A DNA stretch of 64,000 bases from Enterobacter phage EC152. Made by a program: the position numbers and the translations under genes. Shown here one piece after another: positions 1 through 64,000 of the stretch. The stretch is taken from the sequence record PP681140.1; one strand, 5' to 3'. Numbering within the stretch: the stretch's first letter is position 1; each line of letters opens with the position of its first letter. The notes beneath the pieces were generated by a model. The model was not told the origin of the DNA. It did no database searches and was given only the letters and a program-made list of their open reading frames with translations.

Positions 1-39
1 CACCTTTTCGATTTAGGAATCGGATTTTTTCTACACCGC

Positions 40-200
40 TCAAAAAATTTTTCTCGGTAGAGATCGGGTTCTCGATCGATTTTTCAAAATCGAGATCGTA
101 TTTTTTCTCGCTATCGAAAAATTTTTCGCGCCCGGTTCTCGATCGACTTTTCAGTTTCAAAAACGTATTTTTTCTATAGACGCGAAAAAATTTTTGGGGA
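40..200. repeat. Tandem direct repeat, unit about 67 bp, at least 2.5 copies (ggttctcgatcgaYttttca at 67-86 and 134-153; gtattttttct at 98 and 165; aaaaatttttc at 43, 117, 184), followed by an (AC)n-like tract at 216-230
   Basis: Direct reading of the sequence; the array may continue to the left of the window. Confidence 0.7.
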
Positions 201-253
201 TCAATAATTTTCTCACACACGCACACGCGATGTCAAGATAAATTTTTATGTTG

Positions 254-296
254 AATGAGAAGCATTCTCATTTAGCTTTTTGAATGATAATCATTC
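254..296. promoter_or_regulatory. Two adjacent palindromic operator-like sites: AATGAGAA-gca-TTCTCATT (254-272) and GAATGAT-a-ATCATTC (282-296)
   Basis: Inverted-repeat symmetry seen directly; related half-sites recur at 10787-10801 and 11716-11745. Confidence 0.5.
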
Positions 297-571
297 TCGT
301 TTGCAGAATGACGGGCACCCCCGGTGTTTTGTACTCCGGTTTCAATGTTCCCGCTATGTCATAATAATAGCATAGCCAGCCCCAGGATCAAGCGTCTTTA
401 CAAATCTTTACAAATCTCAAAAGTCCGAACTACCGGCGATTCACCTTCCGACCTGGCACCCGCGCCCGGTACGTTAGCCCCGCCTTTTCGCCGTGGGGTG
501 GCGTTTTCTCTTCTGTCTGATAAATATAACCCAGAGCCGCACGGATTGCAAGCCCCAGGACAAAATATTTT

Positions 572-763
572 TTAATCCTCCCGGCTATCCCATAACACCG
601 CGCCGGACTCACTCACCGCTTTTGTGCCATAGTAAAAACCGGACACGCTCGCACGTTCTGCGAAAGGCAACGGTACGATCCTAACCTGGGGCGCTCCGCG
701 CTCATTCTCCCAGGTGTACAGGGTAACCATTGTTTCACTTGAAATTACTTTTCCGCTTTCCAT
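572..763 (-). CDS. Small hypothetical protein (about 63 aa, MESGKVISSE...), transcribed divergently from the early block
   Basis: A GAGGTAAA Shine-Dalgarno sits 6 nt upstream of the ATG on the minus strand. A candidate TTGCAT-16-TACTAT promoter lies on the minus strand upstream. The first M of the track ORF is unlikely to be the start. Confidence 0.4.
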   Translation of the reverse strand: MESGKVISSETMVTLYTWENERGAPQVRIVPLPFAERASVSGFYYGTKAVSESGAVLWDSRED

Positions 764-866
764 TCCGTTTACCTCTCTTGTGTGTGTCCCTATATAGTAC
801 ACGATCCCCGCCGGGATGCAACCACACCCGGCAAAAAGATTTTTAAAATATTTTTATCCGGGGGTA

Positions 867-895
867 TTGACGGCATTTAGTAAAGCGTTTACTAT
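867..895 (+). promoter_or_regulatory. Sigma70-type promoter TTGACG-17-TACTAT for the first early gene
   Basis: -35 at 867-872, 17-bp spacer, -10 at 890-895. Confidence 0.55.
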
Positions 896-945
896 TCATC
901 TCATCAGGGCGACACACCGCCGCCCACACTCAAAAGGTAAAGCAA

Positions 946-1476
946 ATGGACACTATCGAAACTTTTAACTACTCTGAGAACGGCATTGATTTTACTGTTA
1001 ACGTTGTTAACTTCAATGAATTTTCCGGGTTCGATGATCAATGGAAAATGACCGACGATCACGAGGGCGGCGTGACGGTTCAAAACCCGCAAGCCTGCCG
1101 AAACTCTTACAAGTACGCGATCCCGTTACAATACAGCCTCAAAGAGAGGATCGCACACCTGATAAGCCAGGGCGATGCTAACCCATCAGCTAACGCGTAC
1201 AAGGCCGCACAAGAGGCATTAGAGCGCGATTTAAACGCTAGCGATTATGGTTTCGTGGTAACTGCTACCGCAAACGGGATCACGCTCCTGGACGGCGAAA
1301 CGCTGGGGTGTAGTTTCGATTACTCATATGATGACAACGAAACATTGATCGACGCTGCAAAAGATGTTTACAAGGAAAACGGGATCGACGGTGAAGCCCT
1401 GGAAGCGGCAAAGAAAGCAGGCGCGGATCTGCTGTCTAACATTGAAGGCCTGAAAAATATTTTAAAAGTAGCTTGA
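946..1476 (+). CDS. Hypothetical early protein, 176 aa, acidic
   Basis: ORF preceded by a stem-loop (906-924) and an AAAGGTAAAG Shine-Dalgarno. Confidence 0.75.
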   Translation: MDTIETFNYSENGIDFTVNVVNFNEFSGFDDQWKMTDDHEGGVTVQNPQACRNSYKYAIPLQYSLKERIAHLISQGDANPSANAYKAAQEALERDLNASDYGFVVTATANGITLLDGETLGCSFDYSYDDNETLIDAAKDVYKENGIDGEALEAAKKAGADLLSNIEGLKNILKVA

Positions 1477-1549
1477 CCCCCAGGTTCGGATCGGTTATCT
1501 TACTAACAAGCCGGGGACGCTCCCCGGCACTAACGAAAGGTAAAACAGA

Positions 1550-1846
1550 ATGAAAATTTCCGCTAACAAACAATTGATCGGCACTGTTAAAAATTATGTC
1601 AGGAATCCGTATGAGTTCGGCGGGTATCCTAAGATTTTGATCATGCGTGATGGCGGTTGCCTTTGTTCAAAATGCGCCCGTGAAAATTTCCCGCGCCTGC
1701 TGGAAGAATTAAGGGATGAATGCGATCCGGCCTGGATGCCTGCCGGGGTGGATGTCTATTGGGAAGGCGCGGATCTGCCGTGTGACCACTGTAACACCCC
1801 GATCCCTAGCGCCTATGGCGATCCGGACGATGACACCGAAGAATAA
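1550..1846 (+). CDS. Hypothetical early protein, 98 aa, Cys-rich (CLCSKC...CDHC), putative zinc-binding
   Basis: ORF with hairpin 1510-1528 and Shine-Dalgarno AAAGGTAAAA. Confidence 0.75.
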   Translation: MKISANKQLIGTVKNYVRNPYEFGGYPKILIMRDGGCLCSKCARENFPRLLEELRDECDPAWMPAGVDVYWEGADLPCDHCNTPIPSAYGDPDDDTEE

Positions 1847-1855
1847 AATTAATTG

Positions 1856-1885
1856 TTGACGCTGGCTAATGTCTGGGGTTATAAT
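1856..1885 (+). promoter_or_regulatory. Sigma70-type promoter TTGACG-18-TATAAT
   Basis: Read directly from the sequence. Confidence 0.6.
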
Positions 1886-1936
1886 CTCCGGACATTGACA
1901 AGCGAAACAAACAACCACACTAAACGAGGTTACACC

Positions 1937-2266
1937 ATGAATAACTATTTCAATTCCCGCGCCCTGGCTCGTACTGCTGCAAAATCAAACGGTGGCAAAG
2001 TGATCGACAACGGCACCGCCGCGCCTGCTGGTAAACGCTGGCAAGTGATCCCCGGCGTTATGGTGGAAGCAATCCAGGACACCGCCGATCAACGTGCTGA
2101 AATGGAACGCGCCCCGGTTGTTACGCTGGAAGTAAAAGCAGGCTATCGCAACCGCAAAGCGCCCCGTGTCTCTTATGTACACGACGCAAACGGCAAGCCG
2201 ATCCCGGTGATGCACAAACGATCCCAGGTTGCCGCACGATTAGCGGCGCATTTAGCAAGAAATTAA
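1937..2266 (+). CDS. Hypothetical early protein, about 109 aa
   Basis: Start chosen at the internal M (MNNYF...) that follows the AACGAGGTTA Shine-Dalgarno; the track ORF start at 1853 lies inside the promoter. Confidence 0.65.
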   Translation: MNNYFNSRALARTAAKSNGGKVIDNGTAAPAGKRWQVIPGVMVEAIQDTADQRAEMERAPVVTLEVKAGYRNRKAPRVSYVHDANGKPIPVMHKRSQVAARLAAHLARN

Positions 2267-2267
2267 T

Positions 2268-2297
2268 TTGACAAGCGCCGGGAATCCGGCGCATAAT
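2268..2297 (+). promoter_or_regulatory. Sigma70-type promoter TTGACA-18-CATAAT
   Basis: Read directly from the sequence. Confidence 0.55.
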
Positions 2298-2327
2298 ACC
2301 CAAACCAAACAAAACGAGGTAAACGAA

Positions 2328-2525
2328 ATGGCAAAGGCTCCGCGTGTTAATAAATGGCTTTATGAAATCATCGTACAGGAAAGAACTTGTAACGGTTGGG
2401 AAGATTCTTGCGCCGAGGCAAATTGGTCTGATGCGGTAGCAACAAAGAAAGATTATCGCCGCAACGGGTACGAAGCCCGGATCATTGAACGCCGCACACC
2501 TAACCCGGATTATGTTGCAAAATAA
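2328..2525 (+). CDS. Hypothetical early protein, about 65 aa (MAKAPRVNKW...)
   Basis: Internal ATG after the AACGAGGTAAAC Shine-Dalgarno. Confidence 0.6.
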   Translation: MAKAPRVNKWLYEIIVQERTCNGWEDSCAEANWSDAVATKKDYRRNGYEARIIERRTPNPDYVAK

Positions 2526-2605
2526 ATTTGCAATCCTAAGCTAGATCGATTACATTATAAATCAAGGCGGGAATGGTTCCCGCCACACTGAAAAGGTAAT
2601 ACAAA

Positions 2606-2899
2606 ATGACTACCACAAACAAAACCACTACCGCCCCAGCAAAATTTTTCCTCGCTCGTATCTATTGCATGTATGACGGTAAAGAGTTCCCAGCCGTGGA
2701 TCTGATTGTTGATCACTCCCTGGAAGATGCAACCAACGAAGCCGAAAACCGTTGCGCCGCCGCTCACTATTCCTTTTCCGATATCGACGAAGTGAACGAA
2801 AGCGGTTATTGGTCTGATTGTGGCGCTCATGTTGTACGCGTTAAATCTGTAACAGAAATTAGCGCCGCCACCTATGAAGAGATAAAAAATCTCCTGTAA
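2606..2899 (+). CDS. Hypothetical early protein, 97 aa
   Basis: Hairpin 2566-2584 followed by Shine-Dalgarno AAAAGGTAAT. Confidence 0.75.
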   Translation: MTTTNKTTTAPAKFFLARIYCMYDGKEFPAVDLIVDHSLEDATNEAENRCAAAHYSFSDIDEVNESGYWSDCGAHVVRVKSVTEISAATYEEIKNLL

Positions 2900-2902
2900 G
2901 TA

Positions 2903-2931
2903 TTGACACCCCAGCGAGTAAAGCGGATAAT
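2903..2931 (+). promoter_or_regulatory. Sigma70-type promoter TTGACA-17-GATAAT
   Basis: Read directly from the sequence. Confidence 0.6.
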
Positions 2932-2978
2932 TCTATTCAAGCCGGGACGGTTCCCGGCACTGACCGAAGGTAAAGAAA

Positions 2979-3377
2979 ATGGCAAAGTTTAAAACCTCAA
3001 TCAATCTTTATGACGCTGTGAACCGCCTGAAAGAAGTTTCACGCGAAAATCAAACCGGGGATTTTTTCGTGGTTGTTGACTCCTTTGATTTTGGGCGTGA
3101 TGTTAACGGAAACACGATCAACAAATACCGCGCCACGCTCCACCGTGGGGATCTGCTATCCGTGCAAAATGGTTATACTGGTTTCGGGGTCACCGTCCTG
3201 GAATCACCACGCCGCCGCGAACAATCCCACAATGAAGGGCAAAGCGCCGCGCTTTACTGGTTGGAAAAAATCGGTTATGATCTGGCTTATGAGTCTATGA
3301 CTTATGCGCCCCACACCAAAAAGCAAGGCTATCGCCACGTTTACCGGGTAACGAACAATTATTTAAAGGCGGTGTGA
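2979..3377 (+). CDS. Hypothetical early protein, 132 aa
   Basis: Hairpin 2941-2958 followed by Shine-Dalgarno GAAGGTAAAG. Confidence 0.75.
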   Translation: MAKFKTSINLYDAVNRLKEVSRENQTGDFFVVVDSFDFGRDVNGNTINKYRATLHRGDLLSVQNGYTGFGVTVLESPRRREQSHNEGQSAALYWLEKIGYDLAYESMTYAPHTKKQGYRHVYRVTNNYLKAV

Positions 3378-3378
3378 A

Positions 3379-3564
3379 ATGGTTGTAAGCATGGATAACG
3401 GGCAAGTATTGACGATCTTTAATTCTGCAAGCCGCACAATTGAGGACGTAAAGCAAGAGGCAAGCCAACGGATCGACAACCTAAAGATCCCCGGCAAGCT
3501 GTTAGATGATAGCCTGAAAGTGATCGCCGCTTTCGATTCTTTTGGGAAAGAAATCACTAAATAG
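3379..3564 (+). CDS. Hypothetical small protein, 61 aa
   Basis: ORF lies immediately after the stop of the previous gene; Shine-Dalgarno is weak. Confidence 0.45.
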   Translation: MVVSMDNGQVLTIFNSASRTIEDVKQEASQRIDNLKIPGKLLDDSLKVIAAFDSFGKEITK

Positions 3565-3660
3565 TTGTTGACTCTTAATAGATGGGGCTTTAAGATAAGC
3601 CCTATCAAGTAAGAGAAATAACCCGGCAATAATGCCAAACCAAACAAAAGGTAAATTATC

Positions 3661-4227
3661 ATGAATAACAAAATCACTTTCAACGATCAAGACGTAGCCG
3701 TTTTTAACTTCCTGAAAGAAAAAGGGATTGAATTTAAAGCAGTACACGGCGGAGTCAATAATGATCCTAGTTGGGAAGCGGATCTGTTTTTCGTGTCTTT
3801 TGAGCGTAACGGCAAAATGTACCGTTCAGAATTTAAAACTGGTACAGGTCACCGCGTAGGCCGTCATAGTGGCTTAACCTCTCAGGATAAAAAAGAGCTT
3901 GATAAAGTTGGCGCACAAATCGCCATCGTAGATCAAAAGCACTGGACACGCGACGATTACAAGCGTAATGATAATAAAGCTATGTCTTTTGGTTATCGTG
4001 TTTACGTTGCGACACCTTGCGCCGCAAACGTGCTTTACTGCCTGCTGTCTGATATGTCTTTTGGTGATGAAACTCATGCTGATTTTTGCGCTAATATGGG
4101 CTATGATGAGGACAGCCGCAAAGGTTTAGAAATGTATCTCGAATGTCAGAAAGTAGGACAGGAGATCCGCAAAATCTTTACAGGTGAGGAACTGGAAGCC
4201 CTGCGCGAAATGTTAGAGGATTATTAA
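3661..4227 (+). CDS. Hypothetical early protein, 188 aa
   Basis: Promoter TTGACT-17-TAAGAT at about 3566-3594; Shine-Dalgarno AAAAGGTAAA. Confidence 0.75.
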   Translation: MNNKITFNDQDVAVFNFLKEKGIEFKAVHGGVNNDPSWEADLFFVSFERNGKMYRSEFKTGTGHRVGRHSGLTSQDKKELDKVGAQIAIVDQKHWTRDDYKRNDNKAMSFGYRVYVATPCAANVLYCLLSDMSFGDETHADFCANMGYDEDSRKGLEMYLECQKVGQEIRKIFTGEELEALREMLEDY

Positions 4228-4230
4228 ACC

Positions 4231-4578
4231 GTGTTTAAAATCCTGTTTTTGGTGGCTGCTGCTGCTATCTACTGGAAGATCCCCGCTAGACTATGGCGGG
4301 GAGTTCTCTGGATTTACTACGAATACAGGATCGGCAAAGTGTATCACTATATAGAATATAAGTTTCACGGGAACCATTACCACACCCGGCGATCCGGGGC
4401 ATTAAATGATCTTGAGGGTAACGGGCTATTGTGTGAGGTGAAAAAGCGAGGCGGCAAAATCACTTATCACAAAGAAGGAACAAAAGAGCAAATCACCGAG
4501 ATCATAGAGTGGCGAGCTAATGAGCTAGCAGAAAAACAAGGCCGGATCATTCAACATGCACACAACAAACGAAAATAA
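4231..4578 (+). CDS. Hypothetical protein, 115 aa, with an N-terminal hydrophobic segment
   Basis: ORF follows the previous gene by 3 nt. Confidence 0.6.
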   Translation: MFKILFLVAAAAIYWKIPARLWRGVLWIYYEYRIGKVYHYIEYKFHGNHYHTRRSGALNDLEGNGLLCEVKKRGGKITYHKEGTKEQITEIIEWRANELAEKQGRIIQHAHNKRK

Positions 4579-4592
4579 AACGAGGGTTTAAA

Positions 4593-4796
4593 ATGCGAAA
4601 TATTGAGAAGATGACAAGCAAGCGTGATCGCCTGGCTTACGGTGAAGTAAACGAGCGCCGCCAACGTAACGACAAACTACACAAGCCGGAAAGGGTCGCT
4701 AAAACCTGGACGCCTGACCGTTATGATCCAAACCTCAATAAAAGGTTAGCGGATCGCAAACGTGCTTTACAGTGGCAAGCCGTACAAAATGACTAA
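4593..4796 (+). CDS. Hypothetical basic protein, 67 aa
   Basis: ORF with Shine-Dalgarno AACGAGGG. Confidence 0.55.
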   Translation: MRNIEKMTSKRDRLAYGEVNERRQRNDKLHKPERVAKTWTPDRYDPNLNKRLADRKRALQWQAVQND

Positions 4797-4800
4797 ACAA

Positions 4801-4829
4801 AGGCCGGGATAATTTCCCGGCTTTTTTCT
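4801..4829 (+). terminator. Rho-independent terminator (GGCCGGGATAATTTCCCGGC followed by a T6 run)
   Basis: GC hairpin followed by a T-run. Confidence 0.75.
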
Positions 4830-4858
4830 ATGCAAAAAAGTGAATTTAAAGAGTTCTC
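4828..4858 (+). promoter_or_regulatory. Copy 1 of the conserved motif cTATGCAAAAAAGTGAATTTAAAGAGTTCTC
   Basis: Near-identical copies at 5005-5035, 8935-8964, 10818-10848 and 10995-11020, with a variant at 9103-9140. Confidence 0.5.
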
Positions 4859-5004
4859 AGGCAGGCAATGCACTTGCCAGGGTTCGACATTGAAGCGCTT
4901 AGAGAGGCTTACAGGAGCTTTAAAGCGGTATCACGGCACCGCGCCACGCTCAAAAGGCCTTAAATTTAGTCACAAGGTGAAACTATTTGCATATGATTGA
5001 ATGC

Positions 5005-5035
5005 TTATGCAAAACAGTGAATATTGTAAAGATTT
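5005..5035 (+). promoter_or_regulatory. Copy 2 of the TATGCAAAA-AGTGAAT motif
   Basis: See copy 1. Confidence 0.45.
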
Positions 5036-5125
5036 AATAATTTTCTTGCGTCCTGGCGTGAATCTGTTAATATTTAACACGTAGGGCGACATAGTGAAGC
5101 CCACACAATCAAAAGGTAAATTATC

Positions 5126-5416
5126 ATGTGTAAAGTAATGAATGCTCTGACTAAAAACGCCCTAGAAAACAAATACCTGGGCAAAATGGTTTATCATAAT
5201 TATGGTCAAATCGGGTTCGGTGTGGTCACCGGGATCGATGACCGTGATCCCACAAAATTACGTTTACGCGTGAAGTTTACCCGCAATAATACCCCGGCGC
5301 ATATCCAGAAATATGACAACCGCGCGGATCGTGTTCGTTGCCTCCTGCCTCAATCGGTCACCGTGTCCCGTGTGCGTTATGAGGATTACAACCGCACAAA
5401 CCAGATCAAGAAATAG
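5126..5416 (+). CDS. Hypothetical early protein, 96 aa
   Basis: Promoter-like TTCTTG-17-TAATAT upstream; Shine-Dalgarno AAAAGGTAAA. Confidence 0.7.
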   Translation: MCKVMNALTKNALENKYLGKMVYHNYGQIGFGVVTGIDDRDPTKLRLRVKFTRNNTPAHIQKYDNRADRVRCLLPQSVTVSRVRYEDYNRTNQIKK

Positions 5417-5492
5417 CTTGCAATCTGCGCCGCTTATGGTATCTTTATTCATAGGCGGCAATAATGCCACCACTTAAAGAGAGGTAAACAAA

Positions 5493-5594
5493 ATGTTAGA
5501 TTATACAAACCTTTGGTGTGTGGCTGCTCTTGTATCTTTCATCGTTGCGGCTTGCTCTGTGGTCGCTATCCATATTATTTTAGAGGATCGTTAA
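5493..5594 (+). CDS. Small hydrophobic peptide, 33 aa (MLDYTNLWCVAALVSFIVAAC...), membrane
   Basis: Shine-Dalgarno AGAGAGGTAAA; not in the ORF track because it is under 60 aa. Confidence 0.55.
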   Translation: MLDYTNLWCVAALVSFIVAACSVVAIHIILEDR

Positions 5595-5595
5595 T

Positions 5596-5814
5596 ATGTT
5601 CGGGTTTATCGTTATGGCCTGCCATATCTCGCTAACTTCAATGAAGTTAGATTGTAGCTGGGATGTTAAAAAAACATTCCAAACAGAACAGGCTTGCAAC
5701 GTGTACGAAAACGAATACACGCTAGGCAAAGGCGAGCAGATCGGGGTCTGTGATGAGTTAGATCCTGGCGTTAAAGAAGGCGATAAACGCCCTATTCTCA
5801 CCCTCAAAAAGTAA
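5596..5814 (+). CDS. Hypothetical protein, 72 aa
   Basis: Start overlaps the upstream stop (TAATATG). Confidence 0.55.
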   Translation: MFGFIVMACHISLTSMKLDCSWDVKKTFQTEQACNVYENEYTLGKGEQIGVCDELDPGVKEGDKRPILTLKK

Positions 5815-5823
5815 GGGTTTACC

Positions 5824-6009
5824 ATGTTTGAAGTATTCGCCGGAATGTGTTTTTATGCCGCTATGGGCTTGCAACGTTGCGATGATTTCATCGTTGAATC
5901 ATACGACGATCAATTAACCTGTGAGATCGTAGCCAATGACTACCGCACGGATCGCCGCTGGATTAATCCCGCTTGCATCCCATCGCCGGAAGTTGAACCA
6001 ATGCCATAA
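5824..6009 (+). CDS. Hypothetical protein, 61 aa
   Basis: ORF begins 10 nt after the previous stop. Confidence 0.5.
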   Translation: MFEVFAGMCFYAAMGLQRCDDFIVESYDDQLTCEIVANDYRTDRRWINPACIPSPEVEPMP

Positions 6010-6016
6010 AATAAAT

Positions 6017-6045
6017 TTGACAACGGGGAACCGTTGATCAATAAT
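6017..6045 (+). promoter_or_regulatory. Sigma70-type promoter TTGACA-17-AATAAT
   Basis: Read directly from the sequence. Confidence 0.55.
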
Positions 6046-6093
6046 TACCAGACAAGGCCGGGAGCGGTTCCCGGTCACCTGGTGAGGTGAATC

Positions 6094-6210
6094 ATGAAAG
6101 GTTACCAAGTAGAATACACTACCGAAAACCCGGTTTACACCGAAGCGCGGATCATGTGTCGTCTGGTGTGGTTTTTCGTGATCTTCCTGCTGTTATTATC
6201 TTTATTCTAA
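6094..6210 (+). CDS. Small membrane peptide, 38 aa (MKGYQVEYTTENPVYTEARIMCRLVWFFVIFLLLLSLF)
   Basis: Preceded by promoter, hairpin 6056-6076 and GGTGAGGTGA Shine-Dalgarno; hydrophobic C-terminus. Confidence 0.55.
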   Translation: MKGYQVEYTTENPVYTEARIMCRLVWFFVIFLLLLSLF

Positions 6211-6225
6211 AACGAGGTTTTAAAA

Positions 6226-6567
6226 ATGGAACTGGCAAATAAATTTTTCTTCCTGGCTGGCGTATCTGACAAAGCAAAATGTGATTTTCGTCGTTTCGAT
6301 GATAAAACATTGTTGCGTTTTTGTCATGTTAATGACACTGTAAACGCTGATCGCCTGGATATCATGATCCGCACGGAAAACAGCATTGATCACGCTTCAC
6401 AAAGACCTTGCAAGGCGCATTATGTATCTTATCAGCTTGAAAGTGTGAAGGGTTATGTAAAACAGGCTGATAGCCTGCCGATCCGTGATGCTCTGGACGT
6501 TTTCGCGGTAGTTGTTGAGATTGTTAATGATGTTTTTCCGGTTGACTCTGAAAACCAGATCGGCTAA
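6226..6567 (+). CDS. Hypothetical early protein, 113 aa
   Basis: Shine-Dalgarno AACGAGGTTT. Confidence 0.7.
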   Translation: MELANKFFFLAGVSDKAKCDFRRFDDKTLLRFCHVNDTVNADRLDIMIRTENSIDHASQRPCKAHYVSYQLESVKGYVKQADSLPIRDALDVFAVVVEIVNDVFPVDSENQIG

Positions 6568-6620
6568 AGTATTCTAACAGGCCGGGGATTGTCCCCGGTC
6601 ACAATAGAAAGGTAAATATT

Positions 6621-6854
6621 ATGGCACGTTACACTAAAACCGTGGATATCTGGGACGCTCAAACCAACGTTGCAAAATTGCAGCCGGGGCAATGGGTAGA
6701 GGCTGGCAAAGGCGGTGATCGCGGGATCTTCTGTGGTGTAAAACGCTCTGGATCTGTGGTTGTTGCCTGGAAGAATAACGCAAGCAACCATAAGCGCGGC
6801 GGGTATCGTGGCTATATTTCCGATCTGTTTTCTTATGCTAAAGTGTGGGCTTGA
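6621..6854 (+). CDS. Hypothetical early protein, 77 aa
   Basis: Hairpin 6580-6600 followed by Shine-Dalgarno GAAAGGTAAA. Confidence 0.75.
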   Translation: MARYTKTVDIWDAQTNVAKLQPGQWVEAGKGGDRGIFCGVKRSGSVVVAWKNNASNHKRGGYRGYISDLFSYAKVWA

Positions 6855-6856
6855 TT

Positions 6857-7189
6857 ATGAAAAATAAAAATGTTTATTGGTCTTCCTCGTGCGGTCGCCT
6901 TTGTCTGATTTTCCGTGACCGTGACCAGGTAGAAGAGATCGCCCACTCTGGGGACTGTGAAGCCTCCACCGTTGAAGCCTTGCCCTATTTCCGGGACGGC
7001 TTACAGTTTAGCGCCTACACCGATCAAATGATCCGGGATTACCTGGCCGAAACCGGGATCGAGCGTGAAGGGGTAGACGGGATCGACAACATGGATCGCC
7101 ACACCCTGGAAATGTACCTGTTATGGATCGCGGCTTGCGATATGCTGGACGTGTTCAACATTGGCGATGATTACGGGGAAGATGAATAA
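6857..7189 (+). CDS. Hypothetical early protein, about 110 aa (MKNKNVYW...)
   Basis: The ATG overlaps the upstream stop; the track start at 6845 is a GTG. Confidence 0.6.
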   Translation: MKNKNVYWSSSCGRLCLIFRDRDQVEEIAHSGDCEASTVEALPYFRDGLQFSAYTDQMIRDYLAETGIEREGVDGIDNMDRHTLEMYLLWIAACDMLDVFNIGDDYGEDE

Positions 7190-7205
7190 AAACGCTTGCA
7201 AGCCA

Positions 7206-7234
7206 GGTGCGGATCGGTTAATATCTTTTTGAGG
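7206..7234 (+). promoter_or_regulatory. Sigma70-type promoter TTGCAA-17-TAATAT
   Basis: Read directly from the sequence. Confidence 0.55.
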
Positions 7235-7275
7235 CCGGGGAATACCTCCCCGGCAAGCCAGAAAGGTAAACAAAA

Positions 7276-7665
7276 ATGCAAAATTTCATCACTATCACCA
7301 ATAACGATAAACTGCAATCTCTGATCGGTATCCTTAACGATGTTTCACCGTTTATCGTTAAAAATCTTTACGCACATTTGAAAAATGTTAAACCCGCTAT
7401 TTGGTCTGCTCATTGCTATGACCAGGACGAAAGCGCGGCGGCATACATGATCGAAATGTTAAAAGATAGTATGCAACTTTGTTTATCTCAAAGCGTTATT
7501 AATGAAGTTGATAGCCGTTTATCTCTGGCTATTGAATACCAGGTGCAAGCAATGTATAATCAGTTAGACATTGAAGAGCAGCAAGATCAGGATTCATTCT
7601 GGGATCGTGCTGATGCTCAAAGCGCCTTTGATGACCGTTTAGCAATGTATGCTAACGAATACTAA
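7276..7665 (+). CDS. Hypothetical early protein, 129 aa, acidic
   Basis: Hairpin 7233-7254 followed by Shine-Dalgarno GAAAGGTAAAC. Confidence 0.75.
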   Translation: MQNFITITNNDKLQSLIGILNDVSPFIVKNLYAHLKNVKPAIWSAHCYDQDESAAAYMIEMLKDSMQLCLSQSVINEVDSRLSLAIEYQVQAMYNQLDIEEQQDQDSFWDRADAQSAFDDRLAMYANEY

Positions 7666-7715
7666 ACAAAACAAGGCCGGGGACGTTCCCCGGCATAATC
7701 TGAAAGGTAAAGCAA

Positions 7716-7940
7716 ATGTTAAAGAATCAAACCGGGCAAACTGAATTTTTACGCAACCTTATCGCTGGTGAAAAGGCTGTATGGTTCTGTGAAGGTGCAA
7801 ACGTAGATCCGGAAATGCGGAAAATGACCGCCACCGTGTGCAAGGCGAAACTAGGCTTTAAAATCCGTCAATCAAAAGCCCTGATCGTTACTCCTGATTC
7901 TATCCCGCAAGCAATCATCATTATTGAGCGTATATCATGA
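7716..7940 (+). CDS. Hypothetical early protein, 74 aa
   Basis: Hairpin 7675-7694 followed by Shine-Dalgarno GAAAGGTAAAG. Confidence 0.7.
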   Translation: MLKNQTGQTEFLRNLIAGEKAVWFCEGANVDPEMRKMTATVCKAKLGFKIRQSKALIVTPDSIPQAIIIIERIS

Positions 7941-8164
7941 AAAAAGTAATTTTTGATAACAAGAAAAACACGGTAACCGCTCAAAAGGTCGGGGAGTATA
8001 TCGAACTTTCGGATCTGTATAGTGACGCGCCGATCCGCTTGTCACCTGCTGAATATAAAAATGCTGATTTGGTTAAACATGTTGTCGCTATGGAGTTCGA
8101 ATTTTTCGAATATCTAGCCTCTTTTGAGGATGATTTTAATAGTGATGGGCTTTACGGCGCATGA
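7937..8164 (+). CDS. Hypothetical protein, 75 aa
   Basis: ATGA start/stop overlap with the upstream gene. Confidence 0.6.
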   Translation: MKKVIFDNKKNTVTAQKVGEYIELSDLYSDAPIRLSPAEYKNADLVKHVVAMEFEFFEYLASFEDDFNSDGLYGA

Positions 8165-8306
8165 TCATTTACGTCAACGTTTTAAACGGGAATCGTTACC
8201 GCTGGCGCGGTTCCCGTGTCCTGGCTCTGATGTCTGGTGAATGGGTTCAAAGTCAGCACTTACGCCCCGCCGATCTCTCACATTTTCCGTTTATAGGTAT
8301 CAAAGA

Positions 8307-8783
8307 ATGAAATATGAAATCACCCCGGAAGATATCAAAACACGCGCCCTTGATAGCGCCCGTTACACCTTAACAAAGCGTGAAGGCCTGCAACTATTTT
8401 CAATCTGTTTTATTCATCCTGATGATCCTGATTTTCAATCTGATCCGGTTGAGTTCTGGGCTAGTAGCTGGGAAACGGCTTATGATGAGCTGATGAATAA
8501 TGTAAACACTTTCGAATCTTACGGCCTGTCAAGTTTTAGCCAGACAGATCGCCCCCTGGAGGATGAGAACGTTAGAGCGTGGATCAACCACTACAACGCC
8601 CTTTATAACCTCGTGTTTATTCATGGGGAGAGTAAAGAAGAGATGATCAAGAAAGCGCTAGACTTTAATGATCATTGTTCGTATGTACTCCGCAAAATGT
8701 GCGAGCTAGTGGACGCCCTGAGAAGTGCGGAGAGGTTCGACGGCGGATCGGTCTATCGTGAATCAATGCACCGTTACAGATAA
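8307..8783 (+). CDS. Hypothetical protein, about 158 aa (MKYEITPED...)
   Basis: The long ORF runs 8241-8783; an internal start at 8307 fits a weak Shine-Dalgarno better. Confidence 0.5.
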   Translation: MKYEITPEDIKTRALDSARYTLTKREGLQLFSICFIHPDDPDFQSDPVEFWASSWETAYDELMNNVNTFESYGLSSFSQTDRPLEDENVRAWINHYNALYNLVFIHGESKEEMIKKALDFNDHCSYVLRKMCELVDALRSAERFDGGSVYRESMHRYR

Positions 8784-8934
8784 GCGCTAAAATCTTTACA
8801 ATTCCGGGGCTTGTTTTCTGTCCCGGTTTTTGTTATTCTTTTGTGGAAGCGGCAACGATGGACACCGGAGGAAACACACCGGAGGTGCCTGTCATTCCGG
8901 TAATGAGAATTACTATCAACAACCCTCAAAATCC

Positions 8935-8964
8935 TATGCAAAATAGTGAATATGGCGAGATCTC
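8935..8964 (+). promoter_or_regulatory. Copy 3 of the TATGCAAAATAGTGAATAT motif; a TGAGAAT half-site lies at 8903-8916
   Basis: See copy 1. Confidence 0.45.
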
Positions 8965-9151
8965 CGCTAAAATGGGCTAGGGTACAGCCTGGACGCAAAA
9001 CCGCTTAAAACGCGTTACAGGACGTTTAAAGGCTATATAAAAATAGCTTGACACGCAAAAACGGCTAAAAAGTAATTTCACCATGAAATCAATTGCATAG
9101 CGTTGCATAATCATTCAAATAGTGAATAATGTAAAGAAGTGTAAAGAGCTA

Positions 9152-9180
9152 TTGACGTGGTGATCTGCCTATAGTAATAT
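9152..9180 (+). promoter_or_regulatory. Sigma70-type promoter TTGACG-17-TAATAT
   Basis: Read directly; a second candidate TTGACA at 9048 has a 19-bp spacer. Confidence 0.55.
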
Positions 9181-9236
9181 TTATCTCGTAGGGCAAACAA
9201 ACGAAATCACACAAAACAGACTAAGAGGTAAATCAA

Positions 9237-9602
9237 ATGTTAAACGCTAAAACTGTTGCTCATGTTGGTTGGGATTCAAACGCGTATGAGGGTGAGTGGT
9301 GCGAAGATTACCGCCGTACTGAATGGGCTTACAAAATCCAGATCGAACTGGTAGACGGTTCACGCTTTTACCTTGATCAATCCTTACTGACTTCTGAAAC
9401 TCATGATTTTGAAGAAATCAAAGCTATTCAGGATCGCCGTGTAGCTCGCATTGAAAAACATTTGGCCGCTGGCGGTTCACTGAATGAAAAACACTGGTAC
9501 GAAACCGATCCGGCTTATGGCTCTGAAGCTTATCAGCGCCTGGATGATATGGGAGAGTTTAAAGCCCGTGAAGAAAAAGAGTTTCAACTGACCGGACGTT
9601 AA
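9237..9602 (+). CDS. Hypothetical early protein, 121 aa
   Basis: Shine-Dalgarno AAGAGGTAAA. Confidence 0.75.
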   Translation: MLNAKTVAHVGWDSNAYEGEWCEDYRRTEWAYKIQIELVDGSRFYLDQSLLTSETHDFEEIKAIQDRRVARIEKHLAAGGSLNEKHWYETDPAYGSEAYQRLDDMGEFKAREEKEFQLTGR

Positions 9603-9678
9603 CAGATTAAAAGGCGCTTGCAATGGTGAGCGCTTTTTGATAAATTAATGTCTCACCAAACAAATGAGGTAAACGGCA

Positions 9679-10002
9679 ATGACTAAAACAGAATTTTTCG
9701 CAATCATCACCGATCATCTGAAAAGCCTTAACGGTCAATTTAACGCTTTCGGTGAATATGTCGCCTTTGACGTTCCAAAATACACCGCCGCCGATCTTGC
9801 TCCTTATGAGTTCCACGAAGATCCGGAAAATTACGCTAAATGGAAAGCAGAAAACCCGGATTATCCCTGGGTAGCTCATGCGTCAGGCTATACTATGAAA
9901 AATTGCTGGTTAGTCGGCCTTATCAATCATCGCTCATATGAAGCCGCCACCAAACAAGCGAAGATTTTCGCACGTTGGATCGCTGAATACCAAACCAAAT
10001 AA
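9679..10002 (+). CDS. Hypothetical early protein, 107 aa
   Basis: Hairpin/terminator 9612-9638 then Shine-Dalgarno AATGAGGTAAAC. Confidence 0.7.
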   Translation: MTKTEFFAIITDHLKSLNGQFNAFGEYVAFDVPKYTAADLAPYEFHEDPENYAKWKAENPDYPWVAHASGYTMKNCWLVGLINHRSYEAATKQAKIFARWIAEYQTK

Positions 10003-10051
10003 ACCCACCGGGGGCGCTAGTCGCCCCGCTATCATATGAGAGGTAAACAAA

Positions 10052-10417
10052 ATGGATCTTAAGAAAATCAATCTTTTAGCCCTGAAAAAGGGTGATATGC
10101 TGTTTCGTGGGTCTTTGTGTGAAGTCCTGGAAATATCAGCGCCGTTTATGCGTGGCTATGGTTATGATAACCATTATTACAAGGCCGAAACGGTAGCGAT
10201 CAAATGTCAAGCCGTATATGATTACGATGTTAACTATTCAAAAGAAAGCGGCAAGCCATTAACGCCCCGTGAATATGTTTTTGATTATCCGATTGAATCA
10301 CAAGTGATGATCGTTACATCTGGCGAAACGGTCACCGTGACAAGCGCTACCGGGAATTTTGACGATAAAACAGGTCATTATCTGTTACCCGGTCAAACAA
10401 TTAATGTTATTGAGTGA
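10052..10417 (+). CDS. Hypothetical early protein, 121 aa
   Basis: Hairpin 10008-10027 followed by Shine-Dalgarno GAGAGGTAAAC. Confidence 0.75.
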   Translation: MDLKKINLLALKKGDMLFRGSLCEVLEISAPFMRGYGYDNHYYKAETVAIKCQAVYDYDVNYSKESGKPLTPREYVFDYPIESQVMIVTSGETVTVTSATGNFDDKTGHYLLPGQTINVIE

Positions 10418-10423
10418 TGACAA

Positions 10424-10687
10424 GTGATTAACCTTGTTTATCATGTGAGCAAAACCAACATTAGCCGGGCTATCTGCCTGGCTTGCTTGTTTGCTGTTTT
10501 GTCAAATGTTTTTTACGGTTGGCTGGCCTGCCTTGTGTTAAGTGACGCAACCGCCCAGACAGTTAACACCATGATCGATGTTTTGCAGCTTGCTTTATAT
10601 TGTGGTGTAAAGCTGTACAGATTTAAACGCCTGGACCGTTACGATCTACCTTTCATCATTGGCGGATCACTGGCTATTATGTTGTAA
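10424..10687 (+). CDS. Hydrophobic membrane protein, 87 aa, probable GTG start
   Basis: Strongly hydrophobic ORF directly after the previous stop. Confidence 0.5.
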   Translation: MINLVYHVSKTNISRAICLACLFAVLSNVFYGWLACLVLSDATAQTVNTMIDVLQLALYCGVKLYRFKRLDRYDLPFIIGGSLAIML

Positions 10688-10690
10688 GCT

Positions 10691-10714
10691 AGGCCGGGAT
10701 TATTCCCGGCTTTT
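10691..10714 (+). terminator. Rho-independent terminator ending the plus-strand early block (AGGCCGGGATTATTCCCGGCTTTT)
   Basis: GC hairpin followed by a T-run. Confidence 0.7.
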
Positions 10715-10786
10715 GCATATCATAACCCACACCAAACCACAACCCAAAATCTTTACCCGCTTTTATGTTGGTTGCAATATCGCAAC

Positions 10787-10801
10787 TGAGAATTATTCTC
10801 A
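10787..10801. promoter_or_regulatory. Perfect 15-bp palindrome TGAGAAT-T-ATTCTCA (operator-like)
   Basis: Same half-site as at 254-272 and 11716-11745. Confidence 0.5.
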
Positions 10802-10817
10802 CCAATCCCGTTGGCAA

Positions 10818-10848
10818 TTATGCAATAAAGTGAATTTAAAGAGATCTC
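10818..10848 (+). promoter_or_regulatory. Copy 4 of the TATGCAATAAAGTGAATTT motif, followed by the palindrome AAAGAGATCTCTTTAAAG (10839-10856); copy 5 lies at 10995-11020
   Basis: See copy 1. Confidence 0.45.
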
Positions 10849-11109
10849 TTTAAAGACATACAACGGCAAGCCTAACAGATAAACCCTCTCAAAACGCGTT
10901 ATATTGCGTTTAATCGTGTATCATTACCCGCCTTTGACTCACTCACACCCCAAAAATGATAACGCAGGTTATCAAGTGAATAAACACTGTGTTTTTATGC
11001 AAATTGAGTGAATACGAAGCAAAAACCCTGAAATGATAACTTTTCTCATCTAACCTATTGTGTGAACTGTCTTTTTTGAGCATAGAAATCATTTTCTGTC
11101 AATAAAAAT

Positions 11110-11360
11110 ATCGTTCGCGTAATCGTGGGGAGTGGCGCGAGCGGAGCGAGCGACACAATAACACGAAGGGTAACTCAAACGATAATAAATATCGTTTTCG
11201 TTCGCGTTATCGTGGCTCGTTAGCGCCTAAGCGTTAACAGACAGGATGACTAGAATGATGAATAATTAACAATGCAACTATTACATAGTTGAAGTATTTT
11301 ATAACCTCGCCACGATAACACCGATTAGCTGATCGCTAATCGCCCTCGTGTTATTGTGTC
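11110..11360. repeat. Nested inverted and direct repeats. A 15-bp perfect inverted repeat GACACAATAACACGA sits at 11152-11166 and 11346-11360. The direct repeat TATCGTTCGCGT(A/T)ATCGTGG sits at 11110-11129 and 11197-11216, with its inverse CCACGATAAC at 11311-11320. The palindrome GATTAGC-tgatc-GCTAATC sits at 11323-11341.
   Basis: Read directly; the region is non-coding and lies where transcription polarity switches. Confidence 0.6.
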
Positions 11361-11715
11361 GCCAGGTTATGAAGATCAAAGGCATTTAATTAGCCTTTAA
11401 TGGTTGACAAACCATGATTAATAGAACTGTAAACCAGGCCGCTGGCCTGCTAATTGCTGGTTTTCTTGAGCATGAAAAGGTGTGCGAAGCTGGCTAACTG
11501 TCAAGTGTTTTATTGATAGGAAAAGTCTATTAAAGCCAGGCGTAGCAAGGCCTGATGATAACTATTCGCATATGAGAATGATAAAGATTGTATGCCCAAA
11601 ACCATGTAATTGCTAAACACATTTTTCCCTCTGTGTCAAGCTTTTTATGACAGATTTACAAAATATTTTCCATTTGAGAATGGTTTTCATTTCGAAACTG
11701 AAATCGAAATCGTAT

Positions 11716-11745
11716 TCAGAATGATTATCATTTGCATTCTCATCG
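11716..11745. promoter_or_regulatory. Operator-like element AGAATGATTATCATTTGCATTCTCATC (palindrome AATGAT-T-ATCATT plus a GCATTCTCAT box)
   Basis: Same boxes as at 254-296. Confidence 0.45.
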
Positions 11746-12252
11746 ACAAAACACCCCACAAAGTGAATAATAACAGGTGTAAACTGTCATGGTAGTAACA
11801 TGTGGCAGGCTATTGGTTGTTATGTGGTATGGTTCGCTGATGCAATGATAACATATGTGACTATATGGCCTGTCGCCCGGTGATCTGTGGTGCGCATAAC
11901 GTGTATTATGTTAAATGGACTCATTCACACAAATATAAGCAAGTCAAGAGCAAATCGTGCGGTAACAGGTGTAAACTGTCACATTGCTAATAGTTGCACT
12001 TGTAATCATTAGTTTCGTTGCGAAATCATCATGCAATCATCGTGCCAAGAACTCGATGGGGTCTCGTGGTCAGACCTCTCAGATATTTTGTAAAGATCCT
12101 TGACAACCCGGAGGGGCTGTGATTGTCCGTCTAACACATCAGACATAGAGATTGCGCCCAGAAACACCCTGTCCCTTGGCCTTGCCACCCTCCGGGATTG
12201 TGTGGGATATTTTCGTGCCAGAACACATAAAGAGAGGGGCCTGTTTACGTTT

Positions 12253-12282
12253 CCCTCCGGGCGGGGGAGGGGGTCATTTTGT
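12253..12282 (+). terminator. Strong GC hairpin CCCTCC-gggcggg-GGAGGG followed by a T-rich tract (terminator-like) inside a GC-rich structured non-coding stretch
   Basis: Read directly; surrounding ORFs lack a ribosome-binding site. Confidence 0.3.
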
Positions 12283-12434
12283 GGGGAAATACATGTTAAT
12301 GAAATGTACATACAATCACGCAGGGGTGGTGTTTGTTTCGTGCAGCCTCAGCACCTATTGCTGTGTAAAGAATAGCAGGGCTGACTCTTCAGGTCAACCC
12401 ATTTGTGTGGTTTGTGTGTTTAATCGGAGCTATA

Positions 12435-12791
12435 CTACCACCGACGATATCTGTTGTGTTCCAACTGAGCTTCTCTGATCATGCACCAGAGCACTCGACT
12501 GTCGTAGCAACCAAGATCTTTAAGCTCTTGTTGTGTGGCTCTCAACTGTTCGTAGAAGTGCAACTTCAGGTCGCCACTGTTTATGAGGATAACCCCAAGA
12601 AGTGATTTTGCATAGTCCCACAACCACTTCACTCTTCGCTCTCTGGCTTCAGATTTCTTGTGTGGGTAGTTCTTTATGTGCGCCCGTTTTGCAGGCGCTT
12701 TTACAACCTTCTGGAAAGACATGTGCTCTCCTATTTTGTAAGATGTGTCGTTTGATAACGGATATAGTCTGGCGAATGCTCTCGCTTCCAT
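12435..12791 (-). CDS. Hypothetical protein, 118 aa, basic
   Basis: Last ORF of the long leftward gene cluster. Confidence 0.5.
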   Translation of the reverse strand: MEARAFARLYPLSNDTSYKIGEHMSFQKVVKAPAKRAHIKNYPHKKSEARERRVKWLWDYAKSLLGVILINSGDLKLHFYEQLRATQQELKDLGCYDSRVLWCMIREAQLEHNRYRRW

Positions 12792-12970
12792 TTCTCAATT
12801 CCCTTCAGGCAGTCCTTCTCTGAGGAGAATTTTAATTCATGCCAGATCCCGTGGTCTGCCTTTGGGACGTGATTCCACACAGACCAGAAGAAAAGAAATG
12901 GAACCTTGACATAGGCGTACCACACATCTGTAGCTGTGTCGTGAACTATCTTGAACTCATGCTCTTTCAT
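12731..12970 (-). CDS. Hypothetical protein, 79 aa
   Basis: ORF on the minus strand. Confidence 0.45.
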   Translation of the reverse strand: MKEHEFKIVHDTATDVWYAYVKVPFLFFWSVWNHVPKADHGIWHELKFSSEKDCLKGIEKWKREHSPDYIRYQTTHLTK

Positions 12971-12980
12971 TGTGTGCTCC

Positions 12981-13163
12981 TTATAAAATCATGGTGACAA
13001 CCATAGCCTGTTGTGTGGTCAACAGCATGGCAGTATTGGTGGTTCCTGAACCGGAAGAGGGTGTGTCGTCATCGTCGTCATCGTTACTCAAAAACACCCA
13101 GAGGGCCAATCCGATAAGGACCGCAACAACCAACAGCAGGACCATAAACACTACAATTTCCAT
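12981..13163 (-). CDS. Small membrane protein, 60 aa, with an acidic DDDDDD tail
   Basis: Hydrophobic N-terminus; a second 37-aa transmembrane peptide ORF lies at about 13167-13280. Confidence 0.45.
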   Translation of the reverse strand: MEIVVFMVLLLVVAVLIGLALWVFLSNDDDDDDTPSSGSGTTNTAMLLTTQQAMVVTMIL

Positions 13164-13523
13164 AGTTAATCCTTCTCAGCCACTGGTCCAACAGCTATGT
13201 ACAGCATCATCCCGACAGGGATAAGGATCAGGATTGATGCAACAAGCACACCCAGCAATAAGAAACCTGTGTCGTCCATAAAATTCTCCTCGTGTAATTG
13301 ATAGAAGGAGTATAATCGACATGCCTGTTTACGTCAAGGGAATTGATGTGCCACTTTAGATAAAAGAAAAGGAGCCTCTTCAGGCTCCCTTATTGTGTGA
13401 GGATGTGTAGGGCTATCAGTGGGAAAGCTATGACTAATGCAAGGATTAACCAACGGGCAGCGTAGTCTCTCCACGTCCATAGTAGGTACTTGAAGTCATC
13501 TGGGTGGTTGTGGAATCCCATGA

Positions 13524-13808
13524 TTATAGCCTCATCCAGGTTTGGTAGTCAGCTTCTGTGTAGTGGTCATCCCTTGCAACCTTTTGTGATGGAGCAGGGT
13601 TCTTCGCAGCAGCCTCCATGATGCCTCGTGGGTCCGGATCTTCAATCAACCCTTTGTGTTCGTCACAGGCGTAATGTTTGTACCAGTCACGCAGGTGCCA
13701 GGGTGGTGCATATCTCGTCATAACCGTGCAGCGTCTACGAATGCCAAGAGCCTTACAGAATTTGCAGTAGGTTATGGGTTTGCATTTCTTCAGTGGGATA
13801 TCTTTCAT
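13524..13808 (-). CDS. Cys-rich small protein, about 94 aa, putative zinc-binding
   Basis: CKPITYCKFC...C...C..H pattern. Confidence 0.45.
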   Translation of the reverse strand: MKDIPLKKCKPITYCKFCKALGIRRRCTVMTRYAPPWHLRDWYKHYACDEHKGLIEDPDPRGIMEAAAKNPAPSQKVARDDHYTEADYQTWMRL

Positions 13809-13810
13809 GG

Positions 13811-14002
13811 TTACCCCTGAAACGGATTGAAGAGCACACACATTGCGAAGTTGAAGAGTGTCAGCAACTGCACTGGCAACATCCACCAACGCCAGCCTTC
13901 AGGGAAGAACTGGACCATGCTCCGCATTCCAACAAACTCTAAGTTCAGTCGCACGGCGATCACAAACCACAATACCCAAAGCACAACCATTAGTGCTGAC
14001 AT
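13811..14002 (-). CDS. Membrane protein, 63 aa
   Basis: Two hydrophobic segments. Confidence 0.5.
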   Translation of the reverse strand: MSALMVVLWVLWFVIAVRLNLEFVGMRSMVQFFPEGWRWWMLPVQLLTLFNFAMCVLFNPFQG

Positions 14003-14409
14003 TTCGTATCCTCCATTTTTACAAACTTGATCCGCTCCTTAAATTTCTGCATGAGTTCTCTGTTGCTTGAGCTTTCCATGAACTCTTCCATAATGTCGTC
14101 CAGACGCTCTTTGTGCTTGGCATCCATCACGAACAGCAGATGCTCGTCCTCTGATCGCATACGACTCATAGAGTAACGAAAGTTCTCGTAGGTCAGATCT
14201 GCACCAGGCTCAATGATGATACCGCTGAACCGGATTCCGCAGATTGCCATGCGGAGTTCTCGCTTATCGCTGACAAAGTAGTAGGCCTTCAGGTACTCTT
14301 GTCTGCGGTGAAGCTCTGCCTGTGAGACGCTACCCTCTTTGTAGACAACCATCAAACGCTCATGGCGTTCGTGGAGAAAGTATTCGTTCAGCATGTCGTA
14401 ATCAATCAT
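13990..14409 (-). CDS. Hypothetical protein, 139 aa
   Basis: ORF with ATGA coupling. Confidence 0.6.
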   Translation of the reverse strand: MIDYDMLNEYFLHERHERLMVVYKEGSVSQAELHRRQEYLKAYYFVSDKRELRMAICGIRFSGIIIEPGADLTYENFRYSMSRMRSEDEHLLFVMDAKHKERLDDIMEEFMESSSNRELMQKFKERIKFVKMEDTKCQH

Positions 14410-14660
14410 ATATCTACCTCAAAAGCAACAATTATAAAAGCGAAGAACATCCCCAGCGGAGTGCCTAGCCAGCAGGCAGCAACAAGGGGGATGAGCATCT
14501 CCATGAAGGAGTACCTGTCCCAAATCTCTGCGAACGAAAGTCCGTCTTCCGACATCAGAATGTAAATCATACCAGGATACATCAGGAGAATATAGACCCC
14601 GATGACACACAGGATGGTTCTACCCGCAGTGACTAGCTCGTTTTCATCACAAAGCTTCAT
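14406..14660 (-). CDS. Membrane protein, 84 aa
   Basis: Hydrophobic. Confidence 0.55.
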   Translation of the reverse strand: MKLCDENELVTAGRTILCVIGVYILLMYPGMIYILMSEDGLSFAEIWDRYSFMEMLIPLVAACWLGTPLGMFFAFIIVAFEVDI

Positions 14661-15046
14661 AGGAAATCCCAGGCATCATTCCAGCCTTCATCGTACTCAG
14701 TGTTTACGACACCAAGGGGACCACGGTAACCGTCTGGTGGCACTGACCCGGTGTGGTGCTTAATGCTGTCGTTCCATCCACGGGCATATTCCTCTGACCG
14801 CCTTCCCTCATAGAGGTGTGTCGTTTCATACGCCTTCTGAATTTCCTGTAGAGCAGCGATCAGTTTAGGCAAATCTGAAACATCACACAACAGGATAAAA
14901 TCGTCTTCATCCTTCCTGTCAGGGGAGTAGTTTGGTTGACTGAGGCTCACAGTTCGGTGAGAAGGGGAGTACACCCCCGTTCCGGTAATGGTTACATCAG
15001 CGACAGTGCCTTCAATAGCTTTGATCAGATCATCAGTTATTCTCAT
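14657..15046 (-). CDS. Hypothetical protein, about 130 aa
   Basis: Track ORF 14657-15187 trimmed at the upstream neighbour. Confidence 0.5.
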   Translation of the reverse strand: MRITDDLIKAIEGTVADVTITGTGVYSPSHRTVSLSQPNYSPDRKDEDDFILLCDVSDLPKLIAALQEIQKAYETTHLYEGRRSEEYARGWNDSIKHHTGSVPPDGYRGPLGVVNTEYDEGWNDAWDFL

Positions 15047-15269
15047 CTTTGTCTCCGAAAAGAAGGATGAACTCAACAGCAGCATTCCATCCGGAGCAGT
15101 ACGGATCGACACCACGGAGTTTTCCGGCATTGCTTTTGATGTTGTGCCTTTCCATAAGGCAGGCGCACCAACCCGCACCAGCCTCAATCATCTCCGAGGT
15201 TAACTGGAATCGGGTCTGGCGTATCCACCACGCCTGGAATTCTTTGGTGTGCATATCTAGGGTATTCAT
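15033..15269 (-). CDS. Hypothetical protein, 78 aa
   Basis: ORF on the minus strand. Confidence 0.5.
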   Translation of the reverse strand: MNTLDMHTKEFQAWWIRQTRFQLTSEMIEAGAGWCACLMERHNIKSNAGKLRGVDPYCSGWNAAVEFILLFGDKDENN

Positions 15270-15493
15270 ACGGTGTACTCAACGTTGACCTGGGTTAACT
15301 GAACCTGTTGCATTAGCGGCAGAGCCACAATGCACGCGTTACGAAGATTAACGGCTGTGATAAACCCCTTATAATACCCTATGGTTGATTCACACACCAT
15401 GTGAGGATAACCATCAAACAGAAAACCATCACCGACCGAAAGGGAGTGGAGGCTCACACTTGTTTTTTCTTTTTCTATAACATTAACTTTCAT
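15266..15493 (-). CDS. Hypothetical protein, 75 aa
   Basis: ATGA coupling. Confidence 0.5.
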   Translation of the reverse strand: MKVNVIEKEKTSVSLHSLSVGDGFLFDGYPHMVCESTIGYYKGFITAVNLRNACIVALPLMQQVQLTQVNVEYTV

Positions 15494-15728
15494 TCATTAT
15501 CTCCGGTTTTGTTATGAATTTGGAAACATCTTTCCCACAGGTGTCACAGAGGAACCTTTTCCCACCAGAGACAACTTTGTTACTCGATGTTCCATACGGA
15601 ACGCCGTTGAAGTCTACCGTCAGATCATACCTCTCAGTAATCACCGTAGATGCAGAGTCACACCCACAGTAAGGACAGCAATCAAGCATCAGGGAACCGC
15701 CTTTTAAACTCGCGTTCTGCACACTCAA
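15483..15728 (-). CDS. Zinc-ribbon protein, 81 aa (CCPYCGC...CDTCGKD)
   Basis: Two CxxC pairs. Confidence 0.55.
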   Translation of the reverse strand: MSVQNASLKGGSLMLDCCPYCGCDSASTVITERYDLTVDFNGVPYGTSSNKVVSGGKRFLCDTCGKDVSKFITKPEIMNES

Positions 15729-16348
15729 TCCACTTACGAACCTGGCTACGTCCTTTTATGGCCTCCGGTTCTGGGTGGTCAATAAGAAATCGCCTTCCGT
15801 GCTCAACATGTTGCCGAAGTTCTTCGTCATCCATATCTTTTACATAATCTTCATGTGTCATTTTGTATCCTCAGCTTGTAAAGAAAATAAAGAAACCCCA
15901 TACCACGCTTCCAATGGCAAAGACCATGACGAAGTACAGGAAGCACAACAGGTACTCGCTCATCGGCTTCATGATAATGCTGCCGCCAGGATGAGTAACC
16001 AAACACAAATAAATGACACTACACACATAATCACCCCAAGTACACCGAACAGGTACTCAGTGTCAGTCATCTTTTTCGTTTTCGGTGTGTTCCAGCGATG
16101 AGCTTTCATCAGAATCCAGCCTCCTGCGCCAGAGCTGTCAGAAATGCACCAGTCAGGAACCAGTTGAACATGGCGAGGTAAGCATTGAACGAGGACTTAC
16201 CTTTAATACCGAGGCTGGTATTGATTACCGCCGCAACGAGGTTCAGGGCGAATGCAATAAGTGTAGCTGTCTGCATGTTTCTTTTCTCCTTTATGGATCT
16301 GTTTTGTATGCAAAGATTTTAAGCCAGTCGTAACTGGCTGTCAAGCGA

Positions 16349-16594
16349 TTACCACAAAATAACACGACCCTGTTCGAGGGTTCGTTTCATTCCGAAGATA
16401 TCGGCATCAATGCACATGACAATCACATCCCGATCAAATGCTGACATGCCTTCTTCCCGGTTGGCCTGAGCTTCAGCGGCTAGCGCATCCTCATCTGCAC
16501 GGTACGCTTCGAGTTCACGGATCTCTTTCTCGATCCACTCGCGTTCTTCCTGGGTAATCGGCGTTCCACGACGCTCATCAATAAAAATATTCAT
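16349..16594 (-). CDS. Hypothetical acidic protein, 81 aa
   Basis: ORF on the minus strand. Confidence 0.5.
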   Translation of the reverse strand: MNIFIDERRGTPITQEEREWIEKEIRELEAYRADEDALAAEAQANREEGMSAFDRDVIVMCIDADIFGMKRTLEQGRVILW

Positions 16595-16690
16595 AAAAAC
16601 CCTCTTTTAAAAGCGTGTCATCTCAGATGGTACGCGTGTTATGAAAATCCCCTATTGGATTTTTGCGGCGCTGCCTGACGGCAGCAAGTA

Positions 16691-16885
16691 TTAACCTAAG
16701 CGAACGACTTTGCTTTTAAAAGCGTCTTTTTTCTTCTCTATCTCAACCCATTTAACAGCCAATTCCTCACGGCTGTGCTGACTAAGTTCAAACCAGAAGG
16801 GCCACCACACAGGACGAAATTGCACCAAAAACAACTCGTTCCCACCACCGCTAATGGCTGTGATGATGCGATATTTGTACTTCAT
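16691..16885 (-). CDS. Hypothetical protein, 64 aa
   Basis: ORF on the minus strand. Confidence 0.4.
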   Translation of the reverse strand: MKYKYRIITAISGGGNELFLVQFRPVWWPFWFELSQHSREELAVKWVEIEKKKDAFKSKVVRLG

Positions 16886-17055
16886 CGATCTTTCCTCTTA
16901 GATTCATGTGCCAGGTGTACCCAAGCCCAGAAGGGCAGGCCCCTCAAACCAACACCCACCATAACGAGCAGGAAGATGATTGTTAAAATTGTGTCCATAG
17001 TGTCTCCTTTTATTGTCTAAGAGGAGCGTAACAGCTATTCATCACGTTGTCAACA

Positions 17056-17078
17056 ACAAAAAAGGCCCCGAAGGGCCT
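17056..17078 (-). terminator. Rho-independent terminator (GGCCCTTCGGGGCC followed by a T6 run on the minus strand)
   Basis: Hairpin plus T-run immediately downstream of the stop of 17078-17731. Confidence 0.75.
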
Positions 17079-17731
17079 TAATCAAGAATAAATGGTGCTG
17101 TTGGAACAGAGAAGTTGCCACTATACCTAGCAACCTTACTAATCCTGATTTGGTCCATGTATGCAAACGCCGTGGCCTCTCCATATCCGATCCGGGCATA
17201 GCCGGATGGGAGACTCCAACCACCGGAAGCAAACCCAGCCCCTGTCACAGCGGTTGACCCGTTGATATAGAGTTTTGTTGTTCCGTCCTTGTTGACGATC
17301 GCTATGTGCGCCCAGGTTGACAAAGGCCAGAAGTTTGAGTTAAAACTCAGATACCTCAACTGGTCCTGTAAGTAGACTACACTTTGGTATACCTTCAGGC
17401 AACTTTGTGTTCCTGTGCCAAAATACAACCACCATGAGGATGCAACACTAGAGTTCTTGCACCAGAATTCGATGGTGTAGTCATCCGTTGGCCCAAAAAC
17501 GAGGTCTGTTTTGTTCGCTGCCATCATTTCAAAATAACTTGCAGCAGACAGGCAATCAAACTGCTTGTTGTTGAACTTTGCTGTTGTGGTGGTGGTGACT
17601 GCTGCCACTTTAGAGAACACCCTGTCACTTTTTGCCTGGTCAACACCCCCTTTATCTGCCTGTAAGAGCAGGAGTGTCTTATTACCCACAATGGGGGCAT
17701 TTTTACCCGCTGTTAACATTGCTTCAAACAT
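17078..17731 (-). CDS. LamG/concanavalin-A-like lectin-fold protein, paralog 1, 217 aa
   Basis: N-terminal MxExML motif and the beta-sandwich signature ...WAHIAIVNKDGTTKLYINGS... shared with 21740-22354 and 22907-23560. Confidence 0.7.
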   Translation of the reverse strand: MFEAMLTAGKNAPIVGNKTLLLLQADKGGVDQAKSDRVFSKVAAVTTTTTAKFNNKQFDCLSAASYFEMMAANKTDLVFGPTDDYTIEFWCKNSSVASSWWLYFGTGTQSCLKVYQSVVYLQDQLRYLSFNSNFWPLSTWAHIAIVNKDGTTKLYINGSTAVTGAGFASGGWSLPSGYARIGYGEATAFAYMDQIRISKVARYSGNFSVPTAPFILD

Positions 17732-17771
17732 TATTTTTCTCCTATTTGTAAACCTTTATTTTATCACAAAA

Positions 17772-18020
17772 TCAGGAGAATTTCTTGCGAAAGTAAAGAC
17801 GTGCAGCTTTACGGGCCTGACCCTCTCGCTTGAAAAGCTTGTCCTTGAATCGCCATTGCCCTGTGTCGGTGTCTTTCCACACCTCGTGGTTAATGAACTC
17901 CAGAATATTTTCACCGCCCATAGCGTTCTCCTTTCCCCACTCTTCTTCTGGGAGATACCAGTTATCAATAGAATCCCCGTGGATCTCTTTCAGTAGCTCA
18001 CGATAATCACGACTTTGCAT
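17772..18020 (-). CDS. Hypothetical protein, 82 aa
   Basis: ORF on the minus strand. Confidence 0.5.
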   Translation of the reverse strand: MQSRDYRELLKEIHGDSIDNWYLPEEEWGKENAMGGENILEFINHEVWKDTDTGQWRFKDKLFKREGQARKAARLYFRKKFS

Positions 18021-18179
18021 AGGTCTCCCGTGGCTCTACAGCCATATCGTACAGATATTTCAATGCCTCGTTAACGAGATTTCTGTTTTCCCAACGATCA
18101 AACTCTGCATGGTTAAAAAGAGCATTCTCGATAGTTTTTTGCAGGTAGTCTGCCCGTTGCACACGTAGTTCTTGCTCTG

Positions 18180-18374
18180 TCATTTCCAGATCCTGAATTT
18201 GTCACGGATAGCTTCCCCAACAATTACCCCAATCATTCCGAAGAATGCCAAAAATCCCAAAATTAACAAGGAACCCGGACCGAAGTTAGAGATTAAGAAT
18301 CCAAGGGTAACGAGAACGAACATCACCACCGGGAAACCGATTAAAAAATTCTTCATGCCGCTTGAGATTCTCAT
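18180..18374 (-). CDS. Membrane protein, 64 aa
   Basis: Two transmembrane segments. Confidence 0.55.
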   Translation of the reverse strand: MRISSGMKNFLIGFPVVMFVLVTLGFLISNFGPGSLLILGFLAFFGMIGVIVGEAIRDKFRIWK

Positions 18375-18619
18375 ACAGACCCCTCCCAGATGACAAGATT
18401 CTCTGCTGGTTTGAGCATGTTTTCCATGTCCGGGGTGAATGGACGTACCACACGCCTATTTTTAAGTGGGTGTAAGTAGGTCATGAACAAATGACCATTC
18501 TTAGAAAGATAGGCCAGCCCACGAACACTACCGGGGTCCTGATTCCAACCCTTATCGTGGAAATAAACACCATTAGAGCGAGATTCTGAGAGAATCTTTT
18601 TTATTTCACTTAGTTTCAT
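18371..18619 (-). CDS. Hypothetical protein, about 82 aa (MKLSEIKK...)
   Basis: AAAGGAGAT Shine-Dalgarno; ATGA coupling with the upstream gene. Confidence 0.55.
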   Translation of the reverse strand: MKLSEIKKILSESRSNGVYFHDKGWNQDPGSVRGLAYLSKNGHLFMTYLHPLKNRRVVRPFTPDMENMLKPAENLVIWEGSV

Positions 18620-18873
18620 TGGATCTCCTTTACTGGTTCGAAACTTTCCGGTCGAGGAGCACCGCTGGCCCACGCCTTACACCCAGCATAGCCGGGAAGA
18701 CTGCTGCGTCTTAGCAGGGATGGCACATGGGTACTCTCAAAGTGCCTACGACCGCTGTATGATTCATAAAACAACCACTTACCCCGATCCTTTTCTCCGG
18801 TGTCTGTCCAGTTCACAGTCCAACTGGAAGTCCCGATAAGTTTCATCTTACGCCTTTTCCACCAACCTAACAT
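18616..18873 (-). CDS. Hypothetical protein, about 76-85 aa
   Basis: ORF on the minus strand. Confidence 0.45.
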   Translation of the reverse strand: MLGWWKRRKMKLIGTSSWTVNWTDTGEKDRGKWLFYESYSGRRHFESTHVPSLLRRSSLPGYAGCKAWASGAPRPESFEPVKEIQ

Positions 18874-19021
18874 TCTAATCTCCTCTCAACGTAACGCCAT
18901 GTCTTAGCATAGTATTCCATAACCTGCTGAACATTGTCAACAGAAACCTTAGTTTTCAAACAGTACCAGGCCCCCTCGCGGGAGGCCGGGTCTTTTGACA
19001 TTCTTCCGTAGATAGAATATG

Positions 19022-20194
19022 TCATTCTTTCCCCTTTGCCACTTTCAGCATGTGGATGGTGTTTTCAAGGTCCTTGCGTGGTTTGCTGTAAAGTTTACGA
19101 CCGTGTTTCGCAAGGAATTTTTCCAGATAATCCAAAGCTTTGAATTCTACAATCTGATCGATAACTTCTGGGACGTTGAATTCATGTTTCAGCATCTGGT
19201 AAGCTGCCTTTTTCACCGTAATCGGTGTGCGGCCTTGACTGACTGCCAGTTCAGTTACCAATCGTTTACGGCTATCAGACCAATTAGCATTGATAGGGAA
19301 TGCCTTATACCCGTATTGTTCTTCGAAAATCTTCACCGCACGTTCTTGCAGAGTATCTTTGTCGTAGCCACGGCAATAATAGCTCGACTCATCCTGATGG
19401 TCGAAGTGCTCAAGGTCGTCGTAGTCCCCAACACCAAGGTCTGCCAGCAACAGAACGTCATCTGACTGAGATAGCAGTCGAGTAGCATTCCAGCGTACCT
19501 CGAAATCACTGGCCTGGTTGCGATCACGATCTAATGTGAAAACTTCCGCTGGGAAGTCATAGTCGAACTTGTATTTACCATTGACGGTGGTCACGTACAA
19601 CCCATTCACATACAGACGGCAGTCTTTATTATTCTTTTTGGCATACGCCTTACCAAAGCACGAGTGTTCGACGACAATCTGAAGATCTGTCCGAGCAGGA
19701 GCGTAGTTGTTTTTAACCAGTTTCATCGCGGATTCAGGAATTCCGTTTATGATGATCGTCACGCGACCCTCATCTCGATTCAGGAATTGGTTTTCTAGAA
19801 TATTGATCGACAGAACCTTCTCATCAAAGTAGTCGTCCATCTCAAACTGGGGCTTCCACAGGTCTTTCCCGTTTTTAACCGTGATATCAGCGCCTTCACG
19901 AAGTAAGCACAGAAAACCTACCTTCATCCCCTCACCGAACTTACCAATCTTGGTTTCGTCATCATCTTTTGTGGTTTTACCCATCAGAAGAGACTGGATA
20001 GGCATCTTGCCACCACAGGAAGAAATGGTGATTGAATCCTGATCGAACAACACGCTATGATCGCCCGCATCAATGGCGTTTTGAATAAGCTCGCGGATGC
20101 CTTCCCACCATGACCAATGGGCTACGTAGGTTGGTGCAATGCTCAATTTAATGCTTTTCATGGTTTCTCCTTGAAACGGTTTGTGTCCCACCAT
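19022..20194 (-). CDS. GHKL-superfamily (Hsp90/MORC/MutL-like) ATPase, about 380 aa
   Basis: Bergerat N-box ELIQNAIDA and a G-rich lid GKFGEGMKVG; true start probably MKSIKLS at about 20161. Confidence 0.65.
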   Translation of the reverse strand: MVGHKPFQGETMKSIKLSIAPTYVAHWSWWEGIRELIQNAIDAGDHSVLFDQDSITISSCGGKMPIQSLLMGKTTKDDDETKIGKFGEGMKVGFLCLLREGADITVKNGKDLWKPQFEMDDYFDEKVLSINILENQFLNRDEGRVTIIINGIPESAMKLVKNNYAPARTDLQIVVEHSCFGKAYAKKNNKDCRLYVNGLYVTTVNGKYKFDYDFPAEVFTLDRDRNQASDFEVRWNATRLLSQSDDVLLLADLGVGDYDDLEHFDHQDESSYYCRGYDKDTLQERAVKIFEEQYGYKAFPINANWSDSRKRLVTELAVSQGRTPITVKKAAYQMLKHEFNVPEVIDQIVEFKALDYLEKFLAKHGRKLYSKPRKDLENTIHMLKVAKGKE

Positions 20195-20224
20195 TATGGC
20201 AGGAATAAAGATGATGTCAACTAT

Positions 20225-20253
20225 TGACTAAAAATAATTTCACTGATAATCTT
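20225..20253 (+). promoter_or_regulatory. Sigma70-type promoter TTGACT-17-TAATCT for a 2-gene plus-strand islet
   Basis: Read directly from the sequence. Confidence 0.5.
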
Positions 20254-20280
20254 ACCTTACCAACACAAAGGAGAAACATA

Positions 20281-20529
20281 ATGTCTCAAGAAATCTTAGA
20301 ACAAGATAAATATAAATACAACGAGATCGTCTTGATTGACGGTCAGTTTGAAGCAACAATCCGTGACATCTTCACCAGAACTTACCGCATCAAGGGTGGG
20401 AACGGACAAGAGGATACTTTCGGAACTCATGTATCATACCGTCTTCACGAGAAAGATTGGTGGTATGAGGAAATCCTGCCGCACCGTGTGCAGAAACTCA
20501 ACGGCAAACTCAACTTTGGAGCAAAATAA
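20281..20529 (+). CDS. Hypothetical protein, about 82 aa (MSQEILEQ...)
   Basis: AAAGGAGAAAC Shine-Dalgarno; the track start at 20224 lies inside the promoter. Confidence 0.6.
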   Translation: MSQEILEQDKYKYNEIVLIDGQFEATIRDIFTRTYRIKGGNGQEDTFGTHVSYRLHEKDWWYEEILPHRVQKLNGKLNFGAK

Positions 20530-20843
20530 TGCAATTACTCGAAGATAAGGGCGGTCGCCCAGACCGTAATGAACCAGACCATCGTGTACGTCAAGACACG
20601 ATTTGCCTTTTGTACGGATTCAGCCCAAAGAATCCTCTTACCGGGCAACTCAACGGTCGAGAGTGCTTCGTCATTCAACGATCAAAGTTCGGACCTGACC
20701 GTATCCCATACCCTCCTGATGATATTTGGTTTGAATGCCATGTCCGTGGTATGCCAGTGACAATTGATGTACCGCTGGAGCACCTGATGCTTCTCGACGA
20801 TTCCGACAGGCTTGTGATCGAGAAATTATCAAGCAACAGATAA
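20529..20843 (+). CDS. Hypothetical protein, 104 aa
   Basis: TAATG stop/start overlap. Confidence 0.6.
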   Translation: MQLLEDKGGRPDRNEPDHRVRQDTICLLYGFSPKNPLTGQLNGRECFVIQRSKFGPDRIPYPPDDIWFECHVRGMPVTIDVPLEHLMLLDDSDRLVIEKLSSNR

Positions 20844-20848
20844 AAGAA

Positions 20849-20867
20849 AACCCGCTCAAGGCGGGTT
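20849..20867. terminator. Bidirectional terminator hairpin AACCCGCTCAAGGCGGGTT between convergent genes
   Basis: Hairpin with A/T runs on both sides. Confidence 0.65.
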
Positions 20868-21360
20868 ATCCCATTAAAACAATCACTTTTTCTTTGGTCA
20901 CAGCTATGTACTCTTCTACAAATGTCCCAGACATTACCCTTTCCATGATCCTTCCTGGCACTTTCCCGAAAGCTTTCATAAGGGCATCCAAATCTGCGCC
21001 TTTAGCCATTCTCAGCATTTGAACTTCTTCTTCGGTTGGTGCAGAAGAATCAAAGAACATATCTCGATTGTAAACCTGTGTGTTTCCAATGAAAACCTCA
21101 TCCGGATGAATCCAGATCTTCTCGTCTTTACTTGTGGCTATCATAAATATCTGCTCATTCTTGCCAGCACTCTTTGTGATAACCAGCCTTGGATTAAGTA
21201 TCCCCTCAGCGTCGATGTTGTGTTTTGACTTTACGACAAAAACAACAGCCCCACAAACCCCGGCCTTAACCTGAGCAACAGCACTGGAGATTCCCGGTAG
21301 TTTGCTAATCACTTCATGGCTGGTGTCCTTTACAAACAACCTGATCATTTCGTCCTGCAT
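20866..21360 (-). CDS. Hypothetical protein, 164 aa
   Basis: ORF on the minus strand. Confidence 0.6.
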   Translation of the reverse strand: MQDEMIRLFVKDTSHEVISKLPGISSAVAQVKAGVCGAVVFVVKSKHNIDAEGILNPRLVITKSAGKNEQIFMIATSKDEKIWIHPDEVFIGNTQVYNRDMFFDSSAPTEEEVQMLRMAKGADLDALMKAFGKVPGRIMERVMSGTFVEEYIAVTKEKVIVLMG

Positions 21361-21740
21361 ACGGTCTCCAAATCCTTAATCCATTCAAAGCGGTTGGTGT
21401 AAATCATATGATTCTTTTTGCTACGATTCATCTTTGCAGGGATTACCTGGATGTTATCACCACAGTTAAGGCCTGATACAATCTTTGCCCGGAGGGGCAG
21501 CATGTGGTCTGGCTCCCAACGGATGCCAGTTTCACGCATCCTCACGTTGCAAAGATGGTTGGCCTCTTCTCTTACAAAGATGTCCCATTCGTTGTGCATT
21601 GTTGCACGTTTCTCGGCTTCAATACGCTGTAGCCTTATTTGTAGTTGACGGGCTTTCCCCTCTGGGGTTGATCGCCTTTGGCGATCTAATTCCCTTCTCC
21701 TTTCTGCGTATTGTCTATAGTATTCTTTCTTATCTCTCAT
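21345..21740 (-). CDS. Putative HNH-family endonuclease, 131 aa
   Basis: Basic coiled N-terminus, then a DHMLPL...NIQVIPAKMN motif resembling the HNH core; weak. Confidence 0.4.
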   Translation of the reverse strand: MRDKKEYYRQYAERRRELDRQRRSTPEGKARQLQIRLQRIEAEKRATMHNEWDIFVREEANHLCNVRMRETGIRWEPDHMLPLRAKIVSGLNCGDNIQVIPAKMNRSKKNHMIYTNRFEWIKDLETVCRTK

Positions 21741-22354
21741 TATCCAACCTCAAAATAGAAATCGTCAATAAGTCCGTTCAGAAGAAATGCGTTATCAGAG
21801 GACTTTCCAACATACAATTGGTTTGCTGCACTACCACCAAAACCCTTCGTCATTGTCTGTGTCGCACCAACTTGAGCACCGTTTATGAAAAACTTAAGCT
21901 GTGTCCCAACCCGCTCCAGGCGAAGATGGAGCCAAGTATTGATCGGCAGCGTCCCAGTTCCAAAACGAAAGCGTTGAACAACACCAGTTGTGTCATAGCC
22001 GTCGATACTGATTTGAGATGCAACCTGGAAGGTGTTGTTTAACGTGACCCAATAAGAACCAGTACCGTCACTATTCTTCAGATTACCCAGCAACATCTGT
22101 GCGCCTGTACTCCTGAGCTTAACATACGTATCGAGGTAGAAGTTGGTTGTGTTTCCAATTCTTGTTGGTACTGGGAGACCATCGCCAATTTTGATAAAGG
22201 CGTTGGCATTATTTGGAAAATCAAGGGAACCTTTACCCGTAGTGGTTTCACTACCAACAACCAGCGCTGGTCCCTTTGTGATAGGACCGTATTTTTGCAA
22301 TCTGGCAATCATGTAGTTGACATCCAGACCACCAAGTAGCATTTCTTGCATCAT
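21740..22354 (-). CDS. LamG/ConA-like lectin-fold protein, paralog 2, 204 aa
   Basis: MMQEMLLGG N-terminus; signature ...INTWLHLRLERVGTQLKFFINGAQ... Confidence 0.7.
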   Translation of the reverse strand: MMQEMLLGGLDVNYMIARLQKYGPITKGPALVVGSETTTGKGSLDFPNNANAFIKIGDGLPVPTRIGNTTNFYLDTYVKLRSTGAQMLLGNLKNSDGTGSYWVTLNNTFQVASQISIDGYDTTGVVQRFRFGTGTLPINTWLHLRLERVGTQLKFFINGAQVGATQTMTKGFGGSAANQLYVGKSSDNAFLLNGLIDDFYFEVG

Positions 22355-22881
22355 TTCCCCACATAGGTAAATATCGTTAATAACAAATAAACAATACCGA
22401 TCAAAAGGAAAGTACGGTTTATCTTAGAACTTAACCAATCCTTGATTCGGTATTTCCATCCCAGAGATTTTTTGTGCTCCTTGATGATCCTATCAATTAT
22501 GCGGTACAAATCTCTGATTGCACTCTCAAAACCCTCGTACTCTTCAAAAGCGTCTTCAAGATTTTCAGGGTCTAGTTTCCCCATGTCACCAACGCGGAAA
22601 GTGTAATTTGAGGGAGTGTTTGTGTCTACACCACGAGTCACTTCCAGTCGCCCTACACGAATGGTATAAAGGATGCTGTTTTTAGCATCCCTAATAATAA
22701 GCACTCTTTCATCAGCGGCATACTTACGCACAAGTGCGATACAACCCTTTGAGTTTTCTATAAAACCCTTTTCCAGCAGAGTTTGCCAGTGTTCTTGTAG
22801 GGTAGGGTGTTCACGAACTAATTTCTGAAACATACTACCTCCTATCATATTATTAACCTCCATTTTATCATGGTTAGTCAA
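22351..22881 (-). CDS. Hypothetical protein, 176 aa, with a C-terminal transmembrane anchor
   Basis: Hydrophobic C-terminus LLIGIVYLLLTIF. Confidence 0.6.
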   Translation of the reverse strand: MTNHDKMEVNNMIGGSMFQKLVREHPTLQEHWQTLLEKGFIENSKGCIALVRKYAADERVLIIRDAKNSILYTIRVGRLEVTRGVDTNTPSNYTFRVGDMGKLDPENLEDAFEEYEGFESAIRDLYRIIDRIIKEHKKSLGWKYRIKDWLSSKINRTFLLIGIVYLLLTIFTYVGK

Positions 22882-22906
22882 GATATTATATAGGAGATAG
22901 GATGAA

Positions 22907-23560
22907 TCATTGTTGCTTAATGATCCGCAACCGCTTCAGGTATCCCTGTAGGGTATAAGAACCGACTCCTCGTGGATAGCTTCCCCCAACACTCAGCTTT
23001 GTCCCGTTTCCAAAACCATATGGAATTGTGTATTCTTGTGTCGCTAAAGGATTGTTATTATTCACTATCTTCATGATTTTAGTTGTTGAGTCCCAAATCA
23101 TTGAGAAATCATTCCAACCAGGGGCGGCGGGGGTGAAGAATGCTCTCACAAAGTGCCCAATACTGTCGGTAACAAAATACTGAGAACCGCCAGACAAGTT
23201 CGGAACCTGCAATACACCCCCAACAATATTGCCTGTCGAGACATAATCCCCGGTAGCCCATACTGCCATTGTTGCGGTATTGTTCAGATAAAACTCAGAA
23301 CGAACCTCAAACTTACCGACTGCCATACTTATATCTGCTGCCATTGGTGTTTCGAAGTATGTCGATCCTGGAAATGACATTACCCTGCCTTGACCAGAGA
23401 CATCCTGAATCGTGGCGTTACCTGTCCCCACCTTTGTAAACGGATGCCCGTAGACATCCACAAGGTTTGTTGCACCAAGTGTTTGTTTAGACGGGTCTAT
23501 ATCAAGGACAGTGATCCCAGGTGACTTCGCGCCGCCTGTTAATAGCATCTCTTCCATCAA
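22907..23560 (-). CDS. LamG/ConA-like lectin-fold protein, paralog 3, 217 aa
   Basis: MMEEMLLTGG N-terminus; beta-sandwich motifs shared with paralogs 1 and 2. Confidence 0.7.
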   Translation of the reverse strand: MMEEMLLTGGAKSPGITVLDIDPSKQTLGATNLVDVYGHPFTKVGTGNATIQDVSGQGRVMSFPGSTYFETPMAADISMAVGKFEVRSEFYLNNTATMAVWATGDYVSTGNIVGGVLQVPNLSGGSQYFVTDSIGHFVRAFFTPAAPGWNDFSMIWDSTTKIMKIVNNNNPLATQEYTIPYGFGNGTKLSVGGSYPRGVGSYTLQGYLKRLRIIKQQ

Positions 23561-23564
23561 GACC

Positions 23565-23795
23565 TCAGCAAGTAAAACTGCATTTGGGGCAAGGACACGC
23601 GATCCCGTGGAAGCATAAGCCTAACCCGTCTTTACGTACACCCGTCCCACCGCAATTAGGGCATTGGTCATGGAGGCATTTGATGACACCAACATCTCCA
23701 GGAGAAGGCCATACGACCTTCTTGATACCCTGTTGCTCATGGTAGCGGTCTTGCAGGATTTGTGCCTGCTCCGCCGTTAATGTTCCGAAACTCAT
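23565..23795 (-). CDS. Cys-rich zinc-binding protein, 76 aa
   Basis: CPNCGG...CFHGIACPCPKC. Confidence 0.5.
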   Translation of the reverse strand: MSFGTLTAEQAQILQDRYHEQQGIKKVVWPSPGDVGVIKCLHDQCPNCGGTGVRKDGLGLCFHGIACPCPKCSFTC

Positions 23796-23954
23796 ACCGG
23801 ATACCCCTTACACTGGAGCCACACAAAGAAGTCACTCATCCAGTCTTCTTGGGTGCGCTCATAAGGCCAGTTCTCAGGCTCGTCGCTGAAGCTGCGTTGA
23901 CGTTTATAGTCGTCCATCCACTCAGCTACAAGCTCAAGCATTTTTCCTGAAAAT

Positions 23955-24167
23955 TCAAGCTGCCGCATTTCTTCTCCTCATAACATAGTGAAGCAAAGTT
24001 GCCAGCGGCCAGGCAAACCCGACCGCAAAACAAATTTCAGACCAATCATGATCTGACTTCGCTTTGTAAACCTGCTTAAGAACTTTATCGTTCTCCATCT
24101 TCACGGAGTATACCACAGCAATCACAGCATATGCAACCCCTATTATGCCGACAATTGCCTCAAACAT
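23955..24167 (-). CDS. Small membrane protein, 70 aa
   Basis: Hydrophobic N-terminus. Confidence 0.5.
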   Translation of the reverse strand: MFEAIVGIIGVAYAVIAVVYSVKMENDKVLKQVYKAKSDHDWSEICFAVGFAWPLATLLHYVMRRRNAAA

Positions 24168-25263
24168 CCATACCCGCCCAGCAGATGTCCTGTGTTGTCA
24201 TGAGAACACGAGAAGCGAGTTCAAGATCAGTATACTTCGGAAGATCTGTCTTTTTGTACAGGACTTCGCGAATGTGGTGATCTTTCTCATCAGCCCAAGC
24301 CAGAAGCTCGTCGAGAGTCCATTTGCCAGCACGAATATCCAGCAACTCCTGAGCATCAGGGCGCTTCACCAGAACCTTGCCGTCAGTCAGGATCTCTTCA
24401 GCCATACGCATCAGGCGCACCAAGTGCATAGCGTGTTTGGTGTCATACCCAAAGTTGACTTCAAGCTGGTGACGTGCCTCGTTTCGGTTCTGCTTCCATG
24501 TCCAGTAATTACGATGCTTCTCTTTTGCCTGCTTGTGTTCTTCTGCCAGATACTTAACAATAAACACAGGCTTCCTACGCTTATCCGTATCAGACAGTTG
24601 CTGGTAATCAACATGACGAATTGAACCGTCTGCGTTGAACATGCCAGAACTGCTGAAGTTCTCCATCACACCATAGATGTCATTACCGTAAGGAACAAGG
24701 ACGCACATGTCATTCAGGTTTGTCATGGCTTCCATGAAGCGTTCATGCTTAAGCACACCCGCAAGGAAAGGGTGCTCGCTGTAATTATGTACCAGACGGA
24801 AGAAATCCTTCTGCGTTGGTTTAGCCTCTGGCTGCGGATTGGTGATCCACTTATCATGACCACGGATACGCTTCAACTGAGCCATAGCATACCCAGAGAA
24901 GCTAAATGCGACCTTACTGGACATAAGTTCAGGAGCCATTGTTCGCAGGTACGCGTAAGCGTCTGATGTTGAGATGATATCTTTTTCATCAACGAACATC
25001 AGTTCGATAATGTTCGGGTTCATCTCTACAAACAACTTCATGAAGTTTGTGAGTTCGTAGATCTTCCCGTCCTCCTCATCAACAAGCGTCTGCTCTTTGA
25101 TATTGAAGAATGGAGTACGGATGAACTTAGGCTCCGCACAGAACAGACCACGGATATCGACATCCGATGTTGGGAGGTTTGTCCCATAGGCGAGGCTACC
25201 AGAGTAGCAGCGCATCATATCAAAAGTTTTCATATCTCCCCTTAAGAGCAAACAAGGTTGCAC
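24160..25263 (-). CDS. Pol-beta-superfamily nucleotidyltransferase, about 357 aa
   Basis: GSLAYGTNLPTSDVDI (GS-x9-DxD) plus a downstream acidic residue; long helical C-terminal domain; probable start MKTFDMM. Confidence 0.65.
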   Translation of the reverse strand: MQPCLLLRGDMKTFDMMRCYSGSLAYGTNLPTSDVDIRGLFCAEPKFIRTPFFNIKEQTLVDEEDGKIYELTNFMKLFVEMNPNIIELMFVDEKDIISTSDAYAYLRTMAPELMSSKVAFSFSGYAMAQLKRIRGHDKWITNPQPEAKPTQKDFFRLVHNYSEHPFLAGVLKHERFMEAMTNLNDMCVLVPYGNDIYGVMENFSSSGMFNADGSIRHVDYQQLSDTDKRRKPVFIVKYLAEEHKQAKEKHRNYWTWKQNRNEARHQLEVNFGYDTKHAMHLVRLMRMAEEILTDGKVLVKRPDAQELLDIRAGKWTLDELLAWADEKDHHIREVLYKKTDLPKYTDLELASRVLMTTQDICWAGMDV

Positions 25264-25571
25264 GGTCTATTTTTATCCCAGAAATTCAAAAGGTCCTGAT
25301 ACTTAATCTTCTCCTCTAAGAATTTCGCCTCATCCCTCAAACGAACGATCTCCTGAATAAGCAAAACCACTTCGTCAGGATACCAACCTGTTGTTTCTTC
25401 TGCTTTGATCATACACTCGCCACGTTTCCACTTAGAAAGTGACCCGTCACAAAACACCTTAGCTTGATTTTTTGAGATTTGTTTTACCACTGCGGGGCGC
25501 AACTGATTGTACCCCCAGTAAATATAGACTTCATCACCAATATTCAGGGTTTCACCACGAACGTCTTTCAT
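25242..25571 (-). CDS. Hypothetical protein, 109 aa
   Basis: ORF on the minus strand. Confidence 0.55.
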   Translation of the reverse strand: MKDVRGETLNIGDEVYIYWGYNQLRPAVVKQISKNQAKVFCDGSLSKWKRGECMIKAEETTGWYPDEVVLLIQEIVRLRDEAKFLEEKIKYQDLLNFWDKNRPCNLVCS

Positions 25572-25792
25572 CCTTTGTTGACCTCTTTCATCACACCTTC
25601 AATGACCCGCCCAAACTCTCGGCTAAAGAAGTTATGATCACGATTGAATTCATCACCAATAGTCCTGATTTTAGCAGCGGCAATATTACTGGCTGCATTG
25701 ATCATGGCTACAAGGATCTCTGGGTTCAATTCTTCAACTTTCATATTAGCCCCCGAAGTAAGAAATGGTAACCAGGCCAACAAAAATAGCAT
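25568..25792 (-). CDS. Hypothetical protein, 74 aa
   Basis: ORF on the minus strand. Confidence 0.45.
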   Translation of the reverse strand: MLFLLAWLPFLTSGANMKVEELNPEILVAMINAASNIAAAKIRTIGDEFNRDHNFFSREFGRVIEGVMKEVNKG

Positions 25793-26081
25793 TGATCAGG
25801 ATGCCATACCCAAGGCTCTTGTTTTTGCAAACCTTGCCGTTAATAATAGCTTTCGCAGCCAGAAGATGACGGAACAGCCAGAAACCGAACAGGCACCCTG
25901 CAAACAAACCTGCGCTTGGCGGGATCAGTGTCGTCACCAACATCATCCCCTCAATCATTGCAAGAACCAAGAAAACACCAAATGATTTCGGGTCGGCAAC
26001 GGTGTCTTCGCCCTTCAGCCAAGAATACGTGCAAAGGGAAAGCCCGAACAGGGACCAAATTAAAAAGATAGTATAGATCAT
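25746..26081 (-). CDS. Membrane protein, 111 aa
   Basis: Multiple transmembrane segments. Confidence 0.55.
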   Translation of the reverse strand: MIYTIFLIWSLFGLSLCTYSWLKGEDTVADPKSFGVFLVLAMIEGMMLVTTLIPPSAGLFAGCLFGFWLFRHLLAAKAIINGKVCKNKSLGYGILINAIFVGLVTISYFGG

Positions 26082-26083
26082 GT

Positions 26084-26572
26084 TTATTCTCCTTTCAGCC
26101 GGAATGATTTGATCATTGTGATCAGGTCTTTTTCAGGTTGCGTATAGTTGTGGATAGTGTTACCCATCTCGTCACGATACTGATTAGCAATTTGTGGAGG
26201 AGTATAACCAGGCAGTTTTACCAAGTCAACAACTTCTGCGTATTGTGGTGCATACATATACTCCGGGAGCACAACAGCGACTGCTGTCATCGCTCCATTC
26301 AGGGCTTCCTGCTCTTCACAGAACGAGGCCCAAGGGTATGTACCACTAAGAGGCTTCAACTTCTCACACAGTTCCTGCAAGGAAGACTGATATCCACCAT
26401 TGAGTACGATCACGGTCTTGTCACGATCAGCCCAGTCCCAGAGAAGATTCCCGGCATTGTTCCGACGCTGTGAGTAATCAAGGAACATCTCAGACATCGC
26501 GTGTGCTGACTGAATCCCGGCATGAATGCCAGCAATATATTGGTTTACTACGCAGTACATGCGTGTCTTCAT
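26084..26572 (-). CDS. PTH2-family peptidyl-tRNA hydrolase-like protein, 162 aa
   Basis: Pattern VVNQ..AGIHAGIQSAHA...W....KTVIVLNG....L..L resembles the PTH2 core (..GKIAAQCAHA..W...G..KVVLKV); match judged by eye. Confidence 0.4.
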   Translation of the reverse strand: MKTRMYCVVNQYIAGIHAGIQSAHAMSEMFLDYSQRRNNAGNLLWDWADRDKTVIVLNGGYQSSLQELCEKLKPLSGTYPWASFCEEQEALNGAMTAVAVVLPEYMYAPQYAEVVDLVKLPGYTPPQIANQYRDEMGNTIHNYTQPEKDLITMIKSFRLKGE

Positions 26573-26790
26573 TTCTTTCTCCTTACAATTACAAAGTCTT
26601 CATCGCAGAGGGCGGCGAGACCACCACCAACAAGGCAAACAACACCTAAAGGCCAGAACAGGATCATCATCAACCCTATTCCCACTGAAGACCCAGTGAT
26701 CTTATCGCAACAAAACCACTCCAGTGCCAGTACAACGACCATAGCCAGTATACCAATGCACAAATAAATTACCAGTTCGATAGGCATCAT
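26569..26790 (-). CDS. Membrane protein, 73 aa
   Basis: Hydrophobic. Confidence 0.5.
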   Translation of the reverse strand: MMPIELVIYLCIGILAMVVVLALEWFCCDKITGSSVGIGLMMILFWPLGVVCLVGGGLAALCDEDFVIVRRKK

Positions 26791-27104
26791 CTCTCCTTTT
26801 TAATCCAAAAATTGTTTTGTACAGCCCAGAAAATCGCACCACCTACCCCGGCAATCGCCAGGATGAATGTTACAACGGGTGCAGCCACTAAAATTAAAAC
26901 CGAGCTTATTGGGAAAAGCAGGGTCATTAAGGTTATCGCTAGGACGGGCCAGAAATAATCCTCCCAGCTATCGAAACTCTTAGGATGAAAGAATTTACCT
27001 ATCAATCCAGAAGAGACCAGCAACACAGCAAGGGTTATCCACCAGAACCACTCATCTAGGAAAAAGATGTATGGTCTGACGATCTCATTCATCCACCAAA
27101 TCAT
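26787..27104 (-). CDS. Membrane protein, 105 aa
   Basis: Three transmembrane segments. Confidence 0.55.
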   Translation of the reverse strand: MIWWMNEIVRPYIFFLDEWFWWITLAVLLVSSGLIGKFFHPKSFDSWEDYFWPVLAITLMTLLFPISSVLILVAAPVVTFILAIAGVGGAIFWAVQNNFWIKKER

Positions 27105-27113
27105 AATTTCTCC

Positions 27114-27368
27114 TTATTTAAAGAATTGTGTGAACTTGTACATCGCGCTGCGATAAGAGGGGTGCAGTTTGTAGTTGCACCCTTTGTCAATGCACCAATC
27201 GCTTGCCTTGTTTCTCAAGGCGACGAGACCGCACCATGCACAGACTTGCTTCCCTGCGTGTTTGTCTGCATAGAAATGGTGTTTCTCGTATGTGTACTCT
27301 TCCTTGTCGGACTTCTTCATACGATCACCACTTGATTTCTCTTTGCGTGATCTTGCGGATAGCGTCAA
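27114..27368 (-). CDS. Zinc-finger protein, 84 aa
   Basis: CAWCG...CIDKGCNYKLHP. Confidence 0.5.
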   Translation of the reverse strand: MTLSARSRKEKSSGDRMKKSDKEEYTYEKHHFYADKHAGKQVCAWCGLVALRNKASDWCIDKGCNYKLHPSYRSAMYKFTQFFK

Positions 27369-28578
27369 TACGCGCTACACGAATAGCTTCACCGATCTCG
27401 ATGCCGCTCTTACCTTTCTCAAGGCATTCCGCAGAGATTACTTTGGTGTCAACTGCCTTCATGCAACGGAAAGCATCCATCAGTACATAACCCTGTGGGT
27501 ATGGCTCTGCCATTTTGGTTGGACCACGACCCTTTGCATCACAGAAACACGCATCAGCCAGAGCAGCAACTTTCATAGCGGTTTTCGCGCTTGTCACGTT
27601 GCCTGCGGCTTCAAACAGCTTCATGAGTGATCGAGGTTTTGCACCTTTGTTGCCGCCACGAGGAGCAATGCAGTGTACACGCGTGTGGTGCTCAGTTACG
27701 TACAGAGCTACATCACGGAAGTCGTTAGGCACACGGATGCGCCCACACAACTCACGTACTGGCTCAAGGCCTTCTTCTTCGTGACCGATCAGATTACCAT
27801 ACTTACGGAAAGTCAGAGCCTTACCGAAGTCGTGACACAGAACAGCGAACTTGGTGTATGGATTTGCCTCATAAATGTCTGCCACATCAAGACACAGCAG
27901 TGTATGAACGAAAGCATCCCCTTCCGGGTGGTGTTCCGGTGGTTGTGCTACACCACGAAGGGCATCCAGTTCTGGCAACTCACCAAGCTCTGCCATTGCC
28001 TCGGCATAGGCCCGGAAGTTATCAGAGGCCAGAGCCTTCTCCATTTCTTTCCACTTGCGCTCACCGCTGATGTGTGACAGGCCATAACGGTTATTGAAGC
28101 ACAGGGCTTTAGTATCAGCATGGATTTCCCACCCTTTACCCAATTGGGCCTTAAAGCGGTAGACACGCAGGATACGCAGCGGATCGTCAAGGAATGCCAG
28201 CGTTGTATGACGCAGGATTTTCTTTTCGATATCGTACTGACCACCAAACGGGTCAATGATCTCACCTGTCTCAAGGTCTTGAGCCATAGCGTTAATCGTC
28301 AGATCACGACGAGACAGATCCTCAACCAATGTTACATCGGGGCTGAAGAATGTCTCGAAGTCGGTATGACCGTTCCCCGTCTTACGCTCAGTACGGGCCA
28401 GAGCATACTCTTCGTTGGTTTCAGGATGCAGGTATACTGGAAAAGCAGCGCCAACCTGGGTGAAACCTTTATTGATCATTTCTTCGTGCGTTGCACCCAC
28501 AACCACGTAGTCACGGTCATGAACTTCACGACCAAGCAAACCATCACGCACAGCGCCACCTACCAGATATACCTTCAT
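27325..28578 (-). CDS. cca: tRNA nucleotidyltransferase (CCA-adding enzyme) with HD domain
   Basis: N-terminal Pol-beta NTase (GGAVRD...DxD) and an HD motif HHPEGDAFVHT, as in class II CCA enzymes. Confidence 0.85.
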   Translation of the reverse strand: MKVYLVGGAVRDGLLGREVHDRDYVVVGATHEEMINKGFTQVGAAFPVYLHPETNEEYALARTERKTGNGHTDFETFFSPDVTLVEDLSRRDLTINAMAQDLETGEIIDPFGGQYDIEKKILRHTTLAFLDDPLRILRVYRFKAQLGKGWEIHADTKALCFNNRYGLSHISGERKWKEMEKALASDNFRAYAEAMAELGELPELDALRGVAQPPEHHPEGDAFVHTLLCLDVADIYEANPYTKFAVLCHDFGKALTFRKYGNLIGHEEEGLEPVRELCGRIRVPNDFRDVALYVTEHHTRVHCIAPRGGNKGAKPRSLMKLFEAAGNVTSAKTAMKVAALADACFCDAKGRGPTKMAEPYPQGYVLMDAFRCMKAVDTKVISAECLEKGKSGIEIGEAIRVARIDAIRKITQREIKW

Positions 28579-28587
28579 TCCTTTCTC

Positions 28588-28854
28588 CTATACGTTGTTT
28601 GTGTTGATGAAGTTTATACCGTTCTTCTTCAACAAGTCAACCCTTAATTCAGATTCGAGTCGTTTATATTCACGACAGATCTTTTTATGGGTGTCTTCGT
28701 GCTCTTTTAGCTCTGAAAATGGCTTCACGCAAAGCACATTGCGGTGGTGATAAGCACCACATGCCGTTTTGACATCAAAGTTCTCCTGGAGGTCCCCCTC
28801 AAGAACGATGTAGTACGGATACATGTCGTAACGGATGAAAGCGGTCACTTTCAT
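28588..28854 (-). CDS. Hypothetical protein, 88 aa
   Basis: ORF on the minus strand. Confidence 0.5.
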   Translation of the reverse strand: MKVTAFIRYDMYPYYIVLEGDLQENFDVKTACGAYHHRNVLCVKPFSELKEHEDTHKKICREYKRLESELRVDLLKKNGINFINTNNV

Positions 28855-29159
28855 TCTGTGATCCCCAGTTCCTCTGTGGTGTATACATCATTACCTTGGT
28901 AAAGTGCGCCATCAATACCGACTACAAATGTACGATCCACGATCTGCCCGAAGCTTGAAGTTCTGGACTGACCACCGATGGTTAAGTAAACATCCCGAAT
29001 GGTGCGTGAAGTACCACAAAACGTGCCGCCAGCATACACAGATATCTCTGTTCCGGCAGGAATTGCCACGATAGTAGTAACTGTCTGGCCCACGGTAGAT
29101 GGCGTACCCATATTTTCATGGCACTGATCTTTTACAACGGTATAAGTTTTATTAGTCAT
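28851..29159 (-). CDS. Hypothetical protein, 102 aa
   Basis: ATGA coupling. Confidence 0.55.
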   Translation of the reverse strand: MTNKTYTVVKDQCHENMGTPSTVGQTVTTIVAIPAGTEISVYAGGTFCGTSRTIRDVYLTIGGQSRTSSFGQIVDRTFVVGIDGALYQGNDVYTTEELGITE

Positions 29160-29400
29160 TGTATTTCTCCTGTTTAGGTTCTGTTAGTACGAATTCGCCA
29201 CAACAGCCACATTCGTATTCATTCATACTACGACCGTTATCGGTCCAGTCATTTGCCCCACATGTGCAGAGAACAATCAAGGGCTTTTCGTAATCATCAC
29301 GAACAGTTACCCAAGGTTTGTTTCCCACAGAGAACCCTGCGAGCGGTTGTTTGTAGGTCCCACCCCAGTATGCTCTATACTTGATGGAGACCCCACTCAT
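29152..29400 (-). CDS. Zinc-binding protein, 82 aa
   Basis: CTCG...CGCCGE. Confidence 0.5.
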   Translation of the reverse strand: MSGVSIKYRAYWGGTYKQPLAGFSVGNKPWVTVRDDYEKPLIVLCTCGANDWTDNGRSMNEYECGCCGEFVLTEPKQEKYND

Positions 29401-29538
29401 TTTCTTTTCTCCCCGTGTACTTCACGGAACTCTTCAACAAGAAGCTCCCAACGGGCATCCCACGCACAGCGAGCAACACTGCGAGTTATGGGGTCTGTCA
29501 CATGCGGGAAGTTCTCATTGAACCACGCTTCAAATTTT

Positions 29539-29928
29539 TCATCGATCAAGGCCGTACTCCCTTTGCAGTTTCCACTCAGCATCGTTCATGTACATTGTAC
29601 GAACGTGTTTACGCAGTCCATCGAAATCACAGCACGGTGTTTCGTTGTTCTCTTCATACTTATCCCGTGCAAGGCTTGCAAGGATCTCAACATCCTGTCC
29701 AAGTGGGTCATAGCCCAAAGCATGTTTACGGAACATGAACACATAACGACCTTGGTCGTCCTCTACCTCATCTGCCATTTCAGGCAGGGTGTCAGCACGT
29801 TCTTGCCAGTAGTTGTACAGCTTTACAGCATCTTCTGGAGACTTCAGCCCGAAAGACAGGTCTTCATTCTGCCAGCCCAACCAGTCAGCAATCGCCAACA
29901 GCTTTTCACGAGCATTGAGTTCACTCAT
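29539..29928 (-). CDS. Hypothetical protein, 129 aa
   Basis: ORF on the minus strand. Confidence 0.55.
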   Translation of the reverse strand: MSELNAREKLLAIADWLGWQNEDLSFGLKSPEDAVKLYNYWQERADTLPEMADEVEDDQGRYVFMFRKHALGYDPLGQDVEILASLARDKYEENNETPCCDFDGLRKHVRTMYMNDAEWKLQREYGLDR

Positions 29929-30158
29929 TCCGCTTCCTCCGGGTTGTAGCAGATTGCCAAGTAATCTACGCGATAAAGATCACGGAGTTGTTCAGAGAAT
30001 TGCTCATTACCGAACTCGTGGGTCCACACAGGACGACCAAGACGTTTCTCAACATCCTCGTGAAACAGGCCGAACTCACAAGCGGTGTAGCCTGTGTATC
30101 CAGTGATGATGATTGCTTGCTCTTTGGTAAGACGTTTTGACATTATTCTTTCTCCCAT
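29925..30158 (-). CDS. Hypothetical protein, 77 aa
   Basis: ATGA coupling. Confidence 0.5.
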   Translation of the reverse strand: MGERIMSKRLTKEQAIIITGYTGYTACEFGLFHEDVEKRLGRPVWTHEFGNEQFSEQLRDLYRVDYLAICYNPEEAE

Positions 30159-30469
30159 TTATTCATGTAGTTAACAAGGTCTTTTACTGACCGTTTGCCG
30201 TCAAGAGGGTAAACCATATCACTCTCCATCCCACCGTGTGTCAGCATCTTTACTAAACGAGTATACACATGCTCAGGACGATTGCAACGTCTAATTTTCC
30301 ATTCCTTTCCGTCAGGTGAATATTCTTTCTCTTCGGTGGAGATATGGATCAAGTCGCCCATGTACTCTTTGAAGCGAATGCTCTCCAGTGGTCGATAGTA
30401 TATGAAAAATTTCATGTGTTCTCCTTTGTTGAGTAGAGAATAATGGCTCACCAAACCGAAGTCAAGCAC
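30143..30469 (-). CDS. Hypothetical protein, 108 aa
   Basis: ORF on the minus strand. Confidence 0.55.
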   Translation of the reverse strand: MLDFGLVSHYSLLNKGEHMKFFIYYRPLESIRFKEYMGDLIHISTEEKEYSPDGKEWKIRRCNRPEHVYTRLVKMLTHGGMESDMVYPLDGKRSVKDLVNYMNKWEKE

Positions 30470-30470
30470 A

Positions 30471-30499
30471 AAAACGAAAAAACCCGCCGGAGCGGGTTA
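30471..30499 (-). terminator. Rho-independent terminator (AACCCGCTCCGGCGGGTT followed by a T-run on the minus strand)
   Basis: Hairpin plus T-run. Confidence 0.7.
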
Positions 30500-30614
30500 A
30501 TTTTACCAGGTAACGAAAAAGTTTATTGAAGTACCTTGCACTGTCGGTTGGTAGCTGATGATGTCAACTGTGAAACCTCCATTACGAAGATCCCCAACAA
30601 TATGAGGCAGGTAA

Positions 30615-31295
30615 TCACTCATCTCCACCGGGAAGTCCATTGAGAGTCCCATCCCGAACATCCCCTTCCTTGCACACTGAGCTATCCCGCTCACTATCTG
30701 GTCGAAGATGTCTTTCATTTCTGGCGGCGTTTGCTTTTCTGCGTTGTTTGCGATCTCTCGCATCTTGTTTGCGACACTCATCGCTCTGTCCCTCCAGGAA
30801 GTAAAATGGTTCTAGGTTCAGTCTGTTCTTCTTGTCCCAGACAAAATAGGCGTAACCTGAACCGTCTGTCTTACCGTCATCTGTGAATGAAGGTCTCTGA
30901 GATAAGACCATCAAGCTGGTTGGCTTATTGCTCTGCCACCATTCATTTCTTGTCTGACTTTCCAGAAAACCAAGACGAAGTAACATAATCACAACATCAG
31001 CATCTTCAAGAGCCTTGGCAACGAATGCCTGAGCTAAAGAATATGGTGGGTTTGTGATGATGCAGTCAACATGGTTGTACTCGGTATTTAGATAATCCAC
31101 ACCATGACGAATCTCACCCCAAGCAGAGCCAATCGGCATATGGTTGTAGAATCTACCAGACGCTCTACAAGGCTCTAAATATTTCCAGTGTGGGTTGATA
31201 GGGATAACATCCAAAAGGGCCGTCACAGCCCATTCTGGTGTCTCATATACGTCATAATCCCTACGTTCTCCCTTCTTCTTCAAAGGCGCAGACAT
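30615..31295 (-). CDS. DNA N6-adenine methyltransferase
   Basis: Catalytic motif IV DCIITNPPY. Confidence 0.8.
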   Translation of the reverse strand: MSAPLKKKGERRDYDVYETPEWAVTALLDVIPINPHWKYLEPCRASGRFYNHMPIGSAWGEIRHGVDYLNTEYNHVDCIITNPPYSLAQAFVAKALEDADVVIMLLRLGFLESQTRNEWWQSNKPTSLMVLSQRPSFTDDGKTDGSGYAYFVWDKKNRLNLEPFYFLEGQSDECRKQDARDRKQRRKANAARNERHLRPDSERDSSVCKEGDVRDGTLNGLPGGDE

Positions 31296-32254
31296 TAGTT
31301 CCCCATTCTCTCCAGTACGTCAGCCATAATCTCTTCTGAAGCTGCCAGAATAGCATCAATCAGTTCTTGACGATTACGAACGTTGACAACCAGAGGGTCT
31401 TCTGCTCCGATAGCCATTGCACCAATCTGGGAGTAGATGGTTTGCAGTTCTGCCACGTTGAACGGGTCGAAGTCCTTCGCCTGGAGTGTCGATACGTCGA
31501 ATTTGAATACCTCTCCTTCAACTTCGATTTTCAGGAAGATGCTCTCCGGGGTTCCTTCCGGAAGATTATCCAGATCAACATTCTCAATCACAGTCTTGTC
31601 TTTCGGCTCCTTCGCCTTCTCACCGGAGATGATTGGGCGTTGGCCTTCCTGCATACGCTTGATGTTTCGCTCATCCAGCAGAACTGCCGGGGTGCGTTTC
31701 ACGATCTCTACCTCGTCCATCCAGACCTGTCCACCGCCTTTGATTGTAGCGATCTCCGTTTCTGTCAGGACACCACTGTAGAAGGTATCGATCAGACGAT
31801 CAAAATAGTGCTTCTCAAAGGCAATCTGTGCGTACATGTTTGCACCATCACCATATGTCCCGCCCTGATAGTTGTGGAACATAAACTCTGTCAGCGGGGA
31901 CACTGTACGATCCTTACAAGCCAGCCACAGAACAGTACCAGCAGAGCAGACATTACCCTCTGCGTGTGTCACGATAGACGCCTGGCTTTCGCGAATGGCG
32001 CTTACGTAGGCCATAGCGATGGAAACTACACCACCAGGGCTGTTAATTACCACACGAATAGTGTCATCAGGGGATGCCTGACGGATTACCTGCAAACGGT
32101 CCTGATGGTCTTCCAGCCATGACAGGTCATCAATATAAATGACGTGATCGTGAGAGTGAACAGGGTAGCTGTAGATATTCCCGTGCATACCCGGCATCAT
32201 ACCGAAAAAGTTCTTGTTCTGTTCCATATTAATCCTCCTCACGAGCGTTTGCAA
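31295..32254 (-). CDS. ClpP-family serine protease homolog with a roughly 120-aa C-terminal extension
   Basis: SPGGVVSIAMAYVSAI...EGNVCSAGTVL matches the ClpP core (SPGGSV...GQAASMG). Confidence 0.7.
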   Translation of the reverse strand: MQTLVRRINMEQNKNFFGMMPGMHGNIYSYPVHSHDHVIYIDDLSWLEDHQDRLQVIRQASPDDTIRVVINSPGGVVSIAMAYVSAIRESQASIVTHAEGNVCSAGTVLWLACKDRTVSPLTEFMFHNYQGGTYGDGANMYAQIAFEKHYFDRLIDTFYSGVLTETEIATIKGGGQVWMDEVEIVKRTPAVLLDERNIKRMQEGQRPIISGEKAKEPKDKTVIENVDLDNLPEGTPESIFLKIEVEGEVFKFDVSTLQAKDFDPFNVAELQTIYSQIGAMAIGAEDPLVVNVRNRQELIDAILAASEEIMADVLERMGN

Positions 32255-32711
32255 TATAGCCTTTCAGAATGTAAGCATTCTTCATCAGCCAGTCGATGTA
32301 ATACCCTGTTTCGTCATCGACAAGTACCTGGTCGCTGTACTTGAATGTCACGAGAACTTTTCTCGCCCTTTCAGAGGCTACTGCTGCGGTGTGCAGCATT
32401 GTGAACTTGTCAAGCTCTTCCTTCTCGACAGTCACGTACTTGGATTTACCATCCAGGTAGATCAGGTGATTCAGCAAATCACGACGATCCGGGAACATCC
32501 ACCGGGCATCGCGTTCTGCTGCGGCAGTGTTATAAATCATTCGGGTAAAGAACCCGTCATTCATCTCATACAGAGACTGCGCCACAACCTTACGATAAAA
32601 ATTGAAGAGGCTTTCCGCTTCAGCATCAAACAGCCCCGGAGAAACTACCCCACAATTCTTCAACTCCATCAGTTTTCGATGGGAGATAACCCCATGAATA
32701 CTAACCGTCAT
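32229..32711 (-). CDS. Hypothetical protein, 160 aa
   Basis: ORF on the minus strand. Confidence 0.55.
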   Translation of the reverse strand: MTVSIHGVISHRKLMELKNCGVVSPGLFDAEAESLFNFYRKVVAQSLYEMNDGFFTRMIYNTAAAERDARWMFPDRRDLLNHLIYLDGKSKYVTVEKEELDKFTMLHTAAVASERARKVLVTFKYSDQVLVDDETGYYIDWLMKNAYILKGYIANAREED

Positions 32712-32718
32712 ACTCCTC

Positions 32719-33042
32719 CTATCGAGCTATCAGATATTTCACTTCCCCGTCATCCCCACGGTAACCGGAATCGACCACATGATAAGGCCCAAAATTGTCC
32801 AATCTCACGATATCACCCACCACAAGGGTCTTCCTTGACTCATATTCCAAGGATTCGGTGAGATGTTTGAACTGATCCGTATCATCTGTGGTGCAGACAT
32901 ATCGGATTTCACCATTGTTTTCAGTGACATAAATCCGTTTGCCTGTCTTTTTAGCCAGAACCCAGCCCTTTTTGTCATATTTTACAAGACAATAGGACTG
33001 ATTCAGCTTATCTCTAAACCTGGACACCTCGTTTCCTCTCAA
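32719..33042 (-). CDS. Hypothetical protein, 107 aa
   Basis: ORF on the minus strand. Confidence 0.55.
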   Translation of the reverse strand: MRGNEVSRFRDKLNQSYCLVKYDKKGWVLAKKTGKRIYVTENNGEIRYVCTTDDTDQFKHLTESLEYESRKTLVVGDIVRLDNFGPYHVVDSGYRGDDGEVKYLIAR

Positions 33043-33649
33043 GATTAGTCAGGAACTGCTCAAGCAAGGCCAAGCGCTCCGGAGTGTTTAGGTTAAGCGT
33101 TCTCACGCCATACTTTTTGGCGAGGTTAACCGCTGTAGCGGTGCCACCTTTCGGATTTCCATGCTTATCCTCGGATGCATAATACAAACAGAAGGCAGAA
33201 GGACGCGGCTCAAGGACATTTGCACCCAAAACCTGATGCACATTACGAGAGTGGAGTGCAAAAGCACCACGCTTCTTCTTAAGCGCTTCGAAATTAGGAT
33301 GAATTTCCTCTACCAATGAGTCTCTTACCACTTTTTGTTCAGGCATTAGGTAGTCAACATAACTTAAAGGATAATCCCAATAATCCCAGAGCTTATCATT
33401 GTCTGTTGCAAACCCGTCCCAAGGTATGTAAATCTCTGCCAAGCGTGTACGATACTCTTCTTGTTTTCCATTGTCAAGAGATTCGTAGTATTTTTGCATT
33501 CCTACCTGAAATGCTTCATCTGCACCCCCGGCTTTGCCACTTCTCAGCGTGAATCCAAGTCTTGCTAATCGGAAAGCAGCGTCTTCCATGACGCTGATAA
33601 CCTCTGGGGGTGTTTCGCGAGATCCTACCCCAGTGTAATATGCCATAAT
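33014..33649 (-). CDS. DprA/SLOG-like Rossmann-fold protein, about 211 aa
   Basis: YTGVGSRETP...LRSGKAGGADEAF and GGTATAVNLAKKYGVRTLNL resemble DprA/Smf-type nucleotide and ssDNA-binding Rossmann domains; start trimmed to MAYYTG to avoid overlap with phoH. Confidence 0.45.
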   Translation of the reverse strand: MMAYYTGVGSRETPPEVISVMEDAAFRLARLGFTLRSGKAGGADEAFQVGMQKYYESLDNGKQEEYRTRLAEIYIPWDGFATDNDKLWDYWDYPLSYVDYLMPEQKVVRDSLVEEIHPNFEALKKKRGAFALHSRNVHQVLGANVLEPRPSAFCLYYASEDKHGNPKGGTATAVNLAKKYGVRTLNLNTPERLALLEQFLTNLERKRGVQV

Positions 33650-33656
33650 CCTCCTG

Positions 33657-34457
33657 TTAAGAAGCCATCGGGGTATAGCGCTTCTCTTCGCGGTCAGCCA
33701 TGAGGCCAAGAGCGATGTCGCGAACCATACCACCACGAACGATATCCTCATTCGGGTCATCAAAGGAAACAGATCCCACACCTGCAAGATTGTGACGCTG
33801 GGTGAACTCGATTAACCATTCAAGACCAGACTGACCATGAATGTCTTTCTGACTTGCGTCGCCCATAACCACGAGCGTACAGTTATCAGAAATACGAGTG
33901 ATGATACTCAGCATCTCTTCCGGGGTGCTCTGCTGCGCTTCGTCGATCAGCAGGAAGCTCTTTTCGTCGAATGAACGACCACGGATGCTTTCCAGTTCCT
34001 GAACTTCAATACGCCCATTCAAGCCGTCCTTCAGGGCATTGTAGTAAGCCCCATCACCCATACGTTTACGGATGGTGTCCAGCATATTTCGGACGTAAGG
34101 GAACAGCTTTTCCAGTGAAGTACCCGGTTTGAAGCCGGAGGTTTTACCCGTCTGCACGTATGGACGAGCGACAATGATCTTGTCGAGTTCGTTTCTACGC
34201 AGCAAGTCGGCAGCATGAGCGGATGCAAGGTAGGTTTTACCTGTTCCGAAGATCCCCTTCGCGATGATAATGTTGCATGTCTGCAACTTGTGAAGGTAAT
34301 CCTGCTGCTTTTCATTCAGAGCAACTAGCGGTGGTGCGCTTTTTCGTTCCTCATCGAATTTCGGGTGGTGCTTTGCCTGACTAGCGGCCTGACGTTCAGC
34401 ACGTTGCTGTTGACGGGCGCTCAGTTTTGTTGCACGAGCCTCTTTGCTTCTTCCCAT
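33657..34457 (-). CDS. phoH: PhoH-like ATPase
   Basis: Walker A GIFGTGKTYLA, DEAQ box and a PhoH-type C-terminal region. Confidence 0.85.
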   Translation of the reverse strand: MGRSKEARATKLSARQQQRAERQAASQAKHHPKFDEERKSAPPLVALNEKQQDYLHKLQTCNIIIAKGIFGTGKTYLASAHAADLLRRNELDKIIVARPYVQTGKTSGFKPGTSLEKLFPYVRNMLDTIRKRMGDGAYYNALKDGLNGRIEVQELESIRGRSFDEKSFLLIDEAQQSTPEEMLSIITRISDNCTLVVMGDASQKDIHGQSGLEWLIEFTQRHNLAGVGSVSFDDPNEDIVRGGMVRDIALGLMADREEKRYTPMAS

Positions 34458-34468
34458 ATTGGTTCTCC

Positions 34469-35023
34469 TTACGAGGTTAGAACAGATTTTGCCTTTTTGT
34501 AATAGGCTGTGCGCTCGGCTAGGTGGTTTGTGCCACCGTTTACCAGCTTGGTAATCTTAACGATATCATCAGCATCGCAAGCGGCGTTGATGTTTCTCAT
34601 GTCCCAATACCAACCAGCGCTGGCAACTGCATACTTAGGCTGTTCAAGCAGTTCTGGGTGATTAACGAGGTCTAAACCAAGTGCCTTTCCGCAAGCTTTG
34701 TAGTTTGCAAGTCCGGTAACCTGAATCAGGCCTCTCCCCTTGTACTTGGCCCCATCCCCGTCCTTCTCAGGGGTGTTTCCAAGACGCTTTGCGATAGAGC
34801 CAGTGTCATACTTATCAAAGTAGGCGTTGTTACCAAGCTCCTTAACATAACGGAACTCAGCAGATTCCACACCAACTTGTGACAGGAATCCAGCGATACG
34901 TTTGACAGTGTTGATACTGCCCTTCTCAAACAAGTCGTTCAGTGCATCAATGAACTTGGCATTTCGTCCCGCTGACGCACCTACTGGAAAAATCTTGTTG
35001 AGTTGTTCAAGCGTTAGTTTCAA
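34469..35023 (-). CDS. Endolysin, glycoside hydrolase family 19 (chitinase-like) lysozyme
   Basis: GH19 catalytic region ...YKGRGLIQVTGLANYKACG... and ...ASAGWYWD. Confidence 0.75.
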   Translation of the reverse strand: MKLTLEQLNKIFPVGASAGRNAKFIDALNDLFEKGSINTVKRIAGFLSQVGVESAEFRYVKELGNNAYFDKYDTGSIAKRLGNTPEKDGDGAKYKGRGLIQVTGLANYKACGKALGLDLVNHPELLEQPKYAVASAGWYWDMRNINAACDADDIVKITKLVNGGTNHLAERTAYYKKAKSVLTS

Positions 35024-35035
35024 AAGAAGACCTCC

Positions 35036-35467
35036 TTACGGATTAGTCTCTCCTAGTGCCTCTACAAAAGCCGTTTCAAGCTGGGCGGCAATCCCAGAGA
35101 TCTTGATGGTAATACGTTCCTGGTAGATTGCATAAGCCAATTCGTGTGGCGCAAGCGCTTCTTTCAGGAGTGCAACCATCTTATCCATAACCTTTTGCAT
35201 AACCTCTTCGGAAAGAGCCTTTTTCAGGCGAACCTGTGCGGCATTCAATTCCTTTTCGAAAGCTGGGTCTTTTGCACCAGACTTCATTTGGCGCATTGCT
35301 TCGATCTCGTATTGGGTTTGCTCACTGAACTGATTAATCAGTCGTGGGAATACAAGACCAACAAAGTCACGGGCCAGTTGCTCGTGGTCACCAAACAGAA
35401 TGGTGTCAAGCTCTGATTGCGGCATTGGCACGAACGTTTGCCCTTCTTCATTGATAACGTCAGTCAT
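35036..35467 (-). CDS. Hypothetical protein, 143 aa
   Basis: ORF on the minus strand. Confidence 0.6.
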   Translation of the reverse strand: MTDVINEEGQTFVPMPQSELDTILFGDHEQLARDFVGLVFPRLINQFSEQTQYEIEAMRQMKSGAKDPAFEKELNAAQVRLKKALSEEVMQKVMDKMVALLKEALAPHELAYAIYQERITIKISGIAAQLETAFVEALGETNP

Positions 35468-35693
35468 AGGTTACCTCAGTAGGTGCCACGGGCAGCAGCA
35501 TCGGCTACCAGTTGCAGAAGTTCGTCTTCGGTAGCACGTTTAGTCTTACGCTTCTTACCACGCAGTTCCAGTGCCAGTTCCTTTTGATATGCCTTACGCA
35601 GAGTACGTTTGCTCATTATATTCTCCTTTGTGGCCCACCAACAACATGAGGATGGGCTTAGTTAATCTTATATGGTTTTTAGACGACTGTCAA

Positions 35694-35957
35694 TCAGATG
35701 TTATGAGATTTCACAAATGCGATAAACTCATCTGCGGTCCCGATGTACCGCTCACTACCACCATCCTCCATGAACACACGGGGGACTGTGGTTGGAACAA
35801 CAGGAGCACATTTCGCTACCAGTTCTTCCTTCGTGTAGTTCTTATCGAGGGTCATGTAAAGGAAGTCAAGATCCTTTGACTTTGCGAACTCTTTCGCACG
35901 TACACAGTGGGGGCAATTGTCTTTGCCGTAGATCACAAAGGTATTTTCTTTGATGCT
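35694..35957 (-). CDS. Glutaredoxin/NrdH-like redoxin
   Basis: CPHC active site in MSIKENTFVIYGKDNCPHCVRAKEF; adjacent to nrdAB. Confidence 0.75.
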   Translation of the reverse strand, partial: SIKENTFVIYGKDNCPHCVRAKEFAKSKDLDFLYMTLDKNYTKEELVAKCAPVVPTTVPRVFMEDGGSERYIGTADEFIAFVKSHNI

Positions 35958-35961
35958 CATG

Positions 35962-36324
35962 TCAATCCTTATTTTTAAAGTAGAACACAACTTCCGGCAC
36001 TTCGTTGGTGAAGTGCAGATCGAATCCAGACAGCACACCAATATCCTCGAATCCTAGTGCATCTGCAAACTCGTTCGGGTACTGAATGCTGATAGGCATT
36101 TCATAACCGAGCAGTTGACGGAGTTTAGGGACCCAAGAAGATGTCCCGCCCAAGAAAATTTCCATCTCAAACGTGCCGTTTAGTCCACGACGCAAGGAAA
36201 TCTTACGATGCGGTAGAAATCCACTTACACGCTCCCCACCAAGAAACAGATGGAGTTTGTGTGGGTCGTAAGCCACTAAACGAAGTGGTGCCAGTGCCGG
36301 ACCACTCGGAATTATTTCTGCCAT
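35962..36324 (-). CDS. Hypothetical protein, 120 aa
   Basis: ORF between nrdB and the redoxin gene. Confidence 0.6.
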   Translation of the reverse strand: MAEIIPSGPALAPLRLVAYDPHKLHLFLGGERVSGFLPHRKISLRRGLNGTFEMEIFLGGTSSWVPKLRQLLGYEMPISIQYPNEFADALGFEDIGVLSGFDLHFTNEVPEVVFYFKNKD

Positions 36325-36333
36325 TTTTTCTCC

Positions 36334-37473
36334 TTAGAAATCCCAGGTTTCGCCATCGGTATCATCTACCGCTGCATTCAGGCGATAATCTGTGTTGGTT
36401 TGCTCTTGGTTAGCGTTCTGCTGTTTGCTCGGATTCATCCAGATATCCATGAACGGCAGAGGGTCGCGTTTTGGAGCCTCGAAATCACGTTCGATACCGT
36501 AGTAGTCATAGATCGGAGCACAGTTCCAGTCGGTCCAGTCTTTCAGTAATGGAGCATTAAGCCCGATGATTGCACGTCCCTCACTGAACAGGTAATCACC
36601 CCATGCGTACTCGTTGGTGCGAACTTCGTCCAGAATTGCTTTCAGTTCTGATTTGATAGCATAGAAACTATCTTTCCACACCGGGTCTTTCAACAGGATG
36701 TCAATGACACCGAAGTCCATTTTGGTGTGCAACATTTCGTCCAGCATAATTTTCTGAACAAGCTGACCTACCTGAACGAATACACCCTGTTCAGCCAGAG
36801 CAAAGGTACACGCGAAGCTGGAGATGAATTCGATACCTTCAAGGCCAAGCAGAGAGAACAGTGCTCGCAGAATACCACGACGAACTTCCTCTTTATCAAC
36901 AGACTCTGGATCGATACGGTATTTTGCACCGAGGATTTCCAGTTCACGCATATACTTGACGATCACACCTGAGCGTTCCAGAACTGCTTGGTTGTTCTGA
37001 ATGTCTTCAATGATCTGACGTGAGTTTGGCAGACACTGACGGACAATATCAGAATACGTTAAAGCATGAAGAACTTCAATCTCAGATTGCTTCATCATCA
37101 TAGCAAAGAGTTCGCTGTTGGTGATGAATGGTGCGAACAGACAGATAATTGCCTGTGCTGCAACGCTATCCGCTTCCCACTGCCACATGATCGTTTGTAC
37201 CATGACATCGTAGGTAGATTTGCTACAGGTTGCGAAATCAGTGATGGATTGGTTCAGTTCGACCTCATCTTCAGACCAGTCCTGCTCTTTCTGCTTTTTG
37301 TACAGGTCGAACAGTTGTGGGTACTTTTTGTTGATGGAGTCATACATCCCCATTTGCTGCCCCAAGAACAGCGGGTAGTCACCAGTTTTATGAGCGGTGT
37401 TCTCAACGTTAAATACAGCCATTATTCTCCCTCGAAAACGGGGCCGAAGCCCCATAAGAATTACAATGCACAA
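36334..37473 (-). CDS. nrdB: Ribonucleotide reductase class Ia beta subunit
   Basis: Ferritin-like di-iron motifs (EVLHALTYSD, EGIEFISSFA); placed directly downstream of nrdA. Confidence 0.85.
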   Translation of the reverse strand: MCIVILMGLRPRFRGRIMAVFNVENTAHKTGDYPLFLGQQMGMYDSINKKYPQLFDLYKKQKEQDWSEDEVELNQSITDFATCSKSTYDVMVQTIMWQWEADSVAAQAIICLFAPFITNSELFAMMMKQSEIEVLHALTYSDIVRQCLPNSRQIIEDIQNNQAVLERSGVIVKYMRELEILGAKYRIDPESVDKEEVRRGILRALFSLLGLEGIEFISSFACTFALAEQGVFVQVGQLVQKIMLDEMLHTKMDFGVIDILLKDPVWKDSFYAIKSELKAILDEVRTNEYAWGDYLFSEGRAIIGLNAPLLKDWTDWNCAPIYDYYGIERDFEAPKRDPLPFMDIWMNPSKQQNANQEQTNTDYRLNAAVDDTDGETWDF

Positions 37474-39776
37474 CCTTCACAGTACGGATCTTCAACCGAG
37501 TTGTCTGCAATCAGCGGATAGTCCTTGCGGGTCTCTTCCTCTGCTTGCTTCTTCGCCTGAAGCTCTGCGGTCAGGGAGTCACCAGCACCAACCTTAGAGT
37601 TAAGGTAGTACCAGGTTTTCATCCCCATTTTAGTCGCACGGATCAGGTAACCAATCTGGTCCTTCATCGAAATCTTCCCGTCTTTCAACTGGGTGTAGTC
37701 GATGTAGAGGTCAGCACTGATAGCCTGCCCTGCAAACTTCTGGATCACCGCGTAAACGTCGATCAGGTCGTTGCTGCTAATGTCCCATGCTGAGGTGTAG
37801 TAATCCTTCAGCGCTTCGTACTCTGGAACAATAAACAGTACAGATCCTTGTGGAGACTTCTTGAAGATGATGTGATCACGCACCGGGTAAAGCCCGTTTG
37901 TAGTATTGGTTGCCAGAGAGGAACTCTCATTTGGCATATAAGCTTCCAACACACTATTGCGGATACCGCCGTTCTTGATAATCTCCTGGCGAAGAGATTC
38001 CCAGTCCTGCTTCAGGCTTGGGTCTTTCACCACACTATCAACCGCCTTGTTATAGGTGTCGATAGGCAACCATCCCTGTGGGTACTTGGTTTTGTTCATC
38101 CAAGGTGCAACACCACGTTCTTTTGCCAGTCGCAGACTCGCCTTGTGCAGGCTGAAGCTGTGCAGTTCTGCAAGATCGTGAACCAACTGCTTACTCTCCG
38201 GAGAACCATACGCGACTTTGTGTTTCGCGATGTAGTGAGCAAGGTTTGTCAGGCCAACACCAATTGAACGACGAGACTTGGCAGTATGCTCCATGTTCTC
38301 ATACGGATAATCCATGATATCCATAACGTTGTCGATCATCAGGACGGTGTAGTAAGCCACATCCTCGTACTCTTCCGGAGATACCCGACCCGCCACCAGA
38401 GAGGACAGGAAGCATAATGCAACCTCACCATCATCTGCAAGAGGATCAAAGATATTCCGCATATCCTTATAACCCTTGGTTGGCAGACAGATTTCCTGAC
38501 ACAGGTTAGAGGAGTAAATTGTCTCCAGGAACGGTGTGTGTCGGTTCATTTCATCAGGCCAGTACACATACAGGCGACCAGTCTCTGCTCGTTGGGTGAT
38601 TAGCTCTAAAGCGAGATCGCGAGCCTTAACCCAGGTCTTAGGAATCTTTTTGTCAGCAGCCACACGAGCAACTTCTGCATCAAACTCCTGCATGGTCATC
38701 TTAAACATACCCTCGTGCAACTGAGGAGCATCCTTGTAAGAGACCAACATCCAGTCAAGGTTCTTAGCCACACGGTTCATGAACGACTGGTTGATACCAA
38801 TGGAGTAGTCCATTGTGTTGATACGCTTCGACGTTACAGTCTGCGGGTTTTTAAGTCGCATCAGTTCATCGATCTGCGGGTCAAGCGCAAGGAATGAAAT
38901 CGTTGCACTACCACCACGGGTTGACTGACGGTTCTCCTTCACCCCGGCATCAATGCCACGGTAATAAGGCAGTTTACCCATGTGTTTGATCGTATTGCCA
39001 CGAACACCATCACCAATCGAACGGGAGGACAGGTAATAACCAATCCCTGCCTGTGCAACTGTCATGGTGTATGCCACTTCACGAGCAACACCAATACTCT
39101 TAGCCGTATCGTCGGCCTTAATGATGCAACAGGACGCATAACCAGTACGCCCGGTACGCAGCCCGTTCAGATACGGTGTTGGGGCATTGATCTTCAGGTC
39201 AGAGAGATAAGTGTACAACTGGATCACATCGTTAATACGACGATCCTTTGGCATACGCTTCATCACTGCCATCGCGATACCCATGAACATCATCTGCGGA
39301 GATTCAAACAGAACATCGTTGATGTTGTCCTTGATACCGTACTTGTCACGGAACTGCTTCAGAACTGCATAGCCGTAATCAAGGTCTTTCGAGTGATTGA
39401 TAACTGTTTCCAGCTTAACCAGATCGAAAGAGTCATACCCCATATCTTCCCAGTAACCGATACTGGTCATGTAGTGGTAGAAGTTAAACAGCGTAGGGAT
39501 CTTTGTGAAGCCACCATACGCCTCCTTGTAGATCTGTCCGATGAGCACACGACCAGCCATGCGGGAGTGAGCTTCATCTTTACGACTTACACAAGCGTCG
39601 ATCAATGCCTGGTTTACTTCACGAGTGGTGCATCCATCATACAGGCGCTTATAAGCGTCCATAGAGATGTGGGACCAGTTACCATTACCGTCATCACCAA
39701 AGATTGCTGCTTTGTTCAAACGTTCTGGTTCAAAAGGAACACTAGATCCATCACTCTTTACAACTGTATTGATCAA
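37461..39776 (-). CDS. nrdA: Ribonucleotide reductase class Ia alpha subunit
   Basis: ATP-cone N-terminus and the active-site motif SNLCQEICLP. Confidence 0.9.
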   Translation of the reverse strand: MINTVVKSDGSSVPFEPERLNKAAIFGDDGNGNWSHISMDAYKRLYDGCTTREVNQALIDACVSRKDEAHSRMAGRVLIGQIYKEAYGGFTKIPTLFNFYHYMTSIGYWEDMGYDSFDLVKLETVINHSKDLDYGYAVLKQFRDKYGIKDNINDVLFESPQMMFMGIAMAVMKRMPKDRRINDVIQLYTYLSDLKINAPTPYLNGLRTGRTGYASCCIIKADDTAKSIGVAREVAYTMTVAQAGIGYYLSSRSIGDGVRGNTIKHMGKLPYYRGIDAGVKENRQSTRGGSATISFLALDPQIDELMRLKNPQTVTSKRINTMDYSIGINQSFMNRVAKNLDWMLVSYKDAPQLHEGMFKMTMQEFDAEVARVAADKKIPKTWVKARDLALELITQRAETGRLYVYWPDEMNRHTPFLETIYSSNLCQEICLPTKGYKDMRNIFDPLADDGEVALCFLSSLVAGRVSPEEYEDVAYYTVLMIDNVMDIMDYPYENMEHTAKSRRSIGVGLTNLAHYIAKHKVAYGSPESKQLVHDLAELHSFSLHKASLRLAKERGVAPWMNKTKYPQGWLPIDTYNKAVDSVVKDPSLKQDWESLRQEIIKNGGIRNSVLEAYMPNESSSLATNTTNGLYPVRDHIIFKKSPQGSVLFIVPEYEALKDYYTSAWDISSNDLIDVYAVIQKFAGQAISADLYIDYTQLKDGKISMKDQIGYLIRATKMGMKTWYYLNSKVGAGDSLTAELQAKKQAEEETRKDYPLIADNSVEDPYCEGCAL

Positions 39777-39785
39777 ACTTTCTCC

Positions 39786-40016
39786 TTATTTTTCTTCGAA
39801 TTGAGCAAGATACTTGTCAGCTTCATCAACTTCCTCGTCTTGAGGAGTATCTTCAGATGGAGCAGTGACGTTGATTATTTTACCAGAATATTGATCATAG
39901 TAAACATCATCGTACATCTTACTGTCATCGGTCAAATCATTGAAGTAGAGCCACCCGGCGTAGTGATGCTTATCATCGAAGCCACGGTCTTTCCACTTGG
40001 TCTTCTCTTTACTCAT
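39786..40016 (-). CDS. Small acidic protein, 76 aa
   Basis: ORF on the minus strand. Confidence 0.5.
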   Translation of the reverse strand: MSKEKTKWKDRGFDDKHHYAGWLYFNDLTDDSKMYDDVYYDQYSGKIINVTAPSEDTPQDEEVDEADKYLAQFEEK

Positions 40017-40543
40017 TAGTCCCCCAGACCAAATGCGTCACTCAGACGTGCTTCATCTTCACTATTGAACGTAATATCGAACGAATCTGGGCGATCACCA
40101 CGTTTGGTGTACTTACGGGTGTTAACTTTTTCATTCACCGGGATATCGTATGGCAAGTCGATAACGAACTCCATGTCTCGTTCCGAATACACACCAACAT
40201 CGAGGATGTCAACTCCGTTATAGATTTTTGCATACGGATAATCCGGACGCATGTCACCAACAAAGATCGTGGTCTTACGGTACAGATAGGGCAAATTAGC
40301 ACATCGTACATTCTTGTTGTTAAGCATAGTTACTTGCTTAGGATTACCCTCACTGTCGGAGACTTGGAATCCTACTGCATACAGGGCAGCACGGAGTCCA
40401 CTTTCTTGTGTCACATCGAATCCGGGTACTGTTCTCAGGAAGTCCAAAGTGACCGAAATGTGTTGGGTAGGTTTGCGTTTTGTTTTACTCATGTATTCTC
40501 CATTCTGCCTATAATCGGGGAGAAAACTCTCCCCGCAATTCAT
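40016..40543 (-). CDS. Hypothetical protein, 175 aa
   Basis: ORF on the minus strand. Confidence 0.6.
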   Translation of the reverse strand: MNCGESFLPDYRQNGEYMSKTKRKPTQHISVTLDFLRTVPGFDVTQESGLRAALYAVGFQVSDSEGNPKQVTMLNNKNVRCANLPYLYRKTTIFVGDMRPDYPYAKIYNGVDILDVGVYSERDMEFVIDLPYDIPVNEKVNTRKYTKRGDRPDSFDITFNSEDEARLSDAFGLGD

Positions 40544-40574
40544 ACAACCAAGATACGGATTACTGGAACCTTTG

Positions 40575-41579
40575 TCAACCGGAAACTACATTGTTCGGAA
40601 CTAACTGGCGGTGTTGTGACCAACCACGGAAATTACCACTCCAGAACATACCGTTGCGGTCAACGTGGGTCACACCTTCTTCCCAAGCAAAAGCTTCATT
40701 CCCAAGTTCTTCGCAAGAAGCATGAACGAGTGGAGTGGCCTGATGCTCGAAAGGAGAGGCATGTACCTTATTACCACTCAAAAGTTTCCCATAAATGTCC
40801 AGCGCCTTATCTTTTGTGTTGTTCAGAACTCGGTAAGAGACCTGAGCACAACACGAGGCAGATATTGCCTTTGCTTCCTCTACGGTAAGCATAACAGGCT
40901 TATCTTCTTCGTCAAGAACACAATACCCAACAAACACTACACACTCTTTGTCGTCAATGTCTTCGTATTCGTAGACGTGATCAACATACGGTGTGTGCCA
41001 CTGTCCCGGCTCCAAGAGTTCAGGCTCGGATTCGTCAAAGGCCTTCTTCATGGCTTCAGCCAGTGCGAAGATGGTTGGATCTGCATCCTTATCCACACGC
41101 AACCACCAGAAGTTCTCAAAGTCAGTTGCTGTCAGCACTGTCTTCATACGCTGGAATGGTTCCAGAAGACGGTTTGCGATCTGTTTGTGATACCCGGCCT
41201 CGGCAAAACCCTCAGCAAACACACTTGCGCTAACAGCGGCCTTGTGCCACCAGGTTTTAGCAGAATAAAGCTCTTCCTTTCTATCACCTGTAGAGACATC
41301 CAAGGAAATAACAGAGATCGGGGTGTTATGTTCACCAGCATCCTGCATTCCTGGTTGGTTTTTACCGAACTTCACAGGCATCGCAGGATTATCACGAACC
41401 TGAGCGATCATTTTCTTGATCGGGATTGCACGGCTGCTCATAGCGTTCCTGCTGAACAGTCGGTGCGTCATCAATTCGCTGTGAATGATACGCGGGTATT
41501 CAAGCTCAAAAGTTGTAATACGTTGTCCCTGCGGAGAGATACTATCCGCTACTACGCGAGCGATTACAGCTTCTGTCAT
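40575..41579 (-). CDS. thyX: Flavin-dependent thymidylate synthase (ThyX-like)
   Basis: THRLFSRNAMSSRA resembles the ThyX RHRxxSxNExSxRY motif. Confidence 0.6.
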   Translation of the reverse strand: MTEAVIARVVADSISPQGQRITTFELEYPRIIHSELMTHRLFSRNAMSSRAIPIKKMIAQVRDNPAMPVKFGKNQPGMQDAGEHNTPISVISLDVSTGDRKEELYSAKTWWHKAAVSASVFAEGFAEAGYHKQIANRLLEPFQRMKTVLTATDFENFWWLRVDKDADPTIFALAEAMKKAFDESEPELLEPGQWHTPYVDHVYEYEDIDDKECVVFVGYCVLDEEDKPVMLTVEEAKAISASCCAQVSYRVLNNTKDKALDIYGKLLSGNKVHASPFEHQATPLVHASCEELGNEAFAWEEGVTHVDRNGMFWSGNFRGWSQHRQLVPNNVVSG

Positions 41580-41902
41580 TACTTAGCCCCTTCTTGCAGT
41601 TTTTTCAGGATGTTTTCTTTGTTGGCTTCCATTACCTTACCAACAGCTTCTTCAACAACCTTCTCAAGGATCGCGGTGCGATCAGCGAAGCGTTGCTGGA
41701 ATGCGATCATTTCTTCAGCTTCTTCTGCGGTGAAAATACCGAGATACGCTTCAGTGATCAGGCGGTTAATGAAATCGGCATCAAGGCCCATATCTGCTGC
41801 GGTGATACCGTAAGCGTCCAGACCCATTACCTGTGGGACTTTATCCACACGGCGCTGTAACTCATTGGTCAGGATGTCGAAAGATTCTTGTTTTAAAGTC
41901 AT
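41579..41902 (-). CDS. Hypothetical protein, 107 aa
   Basis: ORF on the minus strand. Confidence 0.55.
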   Translation of the reverse strand: MTLKQESFDILTNELQRRVDKVPQVMGLDAYGITAADMGLDADFINRLITEAYLGIFTAEEAEEMIAFQQRFADRTAILEKVVEEAVGKVMEANKENILKKLQEGAK

Positions 41903-42092
41903 TTGCCTCTCCTTTTGATTCGGTATGGTGTTTCAGGATTCATGTTTGCCTTGAACACCAAATATCGTGTCAGGATGTCCTGACACATGTCACTTGTGGC
42001 TTTGAAGGATATGAGGAAAGTTCCATCCTCAGTGAACACTTCCACCCAATCCCCGTAGTGGACAACAAAGTCTCCTGTGGGGCATCTCTTCA

Positions 42093-42746
42093 TTACGCAA
42101 TATCCAGAACGAACTTACGGATGTCATCCCAGTTGTCGGTCTCAAGGTCAATCGAGACACGAATCTCCTCGGACTGATCGTATGGTGTCTTGAACTTAAT
42201 CTTGATCACCTCTGGGCCGAACTGGTTCAGAAACTCATTACGGTCATCAATGATGACATCGAGTTTGATACCAGCCTTGTTCTTCGTTGCATAGAACCCG
42301 TGGCCCGAGCCTGGCTCAATACTGAAAAACTCTTCAGTCTCACGTTTCAGGAAACGTACCTTAGACGAGAAGTGGCCTTTTTTGCAGTAAGATACAAACT
42401 GGTTGAAGTGTCCTGCTTCAGCCCATGCTGCCACTGCTTCAACTGCACCCGGTAGGGGTTTCAGTTTATCATACAGATATGGGTCTTCCCAAAAATCGTG
42501 TGGTGGAACCTGATTTACCTTTGCAGGTGGAAAATACTTGGAAACGTTGTAATACACCTTCCCTTGTGGATTCAGTGGTGGCAGAGTAGGATCTGCCTTC
42601 ACACCGTAAACCTGCTCCATCCAATGAACCCAGGGTGTCCCAGAATCAACAAAGGTCAGGTCAACATCAATACCAATATTCAGCGGTTTACGCATTCTCT
42701 TCTCCGTAGCTAATAGTCCTCGCCCATTCGAGAACCTCTTCAGCAC
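42093..42746 (-). CDS. HAD-superfamily 5'(3')-deoxyribonucleotidase-like protein
   Basis: N-terminal HAD motif I IGIDVDLTF. Confidence 0.55.
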   Translation of the reverse strand: MLKRFSNGRGLLATEKRMRKPLNIGIDVDLTFVDSGTPWVHWMEQVYGVKADPTLPPLNPQGKVYYNVSKYFPPAKVNQVPPHDFWEDPYLYDKLKPLPGAVEAVAAWAEAGHFNQFVSYCKKGHFSSKVRFLKRETEEFFSIEPGSGHGFYATKNKAGIKLDVIIDDRNEFLNQFGPEVIKIKFKTPYDQSEEIRVSIDLETDNWDDIRKFVLDIA

Positions 42747-43293
42747 AGTCTATCATGCCGCCCTCTTTGTTGTCAAAGTCACGCTCATGCCCTCTGATAC
42801 CTTCGAGGTACAACCAGTTACGACTGTCATTACCCCAATCATAACCTTTACGGTGGATACGTGCAAGGAAGAATTCACCACCTGTGGAATAAGCGTAATC
42901 AGAAAGCTCCTTGATCTCTTCAGCAAAACCACCATCGGAGAATACAATTACCTCATCGTTGGCATAATTCTGCTTCAGCTTCTCAACAGCAGCCTTACCA
43001 AAAGCAGATTTACCGAACAGAGGCTTAATTACCTTCTCTGAGCAATGGATCATCCACTCGCGAGGTGAAACAAAGAAACCATCGATCATCAGATATGGTG
43101 TTGGCTTCTCTTTGTAACGCCGGGTATACAGAGAATCCCACAATTCGCGAGAGATGCCAGCACTACGTACAGCAACCTCAAACAGAAGCTCTTTGACCTC
43201 TTCGTGGTTGATGTTTGGATTTCCCTTGCACAGATAGGCAGAGATTTCATCTTTACCGCTCTGTGGTGGGGCATTAAGGACTATAATATCCAA
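42688..43293 (-). CDS. Deoxynucleoside monophosphate kinase-like P-loop kinase
   Basis: VLNAPPQSGKD P-loop; size and architecture like T4 gp1. Confidence 0.5.
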   Translation of the reverse strand: MDIIVLNAPPQSGKDEISAYLCKGNPNINHEEVKELLFEVAVRSAGISRELWDSLYTRRYKEKPTPYLMIDGFFVSPREWMIHCSEKVIKPLFGKSAFGKAAVEKLKQNYANDEVIVFSDGGFAEEIKELSDYAYSTGGEFFLARIHRKGYDWGNDSRNWLYLEGIRGHERDFDNKEGGMIDCAEEVLEWARTISYGEENA

Positions 43294-43324
43294 TCTTCTC
43301 TCCTTTACAAAAGGGCCGAAGCCC

Positions 43325-44299
43325 TTAAATGATATTCACAAGCGTGTTAGCCATTTCTTCCTTGGTACGGATATTACGGCGGTCACGCATCACCGAACCA
43401 CAGCACTCACAACGGTATGCCTGGAACTTAGAAAGGTATGTAGTACCGACCTTACCCGGCATTTCCACAACCTGATCAGAGTTACAACGAACACAGCGTA
43501 GAACCTGATTGTCGTCTTCCTCATTGAACAGGGTCACGTTAGGGTGTTTCTTCATGAAAGGTCTTACTTTCAAGTAGATACCTTCAAGTGTTGGAATATC
43601 ACCGATGTTATAGAATTCCATTTCCTCAAACGCTTCAATCTCCCCGTGGAAACAGCGAATCCACAATGTAATCCCCTCGTGGTGGCGCTTACGTGCGTCC
43701 AGTTGGAAGTAATTACATGCGGCCTCCAGAGCATTAGAAGGCAAGGAGAATGCCGACTTCAGTTCTGCAAGCGTATCGATCACAATGTACGGAGATGGCG
43801 GTTTCATTCCGTGGAATGCGAAACGCTGGTTAGCCCAACCCTTATCGAAACGAGCATTGTGTGCAATGAAGATGTCACACTCATCCAGGATATGCCACAG
43901 TTCTTCAACCAGTTCTCGGTCGTCATGGATATCTGTTTTGAAAGTCTCGTAGTCTGGGAGTTTGCGACTGATGATCGCCGGGTTATCCAACCACTTACCC
44001 GCCCATGTCAGCATGTATGGCTCGTGCTCAACGTGGGAAGGTGTTACAAATGCCTTGAATCGGTTAAAGACCCAAGCCAAGGTCGCAGAGACCTCTACGT
44101 CACCCAAGAAGATCTTTGCTCCCGGATTACGTGCAACAGTCTCAGTAATTACCTGAGCAGCCTGCTTATCGTATTCGTGGGCCTTCAGGATCAGACGGAT
44201 GTGTGATTCCTTACTCTCTTTCCCAAGATAACGACGAGCAATTTCACGGTTACTCAGACCTTTCGCTTTTAAATCAAGGATTTCTTCTGCACTCAGCAT
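43325..44299 (-). CDS. DEDD-family 3'-5' exonuclease with N-terminal HTH and C-terminal zinc ribbon
   Basis: Exo motifs (IFLGDVEVSA; HNARFD) and CxxC...CxxC. Confidence 0.55.
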   Translation of the reverse strand: MLSAEEILDLKAKGLSNREIARRYLGKESKESHIRLILKAHEYDKQAAQVITETVARNPGAKIFLGDVEVSATLAWVFNRFKAFVTPSHVEHEPYMLTWAGKWLDNPAIISRKLPDYETFKTDIHDDRELVEELWHILDECDIFIAHNARFDKGWANQRFAFHGMKPPSPYIVIDTLAELKSAFSLPSNALEAACNYFQLDARKRHHEGITLWIRCFHGEIEAFEEMEFYNIGDIPTLEGIYLKVRPFMKKHPNVTLFNEEDDNQVLRCVRCNSDQVVEMPGKVGTTYLSKFQAYRCECCGSVMRDRRNIRTKEEMANTLVNII

Positions 44300-44500
44300 T
44301 ACACCTCTCGGATAAATTCAACAATATCATTCACAGCAAAGTCTCTCACGGCATCTTTCTCGACATCATATGCCTTGATCATCCATTGAGGCTCTTTGTG
44401 AAACTCAGTGGACCCATACCACATCACCGGGTCCATAACGGTTCTATAACCGTGCTCACCTCTCCAGTTCTTGTAGTAGAACTTCAAGGGTTTACTCAAA

Positions 44501-44986
44501 TTATTCAGCAAATCTTTCCTCCGTCTGTCTGACAAACTCCGTAAGGTAAAGTGTGATGCTTTCGTGTTTCTGAGTCCCTTTCGGGATGATGAGGCCGAGA
44601 TCCGACTCAGCCCTTTCAATGATCTTCTCATTGGTGCATCTTCTCAGGAACTTCAGCATGTCGTCCTTATACCCTGCGTGAATAGGATACCCACTGAAAT
44701 CCTGTTCCAAGTAGTCAGCAAGATTTCTAAGCGCTGTGGACAAAGGGGTGTCTGTGTAAGCAGAGACGTACTTCATCCAAGCCTTCAGGACATATCCTTC
44801 AAACGTATTCACACACTGGCTCAGAACTCCTCGACACTTTCCATCGAAGTGATCATGATCGAGACAAGGTTTGCGAAGTGGCTCACCGAGTACAGGATCA
44901 AGACCGCCTTGTTCCAGAATTAATTTCTCCCTGAATGCTGCAATCTGTCTTGCATCCTTAACCCAAAGTTCTGCCGTCAATGGCAC
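44501..44986 (-). CDS. Endonuclease VII-type Holliday junction resolvase
   Basis: CLDHDHFDGKCRGVLSQCVNTFEG matches the T4 endonuclease VII core (HxDHDH...GxVRGLLC..CN..G). Confidence 0.7.
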   Translation of the reverse strand: MPLTAELWVKDARQIAAFREKLILEQGGLDPVLGEPLRKPCLDHDHFDGKCRGVLSQCVNTFEGYVLKAWMKYVSAYTDTPLSTALRNLADYLEQDFSGYPIHAGYKDDMLKFLRRCTNEKIIERAESDLGLIIPKGTQKHESITLYLTEFVRQTEERFAE

Positions 44987-45030
44987 TACGACAGGCTTCT
45001 TCCTTGCCTTGGGTTTGGATACAGGACTTT

Positions 45031-45732
45031 TTACTCTTTTCCTGCGGATAGCCCCTCCAAGAACTTCTTGCCGATTAAATACGCATCAGCGTAGTCAGCC
45101 TTTCCTGCTGCAAGAGTAACACCGTCTAACCACCCCGGATAGTCGTAATCAACGGCCTTAACCATCATGGCTTTGTCCATCTTAACTTTGGAGCGTGATG
45201 ATACCATTTTATTCTTCTTTTTGTCAAGCTTTTCCTTAGTTACCCACTGCTCTTCCTCTGGAAGGAGGCTACGGGCAAAAGACTTAACAGAAGTCGGTGC
45301 AACAGTATGGATGTTAAAGTATTCAATAAAGTGATTACCACAACCATCCAAGCTAAGGGCAATGCAGTAGAACAGACCTGCAAGGTCCCTTGTGGCACTA
45401 CCAATAGACCCAAGACTCAGTGCTTCCATCACATAATCATCTGGAGAATACTCAGTACACAGTTCATTTATCCTTTTACAGATATGCTCGATCTGCTCAT
45501 AAACGGTGTCAAAGTAGTAAACTTCCGGGTTTTGCTTTCCCTTGCTCTTGGTAGAACCAGTCCTGATCATCTCCCGATAAATAGGAGTCCCATCACTCCA
45601 GATAACAACGGCACAATGGGACAAAGACTGATCAACAGACATCAAAACATAAGGGAACTCACTCATCTTTCCCGTCCACAGCATTCTCACGGAAAAGGAC
45701 CAAGGAGCACTCAAGGTCACCGTAGGCAACAC
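45031..45732 (-). CDS. Possible RuvC-fold resolvase/nuclease, 233 aa
   Basis: VLMSVDQSLSHCAVVIW resembles the RuvC motif I; weak. Confidence 0.3.
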   Translation of the reverse strand: MLPTVTLSAPWSFSVRMLWTGKMSEFPYVLMSVDQSLSHCAVVIWSDGTPIYREMIRTGSTKSKGKQNPEVYYFDTVYEQIEHICKRINELCTEYSPDDYVMEALSLGSIGSATRDLAGLFYCIALSLDGCGNHFIEYFNIHTVAPTSVKSFARSLLPEEEQWVTKEKLDKKKNKMVSSRSKVKMDKAMMVKAVDYDYPGWLDGVTLAAGKADYADAYLIGKKFLEGLSAGKE

Positions 45733-46057
45733 TCGTCAACAACAGCAACTTCTCACCTTCAACAAGCTCACAATCTTCAAGAAGAAGTACCGTGAAGGCC
45801 TTATCCGGGTCAATAAAGTCATCTGTGAAGACCACGTAGTCACCGTGGTCTGTCTCAAGCATACGCCAAATACCTGTTCCAACTATGAACTTAGGCTTCA
45901 GAGAAGAAACAGCGAGGGCCTTGGAGTCCCTCATTACTGCTTCCATGATCATCCCATCAATCATAAAACCCCCACACGACGCAGTTCTGTTGCCAGAGTT
46001 GTTGGATCGTTGGCTGTGCGCTTCATGTATACCATCTGGAAGATGATCGAAGCCCAC
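45659..46057 (-). CDS. Hypothetical protein, 132 aa
   Basis: ORF on the minus strand. Confidence 0.5.
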   Translation of the reverse strand: MGFDHLPDGIHEAHSQRSNNSGNRTASCGGFMIDGMIMEAVMRDSKALAVSSLKPKFIVGTGIWRMLETDHGDYVVFTDDFIDPDKAFTVLLLEDCELVEGEKLLLLTSVAYGDLECSLVLFRENAVDGKDE

Positions 46058-47094
46058 TGACCAGCACTCATTTTACGCTGAGTCCCATCCCACGAGGTGA
46101 ATTCAACCCCGTTAGGGAACCAGGTCTTGTACTGGTCAACAATAGCTGTCCACATATCCTTTTCAGTCTGTAAATGACCGATTAGGTTGAATGCGGCGGT
46201 ATCACCAAATCGTCCGGAGATGTCAAAGCACTGATAAGGCTTGATGTTATCTGAACTATCGCCACAGAGCATCTGGTAGCCGAAGAACTTACGTCCCCAA
46301 CCCTTAACCTTATTACCTTCCATCCAAATCTCACCCATAGAGTCATCAATGATCATTGGGATAGGGTGTTTCCATGTTTTCTCTTCACTGTCACGCATAG
46401 TGTCAAAAAGAAGACCAGGTGTTCCCTTTTGGTCCTTATCGAAGGATGCGACCATGTAGTTGAACTTGCCAGTGGCCTGGTAGAACTCCCACCCGGTGTT
46501 CATTAGCACAGACAGGTAATCGTCTGCCTCAACGCCGTCAATCACTTTGGCCTTGTACTTCTTCTTAACATACTCGCGTGTTTCCTGCAACAGCTTAGGA
46601 CGCAGGGTGTCTTCACGGTTGCCCTTATAACGCTCAGGTGCCGGAAGTAACAGACGGAAGTTGTTTTCACCACCAAGAACACCCATTCCGTATTGGTTGT
46701 CCATCTCCAGATGTTCAAAGATCGCATTGATCTTGGTTTTCAGGATGTGCAGGCAGTTTTCAACAGGCTCTGGAGTCTGAATGTCCTCAATCAGGAAGTC
46801 ATCTCTTCCCCAAGGAGTAAATTCACGTCCTTCTGCCTTTGCCTTGATTTCCATATTGGCGTTTTGGTCTTTTAACCAACCGCCTACCACCCTTTTGGTG
46901 GAACCCCAGAATTCTGTTCTGTTTTTGAAGATCTTTTCCCTGCCGGAAGCAATGTGCGTTGCCTTAATTGTACGCTTCTCAGCGCCAGCAGCAGACACAA
47001 AGCAAGTCTGGTCAAGGTCTAAAGCGATCACACAGTCATTCGTGACTTTATTTTTCCAATCTTTATCATACGGATATCCCACTAGCCCTCTCAA
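45961..47094 (-). CDS. 5'-3' exonuclease/flap endonuclease (T4 RNase H / T5 D15 family)
   Basis: GVEADDYLSVL and LCGDSSDNIKPY (H3TH) motifs. Confidence 0.75.
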   Translation of the reverse strand: MRGLVGYPYDKDWKNKVTNDCVIALDLDQTCFVSAAGAEKRTIKATHIASGREKIFKNRTEFWGSTKRVVGGWLKDQNANMEIKAKAEGREFTPWGRDDFLIEDIQTPEPVENCLHILKTKINAIFEHLEMDNQYGMGVLGGENNFRLLLPAPERYKGNREDTLRPKLLQETREYVKKKYKAKVIDGVEADDYLSVLMNTGWEFYQATGKFNYMVASFDKDQKGTPGLLFDTMRDSEEKTWKHPIPMIIDDSMGEIWMEGNKVKGWGRKFFGYQMLCGDSSDNIKPYQCFDISGRFGDTAAFNLIGHLQTEKDMWTAIVDQYKTWFPNGVEFTSWDGTQRKMSAGQWASIIFQMVYMKRTANDPTTLATELRRVGVL

Positions 47095-47582
47095 TCGTTA
47101 CTCAAATACTCGTCCAAATACCGGACATCCAGTTCCCATTTCTCTCGCTTACTCCGTTCATGATACAAGGCAAACGCCTCGCTCACGTACTTCTCTGCAA
47201 CCTGTCTGGAGACACCGTTCACCTTCATGAAGTGACGAAGGGCGATTTCTCCTCTTCCACGAATACCAGCAAGGCCGATATGTTTTACTTCATGACATGA
47301 CGGGCAGAGCGCGATAAGACCTTTCAGCGTGATCTTACCATTACCAAAGTCCCAGATTTCGTGACACTCAACAGGGTGTTTGTTCCCTTTACCACCACAA
47401 ATCTCACATCTATAATTGGCTTTGGCATAGCATTTCTTTCTTACGACATCCCATTGGGATTTAGTGAGGTGAGAGCGTAAGTTAGTAAACCAAGCTGTTT
47501 TCGGAACCAGTTCAATCTCTAATTTCAATTCACCTCCACGAAGCTGCGATAACGACATCAATTGCTCTTTCCCAGCATTCAC
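47091..47582 (-). CDS. HNH/zinc-finger nuclease-like protein
   Basis: CEICGGKG...HPVECHEIW...CPSCHEVKH. Confidence 0.5.
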   Translation of the reverse strand: MNAGKEQLMSLSQLRGGELKLEIELVPKTAWFTNLRSHLTKSQWDVVRKKCYAKANYRCEICGGKGNKHPVECHEIWDFGNGKITLKGLIALCPSCHEVKHIGLAGIRGRGEIALRHFMKVNGVSRQVAEKYVSEAFALYHERSKREKWELDVRYLDEYLSND

Positions 47583-48075
47583 CGAGAAGGTTTAATCCTT
47601 GCCAGTTGGCAGGATCATCAATGCGTGTATCATATTCATTCATTTTAACTCCCCAGATTGCGTCATATGGGGATGCCTCTACAAAGCGACGACCAGCATC
47701 TCTGTGGGTCAGTGCTGCCTCAAGGATGGATCGATTCGCCTTCATTTTCAGAACAAGACCGTTTGTTACAATGTCCATCCGGTTTTCTTCCCAGACACTA
47801 TTGTCAAAGTCCCTGACTTTACGGCCCAGCGCTTTTGCCTCGTTTGGATTGTTAACCGTGGCAATACGTGCAGCAATCTCTTTATCATCAAAGAGCATTG
47901 CTTTCTGGAACATCATAAAGTGCTCAACCGTGAAGAATTCATAGCCACCACAACGGATAGGAATTACCTGACGGAAGTGGTTGCTGAACATATCACGGTA
48001 AGTGAAGAAGAAAACATGCTGATCAGTTATTCTCATTGGTTTTCCTCTTAGTGGAAAGTCTTTTTGGAAGGGCAT
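47530..48075 (-). CDS. NADAR (YbiA-like, DUF1768) domain protein
   Basis: FFFTYRDMFSNH...FFTVEHFMMFQKA...ARIATVNNPNEAKALGRKVRDFD..W...LLEASPYDAIWGV follows the NADAR consensus. Confidence 0.7.
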   Translation of the reverse strand: MPFQKDFPLRGKPMRITDQHVFFFTYRDMFSNHFRQVIPIRCGGYEFFTVEHFMMFQKAMLFDDKEIAARIATVNNPNEAKALGRKVRDFDNSVWEENRMDIVTNGLVLKMKANRSILEAALTHRDAGRRFVEASPYDAIWGVKMNEYDTRIDDPANWQGLNLLGECWERAIDVVIAASWR

Positions 48076-48242
48076 GAACCAGCACCTTCTTTCACAACTG
48101 ACTCTGTGCGATTACCATCGCTATAGATGCAGACTTTGGAGCTTCCATCAGTGTATTCATCCACCAAAGAAAGTGTGTTGACTGTGGCGAATGCCTGGGA
48201 AGAGAGCAGAACTGCTGCTAAAAGAATTGTTGTGCGGATCAT
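48048..48242 (-). CDS. Small secreted protein, 64 aa, with signal peptide
   Basis: MIRTTILLAAVLLSSQAFA. Confidence 0.5.
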   Translation of the reverse strand: MIRTTILLAAVLLSSQAFATVNTLSLVDEYTDGSSKVCIYSDGNRTESVVKEGAGSCPSKKTFH

Positions 48243-48305
48243 TTTGTATCTCCTTTGTTAAGTCGAGACCCGATGATAATACACCACCGGGCCTTTTGTC
48301 AACTC

Positions 48306-49196
48306 TTATTTACCTGCTGGCAGGGTAACGAATGGGGTCTGAGAACCGCTGGTCATGTAGACTGGGGTCACACCGTTCCACTTGTTAATCGCTTCCAGTT
48401 GCATAATCTCTGGGTTTTTGCGGAGAGAATCACCACGAAGTTGGATGGATTCTGCTTCACCTTTTGCCAGTGCTACTTTAGCATCGGCTTCACCCTGAGC
48501 TTGCAGTCGCTTAGATTCTGCTTCACCGCGCGCGGCCTCGATTGCCTTCTGAGCTTCAGCTTTTGTTTGCTGGATTTCGTTCTCACGCAGCAGAGCTTTC
48601 TGAGTAGCCTCGATCTTCGCATTGATGGACGCTGTTACCTGTGGTGGGTAGCCGAGGTCATCAGTGTAAGACAGTTTCACGATCACGATACCGATTGGAT
48701 CAAGTTTCGCTTTCAGGGTTTTCGTCACACGGTCCAGAAGCTGAGATTTACCATCACCAGCCAGCGTACCGATATCCATCGTACCCGCTTCCTTGATCAG
48801 TGCATCAGAGATGTTCTGACGAATGTTGACATCGGTGATTTCCTGAACACCTTTACGGTAAGTCTGGAAGATCTTGGTGACCTTAGAACGATCAACGTAG
48901 TATTCAACACCAATCTTCGCAGTAACCGTCATAGAATCTTTGGTCTGGAAGTTGAAAGGTTGTTCGTAGTTGTTCAACTGGTTGAATGTTGGGAACTGAT
49001 AAATCTCTTCGTTCCACGTCAGCCAGTATTTACCAACACCGACTTCCTGTTGCTGGACTCCCTTCTCATCGCCGTACAGGTCAACCTTGACACCAACATA
49101 ACCTGCCGGGACGGTTGCACGTTCACAACCTGTCAGGCCAATTGCACCCAAAGCGATCAGGCCAGCGAAAACTACACGTTTGATATTCTTAAGCAT
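48306..49196 (-). CDS. SPFH/Band-7 (prohibitin/HflKC-like) lipoprotein
   Basis: Lipobox LTGC, an SPFH core, and a coiled-coil EAQKAIEAARGEAESKRLQAQGEADAKVALAKGEAE typical of the SPFH C-terminal region. Confidence 0.7.
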   Translation of the reverse strand: MLKNIKRVVFAGLIALGAIGLTGCERATVPAGYVGVKVDLYGDEKGVQQQEVGVGKYWLTWNEEIYQFPTFNQLNNYEQPFNFQTKDSMTVTAKIGVEYYVDRSKVTKIFQTYRKGVQEITDVNIRQNISDALIKEAGTMDIGTLAGDGKSQLLDRVTKTLKAKLDPIGIVIVKLSYTDDLGYPPQVTASINAKIEATQKALLRENEIQQTKAEAQKAIEAARGEAESKRLQAQGEADAKVALAKGEAESIQLRGDSLRKNPEIMQLEAINKWNGVTPVYMTSGSQTPFVTLPAGK

Positions 49197-49336
49197 TGGT
49201 TTGGTTCTCCTCTTTGATTTTGTATTCAGTTTTTACAGTTTGGTCAACGTGATCGTCAACAATTTTCGCTACCAAGGCAGCGGCAGACTTATTTCTGGAC
49301 CGGGCCAGATGCTGCAACTTTTCCCAGGTAGATGCT

Positions 49337-49540
49337 TTAAGATTTAGTAGCATCTAAGCCTCCACGTTTAAAGAACACTTTACGTACCCAATACCACACA
49401 ACCGCCGGGGCTGAGAACACCAGGGCGAAACCGCCGATAACGCCCAGTGTATCTTTAGCAGAAACTAAAGTTGGTACTGCGAACCCGAAGATGAAGCAAA
49501 GGAAGACAAATAAGCCAACACCGTTCAGGTAATATTTCAT
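49337..49540 (-). CDS. Membrane protein, 67 aa
   Basis: Two transmembrane segments. Confidence 0.5.
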   Translation of the reverse strand: MKYYLNGVGLFVFLCFIFGFAVPTLVSAKDTLGVIGGFALVFSAPAVVWYWVRKVFFKRGGLDATKS

Positions 49541-49899
49541 TATTCGGAACCTTCTTCGCCGTCATCAGCTTCAGTTTGTGCAACATTCGGAGTACCACGA
49601 CCAAACAGGATATCAGCCTCGGTCATCTGCTCAACCTGTTCTTCCAGGTCTTTACGCTTTTTGCCAGCCTGATACTGACGGTCAAACTCTGCTGCTACCA
49701 GCGTTTTGATGAACTTAGGATCGTAGTTGTGGCTGTCCTTCTCTACAGCAACGATATCCTTGAACTGGCTCGCTGCATCTTTCTGGGCGATCTTCGCATC
49801 AACACCTTCCTGAATTACTTTCTTCAGGCGATTACGCTCTGCTGGATCAGAAGGCAGGGGGTTTTTCAGTTCTACTTTGATTTTAGGCATACGTGGCAT
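49540..49899 (-). CDS. Hypothetical protein, 119 aa
   Basis: ORF on the minus strand. Confidence 0.55.
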   Translation of the reverse strand: MPRMPKIKVELKNPLPSDPAERNRLKKVIQEGVDAKIAQKDAASQFKDIVAVEKDSHNYDPKFIKTLVAAEFDRQYQAGKKRKDLEEQVEQMTEADILFGRGTPNVAQTEADDGEEGSE

Positions 49900-49967
49900 A
49901 GTTTTGTTTCTCCTCTGTTTGTTTAGTCTGTTCAGTATAGCTACTTAATTATTTTTGTCAAACACTT

Positions 49968-50189
49968 TTAATCAATGCCGACAATCTTTCCACCGGAGCG
50001 CTCAATCTGAGCTACATATGCTGCGAGCGTACCCAGAGTACATTCGTAGGCATATTTCTTAGCACCGCCCCAGCGACGTTTCATGGTGAATCTGATCAGG
50101 TATCGTGTGCTTGGTCCACGACTAACAATTCTGATTCCAAGGCGATTAGCGATTTCGATAATCTCAGGATAATCAATAATTTCTTCCAC
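49968..50189 (-). CDS. Hypothetical protein, 73 aa
   Basis: ORF on the minus strand. Confidence 0.45.
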   Translation of the reverse strand: MEEIIDYPEIIEIANRLGIRIVSRGPSTRYLIRFTMKRRWGGAKKYAYECTLGTLAAYVAQIERSGGKIVGID

Positions 50190-50242
50190 TGCGTTCTCCT
50201 CTTTGTCTTGATGGGGTCATTATACAGACCCCTTATTCATTG

Positions 50243-50932
50243 TCAAGCGATAATTTTCGGACTTTCGAAAGTGCTTGGTTTCATGATCTTGCCATTTCTA
50301 TCGAAGAAGACAAGGCGTGAACCTTTGACGTCTGGGTTTCGGATATCAATTACCTCACGGAAACCAACACCTTCATAACGACCATTAGAACGGTCTTCGA
50401 TTGCTTTACATTCTTGACGTAAAGCTTCGGCTTTCTCCTTACCGGGCCACAAGGCAAGAATATCCTGCACATATGGGTATTTGGTATCGTTTGAATGTAA
50501 CACCTGACGCATGTTGTAGTCAAGATTAATATCAAGACGATAGCACAGCGCAGTCACCAGCTTCAGCACATAAACAGGATCTTGCATGTTACCATAGAGG
50601 TTGTGCTCCAGATCACCAATCGTAAACGTCAATGTTGGAGAAGGGGTACAGGCCTCACGTAAATACTCAGGGCTTTTCAACTGGCAAGCATATGAGGCCA
50701 CAACAAAGAGATCGCAGGCAGCGTCAACAGTTTCAATGCGGTCTCCAACACGGAGTGCATCAACGAGTTCGTTGAATTCTTCACGAATAAAACCCCATTG
50801 CAGACTGAAAGGTGTTGCCACATTATTGCGAGCACGATATGCAACATGGTTCCATTCAATCACATGCTCCGCGTATGCGTACAGATCTGATGGTTTTGTC
50901 ATCGCTAAAAGTGTTTCGTAAACCTTACTCAT
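50243..50932 (-). CDS. Possible MazG-like all-alpha NTP pyrophosphohydrolase, 229 aa
   Basis: IREEFNELVDAL...TVDAACDLFVVASYA resembles the MazG EExxE...D core; weak. Confidence 0.3.
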   Translation of the reverse strand: MSKVYETLLAMTKPSDLYAYAEHVIEWNHVAYRARNNVATPFSLQWGFIREEFNELVDALRVGDRIETVDAACDLFVVASYACQLKSPEYLREACTPSPTLTFTIGDLEHNLYGNMQDPVYVLKLVTALCYRLDINLDYNMRQVLHSNDTKYPYVQDILALWPGKEKAEALRQECKAIEDRSNGRYEGVGFREVIDIRNPDVKGSRLVFFDRNGKIMKPSTFESPKIIA

Positions 50933-50941
50933 TGATTCTCC

Positions 50942-51313
50942 TTAATTAATTACATCTGTCGCGTGATCACCTTCCGGTTGGTCACGAATAATTCTTAATG
51001 GCAAAAGAGCACCGTTCTTAGCTACGAACAGGCATTTGTCGCCATATGTCCCATTCTTGTACCAAGAATAAGACGTATTCACCTTGTAGGCCATACCGTC
51101 GAATTGACAGGTCATGGTGTTCCACAACGGTTTGGTAAGGGCCAGCGTTACCAGGCCCAACACAACAGCCCAAATCAACAGCAGACGTTTCACCTTTCCC
51201 TGAGTCCAGTCAATGAAATCGTCAAGCTTGTCTTTCCGGAAACGGTAGGCGATATAAATACCGCCCCCGGTTACCAGTGTTGCCCCAAAGAGCGCCAGCC
51301 AATACCAGATCAT
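50942..51313 (-). CDS. Membrane protein, 123 aa
   Basis: Two N-terminal transmembrane segments. Confidence 0.55.
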   Translation of the reverse strand: MIWYWLALFGATLVTGGGIYIAYRFRKDKLDDFIDWTQGKVKRLLLIWAVVLGLVTLALTKPLWNTMTCQFDGMAYKVNTSYSWYKNGTYGDKCLFVAKNGALLPLRIIRDQPEGDHATDVIN

Positions 51314-51777
51314 TATGCACGTACCTCTGTTACCTTCACGGTTGCTTCACCGCGAAGTTGGATGTTGGAACCATCGTCGAGAGTGAGAATGATATCATCA
51401 CCACTGATTTTGTGGCCTTTAACAATATAATCTTTTCCCCACATCTCTACCTTATCACCCATCACGACATTTTTGGCCTTGTAATCACCCGGCAGGCGAT
51501 CTTCATCGCTAACCGCTTCATAAAGGTCGCTAAACGCTTGTGGGGACATTGCTGTGAACTGGTCACCCACTTTCACAATGTAATCACCGGGAAACGCCTG
51601 AACACCGTTAACATCCATATTCCGGATATCCCGTGTATGGATCTCAGAATCTTTCCATACCCCGGTCTCGACCCACTTGGTAACTTGACCAACCCCGGTG
51701 CTAGACCCGTTGAATACGTGTGCTTCAACCTCTTGAGGTTTGCGACTATAGAATCCCATTAGTATACTGGCTCCCAT
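51313..51777 (-). CDS. Hypothetical protein, 154 aa
   Basis: ORF on the minus strand. Confidence 0.55.
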   Translation of the reverse strand: MGASILMGFYSRKPQEVEAHVFNGSSTGVGQVTKWVETGVWKDSEIHTRDIRNMDVNGVQAFPGDYIVKVGDQFTAMSPQAFSDLYEAVSDEDRLPGDYKAKNVVMGDKVEMWGKDYIVKGHKISGDDIILTLDDGSNIQLRGEATVKVTEVRA

Positions 51778-53057
51778 GTTAATGTGTTAAGTTCACGTAC
51801 ACTCTGTCCCACTGGGAACTGAGGTACACCATCATCAGTGCGAGACTGGAATGTAAAGTTGATGAAACCACCAACCAACAGCAACATCTTCGCCTGAGAA
51901 CGTTCTGCATGTGTGCCTTTCATTTTACAGTTGAATCGTGTTCCGTCCTGTTCTTCACAAAGCAGAACACCCTCGCCATTTTTGTCCTCTATAGAATCAA
52001 GGACCTTGGCCTCACCATCCTGGAACAGCTTCCATTTCTGGAGATCAGAGGATCGTTGACCGAACTCGTAGACACCTTTGAAGTTACGGATGATCGACCC
52101 TTCAAATCCTTGCTCCATGTATTTACCGATGGACCACTTAACTTCTCTCTCAGAAGTGACAACAATACCAGCGATAACTTTTACCAATGGAACGTTGAGT
52201 TCGCACTCGACAGCATCAGTAACAGCCAGAAGGTCTTGGTGTCTGGTCTTATCGTGTTCATAAGAATACCAAGGACTCTGTGCATTCACCGGAATGTCAA
52301 AGATATGATACTCAAGGTCAAGACTCGAATAACCACTGTAGCGATCAACGTCCTTCACAGGTTTATACGTTGAAACAGCCCACACGTTGCCGTCAAAGTC
52401 TTTCCAGAGATGTTCACCTGCTTCAACAGCCTTGTTGTAACGCTTGATATCAGCTTGATAATCCTTTTCGATCTCGGATTCAATCTGTTCAGGTGTACGC
52501 CACTTCTTAGCAAGAGCAACAATCTTCTGTAGACTCAGGCCATGAATATACAGTTCACCATCGAACTTGTCAAACCCTGAATGCTCTGCAAGTTCCTTAA
52601 CTTGCTGTAGCAGAGCGCCCTGCACAGGGTATGTCTTGTTTCCACGACTATTAAACACCGGGATGCCATTCTTGTCAAGAGTTACAAGAGCACGAACACC
52701 GTCAAGCTTTGGCTGCACATAGGCAGGATAGACGATAGCTGAAGATCGCTTGATCGCATCGTGTGCCAACATAGGAGAAAAGTTTTCTTCCTCTACGAGC
52801 TTGCTTGTATCGTCACGATATCCAAGACGAACCTGTTTCTCCCACTTAGAAACAGCCTCAACCCATGCCTGCTGTTCTGCGGTGGTTTCATTAGATCGCC
52901 CAACATTCTTAGGTTCACAGGTTGTAACCTTCTGTTGCTTCTTACCACCGACCTTACCAAACTCCACTACGACCTGATCACCTACAATAAACACCTTCCA
53001 ACACTGGAAAGAACCGTCTTTGTTCAGTGCGAAAAGTGTTGAGTTAACTTGCTGCAT
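51759..53057 (-). CDS. ATP-dependent DNA ligase
   Basis: Adenylation motif I KLDGVR and the downstream nucleotidyltransferase/OB architecture. Confidence 0.8.
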   Translation of the reverse strand: MQQVNSTLFALNKDGSFQCWKVFIVGDQVVVEFGKVGGKKQQKVTTCEPKNVGRSNETTAEQQAWVEAVSKWEKQVRLGYRDDTSKLVEEENFSPMLAHDAIKRSSAIVYPAYVQPKLDGVRALVTLDKNGIPVFNSRGNKTYPVQGALLQQVKELAEHSGFDKFDGELYIHGLSLQKIVALAKKWRTPEQIESEIEKDYQADIKRYNKAVEAGEHLWKDFDGNVWAVSTYKPVKDVDRYSGYSSLDLEYHIFDIPVNAQSPWYSYEHDKTRHQDLLAVTDAVECELNVPLVKVIAGIVVTSEREVKWSIGKYMEQGFEGSIIRNFKGVYEFGQRSSDLQKWKLFQDGEAKVLDSIEDKNGEGVLLCEEQDGTRFNCKMKGTHAERSQAKMLLLVGGFINFTFQSRTDDGVPQFPVGQSVRELNTLTWEPVY

Positions 53058-53833
53058 TATTTCTCCTTTTTCTGTAAAGGCGTTTTTCCTTCAAGGTGGT
53101 CTTCAACCATATTGATTAAACCGGGGTTGCTGAAAGCATCAACAGCGCCTGCCCGATAAACGATAACACCCGCATCTTCATACATCAACTGCTCATCATA
53201 GCGAACACCTGGGTTAACAACCACCACCTTTGTTCCTCGCATGACAGCAGGGAAAAGTTCCCAGTTGAAGTTGATCACTGTGTTTGAACAACCAACCACA
53301 ATAACCATGTCTTCAGATGTCAAGCTATCTAAGGTCGAATATAGCTGCCCGTATGCAGGCGCAGTTTCACCAAAAAAGATAACGTTAGGCTTGCACCATC
53401 CATAATCATCTGGGTCAATCTGCTCATAGCCAACATCAATGATCTTTTTAGGTGATCCAGCCTCAGTCTCAATCACCAACTCTTTCAGATAACCATGAAT
53501 ATAAAGCGTATCTTCTTTAGGAACGCCTGCACGTTCCAACAGGTCATCAACGTTAGTTGTCAAGTTAATAACCTGGTTAGGATAGTTTTTATACCACTCT
53601 GCCACACGCATATGTGCAGCGTTAGGATGCACAGTTTGCAGTTCTGCACGACGCTTGTTATAAAAAGTATGCGTCTTGTGGTAAAAATTACCACGGAAGG
53701 CATGGATGTTGCATACCTCTTCAAGGTCATACTCATCCCACAAGGCCTTCCCGGAGTTCGTATCGGTACGGAATGTACGGATTCCGCTTTCAGCAGAAAA
53801 TCCAGCACCGCTAATGACATATAAGCGCCTCAA
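53057..53833 (-). CDS. Sir2-family NAD-dependent deacylase (CobB-like) lacking the zinc ribbon
   Basis: GAGFSAESGIRTFR, TTNVDDLLERAG, catalytic-His motif YIHGYL and VIFFGE match CobB along the length; the CxxC pairs are absent. Confidence 0.8.
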   Translation of the reverse strand: MRRLYVISGAGFSAESGIRTFRTDTNSGKALWDEYDLEEVCNIHAFRGNFYHKTHTFYNKRRAELQTVHPNAAHMRVAEWYKNYPNQVINLTTNVDDLLERAGVPKEDTLYIHGYLKELVIETEAGSPKKIIDVGYEQIDPDDYGWCKPNVIFFGETAPAYGQLYSTLDSLTSEDMVIVVGCSNTVINFNWELFPAVMRGTKVVVVNPGVRYDEQLMYEDAGVIVYRAGAVDAFSNPGLINMVEDHLEGKTPLQKKEK

Positions 53834-53843
53834 ATATTTCTCC

Positions 53844-54269
53844 TTATTGCAATTTCAATGAGTTACGCAGACGACGCTCTTGAGCATCACGAGTTTCCTG
53901 CGGAACGCTGTGAATAGAATCATTGCCATGACGGTTCTCGACAACCAGGCTAATGACGCGATACCCATACTCCTCAGCCAACTTAAGGTATGGTTTCAGT
54001 TCTTTTTCACTGGTTGATGTGTTGGACACAATGATCTTACTGGAATTGCCAAAACCATTGAAGTCATTCTCCATCCACTCGCGAACCTGTTCTTGACACC
54101 ATGCATGTGCCGCCTGAATATTCTCAGGTTTCCAGTCATAAACACCATCTTCCGTATAGTGGAATTTATCTGCTTCACATACAGGCCACAAACCCTCTGC
54201 GAGCATGTCTGCAACCGTAGACTTACCAGCACCAGACACACCACGCAGGATAATAAGAGTCTTTTCCAT
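53844..54269 (-). CDS. Polynucleotide 5'-kinase (P-loop, kinase-only)
   Basis: LRGVSGAGKST Walker A, about 140 aa; resembles the T4 Pnk kinase domain. Confidence 0.65.
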   Translation of the reverse strand: MEKTLIILRGVSGAGKSTVADMLAEGLWPVCEADKFHYTEDGVYDWKPENIQAAHAWCQEQVREWMENDFNGFGNSSKIIVSNTSTSEKELKPYLKLAEEYGYRVISLVVENRHGNDSIHSVPQETRDAQERRLRNSLKLQ

Positions 54270-54278
54270 CTCTTCTCC

Positions 54279-54623
54279 TCAGTAATTGTTTCTCAGAATG
54301 CTCACACCATACCGAGCCATGCTCTCTTTTGCAAGCATAAATTTGTGTCCTGCCGATGGATTAGATGTATGCACGAACAGTTTAATCGGACCAAACAACA
54401 TCTTACCAAAGACAATCTTTTCCTCAAGATTAAGGAAGCACCAATACCCGTCATGGTCTGATTCCTCACCAAGGTCGTTATCGAAGTGCCACTCGGTGAC
54501 ACGACGATATGGTTTACTACGATCTTCGAGGAACTCCATAAACTCTTCAGAGTTCTTTAACCACAAGGCATCCGGATAACCATAATCTTTTGGGTCGCGA
54601 AGGTCATCCAACCAGATTATCAT
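54279..54623 (-). CDS. Hypothetical protein, 114 aa
   Basis: ORF on the minus strand. Confidence 0.55.
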   Translation of the reverse strand: MIIWLDDLRDPKDYGYPDALWLKNSEEFMEFLEDRSKPYRRVTEWHFDNDLGEESDHDGYWCFLNLEEKIVFGKMLFGPIKLFVHTSNPSAGHKFMLAKESMARYGVSILRNNY

Positions 54624-54856
54624 TTCTCACCCCTTTCCTTGTGAGGGTAGATTGAACACCCAACACCGTAGCAGCAGATCATGGCAATGATGAATAGAAT
54701 ACCGCCAAAAATTACTTGACCACCAAGCGTTTCGATAACCCAATTCACAAAAATTATCAGTGCAGACAACAATACAAACACAGATAACCCAATGATAAAT
54801 CTAGTAATTACCGAAACAGCACGGTCGCATTTGTCCTTAATACTCATAAGTTTCAT
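54620..54856 (-). CDS. Membrane protein, 78 aa
   Basis: Two transmembrane segments. Confidence 0.5.
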   Translation of the reverse strand: MKLMSIKDKCDRAVSVITRFIIGLSVFVLLSALIIFVNWVIETLGGQVIFGGILFIIAMICCYGVGCSIYPHKERGEK

Positions 54857-55773
54857 TTGCGGTCCTCGAAATATTTTTCAATGATCATACGCCGATACTG
54901 AGAGTCCTTAGCGGCCCACTCTTCTTTTTCGTAAGCCCAGCGAAGCCAGTCAAGGAGTTCGTAGAACTCTTCGTCAATACGCTGTTTGGCATTCTGAGGA
55001 TTATCCCAGATCATGTCCCACTTGTTCTGGCTACCCCGCATCAAGAACTTCTTCGCCAGGTAGTGTGGTGACTTGATTTTCAGGAGTAATTCTCCGGTAT
55101 CAACATCACGTACAACAAAACCTTCATGGTGTACTTCCTTGGATGCTTTCACAACATCACTGAAGATCATGTTATCCCATCCAGCACGTTTCCATCCATA
55201 ACGGTTTGCAACCTTATCAAGGTCCCATTCAGGAAGCATACCACCACTAAGGTGGACACGGCAACCGATCAGGTATGCACCAGCCTCTTCTGCGACGATA
55301 TGTGGATCACTTTCATCACAGATTTCGAAAATCAGTGTACATGGTCCAGCACCCTTGACAAAATAATCCAGAAGATCAGGCGACATTGCACCAACGATCT
55401 TTTCTTTTGCCATATGAGCGAATTCAGAATCGAGTGTCCCCGTTGTTGAGACAATGACCTCACCATTGTAAACACTCATAGCAGCCATAAAGCCATTAAC
55501 TTTACGAGGTACACACACCAACTGGTCCCGTGGAACATCGGTGTTATTCTCGAAGCGGTTGAAAATCTTCGTGAAAGGCCAGATAACAACGTTGTCCTCT
55601 GCATCAACAACCATGCCACGGCACTCAAGAAGACGTGCGTCTGTGTGCCATAAGTTATCCCAGAACACATTGTTCTTATATTTCAGAACAGACAGACCCG
55701 CGAACGGGCCTTCGGTGTAAGTCTTTTTGGTTACCAGCTTTTTAGCTACCAGATCGTCTACGTTAAATTTCAT
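54853..55773 (-). CDS. RNA ligase-like nucleotidyltransferase
   Basis: Covalent nucleotidyltransferase features (motif I-like PRKVNGF) and size similar to Rnl2-type RNA ligases; sits beside pnk. Confidence 0.45.
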   Translation of the reverse strand: MKFNVDDLVAKKLVTKKTYTEGPFAGLSVLKYKNNVFWDNLWHTDARLLECRGMVVDAEDNVVIWPFTKIFNRFENNTDVPRDQLVCVPRKVNGFMAAMSVYNGEVIVSTTGTLDSEFAHMAKEKIVGAMSPDLLDYFVKGAGPCTLIFEICDESDPHIVAEEAGAYLIGCRVHLSGGMLPEWDLDKVANRYGWKRAGWDNMIFSDVVKASKEVHHEGFVVRDVDTGELLLKIKSPHYLAKKFLMRGSQNKWDMIWDNPQNAKQRIDEEFYELLDWLRWAYEKEEWAAKDSQYRRMIIEKYFEDRK

Positions 55774-55977
55774 TTTTGTCCCCTACTTTTTCTTGAAGAA
55801 TGTCTGGATTATACATGCCTCACGGCGGCTGTCAATACTTTGTTCTGGCATTGATGCCGCTGTTACAAGTTTAGCAACATCGCGCTTGTCGATGGAGCCA
55901 TACGCACCAGAATCCATCATGAAGAAAATCTTGTCTTGGGTAATTTTATGAACTTTCATAAGTCCTCTCTTAGGTAA

Positions 55978-56373
55978 TTAACTACGCTTTTCGTAACCTT
56001 CTGCCTGATAGTAGGTAGTATTGTGCGGTGTTTCAATGCTAAAACTGATCTGGCAGAGTTCTTGGGCTAAGAATGTACCAAGTTCAACAGCCATGTCAAG
56101 TATTTCGTGCTCAGGACGCTCAAAGCGCGGGTACTGCATGATCCGGGCAGTCATACCATCCTCAACACCACCTGTGTACACGTAGGTACACGGGGAGATC
56201 TGCACACAAGCGCCTTTCATCACCCACTGGCGACACAGGTTTTCAGCCTGATTGTAGTTGCCAGCGATGTGAATTGTTGCATAGAAAGACTTAGAAGTCT
56301 TCTTTGGTAAAAAATTACGAGGCTTGTTGTGCATATTATTCTCCATGATCAACAGTGTAAATTGGTTTAGCAA
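55978..56373 (-). CDS. Hypothetical protein, 131 aa
   Basis: ORF on the minus strand. Confidence 0.5.
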   Translation of the reverse strand: MLNQFTLLIMENNMHNKPRNFLPKKTSKSFYATIHIAGNYNQAENLCRQWVMKGACVQISPCTYVYTGGVEDGMTARIMQYPRFERPEHEILDMAVELGTFLAQELCQISFSIETPHNTTYYQAEGYEKRS

Positions 56374-56935
56374 GGCACATCATAACAGCTTCACGCATCG
56401 TTAAAGGACGACCATGCACATCCCAACCCACATCCAAAATACGCCCACCAGGGGCCGTATAGGAGCCGTGGCTGTGACCGTGCAGCATTACCGACCCGTG
56501 GTGAGCTTTATTCCACGAGGCAAAAGGATAGTGGGACATACATACCTTCACCTTTTCTTTTCCGGTGCTGAACTCAATTTCCTTATAGTCCACAACTTCA
56601 TGACCAAACTCACGGAAGATACGCTTGGTCTGATGGTTGTCATGATTACCACCAACCAGAATGATCTTCCCATTGATACGACTCAGGATATCACGAACTT
56701 TTGGCTCAACATGCTTACCATAGGCAATAACGAAATCCCCCAGGTGTGCCACCACATCGTCAGGCTTGACGTGTTTGTTCCACGTCTTAACCATGTCGTC
56801 ATTCATTTTTACAACTGAGGCTGAGTCTTCTTTCGGGCCGTACAGGTTCTTACGGAACTTATCACACGATGGGAAACCAAGAATGTTGGTGTGCCACCAG
56901 TGGGTGTCTGATGTAACGTGATCAATTTGAATCAT
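56336..56935 (-). CDS. Calcineurin-like metallophosphoesterase
   Basis: Motifs DTHWWH, GDFV(I)..., GGNHDNH, HGHSH. Confidence 0.75.
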   Translation of the reverse strand: MIQIDHVTSDTHWWHTNILGFPSCDKFRKNLYGPKEDSASVVKMNDDMVKTWNKHVKPDDVVAHLGDFVIAYGKHVEPKVRDILSRINGKIILVGGNHDNHQTKRIFREFGHEVVDYKEIEFSTGKEKVKVCMSHYPFASWNKAHHGSVMLHGHSHGSYTAPGGRILDVGWDVHGRPLTMREAVMMCLAKPIYTVDHGE

Positions 56936-57216
56936 TTCTTTTTCCTTTTTGTTGTTTTCTTATACAAACCTAACGCGGCATTCTCCTTGGCGCAAGTGAG
57001 AACTCTTTCGATCTTGCGACGATCAACCTCCGGCATATTAAGTTCCCACCAACCCATCCAGTAGATCTGGTCTTTGGTGAGTGGTTCTGCTTCAGGATCT
57101 GCCTCTTGATCATGAAGGCGCTGTATAGCTTCCTTGATCACACCAACATCGGTTGTGAACACAAACGCTTCTGTATCGAACTTGTCCTTAACGGGCTTCT
57201 TAATATCTTTTTTCAT
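56932..57216 (-). CDS. Hypothetical protein, 94 aa
   Basis: ATGA coupling. Confidence 0.5.
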   Translation of the reverse strand: MKKDIKKPVKDKFDTEAFVFTTDVGVIKEAIQRLHDQEADPEAEPLTKDQIYWMGWWELNMPEVDRRKIERVLTCAKENAALGLYKKTTKRKKK

Positions 57217-57503
57217 TTTATCTCCGTAGCCGGGTAAGCATAGAGGATTCCGTCACGAATGTTACGGTTGTGCTGCCACACAATCAGCTTCATGCACACC
57301 AGATTGACTACATGACGATCACCATGAATGTAAACACTGGAGTCCATCCATGTCTTACCCCAGTCAACCCGACTGTCGAGATACAGCTTAACACCATATC
57401 GTTTCTCCGCTGCACTCATAATCTCCAAGAGGGCTTCATAAGCCTCTTTGTAGATTGAGTTATCGCAGGTAATGCTCTTCATATCCAAATTAACCCTCCA
57501 CAA
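57213..57503 (-). CDS. Hypothetical protein, 96 aa
   Basis: ORF on the minus strand. Confidence 0.5.
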   Translation of the reverse strand: MWRVNLDMKSITCDNSIYKEAYEALLEIMSAAEKRYGVKLYLDSRVDWGKTWMDSSVYIHGDRHVVNLVCMKLIVWQHNRNIRDGILYAYPATEIK

Positions 57504-57599
57504 TAGCCCTCAGAGCCTCTGAGTGGCCCTGTATTGAATTAAATGGGTGTAGGGAACCCAAGTGTACCACCACACCATTAAAACCTCTTACAACGCTTC

Positions 57600-57992
57600 T
57601 CAGAGCGTTATACGAATCTCACTGAGATCCACCACACAATTATTACTCTCGATATGTTCCACTGTCAAGTCCTTATACCATACCACAGTGACATTTCTTT
57701 GTCTTAGACGACTACGTAATGACGTGAGGTAGTCACCGAACACTTCCTGCTCAGACTTACCATCTGGTAAAACCACACACACATTTTGTTCTTTCATTGA
57801 TTCATGAAACACATCACGAATCAACATGAGCCTTGACTTCTCCTCGTCAGTCTGTTCAGCTTTACGACGAGGTTTACCACACACCATATCACCAATATCT
57901 TTTGTTTGTTTACTTGACAACATTACAATCTCCTTTAACAATACGAGCATTCTACATGAACAAAATCTGAAGTCAACCCCTTGACAGCACAT
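57600..57992 (-). CDS. Hypothetical protein (130 aa ORF; probable start MLSSKQTK)
   Basis: First gene of the leftward cluster. Confidence 0.45.
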   Translation of the reverse strand: MCCQGVDFRFCSCRMLVLLKEIVMLSSKQTKDIGDMVCGKPRRKAEQTDEEKSRLMLIRDVFHESMKEQNVCVVLPDGKSEQEVFGDYLTSLRSRLRQRNVTVVWYKDLTVEHIESNNCVVDLSEIRITL

Positions 57993-58061
57993 TCCTGTTC
58001 ATTCATACTGCGGTTCATCAAGTGAACGACTCTTTGATAGTAGAATATATAGATCATACTA

Positions 58062-58188
58062 AAAGATCTTGTTTTTAGATCTTATGTTTTATTGTTTTTA
58101 TAAAAGAGTATTGTTTTATTTATTTTATATAGTATTTATTTCTGTTATCAATTTGAGACTAGGCTTAGTATCAATTTGAGTATAGGCT
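58062..58188. promoter_or_regulatory. AT-rich divergent control region: palindrome AAGATCT-n7-AGATCTT (58062-58082) and two 20-bp iteron-like direct repeats TATCAATTTGAG(AC/TA)TAGGCT (58146-58165, 58169-58188)
   Basis: Read directly; lies immediately upstream of the HTH gene. Confidence 0.5.
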
Positions 58189-58201
58189 ATGGAGGAGAGA
58201 C

Positions 58202-58519
58202 ATGGGGTACATCGCGTCAGGTAAGCACATCTACGGTAACTTCGAACTGAAGTTGCTGTCGGTGACCTGCGCCTCGTCCAACGACAAGATTGTGTACCTC
58301 TACATGCGTCATCAGTATCACTACTTCAAGTCTCTCCGGAAAACGTATCATGAGTCGCTTGATAGTATTGCTGATGCCACAGGATTATCGAGGGCAACTG
58401 TTGCCAGGTGTGTGAGCAACCTTGAAAAGATAAAGTGGTTGACAAAGGACACAACACGCACCAACATGGGCCACAACAAAACGATTTACGAAATTCACAA
58501 TTGGACAGAGGAGAAATAA
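58202..58519 (+). CDS. Winged-helix/HTH DNA-binding regulator, 105 aa
   Basis: SLDSIADATGLSRATVARCVSNLEKIKWL HTH; Shine-Dalgarno GGAGGAGAGA. Confidence 0.65.
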   Translation: MGYIASGKHIYGNFELKLLSVTCASSNDKIVYLYMRHQYHYFKSLRKTYHESLDSIADATGLSRATVARCVSNLEKIKWLTKDTTRTNMGHNKTIYEIHNWTEEK

Positions 58520-58520
58520 A

Positions 58521-59333
58521 ATGAGTATTGAATTACGTTTGAACAAACTGGTTGTTCCTGTAGACCACTTCACCTTTAAGGGTGGTGAGGAACAGGTCAA
58601 AATTGACCTAAAACACGCACCAAAAGGCGGTATTGGTTTCGTAGATATCACTGCCAAAATCAAAAATTCAACTGATGTCATGGCACTGGCTATGTTGGTG
58701 GATGCGTGTTCCCGTTTGGAAGGATTGCATAACCACGCAGAGTTCACCCTGCACCTTCCATACATCCCGTATGCACGTCAAGACCGTGTAATGAACCCAG
58801 GTGAAGCGTTATCTATTAAGGTTTTCGCAAACATTGTCAACTCGCTTGGTTTCGACACGGTTATCGTTGATGACCCGCACAGCGATGTCTCTGCTGCACT
58901 GCTCAATAACGTCCGTATCCGTGGTCAGGATGTTCTTATTTCCGAGATGAAAGATCTTGGCAACTCCACATTGCATAGCAACTCTTTGGTTGTGGTAGCA
59001 CCTGATGCGGGTGCTCGCAAGAAAGCCCATAAGGTTGCTGACCGATTCAGTCTTCCTCTTGTTGAGGCTGGTAAAGTACGTGATTTGCAGACCAACGAAA
59101 TCACTGGTACTGCGGTGTTCGGAGATGTTGAAGGTAAAGTGTGTATGATTGTTGATGATATCTGCGACGGTGGTCGTACATTCATCGCCCTTGCACAGGC
59201 CCTGAAAGAAAACGGTGCGAAACGTGTTATCCTGTACGTTACTCACGGTATCTTTTCTTTCGGTAAACAGGTCATCCTCGATGGTGGGGTTGATGAAATC
59301 TATGCGTATCATGACTGGACGGAGAATTTTTAA
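58521..59333 (+). CDS. Ribose-phosphate pyrophosphokinase (Prs) family enzyme; likely ADP-ribose pyrophosphate synthetase (Adps) of a NAD-reconstitution pathway
   Basis: HLPYIPYARQDR and MIVDDICDGGRTFIALAQALKENGAKRVILYVTHGIFS align with the Prs catalytic and PRPP-binding loops; N-terminal domain shortened. Confidence 0.8.
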   Translation: MSIELRLNKLVVPVDHFTFKGGEEQVKIDLKHAPKGGIGFVDITAKIKNSTDVMALAMLVDACSRLEGLHNHAEFTLHLPYIPYARQDRVMNPGEALSIKVFANIVNSLGFDTVIVDDPHSDVSAALLNNVRIRGQDVLISEMKDLGNSTLHSNSLVVVAPDAGARKKAHKVADRFSLPLVEAGKVRDLQTNEITGTAVFGDVEGKVCMIVDDICDGGRTFIALAQALKENGAKRVILYVTHGIFSFGKQVILDGGVDEIYAYHDWTENF

Positions 59334-59866
59334 TGACTGAATCAACAAGTTTTATTTTTGTTGTCGATACAGATTCCTATGCTGGTAATTTTGAGCGTGA
59401 CATGTGCGCTCATATCACCGGGCAGATTGGTGAATGCGGTGTTGGTGCAGAGTACCGCACCGATATTGAAGACCTAAAAGAAGACCATTACGATTTTGAT
59501 CTCGAAAAAATCTGTGAGTGGTTAGAAAATAATGTTCTCCAGGTTCCAGATGAACACGCCTGCTATCGCCCATGTGCGATTTACCCAACACCGGGGCGTA
59601 CAAACAACGGCGGTGGTGTGCATTCTGATGTGACCGCAAATAATCCATTCAAGTGGCCTGCATACGAAAGTGTAGCTATCTACATCCGTGAAGAACCACC
59701 TGAAGATGTGGTACGTTTCATGGTCATCCGTGCTAACACTTTCTATATTCGTGCGACCAAGTGGTCACCAGCCAAAGAAATCAAGGTAAAAGGTTGCAGA
59801 TTGGTTAAAGAAACGACAACTGTGAAAACAGAATCGAAATCTTTAGACTTTTCACTTGACATCTAA
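59333..59866 (+). CDS. Hypothetical protein, 177 aa, translationally coupled between the Prs-like and NAMPT-like genes
   Basis: TAATG overlap with the upstream gene; no recognisable motif (no Nudix box, no HxGH). Confidence 0.6.
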   Translation: MTESTSFIFVVDTDSYAGNFERDMCAHITGQIGECGVGAEYRTDIEDLKEDHYDFDLEKICEWLENNVLQVPDEHACYRPCAIYPTPGRTNNGGGVHSDVTANNPFKWPAYESVAIYIREEPPEDVVRFMVIRANTFYIRATKWSPAKEIKVKGCRLVKETTTVKTESKSLDFSLDI

Positions 59867-59919
59867 ACCGAACGGGGTGTAGAATCACCCCATCAAAACA
59901 CACAAAGGAGAAACAAAAC

Positions 59920-61611
59920 ATGCTGCATAAAGAAAGTCCACTTTGCCACGCTGACTTTTATAAACCTTCACACATCTCCATGTACGATCAACGTTCTGAG
60001 ATTGTTCAGGACAACATGACACCACGTAATGCAAAGCACTTCATTCATTTCGCTGATAATGACCAGCGTGTGATGATGGCTGGCCTGCAAGGTTTCATTA
60101 AGTGGTTCCTGATCGATATGTTTAACGAAAACTTTTTCAAAATGAAAAAGGAAGACGCTCTGGCCCAGTACAAAGAAATTTGTGATCTGAGCATCGGTCC
60201 GAACATGGTTGAAACATGGGGCTTTGAAAAACTTCACGACCTCGGTTATCTGCCACTGGAAATCCGCTCAATTCCTGAAGGTACACTGTCTCCAGTACAG
60301 GTTCCGCTGTTCACCATCCAGAACACGCACCCTGATTTCTACTGGTTGCCGAACTTCCTGGAAAGTGTGATCTCAGCAGAAACCTGGAAAACTATCACAA
60401 CTGCAACTACATTCTGGCAGTATCGTAAGCTGTCTGAAGCGTGGGCCGCTGAAACCTGTGACAACAATCTGCACGTTCCGTTCCAGAACCACTGCTTCGC
60501 GTATCGCGGTGAATCAGGTACTCACGATGCAGCACAGAGCGAGTTTGGTCAACTGATCAACTCAATGGGTACAGATACCATTCCTGCGATTCTGTATGCA
60601 ATGCGTTATTACAACATGAAAGGTAAGTTCGTTGCTGGTTCTATCCCCGCATCAGAACACAGTGTTGCAACAACTAACATTGGCTTTATCGTCGGTCGCC
60701 TGAAAACTGAAAATCCTGATCTGTCTCTGGATGAACTGCGTTTCCTGGCTGAAGTTGAATTCCTGAAACGCTACATCACGGAAATTTTCCCGAAAGGTTT
60801 TGTTTCCTACGTAGCAGACAGCTATGACTTCTGGGCGATTATCACCCGCGCAGCGCTGATTCTAAAAGAAGATATCATGGCTCGTGACGGTCGTGTTGTG
60901 TTCCGTCCTGACTCAGGTATTCCAGAGCACATCATCGCTGGGTATTATATCCTGCCTGGTGAATATAAAACCTGCTCAGACGCATTTGATGAGCTTGAGC
61001 GATTTGAAGGTCCATATACTCCTGAAGTTGTGAATGTGCAGGGGACTTGGTTCACCATTGAATATAACGAGTTCTCAGATACAACGATTACTCGTTCAGA
61101 ACTTACAGACCATGAAGTCAAAGGTGCAATCCAGTGCCTGTGGGAAATCTTTGGTGGTGAAATTAACTCCAAAGGCTACAAAGTTCTGGACAGTCATGTT
61201 GGCCTGATCTACGGTGACTCTATCACTGTCGCTCGTGCAAAAGACATCTTTGAACGTCTGAAAGACCATGGTTTTGCATCCAGCAACATTGTGTTCGGGG
61301 TTGGTTCTTATACCACACAGTACACAACCCGTGATTCACTGGGTATGGCTGTGAAGGCAACTGGTGCGGTTATTGATGGTCAGCAGATCATGGTTGTCAA
61401 AGAACCGAAGACTGATCTCGGTAAGAAATCTGCAAAAGGTTTCCTGAAGGTTGTTCGTGATGAGAATGGTGAACTGAAACTGGTTGACAATTGTCAGCTT
61501 GAAGATGTACAGTCTGACGATAACGAACTGCGTCGTGTGTTCTACAATGGCAAACTGATTGTCGATGAAGACCTGACAACGATTCGTGAACGAGCAGCCG
61601 CTCAACTGTAA
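59920..61611 (+). CDS. Nicotinamide phosphoribosyltransferase (NAMPT/NadV) family enzyme; likely Namat of a NAD-reconstitution pathway
   Basis: 563 aa with typical NAMPT regions (…GYRGESGTHDAAQ…, …VFGVGSYT…); Shine-Dalgarno AAAGGAGAAAC. Confidence 0.8.
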   Translation: MLHKESPLCHADFYKPSHISMYDQRSEIVQDNMTPRNAKHFIHFADNDQRVMMAGLQGFIKWFLIDMFNENFFKMKKEDALAQYKEICDLSIGPNMVETWGFEKLHDLGYLPLEIRSIPEGTLSPVQVPLFTIQNTHPDFYWLPNFLESVISAETWKTITTATTFWQYRKLSEAWAAETCDNNLHVPFQNHCFAYRGESGTHDAAQSEFGQLINSMGTDTIPAILYAMRYYNMKGKFVAGSIPASEHSVATTNIGFIVGRLKTENPDLSLDELRFLAEVEFLKRYITEIFPKGFVSYVADSYDFWAIITRAALILKEDIMARDGRVVFRPDSGIPEHIIAGYYILPGEYKTCSDAFDELERFEGPYTPEVVNVQGTWFTIEYNEFSDTTITRSELTDHEVKGAIQCLWEIFGGEINSKGYKVLDSHVGLIYGDSITVARAKDIFERLKDHGFASSNIVFGVGSYTTQYTTRDSLGMAVKATGAVIDGQQIMVVKEPKTDLGKKSAKGFLKVVRDENGELKLVDNCQLEDVQSDDNELRRVFYNGKLIVDEDLTTIRERAAAQL

Positions 61612-61617
61612 TCAATA

Positions 61618-61637
61618 AGCCCCTTCGGGGGCTTTTC
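61618..61637 (+). terminator. Rho-independent terminator AAGCCCCTTCGGGGGCTTTT
   Basis: Hairpin plus T-run. Confidence 0.75.
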
Positions 61638-61650
61638 TGATAGGTAGACT

Positions 61651-61962
61651 ATGGAAAATCCATGCAAGTGGCATGAAGTCCCAGTAGGAGATTGCCTTAC
61701 GTGTAATAACACACCAACAAACCCGTATTATATTAAGGAGCCTAAGATGTTTGGACCAGTAATGATGGAGTGTAAAGTCTGTAAACAGGAATTTGAAGCT
61801 GATCTTGAGGCTCATGGACCAGGTGTTTGCATCATTTCCTTTGGTTGTGGACATACAATGCACGCAACAAAAACAGAAACCCGCTGGGTAAACACGAAAA
61901 CGGGAAATGTAGATCTCGTTGAAACCGAAAAACAGATTAAGGGGTCTGATTTCAGTGCGTAA
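61651..61962 (+). CDS. Cys-rich zinc-binding protein, 103 aa
   Basis: CKWHEVPVGDCLTC...CKVCKQ...CIISFGCGH. Confidence 0.55.
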   Translation: MENPCKWHEVPVGDCLTCNNTPTNPYYIKEPKMFGPVMMECKVCKQEFEADLEAHGPGVCIISFGCGHTMHATKTETRWVNTKTGNVDLVETEKQIKGSDFSA

Positions 61963-62164
61963 TTACGTTGCAAAACACGACCATAACCGCGCTTCTGTAC
62001 ACACAGACCAGAAGAAAGCGTGGGAACCAGACGTTCTTGACGGTCTTGAGGAGCATTTCCTTGAGATAGAGAATCCGAAAGAGGATGAAGAAGAGCTAAC
62101 GCCAGAGCAAAAGCTGGCTATAGCAGAGTATTCACGGGGTGTCAAGGACTCTGGAATTGTTTGA
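61955..62164 (+). CDS. Hypothetical protein, about 70 aa (possible GTG start)
   Basis: AAGGGG Shine-Dalgarno 10 nt upstream of the GTG; the track ORF starts at 61919. Confidence 0.4.
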   Translation: MRNYVAKHDHNRASVHTDQKKAWEPDVLDGLEEHFLEIENPKEDEEELTPEQKLAIAEYSRGVKDSGIV

Positions 62165-62243
62165 TTGACAAAAATAGTGACCGCTGATAAGATCTAAGTT
62201 ATCGAAACAACTCGATTTCTTAATTAACTAACGGTAGGTCATT

Positions 62244-62489
62244 ATGTTTAAATTAAAACTTGTACACAAATCTGATAATGGAGAGTATATTGAACACGAA
62301 TCACATCACGTCACCCTGGACGAAGCGACTGAAGAAGCTGATGATATCGCTTTTGCTACGACTGGCTACGGCATTGAAGCCTGGAAATATGTTGCATCCT
62401 TCGGAGAAGAAGGCGGCTTATACTATTTCTACCCCGTTGACGGTGATTCCACGATCAAGTACGCTCTCCGAATCTTCAGGACAGTCTAA
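62244..62489 (+). CDS. Hypothetical acidic protein, 81 aa
   Basis: ORF on the plus strand. Confidence 0.5.
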   Translation: MFKLKLVHKSDNGEYIEHESHHVTLDEATEEADDIAFATTGYGIEAWKYVASFGEEGGLYYFYPVDGDSTIKYALRIFRTV

Positions 62490-62552
62490 AAACCGCAAGC
62501 AGCGCCGTGCTGAAGCGGCGATTACACGTTCAAAACGAAAAGGAGCAAAACG

Positions 62553-62672
62553 ATGAAAGAAGAATTTGACGGATTTATCGGTTATGGTGAAGGCATTCGC
62601 CAAGCTGAAGACGTAGATGTTTTCGTTGGTTTCGGAGAGGGTATTTCCTCTGAGGAAAACTGGGGGTTTTAA
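62553..62672 (+). CDS. Small acidic peptide, 39 aa
   Basis: AAAAGGAGCAAAAC Shine-Dalgarno. Confidence 0.4.
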   Translation: MKEEFDGFIGYGEGIRQAEDVDVFVGFGEGISSEENWGF

Positions 62673-62674
62673 AA

Positions 62675-62854
62675 ATGGACCAGTTTATTGAGTTCTCTGA
62701 GAGAGACTGGCCCCATGAAAGCCTGCGTGGTATGTACCACCACCTGGCTTGCAAGCAATGTGGTAAGCAGTATATCGGGCCAAAAAGAGAGGTGTTCTGT
62801 TTTATTTGTGAAAAAGATAAAAAATACATTGACAATAGAAAAGATAGTGCGTAG
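62675..62854 (+). CDS. Zinc-ribbon protein, 59 aa (CKQCGK...CFICEKDKK)
   Basis: GGGGGT Shine-Dalgarno; preferred over the overlapping track ORF 62688-62900, which runs into the tRNA. Confidence 0.45.
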   Translation: MDQFIEFSERDWPHESLRGMYHHLACKQCGKQYIGPKREVFCFICEKDKKYIDNRKDSA

Positions 62855-62877
62855 TATTCACCTCACCAAGACGAGAT

Positions 62878-62951
62878 GGTTCTGTAGCTTAGTTGGTTAG
62901 AGCGCTTCCCTCATAAGGAAGAGGTCGCAGGTTCAATCCCTGCCAGAACTA
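62878..62951 (+). tRNA. tRNA-Met (anticodon CAU)
   Basis: Manual cloverleaf: acceptor GGTTCTG/CAGAACT (G1-U72), D-arm GCTT-AGTTGGTTA-GAGC, anticodon stem CTTCC/GGAAG with loop CTCATAA, T-arm GCAGG-TTCAATC-CCTGC, discriminator A; CCA encoded at 62952-62954. Confidence 0.8.
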
Positions 62952-62968
62952 CCAAACGAGGAGAGACC

Positions 62969-63136
62969 ATGAATAAGATTTATGATTTTTTCGGAATTGG
63001 TAAACCCAAGAGTATGTCTTCAAACTGGGATTCCAGAATGGACTCATCTGTAGGGAATAGTAATTCTGTGTACGACCGTTACAATGTTTCACTCGGTCTT
63101 CATAAAGAAACGAAAAAAGATTCAAAAAACGATTGA
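62969..63136 (+). CDS. Hypothetical protein, 55 aa
   Basis: GAGGAGAGACC Shine-Dalgarno. Confidence 0.4.
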   Translation: MNKIYDFFGIGKPKSMSSNWDSRMDSSVGNSNSVYDRYNVSLGLHKETKKDSKND

Positions 63137-63205
63137 CAAAGGAAGTACGAAAGATTAGTATTACCAACGTCAACAAGACATTAGCAAATAGAGGAGAAAT
63201 ACAAC

Positions 63206-63535
63206 ATGGCTAAGAAAAACGCAACTAAGAAAGTTTCTGCAATCGACGCAATCAAACAGCCTTTCCAGTTTGAGTCGAAGTCAACGCAGACTCACTCTGC
63301 ACCACACGATGTTCGTCTGGGCGGTGTAACCAAGACCGTTTCCATTCGTAAAAAGCGTCGTGATGAAGACGGCAACGTTGTATTCATCTGGGAATCCGTT
63401 TCCCGCGTTGAAGGCGGTCAGGTTATTTCTGCCTCACATCGTGTTCGCACTGGCAAGACCAAGCGTGAACGCGCTGGTAAAGCTAAAGACGCTAAGGTTG
63501 TTGAAGCCGTAGCGCCGAAAGGTAAGAAGAAGTAA
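63206..63535 (+). CDS. Lys-rich basic protein, 109 aa (possible nucleic-acid-binding/histone-like)
   Basis: Promoter TTGACA-17-TAGTAT at 63135-63163; Shine-Dalgarno AGAGGAGAAA. Confidence 0.65.
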   Translation: MAKKNATKKVSAIDAIKQPFQFESKSTQTHSAPHDVRLGGVTKTVSIRKKRRDEDGNVVFIWESVSRVEGGQVISASHRVRTGKTKRERAGKAKDAKVVEAVAPKGKKK

Positions 63536-63743
63536 TAAAGCTTTACTGAACTGATGGTTTGTGTTGAAATGGCGCTGTCGAAAATTGTCGGCAGGGTCAT
63601 AGTAAACAGTCGCCCCAGTTCGGTAATTAATTCCTCCGGCATGGGGATAGACGAAGCTGGCTGCGGCGATGCGTCTTAAAATAAAGGGCTGCGGCAACCG
63701 TGACGACCCCGTGCAACGTCTTGAAAAACACGGGACTGATTTT

Positions 63744-63816
63744 GGGGTATTAACTCAGCGGTTAGAGTAGCGGCCTCTTAAGCCGAAGGTCGAAGGTTCG
63801 AATCCTTCATGCCCTA
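63744..63816 (+). tRNA. tRNA-Lys (anticodon CUU)
   Basis: Manual cloverleaf: acceptor GGGGTAT/ATGCCCT, D-arm ACTC-AGCGGTTA-GAGT, anticodon loop CTCTTAA, T-arm GAAGG-TTCGAAT-CCTTC, discriminator A, CCA encoded. Confidence 0.75.
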
Positions 63817-63879
63817 CCAAACAACGGGCTTTGGAAGTAATGCTTAATTACGGGTGAGGAATCCCCGGACCCCCAGCTT

Positions 63880-63912
63880 AGGGGTGCATCACGTAAGGTT
63901 CGAATCCTTACC
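63880..63912 (+). other. tRNA-like 3' fragment (T-arm TAAGG-TTCGAAT-CCTTA plus acceptor 3' strand and CACCA) with no matching 5' acceptor strand
   Basis: GGTTCGAATCC T-loop box; a complete cloverleaf could not be folded by eye. Confidence 0.3.
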
Positions 63913-64000
63913 TTCGCCCACCATTTTGAGAGAAAAGAGAACTGGGGTTCAACTCCCTTGTCTCGGAAGGCCCGCCTTCTAACAGGGCCGATAGCTTACG

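Follow-up and report, generated by a model that had tools for sequence, protein, structure and literature searches.

A NARP1 operon with uncharacterised lineage-specific additions in a GAP31-like Seunavirus

The region analysed here is a known phage system carrying uncharacterised, lineage-specific additions. It is probably the NARP1 operon of a GAP31-like Seunavirus to which a wHTH gene and a further ORF, ORF3, have been added, both lying outside the core pathway. Phages widely use NARP1, described only recently, to counter NAD+-depleting immunity. By sequence, ORF2 and ORF4 are the canonical NARP1 pair, Adps and Namat, and the Adps and Namat of GAP31 and 4MG already appear in the NARP1 supplementary tables (Osterman et al. 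2024). The window, the whole stretch of 64,000 nucleotides from Enterobacter phage EC152 (PP681140.1), comes from a GAP31-like Seunavirus (Vequintavirinae), and the region shares 96% DNA identity with GAP31. It contains the following features.

57981-58009, plus strand: promoter-like TTGACA-N17-CATACT (10 of 12 matches), the likely rightward start of wHTH-Adps-ORF3
58051-58082, no strand assigned: GATC-rich imperfect palindrome, AGATCA ... AGATCT-N7-AGATCT, with two AGATCT and one AGATCA
58085-58129, no strand assigned: two AT-rich 18-nt direct repeats in an A+T-rich tract, columns near-invariant in six phages
58146-58188, no strand assigned: two 20-bp direct repeats, candidate wHTH binding sites, core TCAAnnTGAG-nATAGGC, 23-bp spacing
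58202-58519, plus strand: ORF1, wHTH protein, 105 aa
58521-59333, plus strand: ORF2, Adps (ADP-ribose diphosphokinase, Prs-like), NARP1 enzyme 1, 270 aa
59333-59866, plus strand: ORF3, from a large, uncharacterised family of phage proteins, inserted ahead of the Namat promoter and after Adps, 177 aa
59856-59891, plus strand: promoter TTGACA-N18-TAGAAT with hairpin, 11 of 12 sigma-70 matches (hexamers 59856-59885)
59920-61611, plus strand: ORF4, Namat (nicotinamide ADP-ribose transferase, NAMPT-like), NARP1 enzyme 2, 563 aa
60943-61116, plus strand: hypervariable insertion in Namat, aa 342-399, seen as a drop in identity to GAP31
61617-61640, plus strand: intrinsic terminator, AGCCCCU-UCGG-GGGGCU plus U tract, -15 kcal/mol, z-score -2.45

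The four plus-strand ORFs lie where an earlier note on this DNA had placed them, and both 20-bp repeats and the terminator that it mentions are present as well. Its reading of the Prs-like/NAMPT-like pair as an Adps/Namat module also holds, given the catalogued GAP31 and 4MG orthologues and the presence of the clamp motif and catalytic residues. The note had further described a four-gene chain joined by overlapping stop and start codons, which is correct for ORF2/ORF3, where the overlap is one base (TAATG), but not elsewhere: ORF1 ends in TAA (58517-58519), one base before the ATG of ORF2, and ORF3 and ORF4 are uncoupled. Because a 53-nt gap containing a near-consensus sigma-70 promoter and a separate RBS for ORF4 divides ORF3 from ORF4, the chain comprises three genes and not four. 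The Adps stop and the Namat start are 586 nt apart on the same strand, with a single ORF between them. The -35 of the Namat promoter falls inside the last ORF3 codons and its -10 hexamer sits in the loop of a hairpin (GGGGTG/CACCCC, 59874-59891), whose stem covaries among relatives (GGTGC/GCACC in KE23, GGGCG/CGCCC in Mydo). A sibling of this promoter-hairpin site occurs near 50246 on the minus strand. Transcription would probably comprise two units. One would carry wHTH-Adps-ORF3 from the upstream promoter and read through, the other would supply Namat additionally from the promoter in front of it, and each is predicted to end at the 61617-61640 terminator, which has a 7-bp G+C stem, a UUCG loop and a U tract.

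ORF2 is a Prs-family protein of the phage Adps clade. It carries the Pfam domains Pribosyltran, Pribosyl_synth and Pribosyltran_N, matches phrog_619, and is 99.6% identical to GAP31 JN882284_00173, which is marked 'Yes' in the supplementary table of Prs/Adps homologues (Osterman et al. 2024), a mark read here as membership of the Adps clade. Adps homologues occur in about 1,568 phage records; those of Felix O1-type phages and AV123 (Justusliebigvirus) are 37-40% identical to ORF2, and bacterial Prs matches it at E 1e-24. The N-terminal domain had been called truncated, and it is indeed about 17 aa shorter than that of bacterial Prs, but the C-terminus is shorter as well, and the shortening is a general trait of phage Adps (278-297 aa in relatives).

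ORF4 is a Namat homologue encoded close to adps, and its GAP31 orthologue is listed as 'Adps-associated' (Osterman et al. 2024). Its best PDB match is 9w5x/9w5w (E 2e-123), assigned to SpβL1 Namat by residue numbering; human NAMPT scores 1e-44, and the E-value of SpβL1 Namat is about 80 orders of magnitude better than that of any NAMPT. The Nampt-like catalytic core (D13', Y15', F189, R192, D215, the catalytic His, R306 and D308) is present, with D12, Y14, F193, R196, D219, H247, R329 and D331 of ORF4 aligned to 9w5x. The adenine-clamp motif GSYTTQYTTRD spans aa 462-472 (nt 61303-61335) and provides the aromatic Y464 and Y468, whereas the true Nampt encoded in locus L053 has GGKLLQADINRD at this position. 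At the Arg40' selectivity-clamp position, ORF4 aligns Lys39 in a loop that is five residues longer; this loop is called variable in the Namat source paper. The 563-aa length, previously considered unusual, falls within the usual 560-593 aa of Namats from enterobacterial myoviruses; the Felix O1-type protein has 593 aa and that of AV123 has 577 aa, and these two share the same two insertions. The insertion at aa 342-399 is hypervariable: in 30-column alignment blocks it is 21-31% identical to GAP31, compared with 93-100% for most flanking blocks, at least three cassette variants exist among close relatives, and SpβL1 Namat has almost no counterpart to it.

The mechanism of this pair was established on Bas63 and SpβL1 (Osterman et al. 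2024; Lan et al. 2026), and from orthology and signature residues we infer that it also operates at this locus. Adps would use ATP to pyrophosphorylate the ADP-ribose released by immune NADases, yielding ADPR-PP, and Namat would then combine ADPR-PP with nicotinamide to regenerate NAD+.

The first addition, the wHTH gene, keeps a constant place immediately before Adps in three genera, Seuna-, Mydo- and Henunavirus. The gene was found in 37 phage records, E. coli rV5-type phages not being among the matches, and at every locus examined Adps lies directly downstream, separated by a 1-nt gap or overlapping by 4 nt. All nine homologues found are 81-114 aa. The closest relatives of the wHTH protein in both sequence and fold are the N-terminal domains of replication initiators (RepA_N/DnaD, lambda-O-like). 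The two 20-bp repeats and the palindrome that the earlier note had placed before this gene were both recovered, at 58146-58188 and 58051-58082. Repeat 1 (58146-58165) reads TATCAATTTGAGACTAGGCT and repeat 2 (58169-58188) reads TATCAATTTGAGTATAGGCT; they are identical at 18 of 20 positions, start 23 bp apart, and have no further copy in the 64 kb. The repeats are kept at the same spacing where the wHTH protein is only 65-67% identical, with little change of sequence in Mydo, Erwinia phage pEp_SNUABM_01 and the metagenomic relative L078, and the wHTH gene and both repeats always accompany this NARP1 lineage. No plus-strand promoter overlapping the 20-bp repeats was detected; a minus-strand TTGATA-N18-TAAAAT site overlaps repeat 1. 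Upstream, the -35 TTGACA and the -10 region of the 57981-58009 promoter are kept in GAP31, 4MG, SPLA5a, KE23 and Mydo, and the palindrome is largely conserved in relatives, with a small deletion in SPLA5a. The wHTH protein could be a regulator of the operon or an origin-binding protein. A dedicated regulator is plausible; the two conserved 18-20-bp repeats, which immediately precede the RBS of ORF1, are the most likely binding sites of the protein, and through them it would control expression from the divergent region.

A replication origin served by a minimal origin-binding protein, with NARP1 as the first rightward early cargo, is a live rival, because the relatives of the wHTH protein are initiator-like and the strand switch and GC-skew minimum lie at this site; we consider it possible rather than probable. 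ORF1 corresponds to the N-terminal winged-helix domain of iteron-binding replication initiators and primosome proteins (plasmid RepA_N 4pta, the DnaD/DnaB N-terminal domains, lambda O-like PHROGs), its two iteron-like repeats adjoin a near-invariant A+T-rich tract with repeats of its own and a GATC-rich palindrome, the cumulative GC-skew minimum and the coding-strand switch coincide at about 58,000, and conservation is higher in the non-coding region than in the genes on either side. However, iteron-type initiators have a C-terminal domain that recruits helicase or primase, which the 105-aa ORF1 and its similarly short homologues lack, and an array of repeats where only two are present here. 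In addition, phage GC skew tracks the direction of transcription as well as that of replication, and the narrow distribution described above, together with the tight coupling of the gene to Adps, counts against an origin.

The second addition, ORF3, lacks any recognisable motif, as had been noted before: Pfam, NCBIfam and PADLOC gave no match, and the only hit is phrog_23621, a functionally unannotated family of 1,767 clusters at 50% identity. The structure model has a ferredoxin-like alpha/beta fold (pLDDT 95), and no close structural relative of the model was found. The family signature DTDxYAGNFER / PDEHGCxRP is invariant, and the polar residues D12, T13, N19, E21, R22, D73, R79 and R133 are strongly conserved. 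ORF3 is 80-90% identical to its counterparts in 4MG and SPLA5a and evolves about as slowly as Adps and Namat.

The proposal that ORF3 is a regular third component of the module fails on its distribution. The co-occurrence check that had been suggested for it identified 15 phage records with ORF3, and only 12 of the approximately 1,568 Adps-homologue records carry it, all of them GAP31-type Seunavirus records. The corresponding operons of KE23, a phage of the same genus, of Mydo and of L078 have no ORF3, and in Erwinia phage pEp_SNUABM_01 an unrelated 52-aa ORF takes its position. ORF3 has been inserted precisely after the stop codon of Adps and before the TTGACA -35. The Adps-Namat slot is variable, being empty or occupied by ORF3, the 52-aa ORF, or Macro plus other genes. 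ORF3 was probably acquired horizontally into this slot between the Adps stop and the conserved Namat-proximal promoter, and it is predicted to be translationally coupled to Adps. Because sister phages do without it, ORF3 is dispensable for NARP1 as such; at a best guess, it acts on its own as an auxiliary or counter-defence protein.

The neighbourhoods of ORF3 homologues were surveyed with a crude ORF caller and without a matched control set, and in this survey roughly 10 of about 50 lineages adjoin ADP-ribose or NAD genes. Most homologues sit in unrelated neighbourhoods far from NAD genes, more than 80% of the lineages have no NAD/ADP-ribose gene within about 6 kb, and Adps/Namat occur within 6 kb only in the Seunavirus group and L048. 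In L048, an ORF3 homologue lies about 1.8 kb upstream of a NARP1 operon whose Adps and Namat genes are separated by a Macro-like gene, and L053 has a row of Nampt, a 201-aa ORF, the ORF3 homologue, NADAR, an NDT-like gene and Macro. NDT-like or Nudix genes lie near the homologue in phage G, L025 and L006. A looser link of ORF3 to ADP-ribose/NAD metabolism is mildly suggested, and that ORF3 binds or processes an ADP-ribose-type nucleotide has somewhat less than an even chance.

It is unlikely that ORF3 is a true third NARP1 component, which would act either as a feeder, making ADP-ribose from an immune signal or from a product of non-canonical NAD+ breakdown as Adpp and RyDEP do, or as a helper in dealing with labile ADPR-PP or with ADPR-cyclic-phosphate, the dead end to which it leads. 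Adpp acts on ADPR-1''-phosphate (Osterman et al. 2026 preprint) and RyDEP on 2'/3'cADPR (Lopez Rivera et al. 2026 preprint). A pathway role is kept in play because ORF3 occupies the slot that Adpp takes in Vibrio phage Gary, starts within the Adps stop and has an evolutionary rate about as low as that of Adps and Namat; the conserved polar residues in a confident fold, the Macro, NADAR, NDT-like, Nudix, Nampt or NARP1 neighbours in several independent lineages, and the spontaneous decay of ADPR-PP to ADPR-cP known from the literature point in the same direction. On the other hand, sister operons in the same genus and subfamily lack the gene, the large majority of family lineages stand apart from NAD genes, and no informative domain fusion was found in the family. 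It is likewise doubtful, and a degree more so, that phrog_23621 is a new protein class that binds or converts an ADP-ribose-derived molecule and forms a third NARP1 extension beside Adpp and RyDEP in GAP31-type phages. Under an ADP-ribose reading of the family, the ligand could be an immune signal, ADPR-PP/ADPR-cP or a product of non-canonical NAD+ cleavage.

Plain salvage, in which Prs makes PRPP, NAMPT makes NMN and host enzymes complete NAD+ instead of ADPR-based reconstitution, is very improbable: the generic family calls (ribose-phosphate diphosphokinase, nicotinate/nicotinamide phosphoribosyltransferase) and the residual PRPP-dependent NMN synthesis by Namat in vitro described in the literature fit it, but the orthologues of ORF2 are in the Adps clade and those of ORF4 are counted among the Adps-associated Namats, the clamp motif is absent from true Nampt, SpβL1 Namat far outscores every NAMPT, and the Bas63 pathway is known from the literature to function without the host genes pncC and nadR.

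According to two 2026 preprints, Adpp and RyDEP, encoded in or beside NARP1 operons, broaden the range of immune products that can be recycled. As a confidently folded, widespread protein in the same slot, ORF3 is a concrete candidate for another such extension, and the Adps-Namat slot is itself a place to search for accessories. If ORF3 is unrelated to NAD+, the finding shrinks to an operon that is already catalogued. The wHTH gene and its repeats would offer a first lead on the control of NARP1 expression, or on where Vequintavirinae replication starts.

Among known systems, NARP2, which pairs a true Nampt with an NMN adenylyltransferase, was rejected, as ORF4 has the Namat motif and no NMNAT/Nudix occurs among the four ORFs. 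RyDEP, which adjoins NARP1 in mycobacteriophage DyoEdafos and converts 2'/3'cADPR to ADPR (Lopez Rivera et al. 2026 preprint), resembles ORF3 in being a small accessory protein encoded beside NARP1. RyDEP is, however, a glycosidase with an RyR-repeat domain, whereas ORF3 has no RyR match in Pfam and its ferredoxin-like alpha/beta model has no RyR match either. NARP1-AP (Adps-Adpp-Namat, Vibrio phage Gary) likewise has three genes with the extra one between Adps and Namat, and is the precedent for an accessory enzyme in this slot that feeds ADPR (Osterman et al. 2026 preprint). Its extra gene encodes Adpp, a Macro-domain ADPR-1''-phosphate phosphatase, whereas a Macro domain was ruled out for ORF3. 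With the NARP1 of Bas63, Fado and SpβL1 the operon shares both enzyme families and the order Adps then Namat, and Felix O1-type (Bas63-like) Namats also have both Namat insertions. The operon described here differs from these in that ORF2 lacks the tail of roughly 20 aa found at the C-terminus of Adps from Felix O1-type phages and AV123, a 177-aa ORF and a promoter separate the two enzyme genes, and a wHTH gene is joined to the operon front.

By sequence, the core of this operon is a NARP1 operon that has already been catalogued. NARP1 is the phage pathway that rebuilds NAD+ from ADP-ribose (ADPR) and nicotinamide after immune NADases, and its two enzymes, Adps and Namat, correspond here to ORF2 (270 aa) and ORF4 (563 aa). 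The other two genes are ORF1, a 105-aa winged-helix protein (wHTH), and ORF3, a 177-aa protein. The region is 96% identical in DNA to Cronobacter phage GAP31 (Vequintavirinae, Seunavirus) and 88-95% identical to the E. coli phages LNA4 and 4MG.

Features of the operon and its surroundings (window coordinates)
About 50246-50206, minus strand: sibling hairpin promoter-like site, TTGACA-N10-GGGGTC-TGTATAAT-GACCCC-ATCA
56336-56935, minus strand: metallophosphoesterase-like gene of the leftward unit, counterpart of GAP31_174, at a distance of about 1.3 kb from the control region
57993-58201: divergent intergenic region, more conserved than its flanking genes in Seuna- and Mydovirus
58051-58082: GATC-rich palindrome upstream of ORF1
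58085-58129: two A+T-rich 18-mers upstream of ORF1
58146-58165 and 58169-58188: 20-bp direct repeats upstream of ORF1, 18/20 identical, 23-bp spacing
58202-61611, plus strand: the four ORFs, from ORF calling
59856-59885, plus strand: near-consensus promoter TTGACA-N18-TAGAAT between ORF3 and ORF4
59856-59891, plus strand: hairpin promoter of Namat, TTGACA-N12-GGGGTG-TAGAAT-CACCCC-ATCA
60943-61116: hypervariable cassette in Namat, aa 342-399, from alignment and blastn
3' of ORF4: terminator with a 7-bp G+C hairpin, UUCG loop and U tract, -15 kcal/mol
62878-62954 and 63744-63819, plus strand: tRNA-Met and tRNA-Lys, the first of the tRNA cluster that follows the operon

The NARP1 assignment is made in the supplement of Osterman et al. 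(bioRxiv 10.1101/2024.02.11.579819), where GAP31 JN882284_00173 and 4MG KF550303_00114 are tabled among Prs/Adps homologues and marked 'Yes', which we read as membership of the Adps clade, and where JN882284_00175 and KF550303_00112 are listed as 'Adps-associated' Namat. Protein identity between the window and GAP31 is 99.6% for Adps and 88% for Namat, and several independent sequence checks agree with the supplement. ORF2 has Prs domains and matches phrog_619, and 1,568 phage records contain a homologue; the protein of the window is 37-40% identical to the Adps of Felix O1-type phages and of AV123 (Justusliebigvirus), and reaches bacterial Prs only at E 1e-24. As the earlier note had observed of its N-terminus, ORF2 is shorter than Prs, but at both ends, and this is a family trait of Adps. 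ORF4 has an NAPRTase domain and matches phrog_448. Its best solved relative is 9w5x/9w5w (E 2e-123; human NAMPT, 1e-44), which we identified by residue numbering as SpβL1 Namat. Alignment places the equivalents of the Namat catalytic residues (taken from PMC12774641) at D12, Y14, F193, R196, D219, H247, R329 and D331, and the Namat-specific clamp motif GSXΦXΦXΦTRD is GSYTTQYTTRD at aa 462-472, including both adenine-stacking aromatics; the true Nampt of locus L053, a jumbo-phage contig, has GGKLLQADINRD at this position. By orthology with the enzymes of the published NARP1 papers, ORF2 would convert ADPR and ATP to ADPR-PP, from which ORF4 would form NAD+ with nicotinamide.

The length of ORF4, which had seemed unusual for a NAMPT homolog, is ordinary for a Namat: that of the Felix O1-type phage EC6, a congener of the experimentally studied Bas63, has 593 aa and that of AV123 has 577 aa. 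ORF4 has two insertions, near aa 253-275 and aa 342-399, and both of these Namats have them too. The second, a surface insertion, is absent from SpβL1 Namat. In the 30-column blocks covering it, identity to GAP31 falls to 21-31%, whereas most flanking blocks are 93-100% identical, and blastn alignments are interrupted at 60945-61099. There are at least three cassette variants: that of the window, that of GAP31, that of 4MG, and one common to locus L020, SPLA5a, KE23 and Mydo. A 92% whole-gene match in one piece suggests that Raoultella phage Ro1 has the variant of the window. The pattern looks like exchange of, or diversifying selection on, a surface insertion.

The gene layout described in the earlier note is largely right, except that three genes are chained rather than four and the fourth has its own promoter. 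One base separates the end of ORF1 from the start of ORF2, ORF2 shares a single base with ORF3 (TAATG), and the 53-nt gap between ORF3 and ORF4 includes the near-consensus promoter and an AAAGGAG ribosome-binding site. At two sigma-70-like promoters in the window, that of Namat and its minus-strand sibling, a G+C hairpin holds the -10 hexamer in its loop. In Salmonella phage KE23 and Proteus phage Mydo, the Namat site retains TTGACA and the -10-like loop, and its stem shows compensatory substitutions (GGTGC/GCACC and GGGCG/CGCCC, respectively).

The wHTH and its upstream repeats are real and conserved; their role may be that of a regulator or of an origin. The gene occurs in 37 records of the phage collection (Seuna-, Mydo- and Henunavirus and relatives), with Adps directly downstream in every locus examined, after a 1-nt gap or a 4-nt overlap; Felix O1-type phages and those of Justusliebigvirus (AV123) have NARP1 operons without it. 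Only nine homologues of the protein were found (81-114 aa). It matches the N-terminal third of phrog_8102 ('replication initiation protein') and, weakly, lambda-O-like, DnaD-like, IclR and HTH_36 models. The Pfam family 'wHTH-PRTase associated' was rejected as a link between wHTH and Adps, its match lying below threshold (22 bits vs a cut-off of 27). PADLOC gave a weak match to the model PRTase_III-A, a name that presumably denotes the wHTH of a retron-type defence effector, not a NARP1 context. Across six phages the intergenic region hardly varies, less than the genes do. Each repeat has a small palindrome, TCAAWTTGA, inside it, and both the sequence and the 23-bp spacing of the repeats are preserved even in Erwinia phage pEp_SNUABM_01 and the metagenomic relative L078, where the wHTH is 65-67% identical. 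This conservation, together with the coding-strand switch and the cumulative GC-skew minimum of the window, which coincide at 58,000, makes 57993-58201 a candidate origin or master control region. No further repeat copies that would form a regulon were found within the 64-kb window. One reading that fits is control of the divergent region by the wHTH, which would bind the repeats; repeat 1 is overlapped by a promoter-like site on the minus strand, and a plus-strand candidate promoter lies about 190 nt upstream. An origin with the wHTH as a minimal origin-binding protein fits as well, and the two readings are compatible. A search of the long conserved leader for known RNAs, such as a riboswitch, gave no Rfam match besides the downstream tRNAs. 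In AV123, too, the operon coincides with a strand switch, and tRNAs come after it.

The junction between Adps and Namat is a variable slot, empty in Mydo, KE23 and L078. In the IMG/VR contig L048, three ORFs occupy it, of 164, 212 and 81 aa, the second of them encoding a Macro-like protein.

Adps-Namat slot intervals in comparison loci
L048: 5378-7024
L075: 3983-4045
L076: 4259-4326
L078: 6157-6251
L080: 5157-5394

Junction alignment shows that ORF3 fills exactly the stretch from the Adps stop codon to the conserved TTGACA, so that in ORF3-bearing phages the -35 lies inside the last ORF3 codons. The operon lacks ORF3 in KE23, which is of the same genus, in Mydo and in L078, and pEp_SNUABM_01 has an unrelated 52-aa ORF in its position. 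The absence from sister operons and the exact junction fit argue that ORF3 was inserted into a variable slot and does not belong to the pathway's core. The earlier note would have abandoned a third component if the ORF were absent from homologous operons with no loss of NAD rescue; the first half of this, absence, is what KE23, Mydo and L078 display. Its regulated three-component module is not established, as ORF3 is dispensable in sister phages and found mostly elsewhere. We also observed a SIR2-domain protein in L078 (185-1075, minus strand), about 4 kb left of the wHTH-Adps-Namat operon, a curious finding on a phage near an NAD+-rebuilding operon.

To judge by its homologues, ORF3 is a real, conserved protein. 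It has no match in Pfam, NCBIfam or PADLOC, yet matches phrog_23621 (unknown function) end to end. A 90%-identity database contains 81 homologues, and at the 50% level there are 1,767 clusters, of which 773 lie at E <1e-30. With few exceptions these proteins stand alone and measure 150-240 aa, and the alignment gives the signature hhhDTDxYAGNFER...TGQxGECxVG, PDEHGCxRP and PAYxSVAIFF. Two domain fusions were uninformative as to function (P0021 with DUF6575; P0092 with an N-terminus that has no Pfam match). The AlphaFold2 model (pLDDT 95.2) has a beta-alpha-beta-beta-alpha-beta core with inserts, and Foldseek against viral models returned a single relative, unnamed and of 170 aa. Domain and structure comparison ruled out a Macro (Adpp) or RyR (RyDEP) protein. 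In the 'phages' collection, 11 of the 15 records with ORF3 are GAP31-type Seunavirus (GAP31, LNA4, 4MG, EspYZU phages, SPLA5a, Csp-D17); the others are Salmonella phage 21, one uncultured phage and Bacillus phage G (2 records). Salmonella phage 21 was rejected as an independent, distant four-gene copy: its record (KR296685, 'UNVERIFIED') is a 52-kb, error-rich Seunavirus sequence with 84% DNA identity to SPLA5a, its low protein identity is due to frameshifts, and its short mis-annotated CDS, such as 'PotC' over the ORF3 homologue, are frameshift artefacts.

Neighbourhoods were sampled in 64 viral-contig loci and several metagenome contigs, queried with the window proteins and the NAD-related proteins encountered there. 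Most are unremarkable parts of large and jumbo phage genomes, given over to early genes or nucleotide metabolism, and a Pfam scan of three genes per side at 49 representative loci found no recurrent partner, the commonest families occurring 2-3 times. In L053 (3818-7849), Nampt, a 201-aa ORF, the ORF3 homologue, NADAR, a nucleoside deoxyribosyltransferase (NDT)-like protein and Macro are consecutive, with a Prs-like gene about 4 kb beyond this island. In L048, the homologue lies about 1.8 kb upstream of an Adps-x-Macro-like-x-Namat operon (NARP1-AP type). Phage G gp332 is two genes away from a Nudix-annotated, NDT-like protein, an NDT-metallophosphatase gene lies 5 kb from the homologue in L025, and a 597-aa Nudix protein adjoins it in the L006 group; weak Macro-like matches occur in L002 and L033, and DUF4326 and SLOG neighbours once each. 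Proximity to ADP-ribose/NAD genes in about 10 of about 50 lineages, with no matched control, is a lead, not a result.

NARP1 operons sometimes carry additional genes (Osterman et al. 2026, bioRxiv 10.64898/2026.01.28.702374). In 15% of NARP1 phages a Macro phosphatase, Adpp, is encoded between Adps and Namat; it converts the ADPR-1''-phosphate made by aRES to ADPR (same study). RyDEP, an RyR-domain protein that adjoins NARP1, converts 2'/3'cADPR to ADPR (Lopez Rivera et al. 2026, bioRxiv 10.64898/2026.05.28.727677). It is conceivable that ORF3 is a helper for the labile NARP1 intermediate ADPR-PP. We consider it unlikely that ORF3 serves NARP1 directly and hold an ADP-ribose-type ligand or substrate of any kind to be possible, somewhat short of probable; an unrelated auxiliary function accounts for the remainder. 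ORF3 is well defined and widespread, and its slot is now known for true NARP1 accessories, which makes ORF3 a reasonable experimental target. Compared with these systems, ORF3 occupies the position of Adpp in NARP1-AP but falls outside the Adpp family, and it is likewise outside the RyDEP family.
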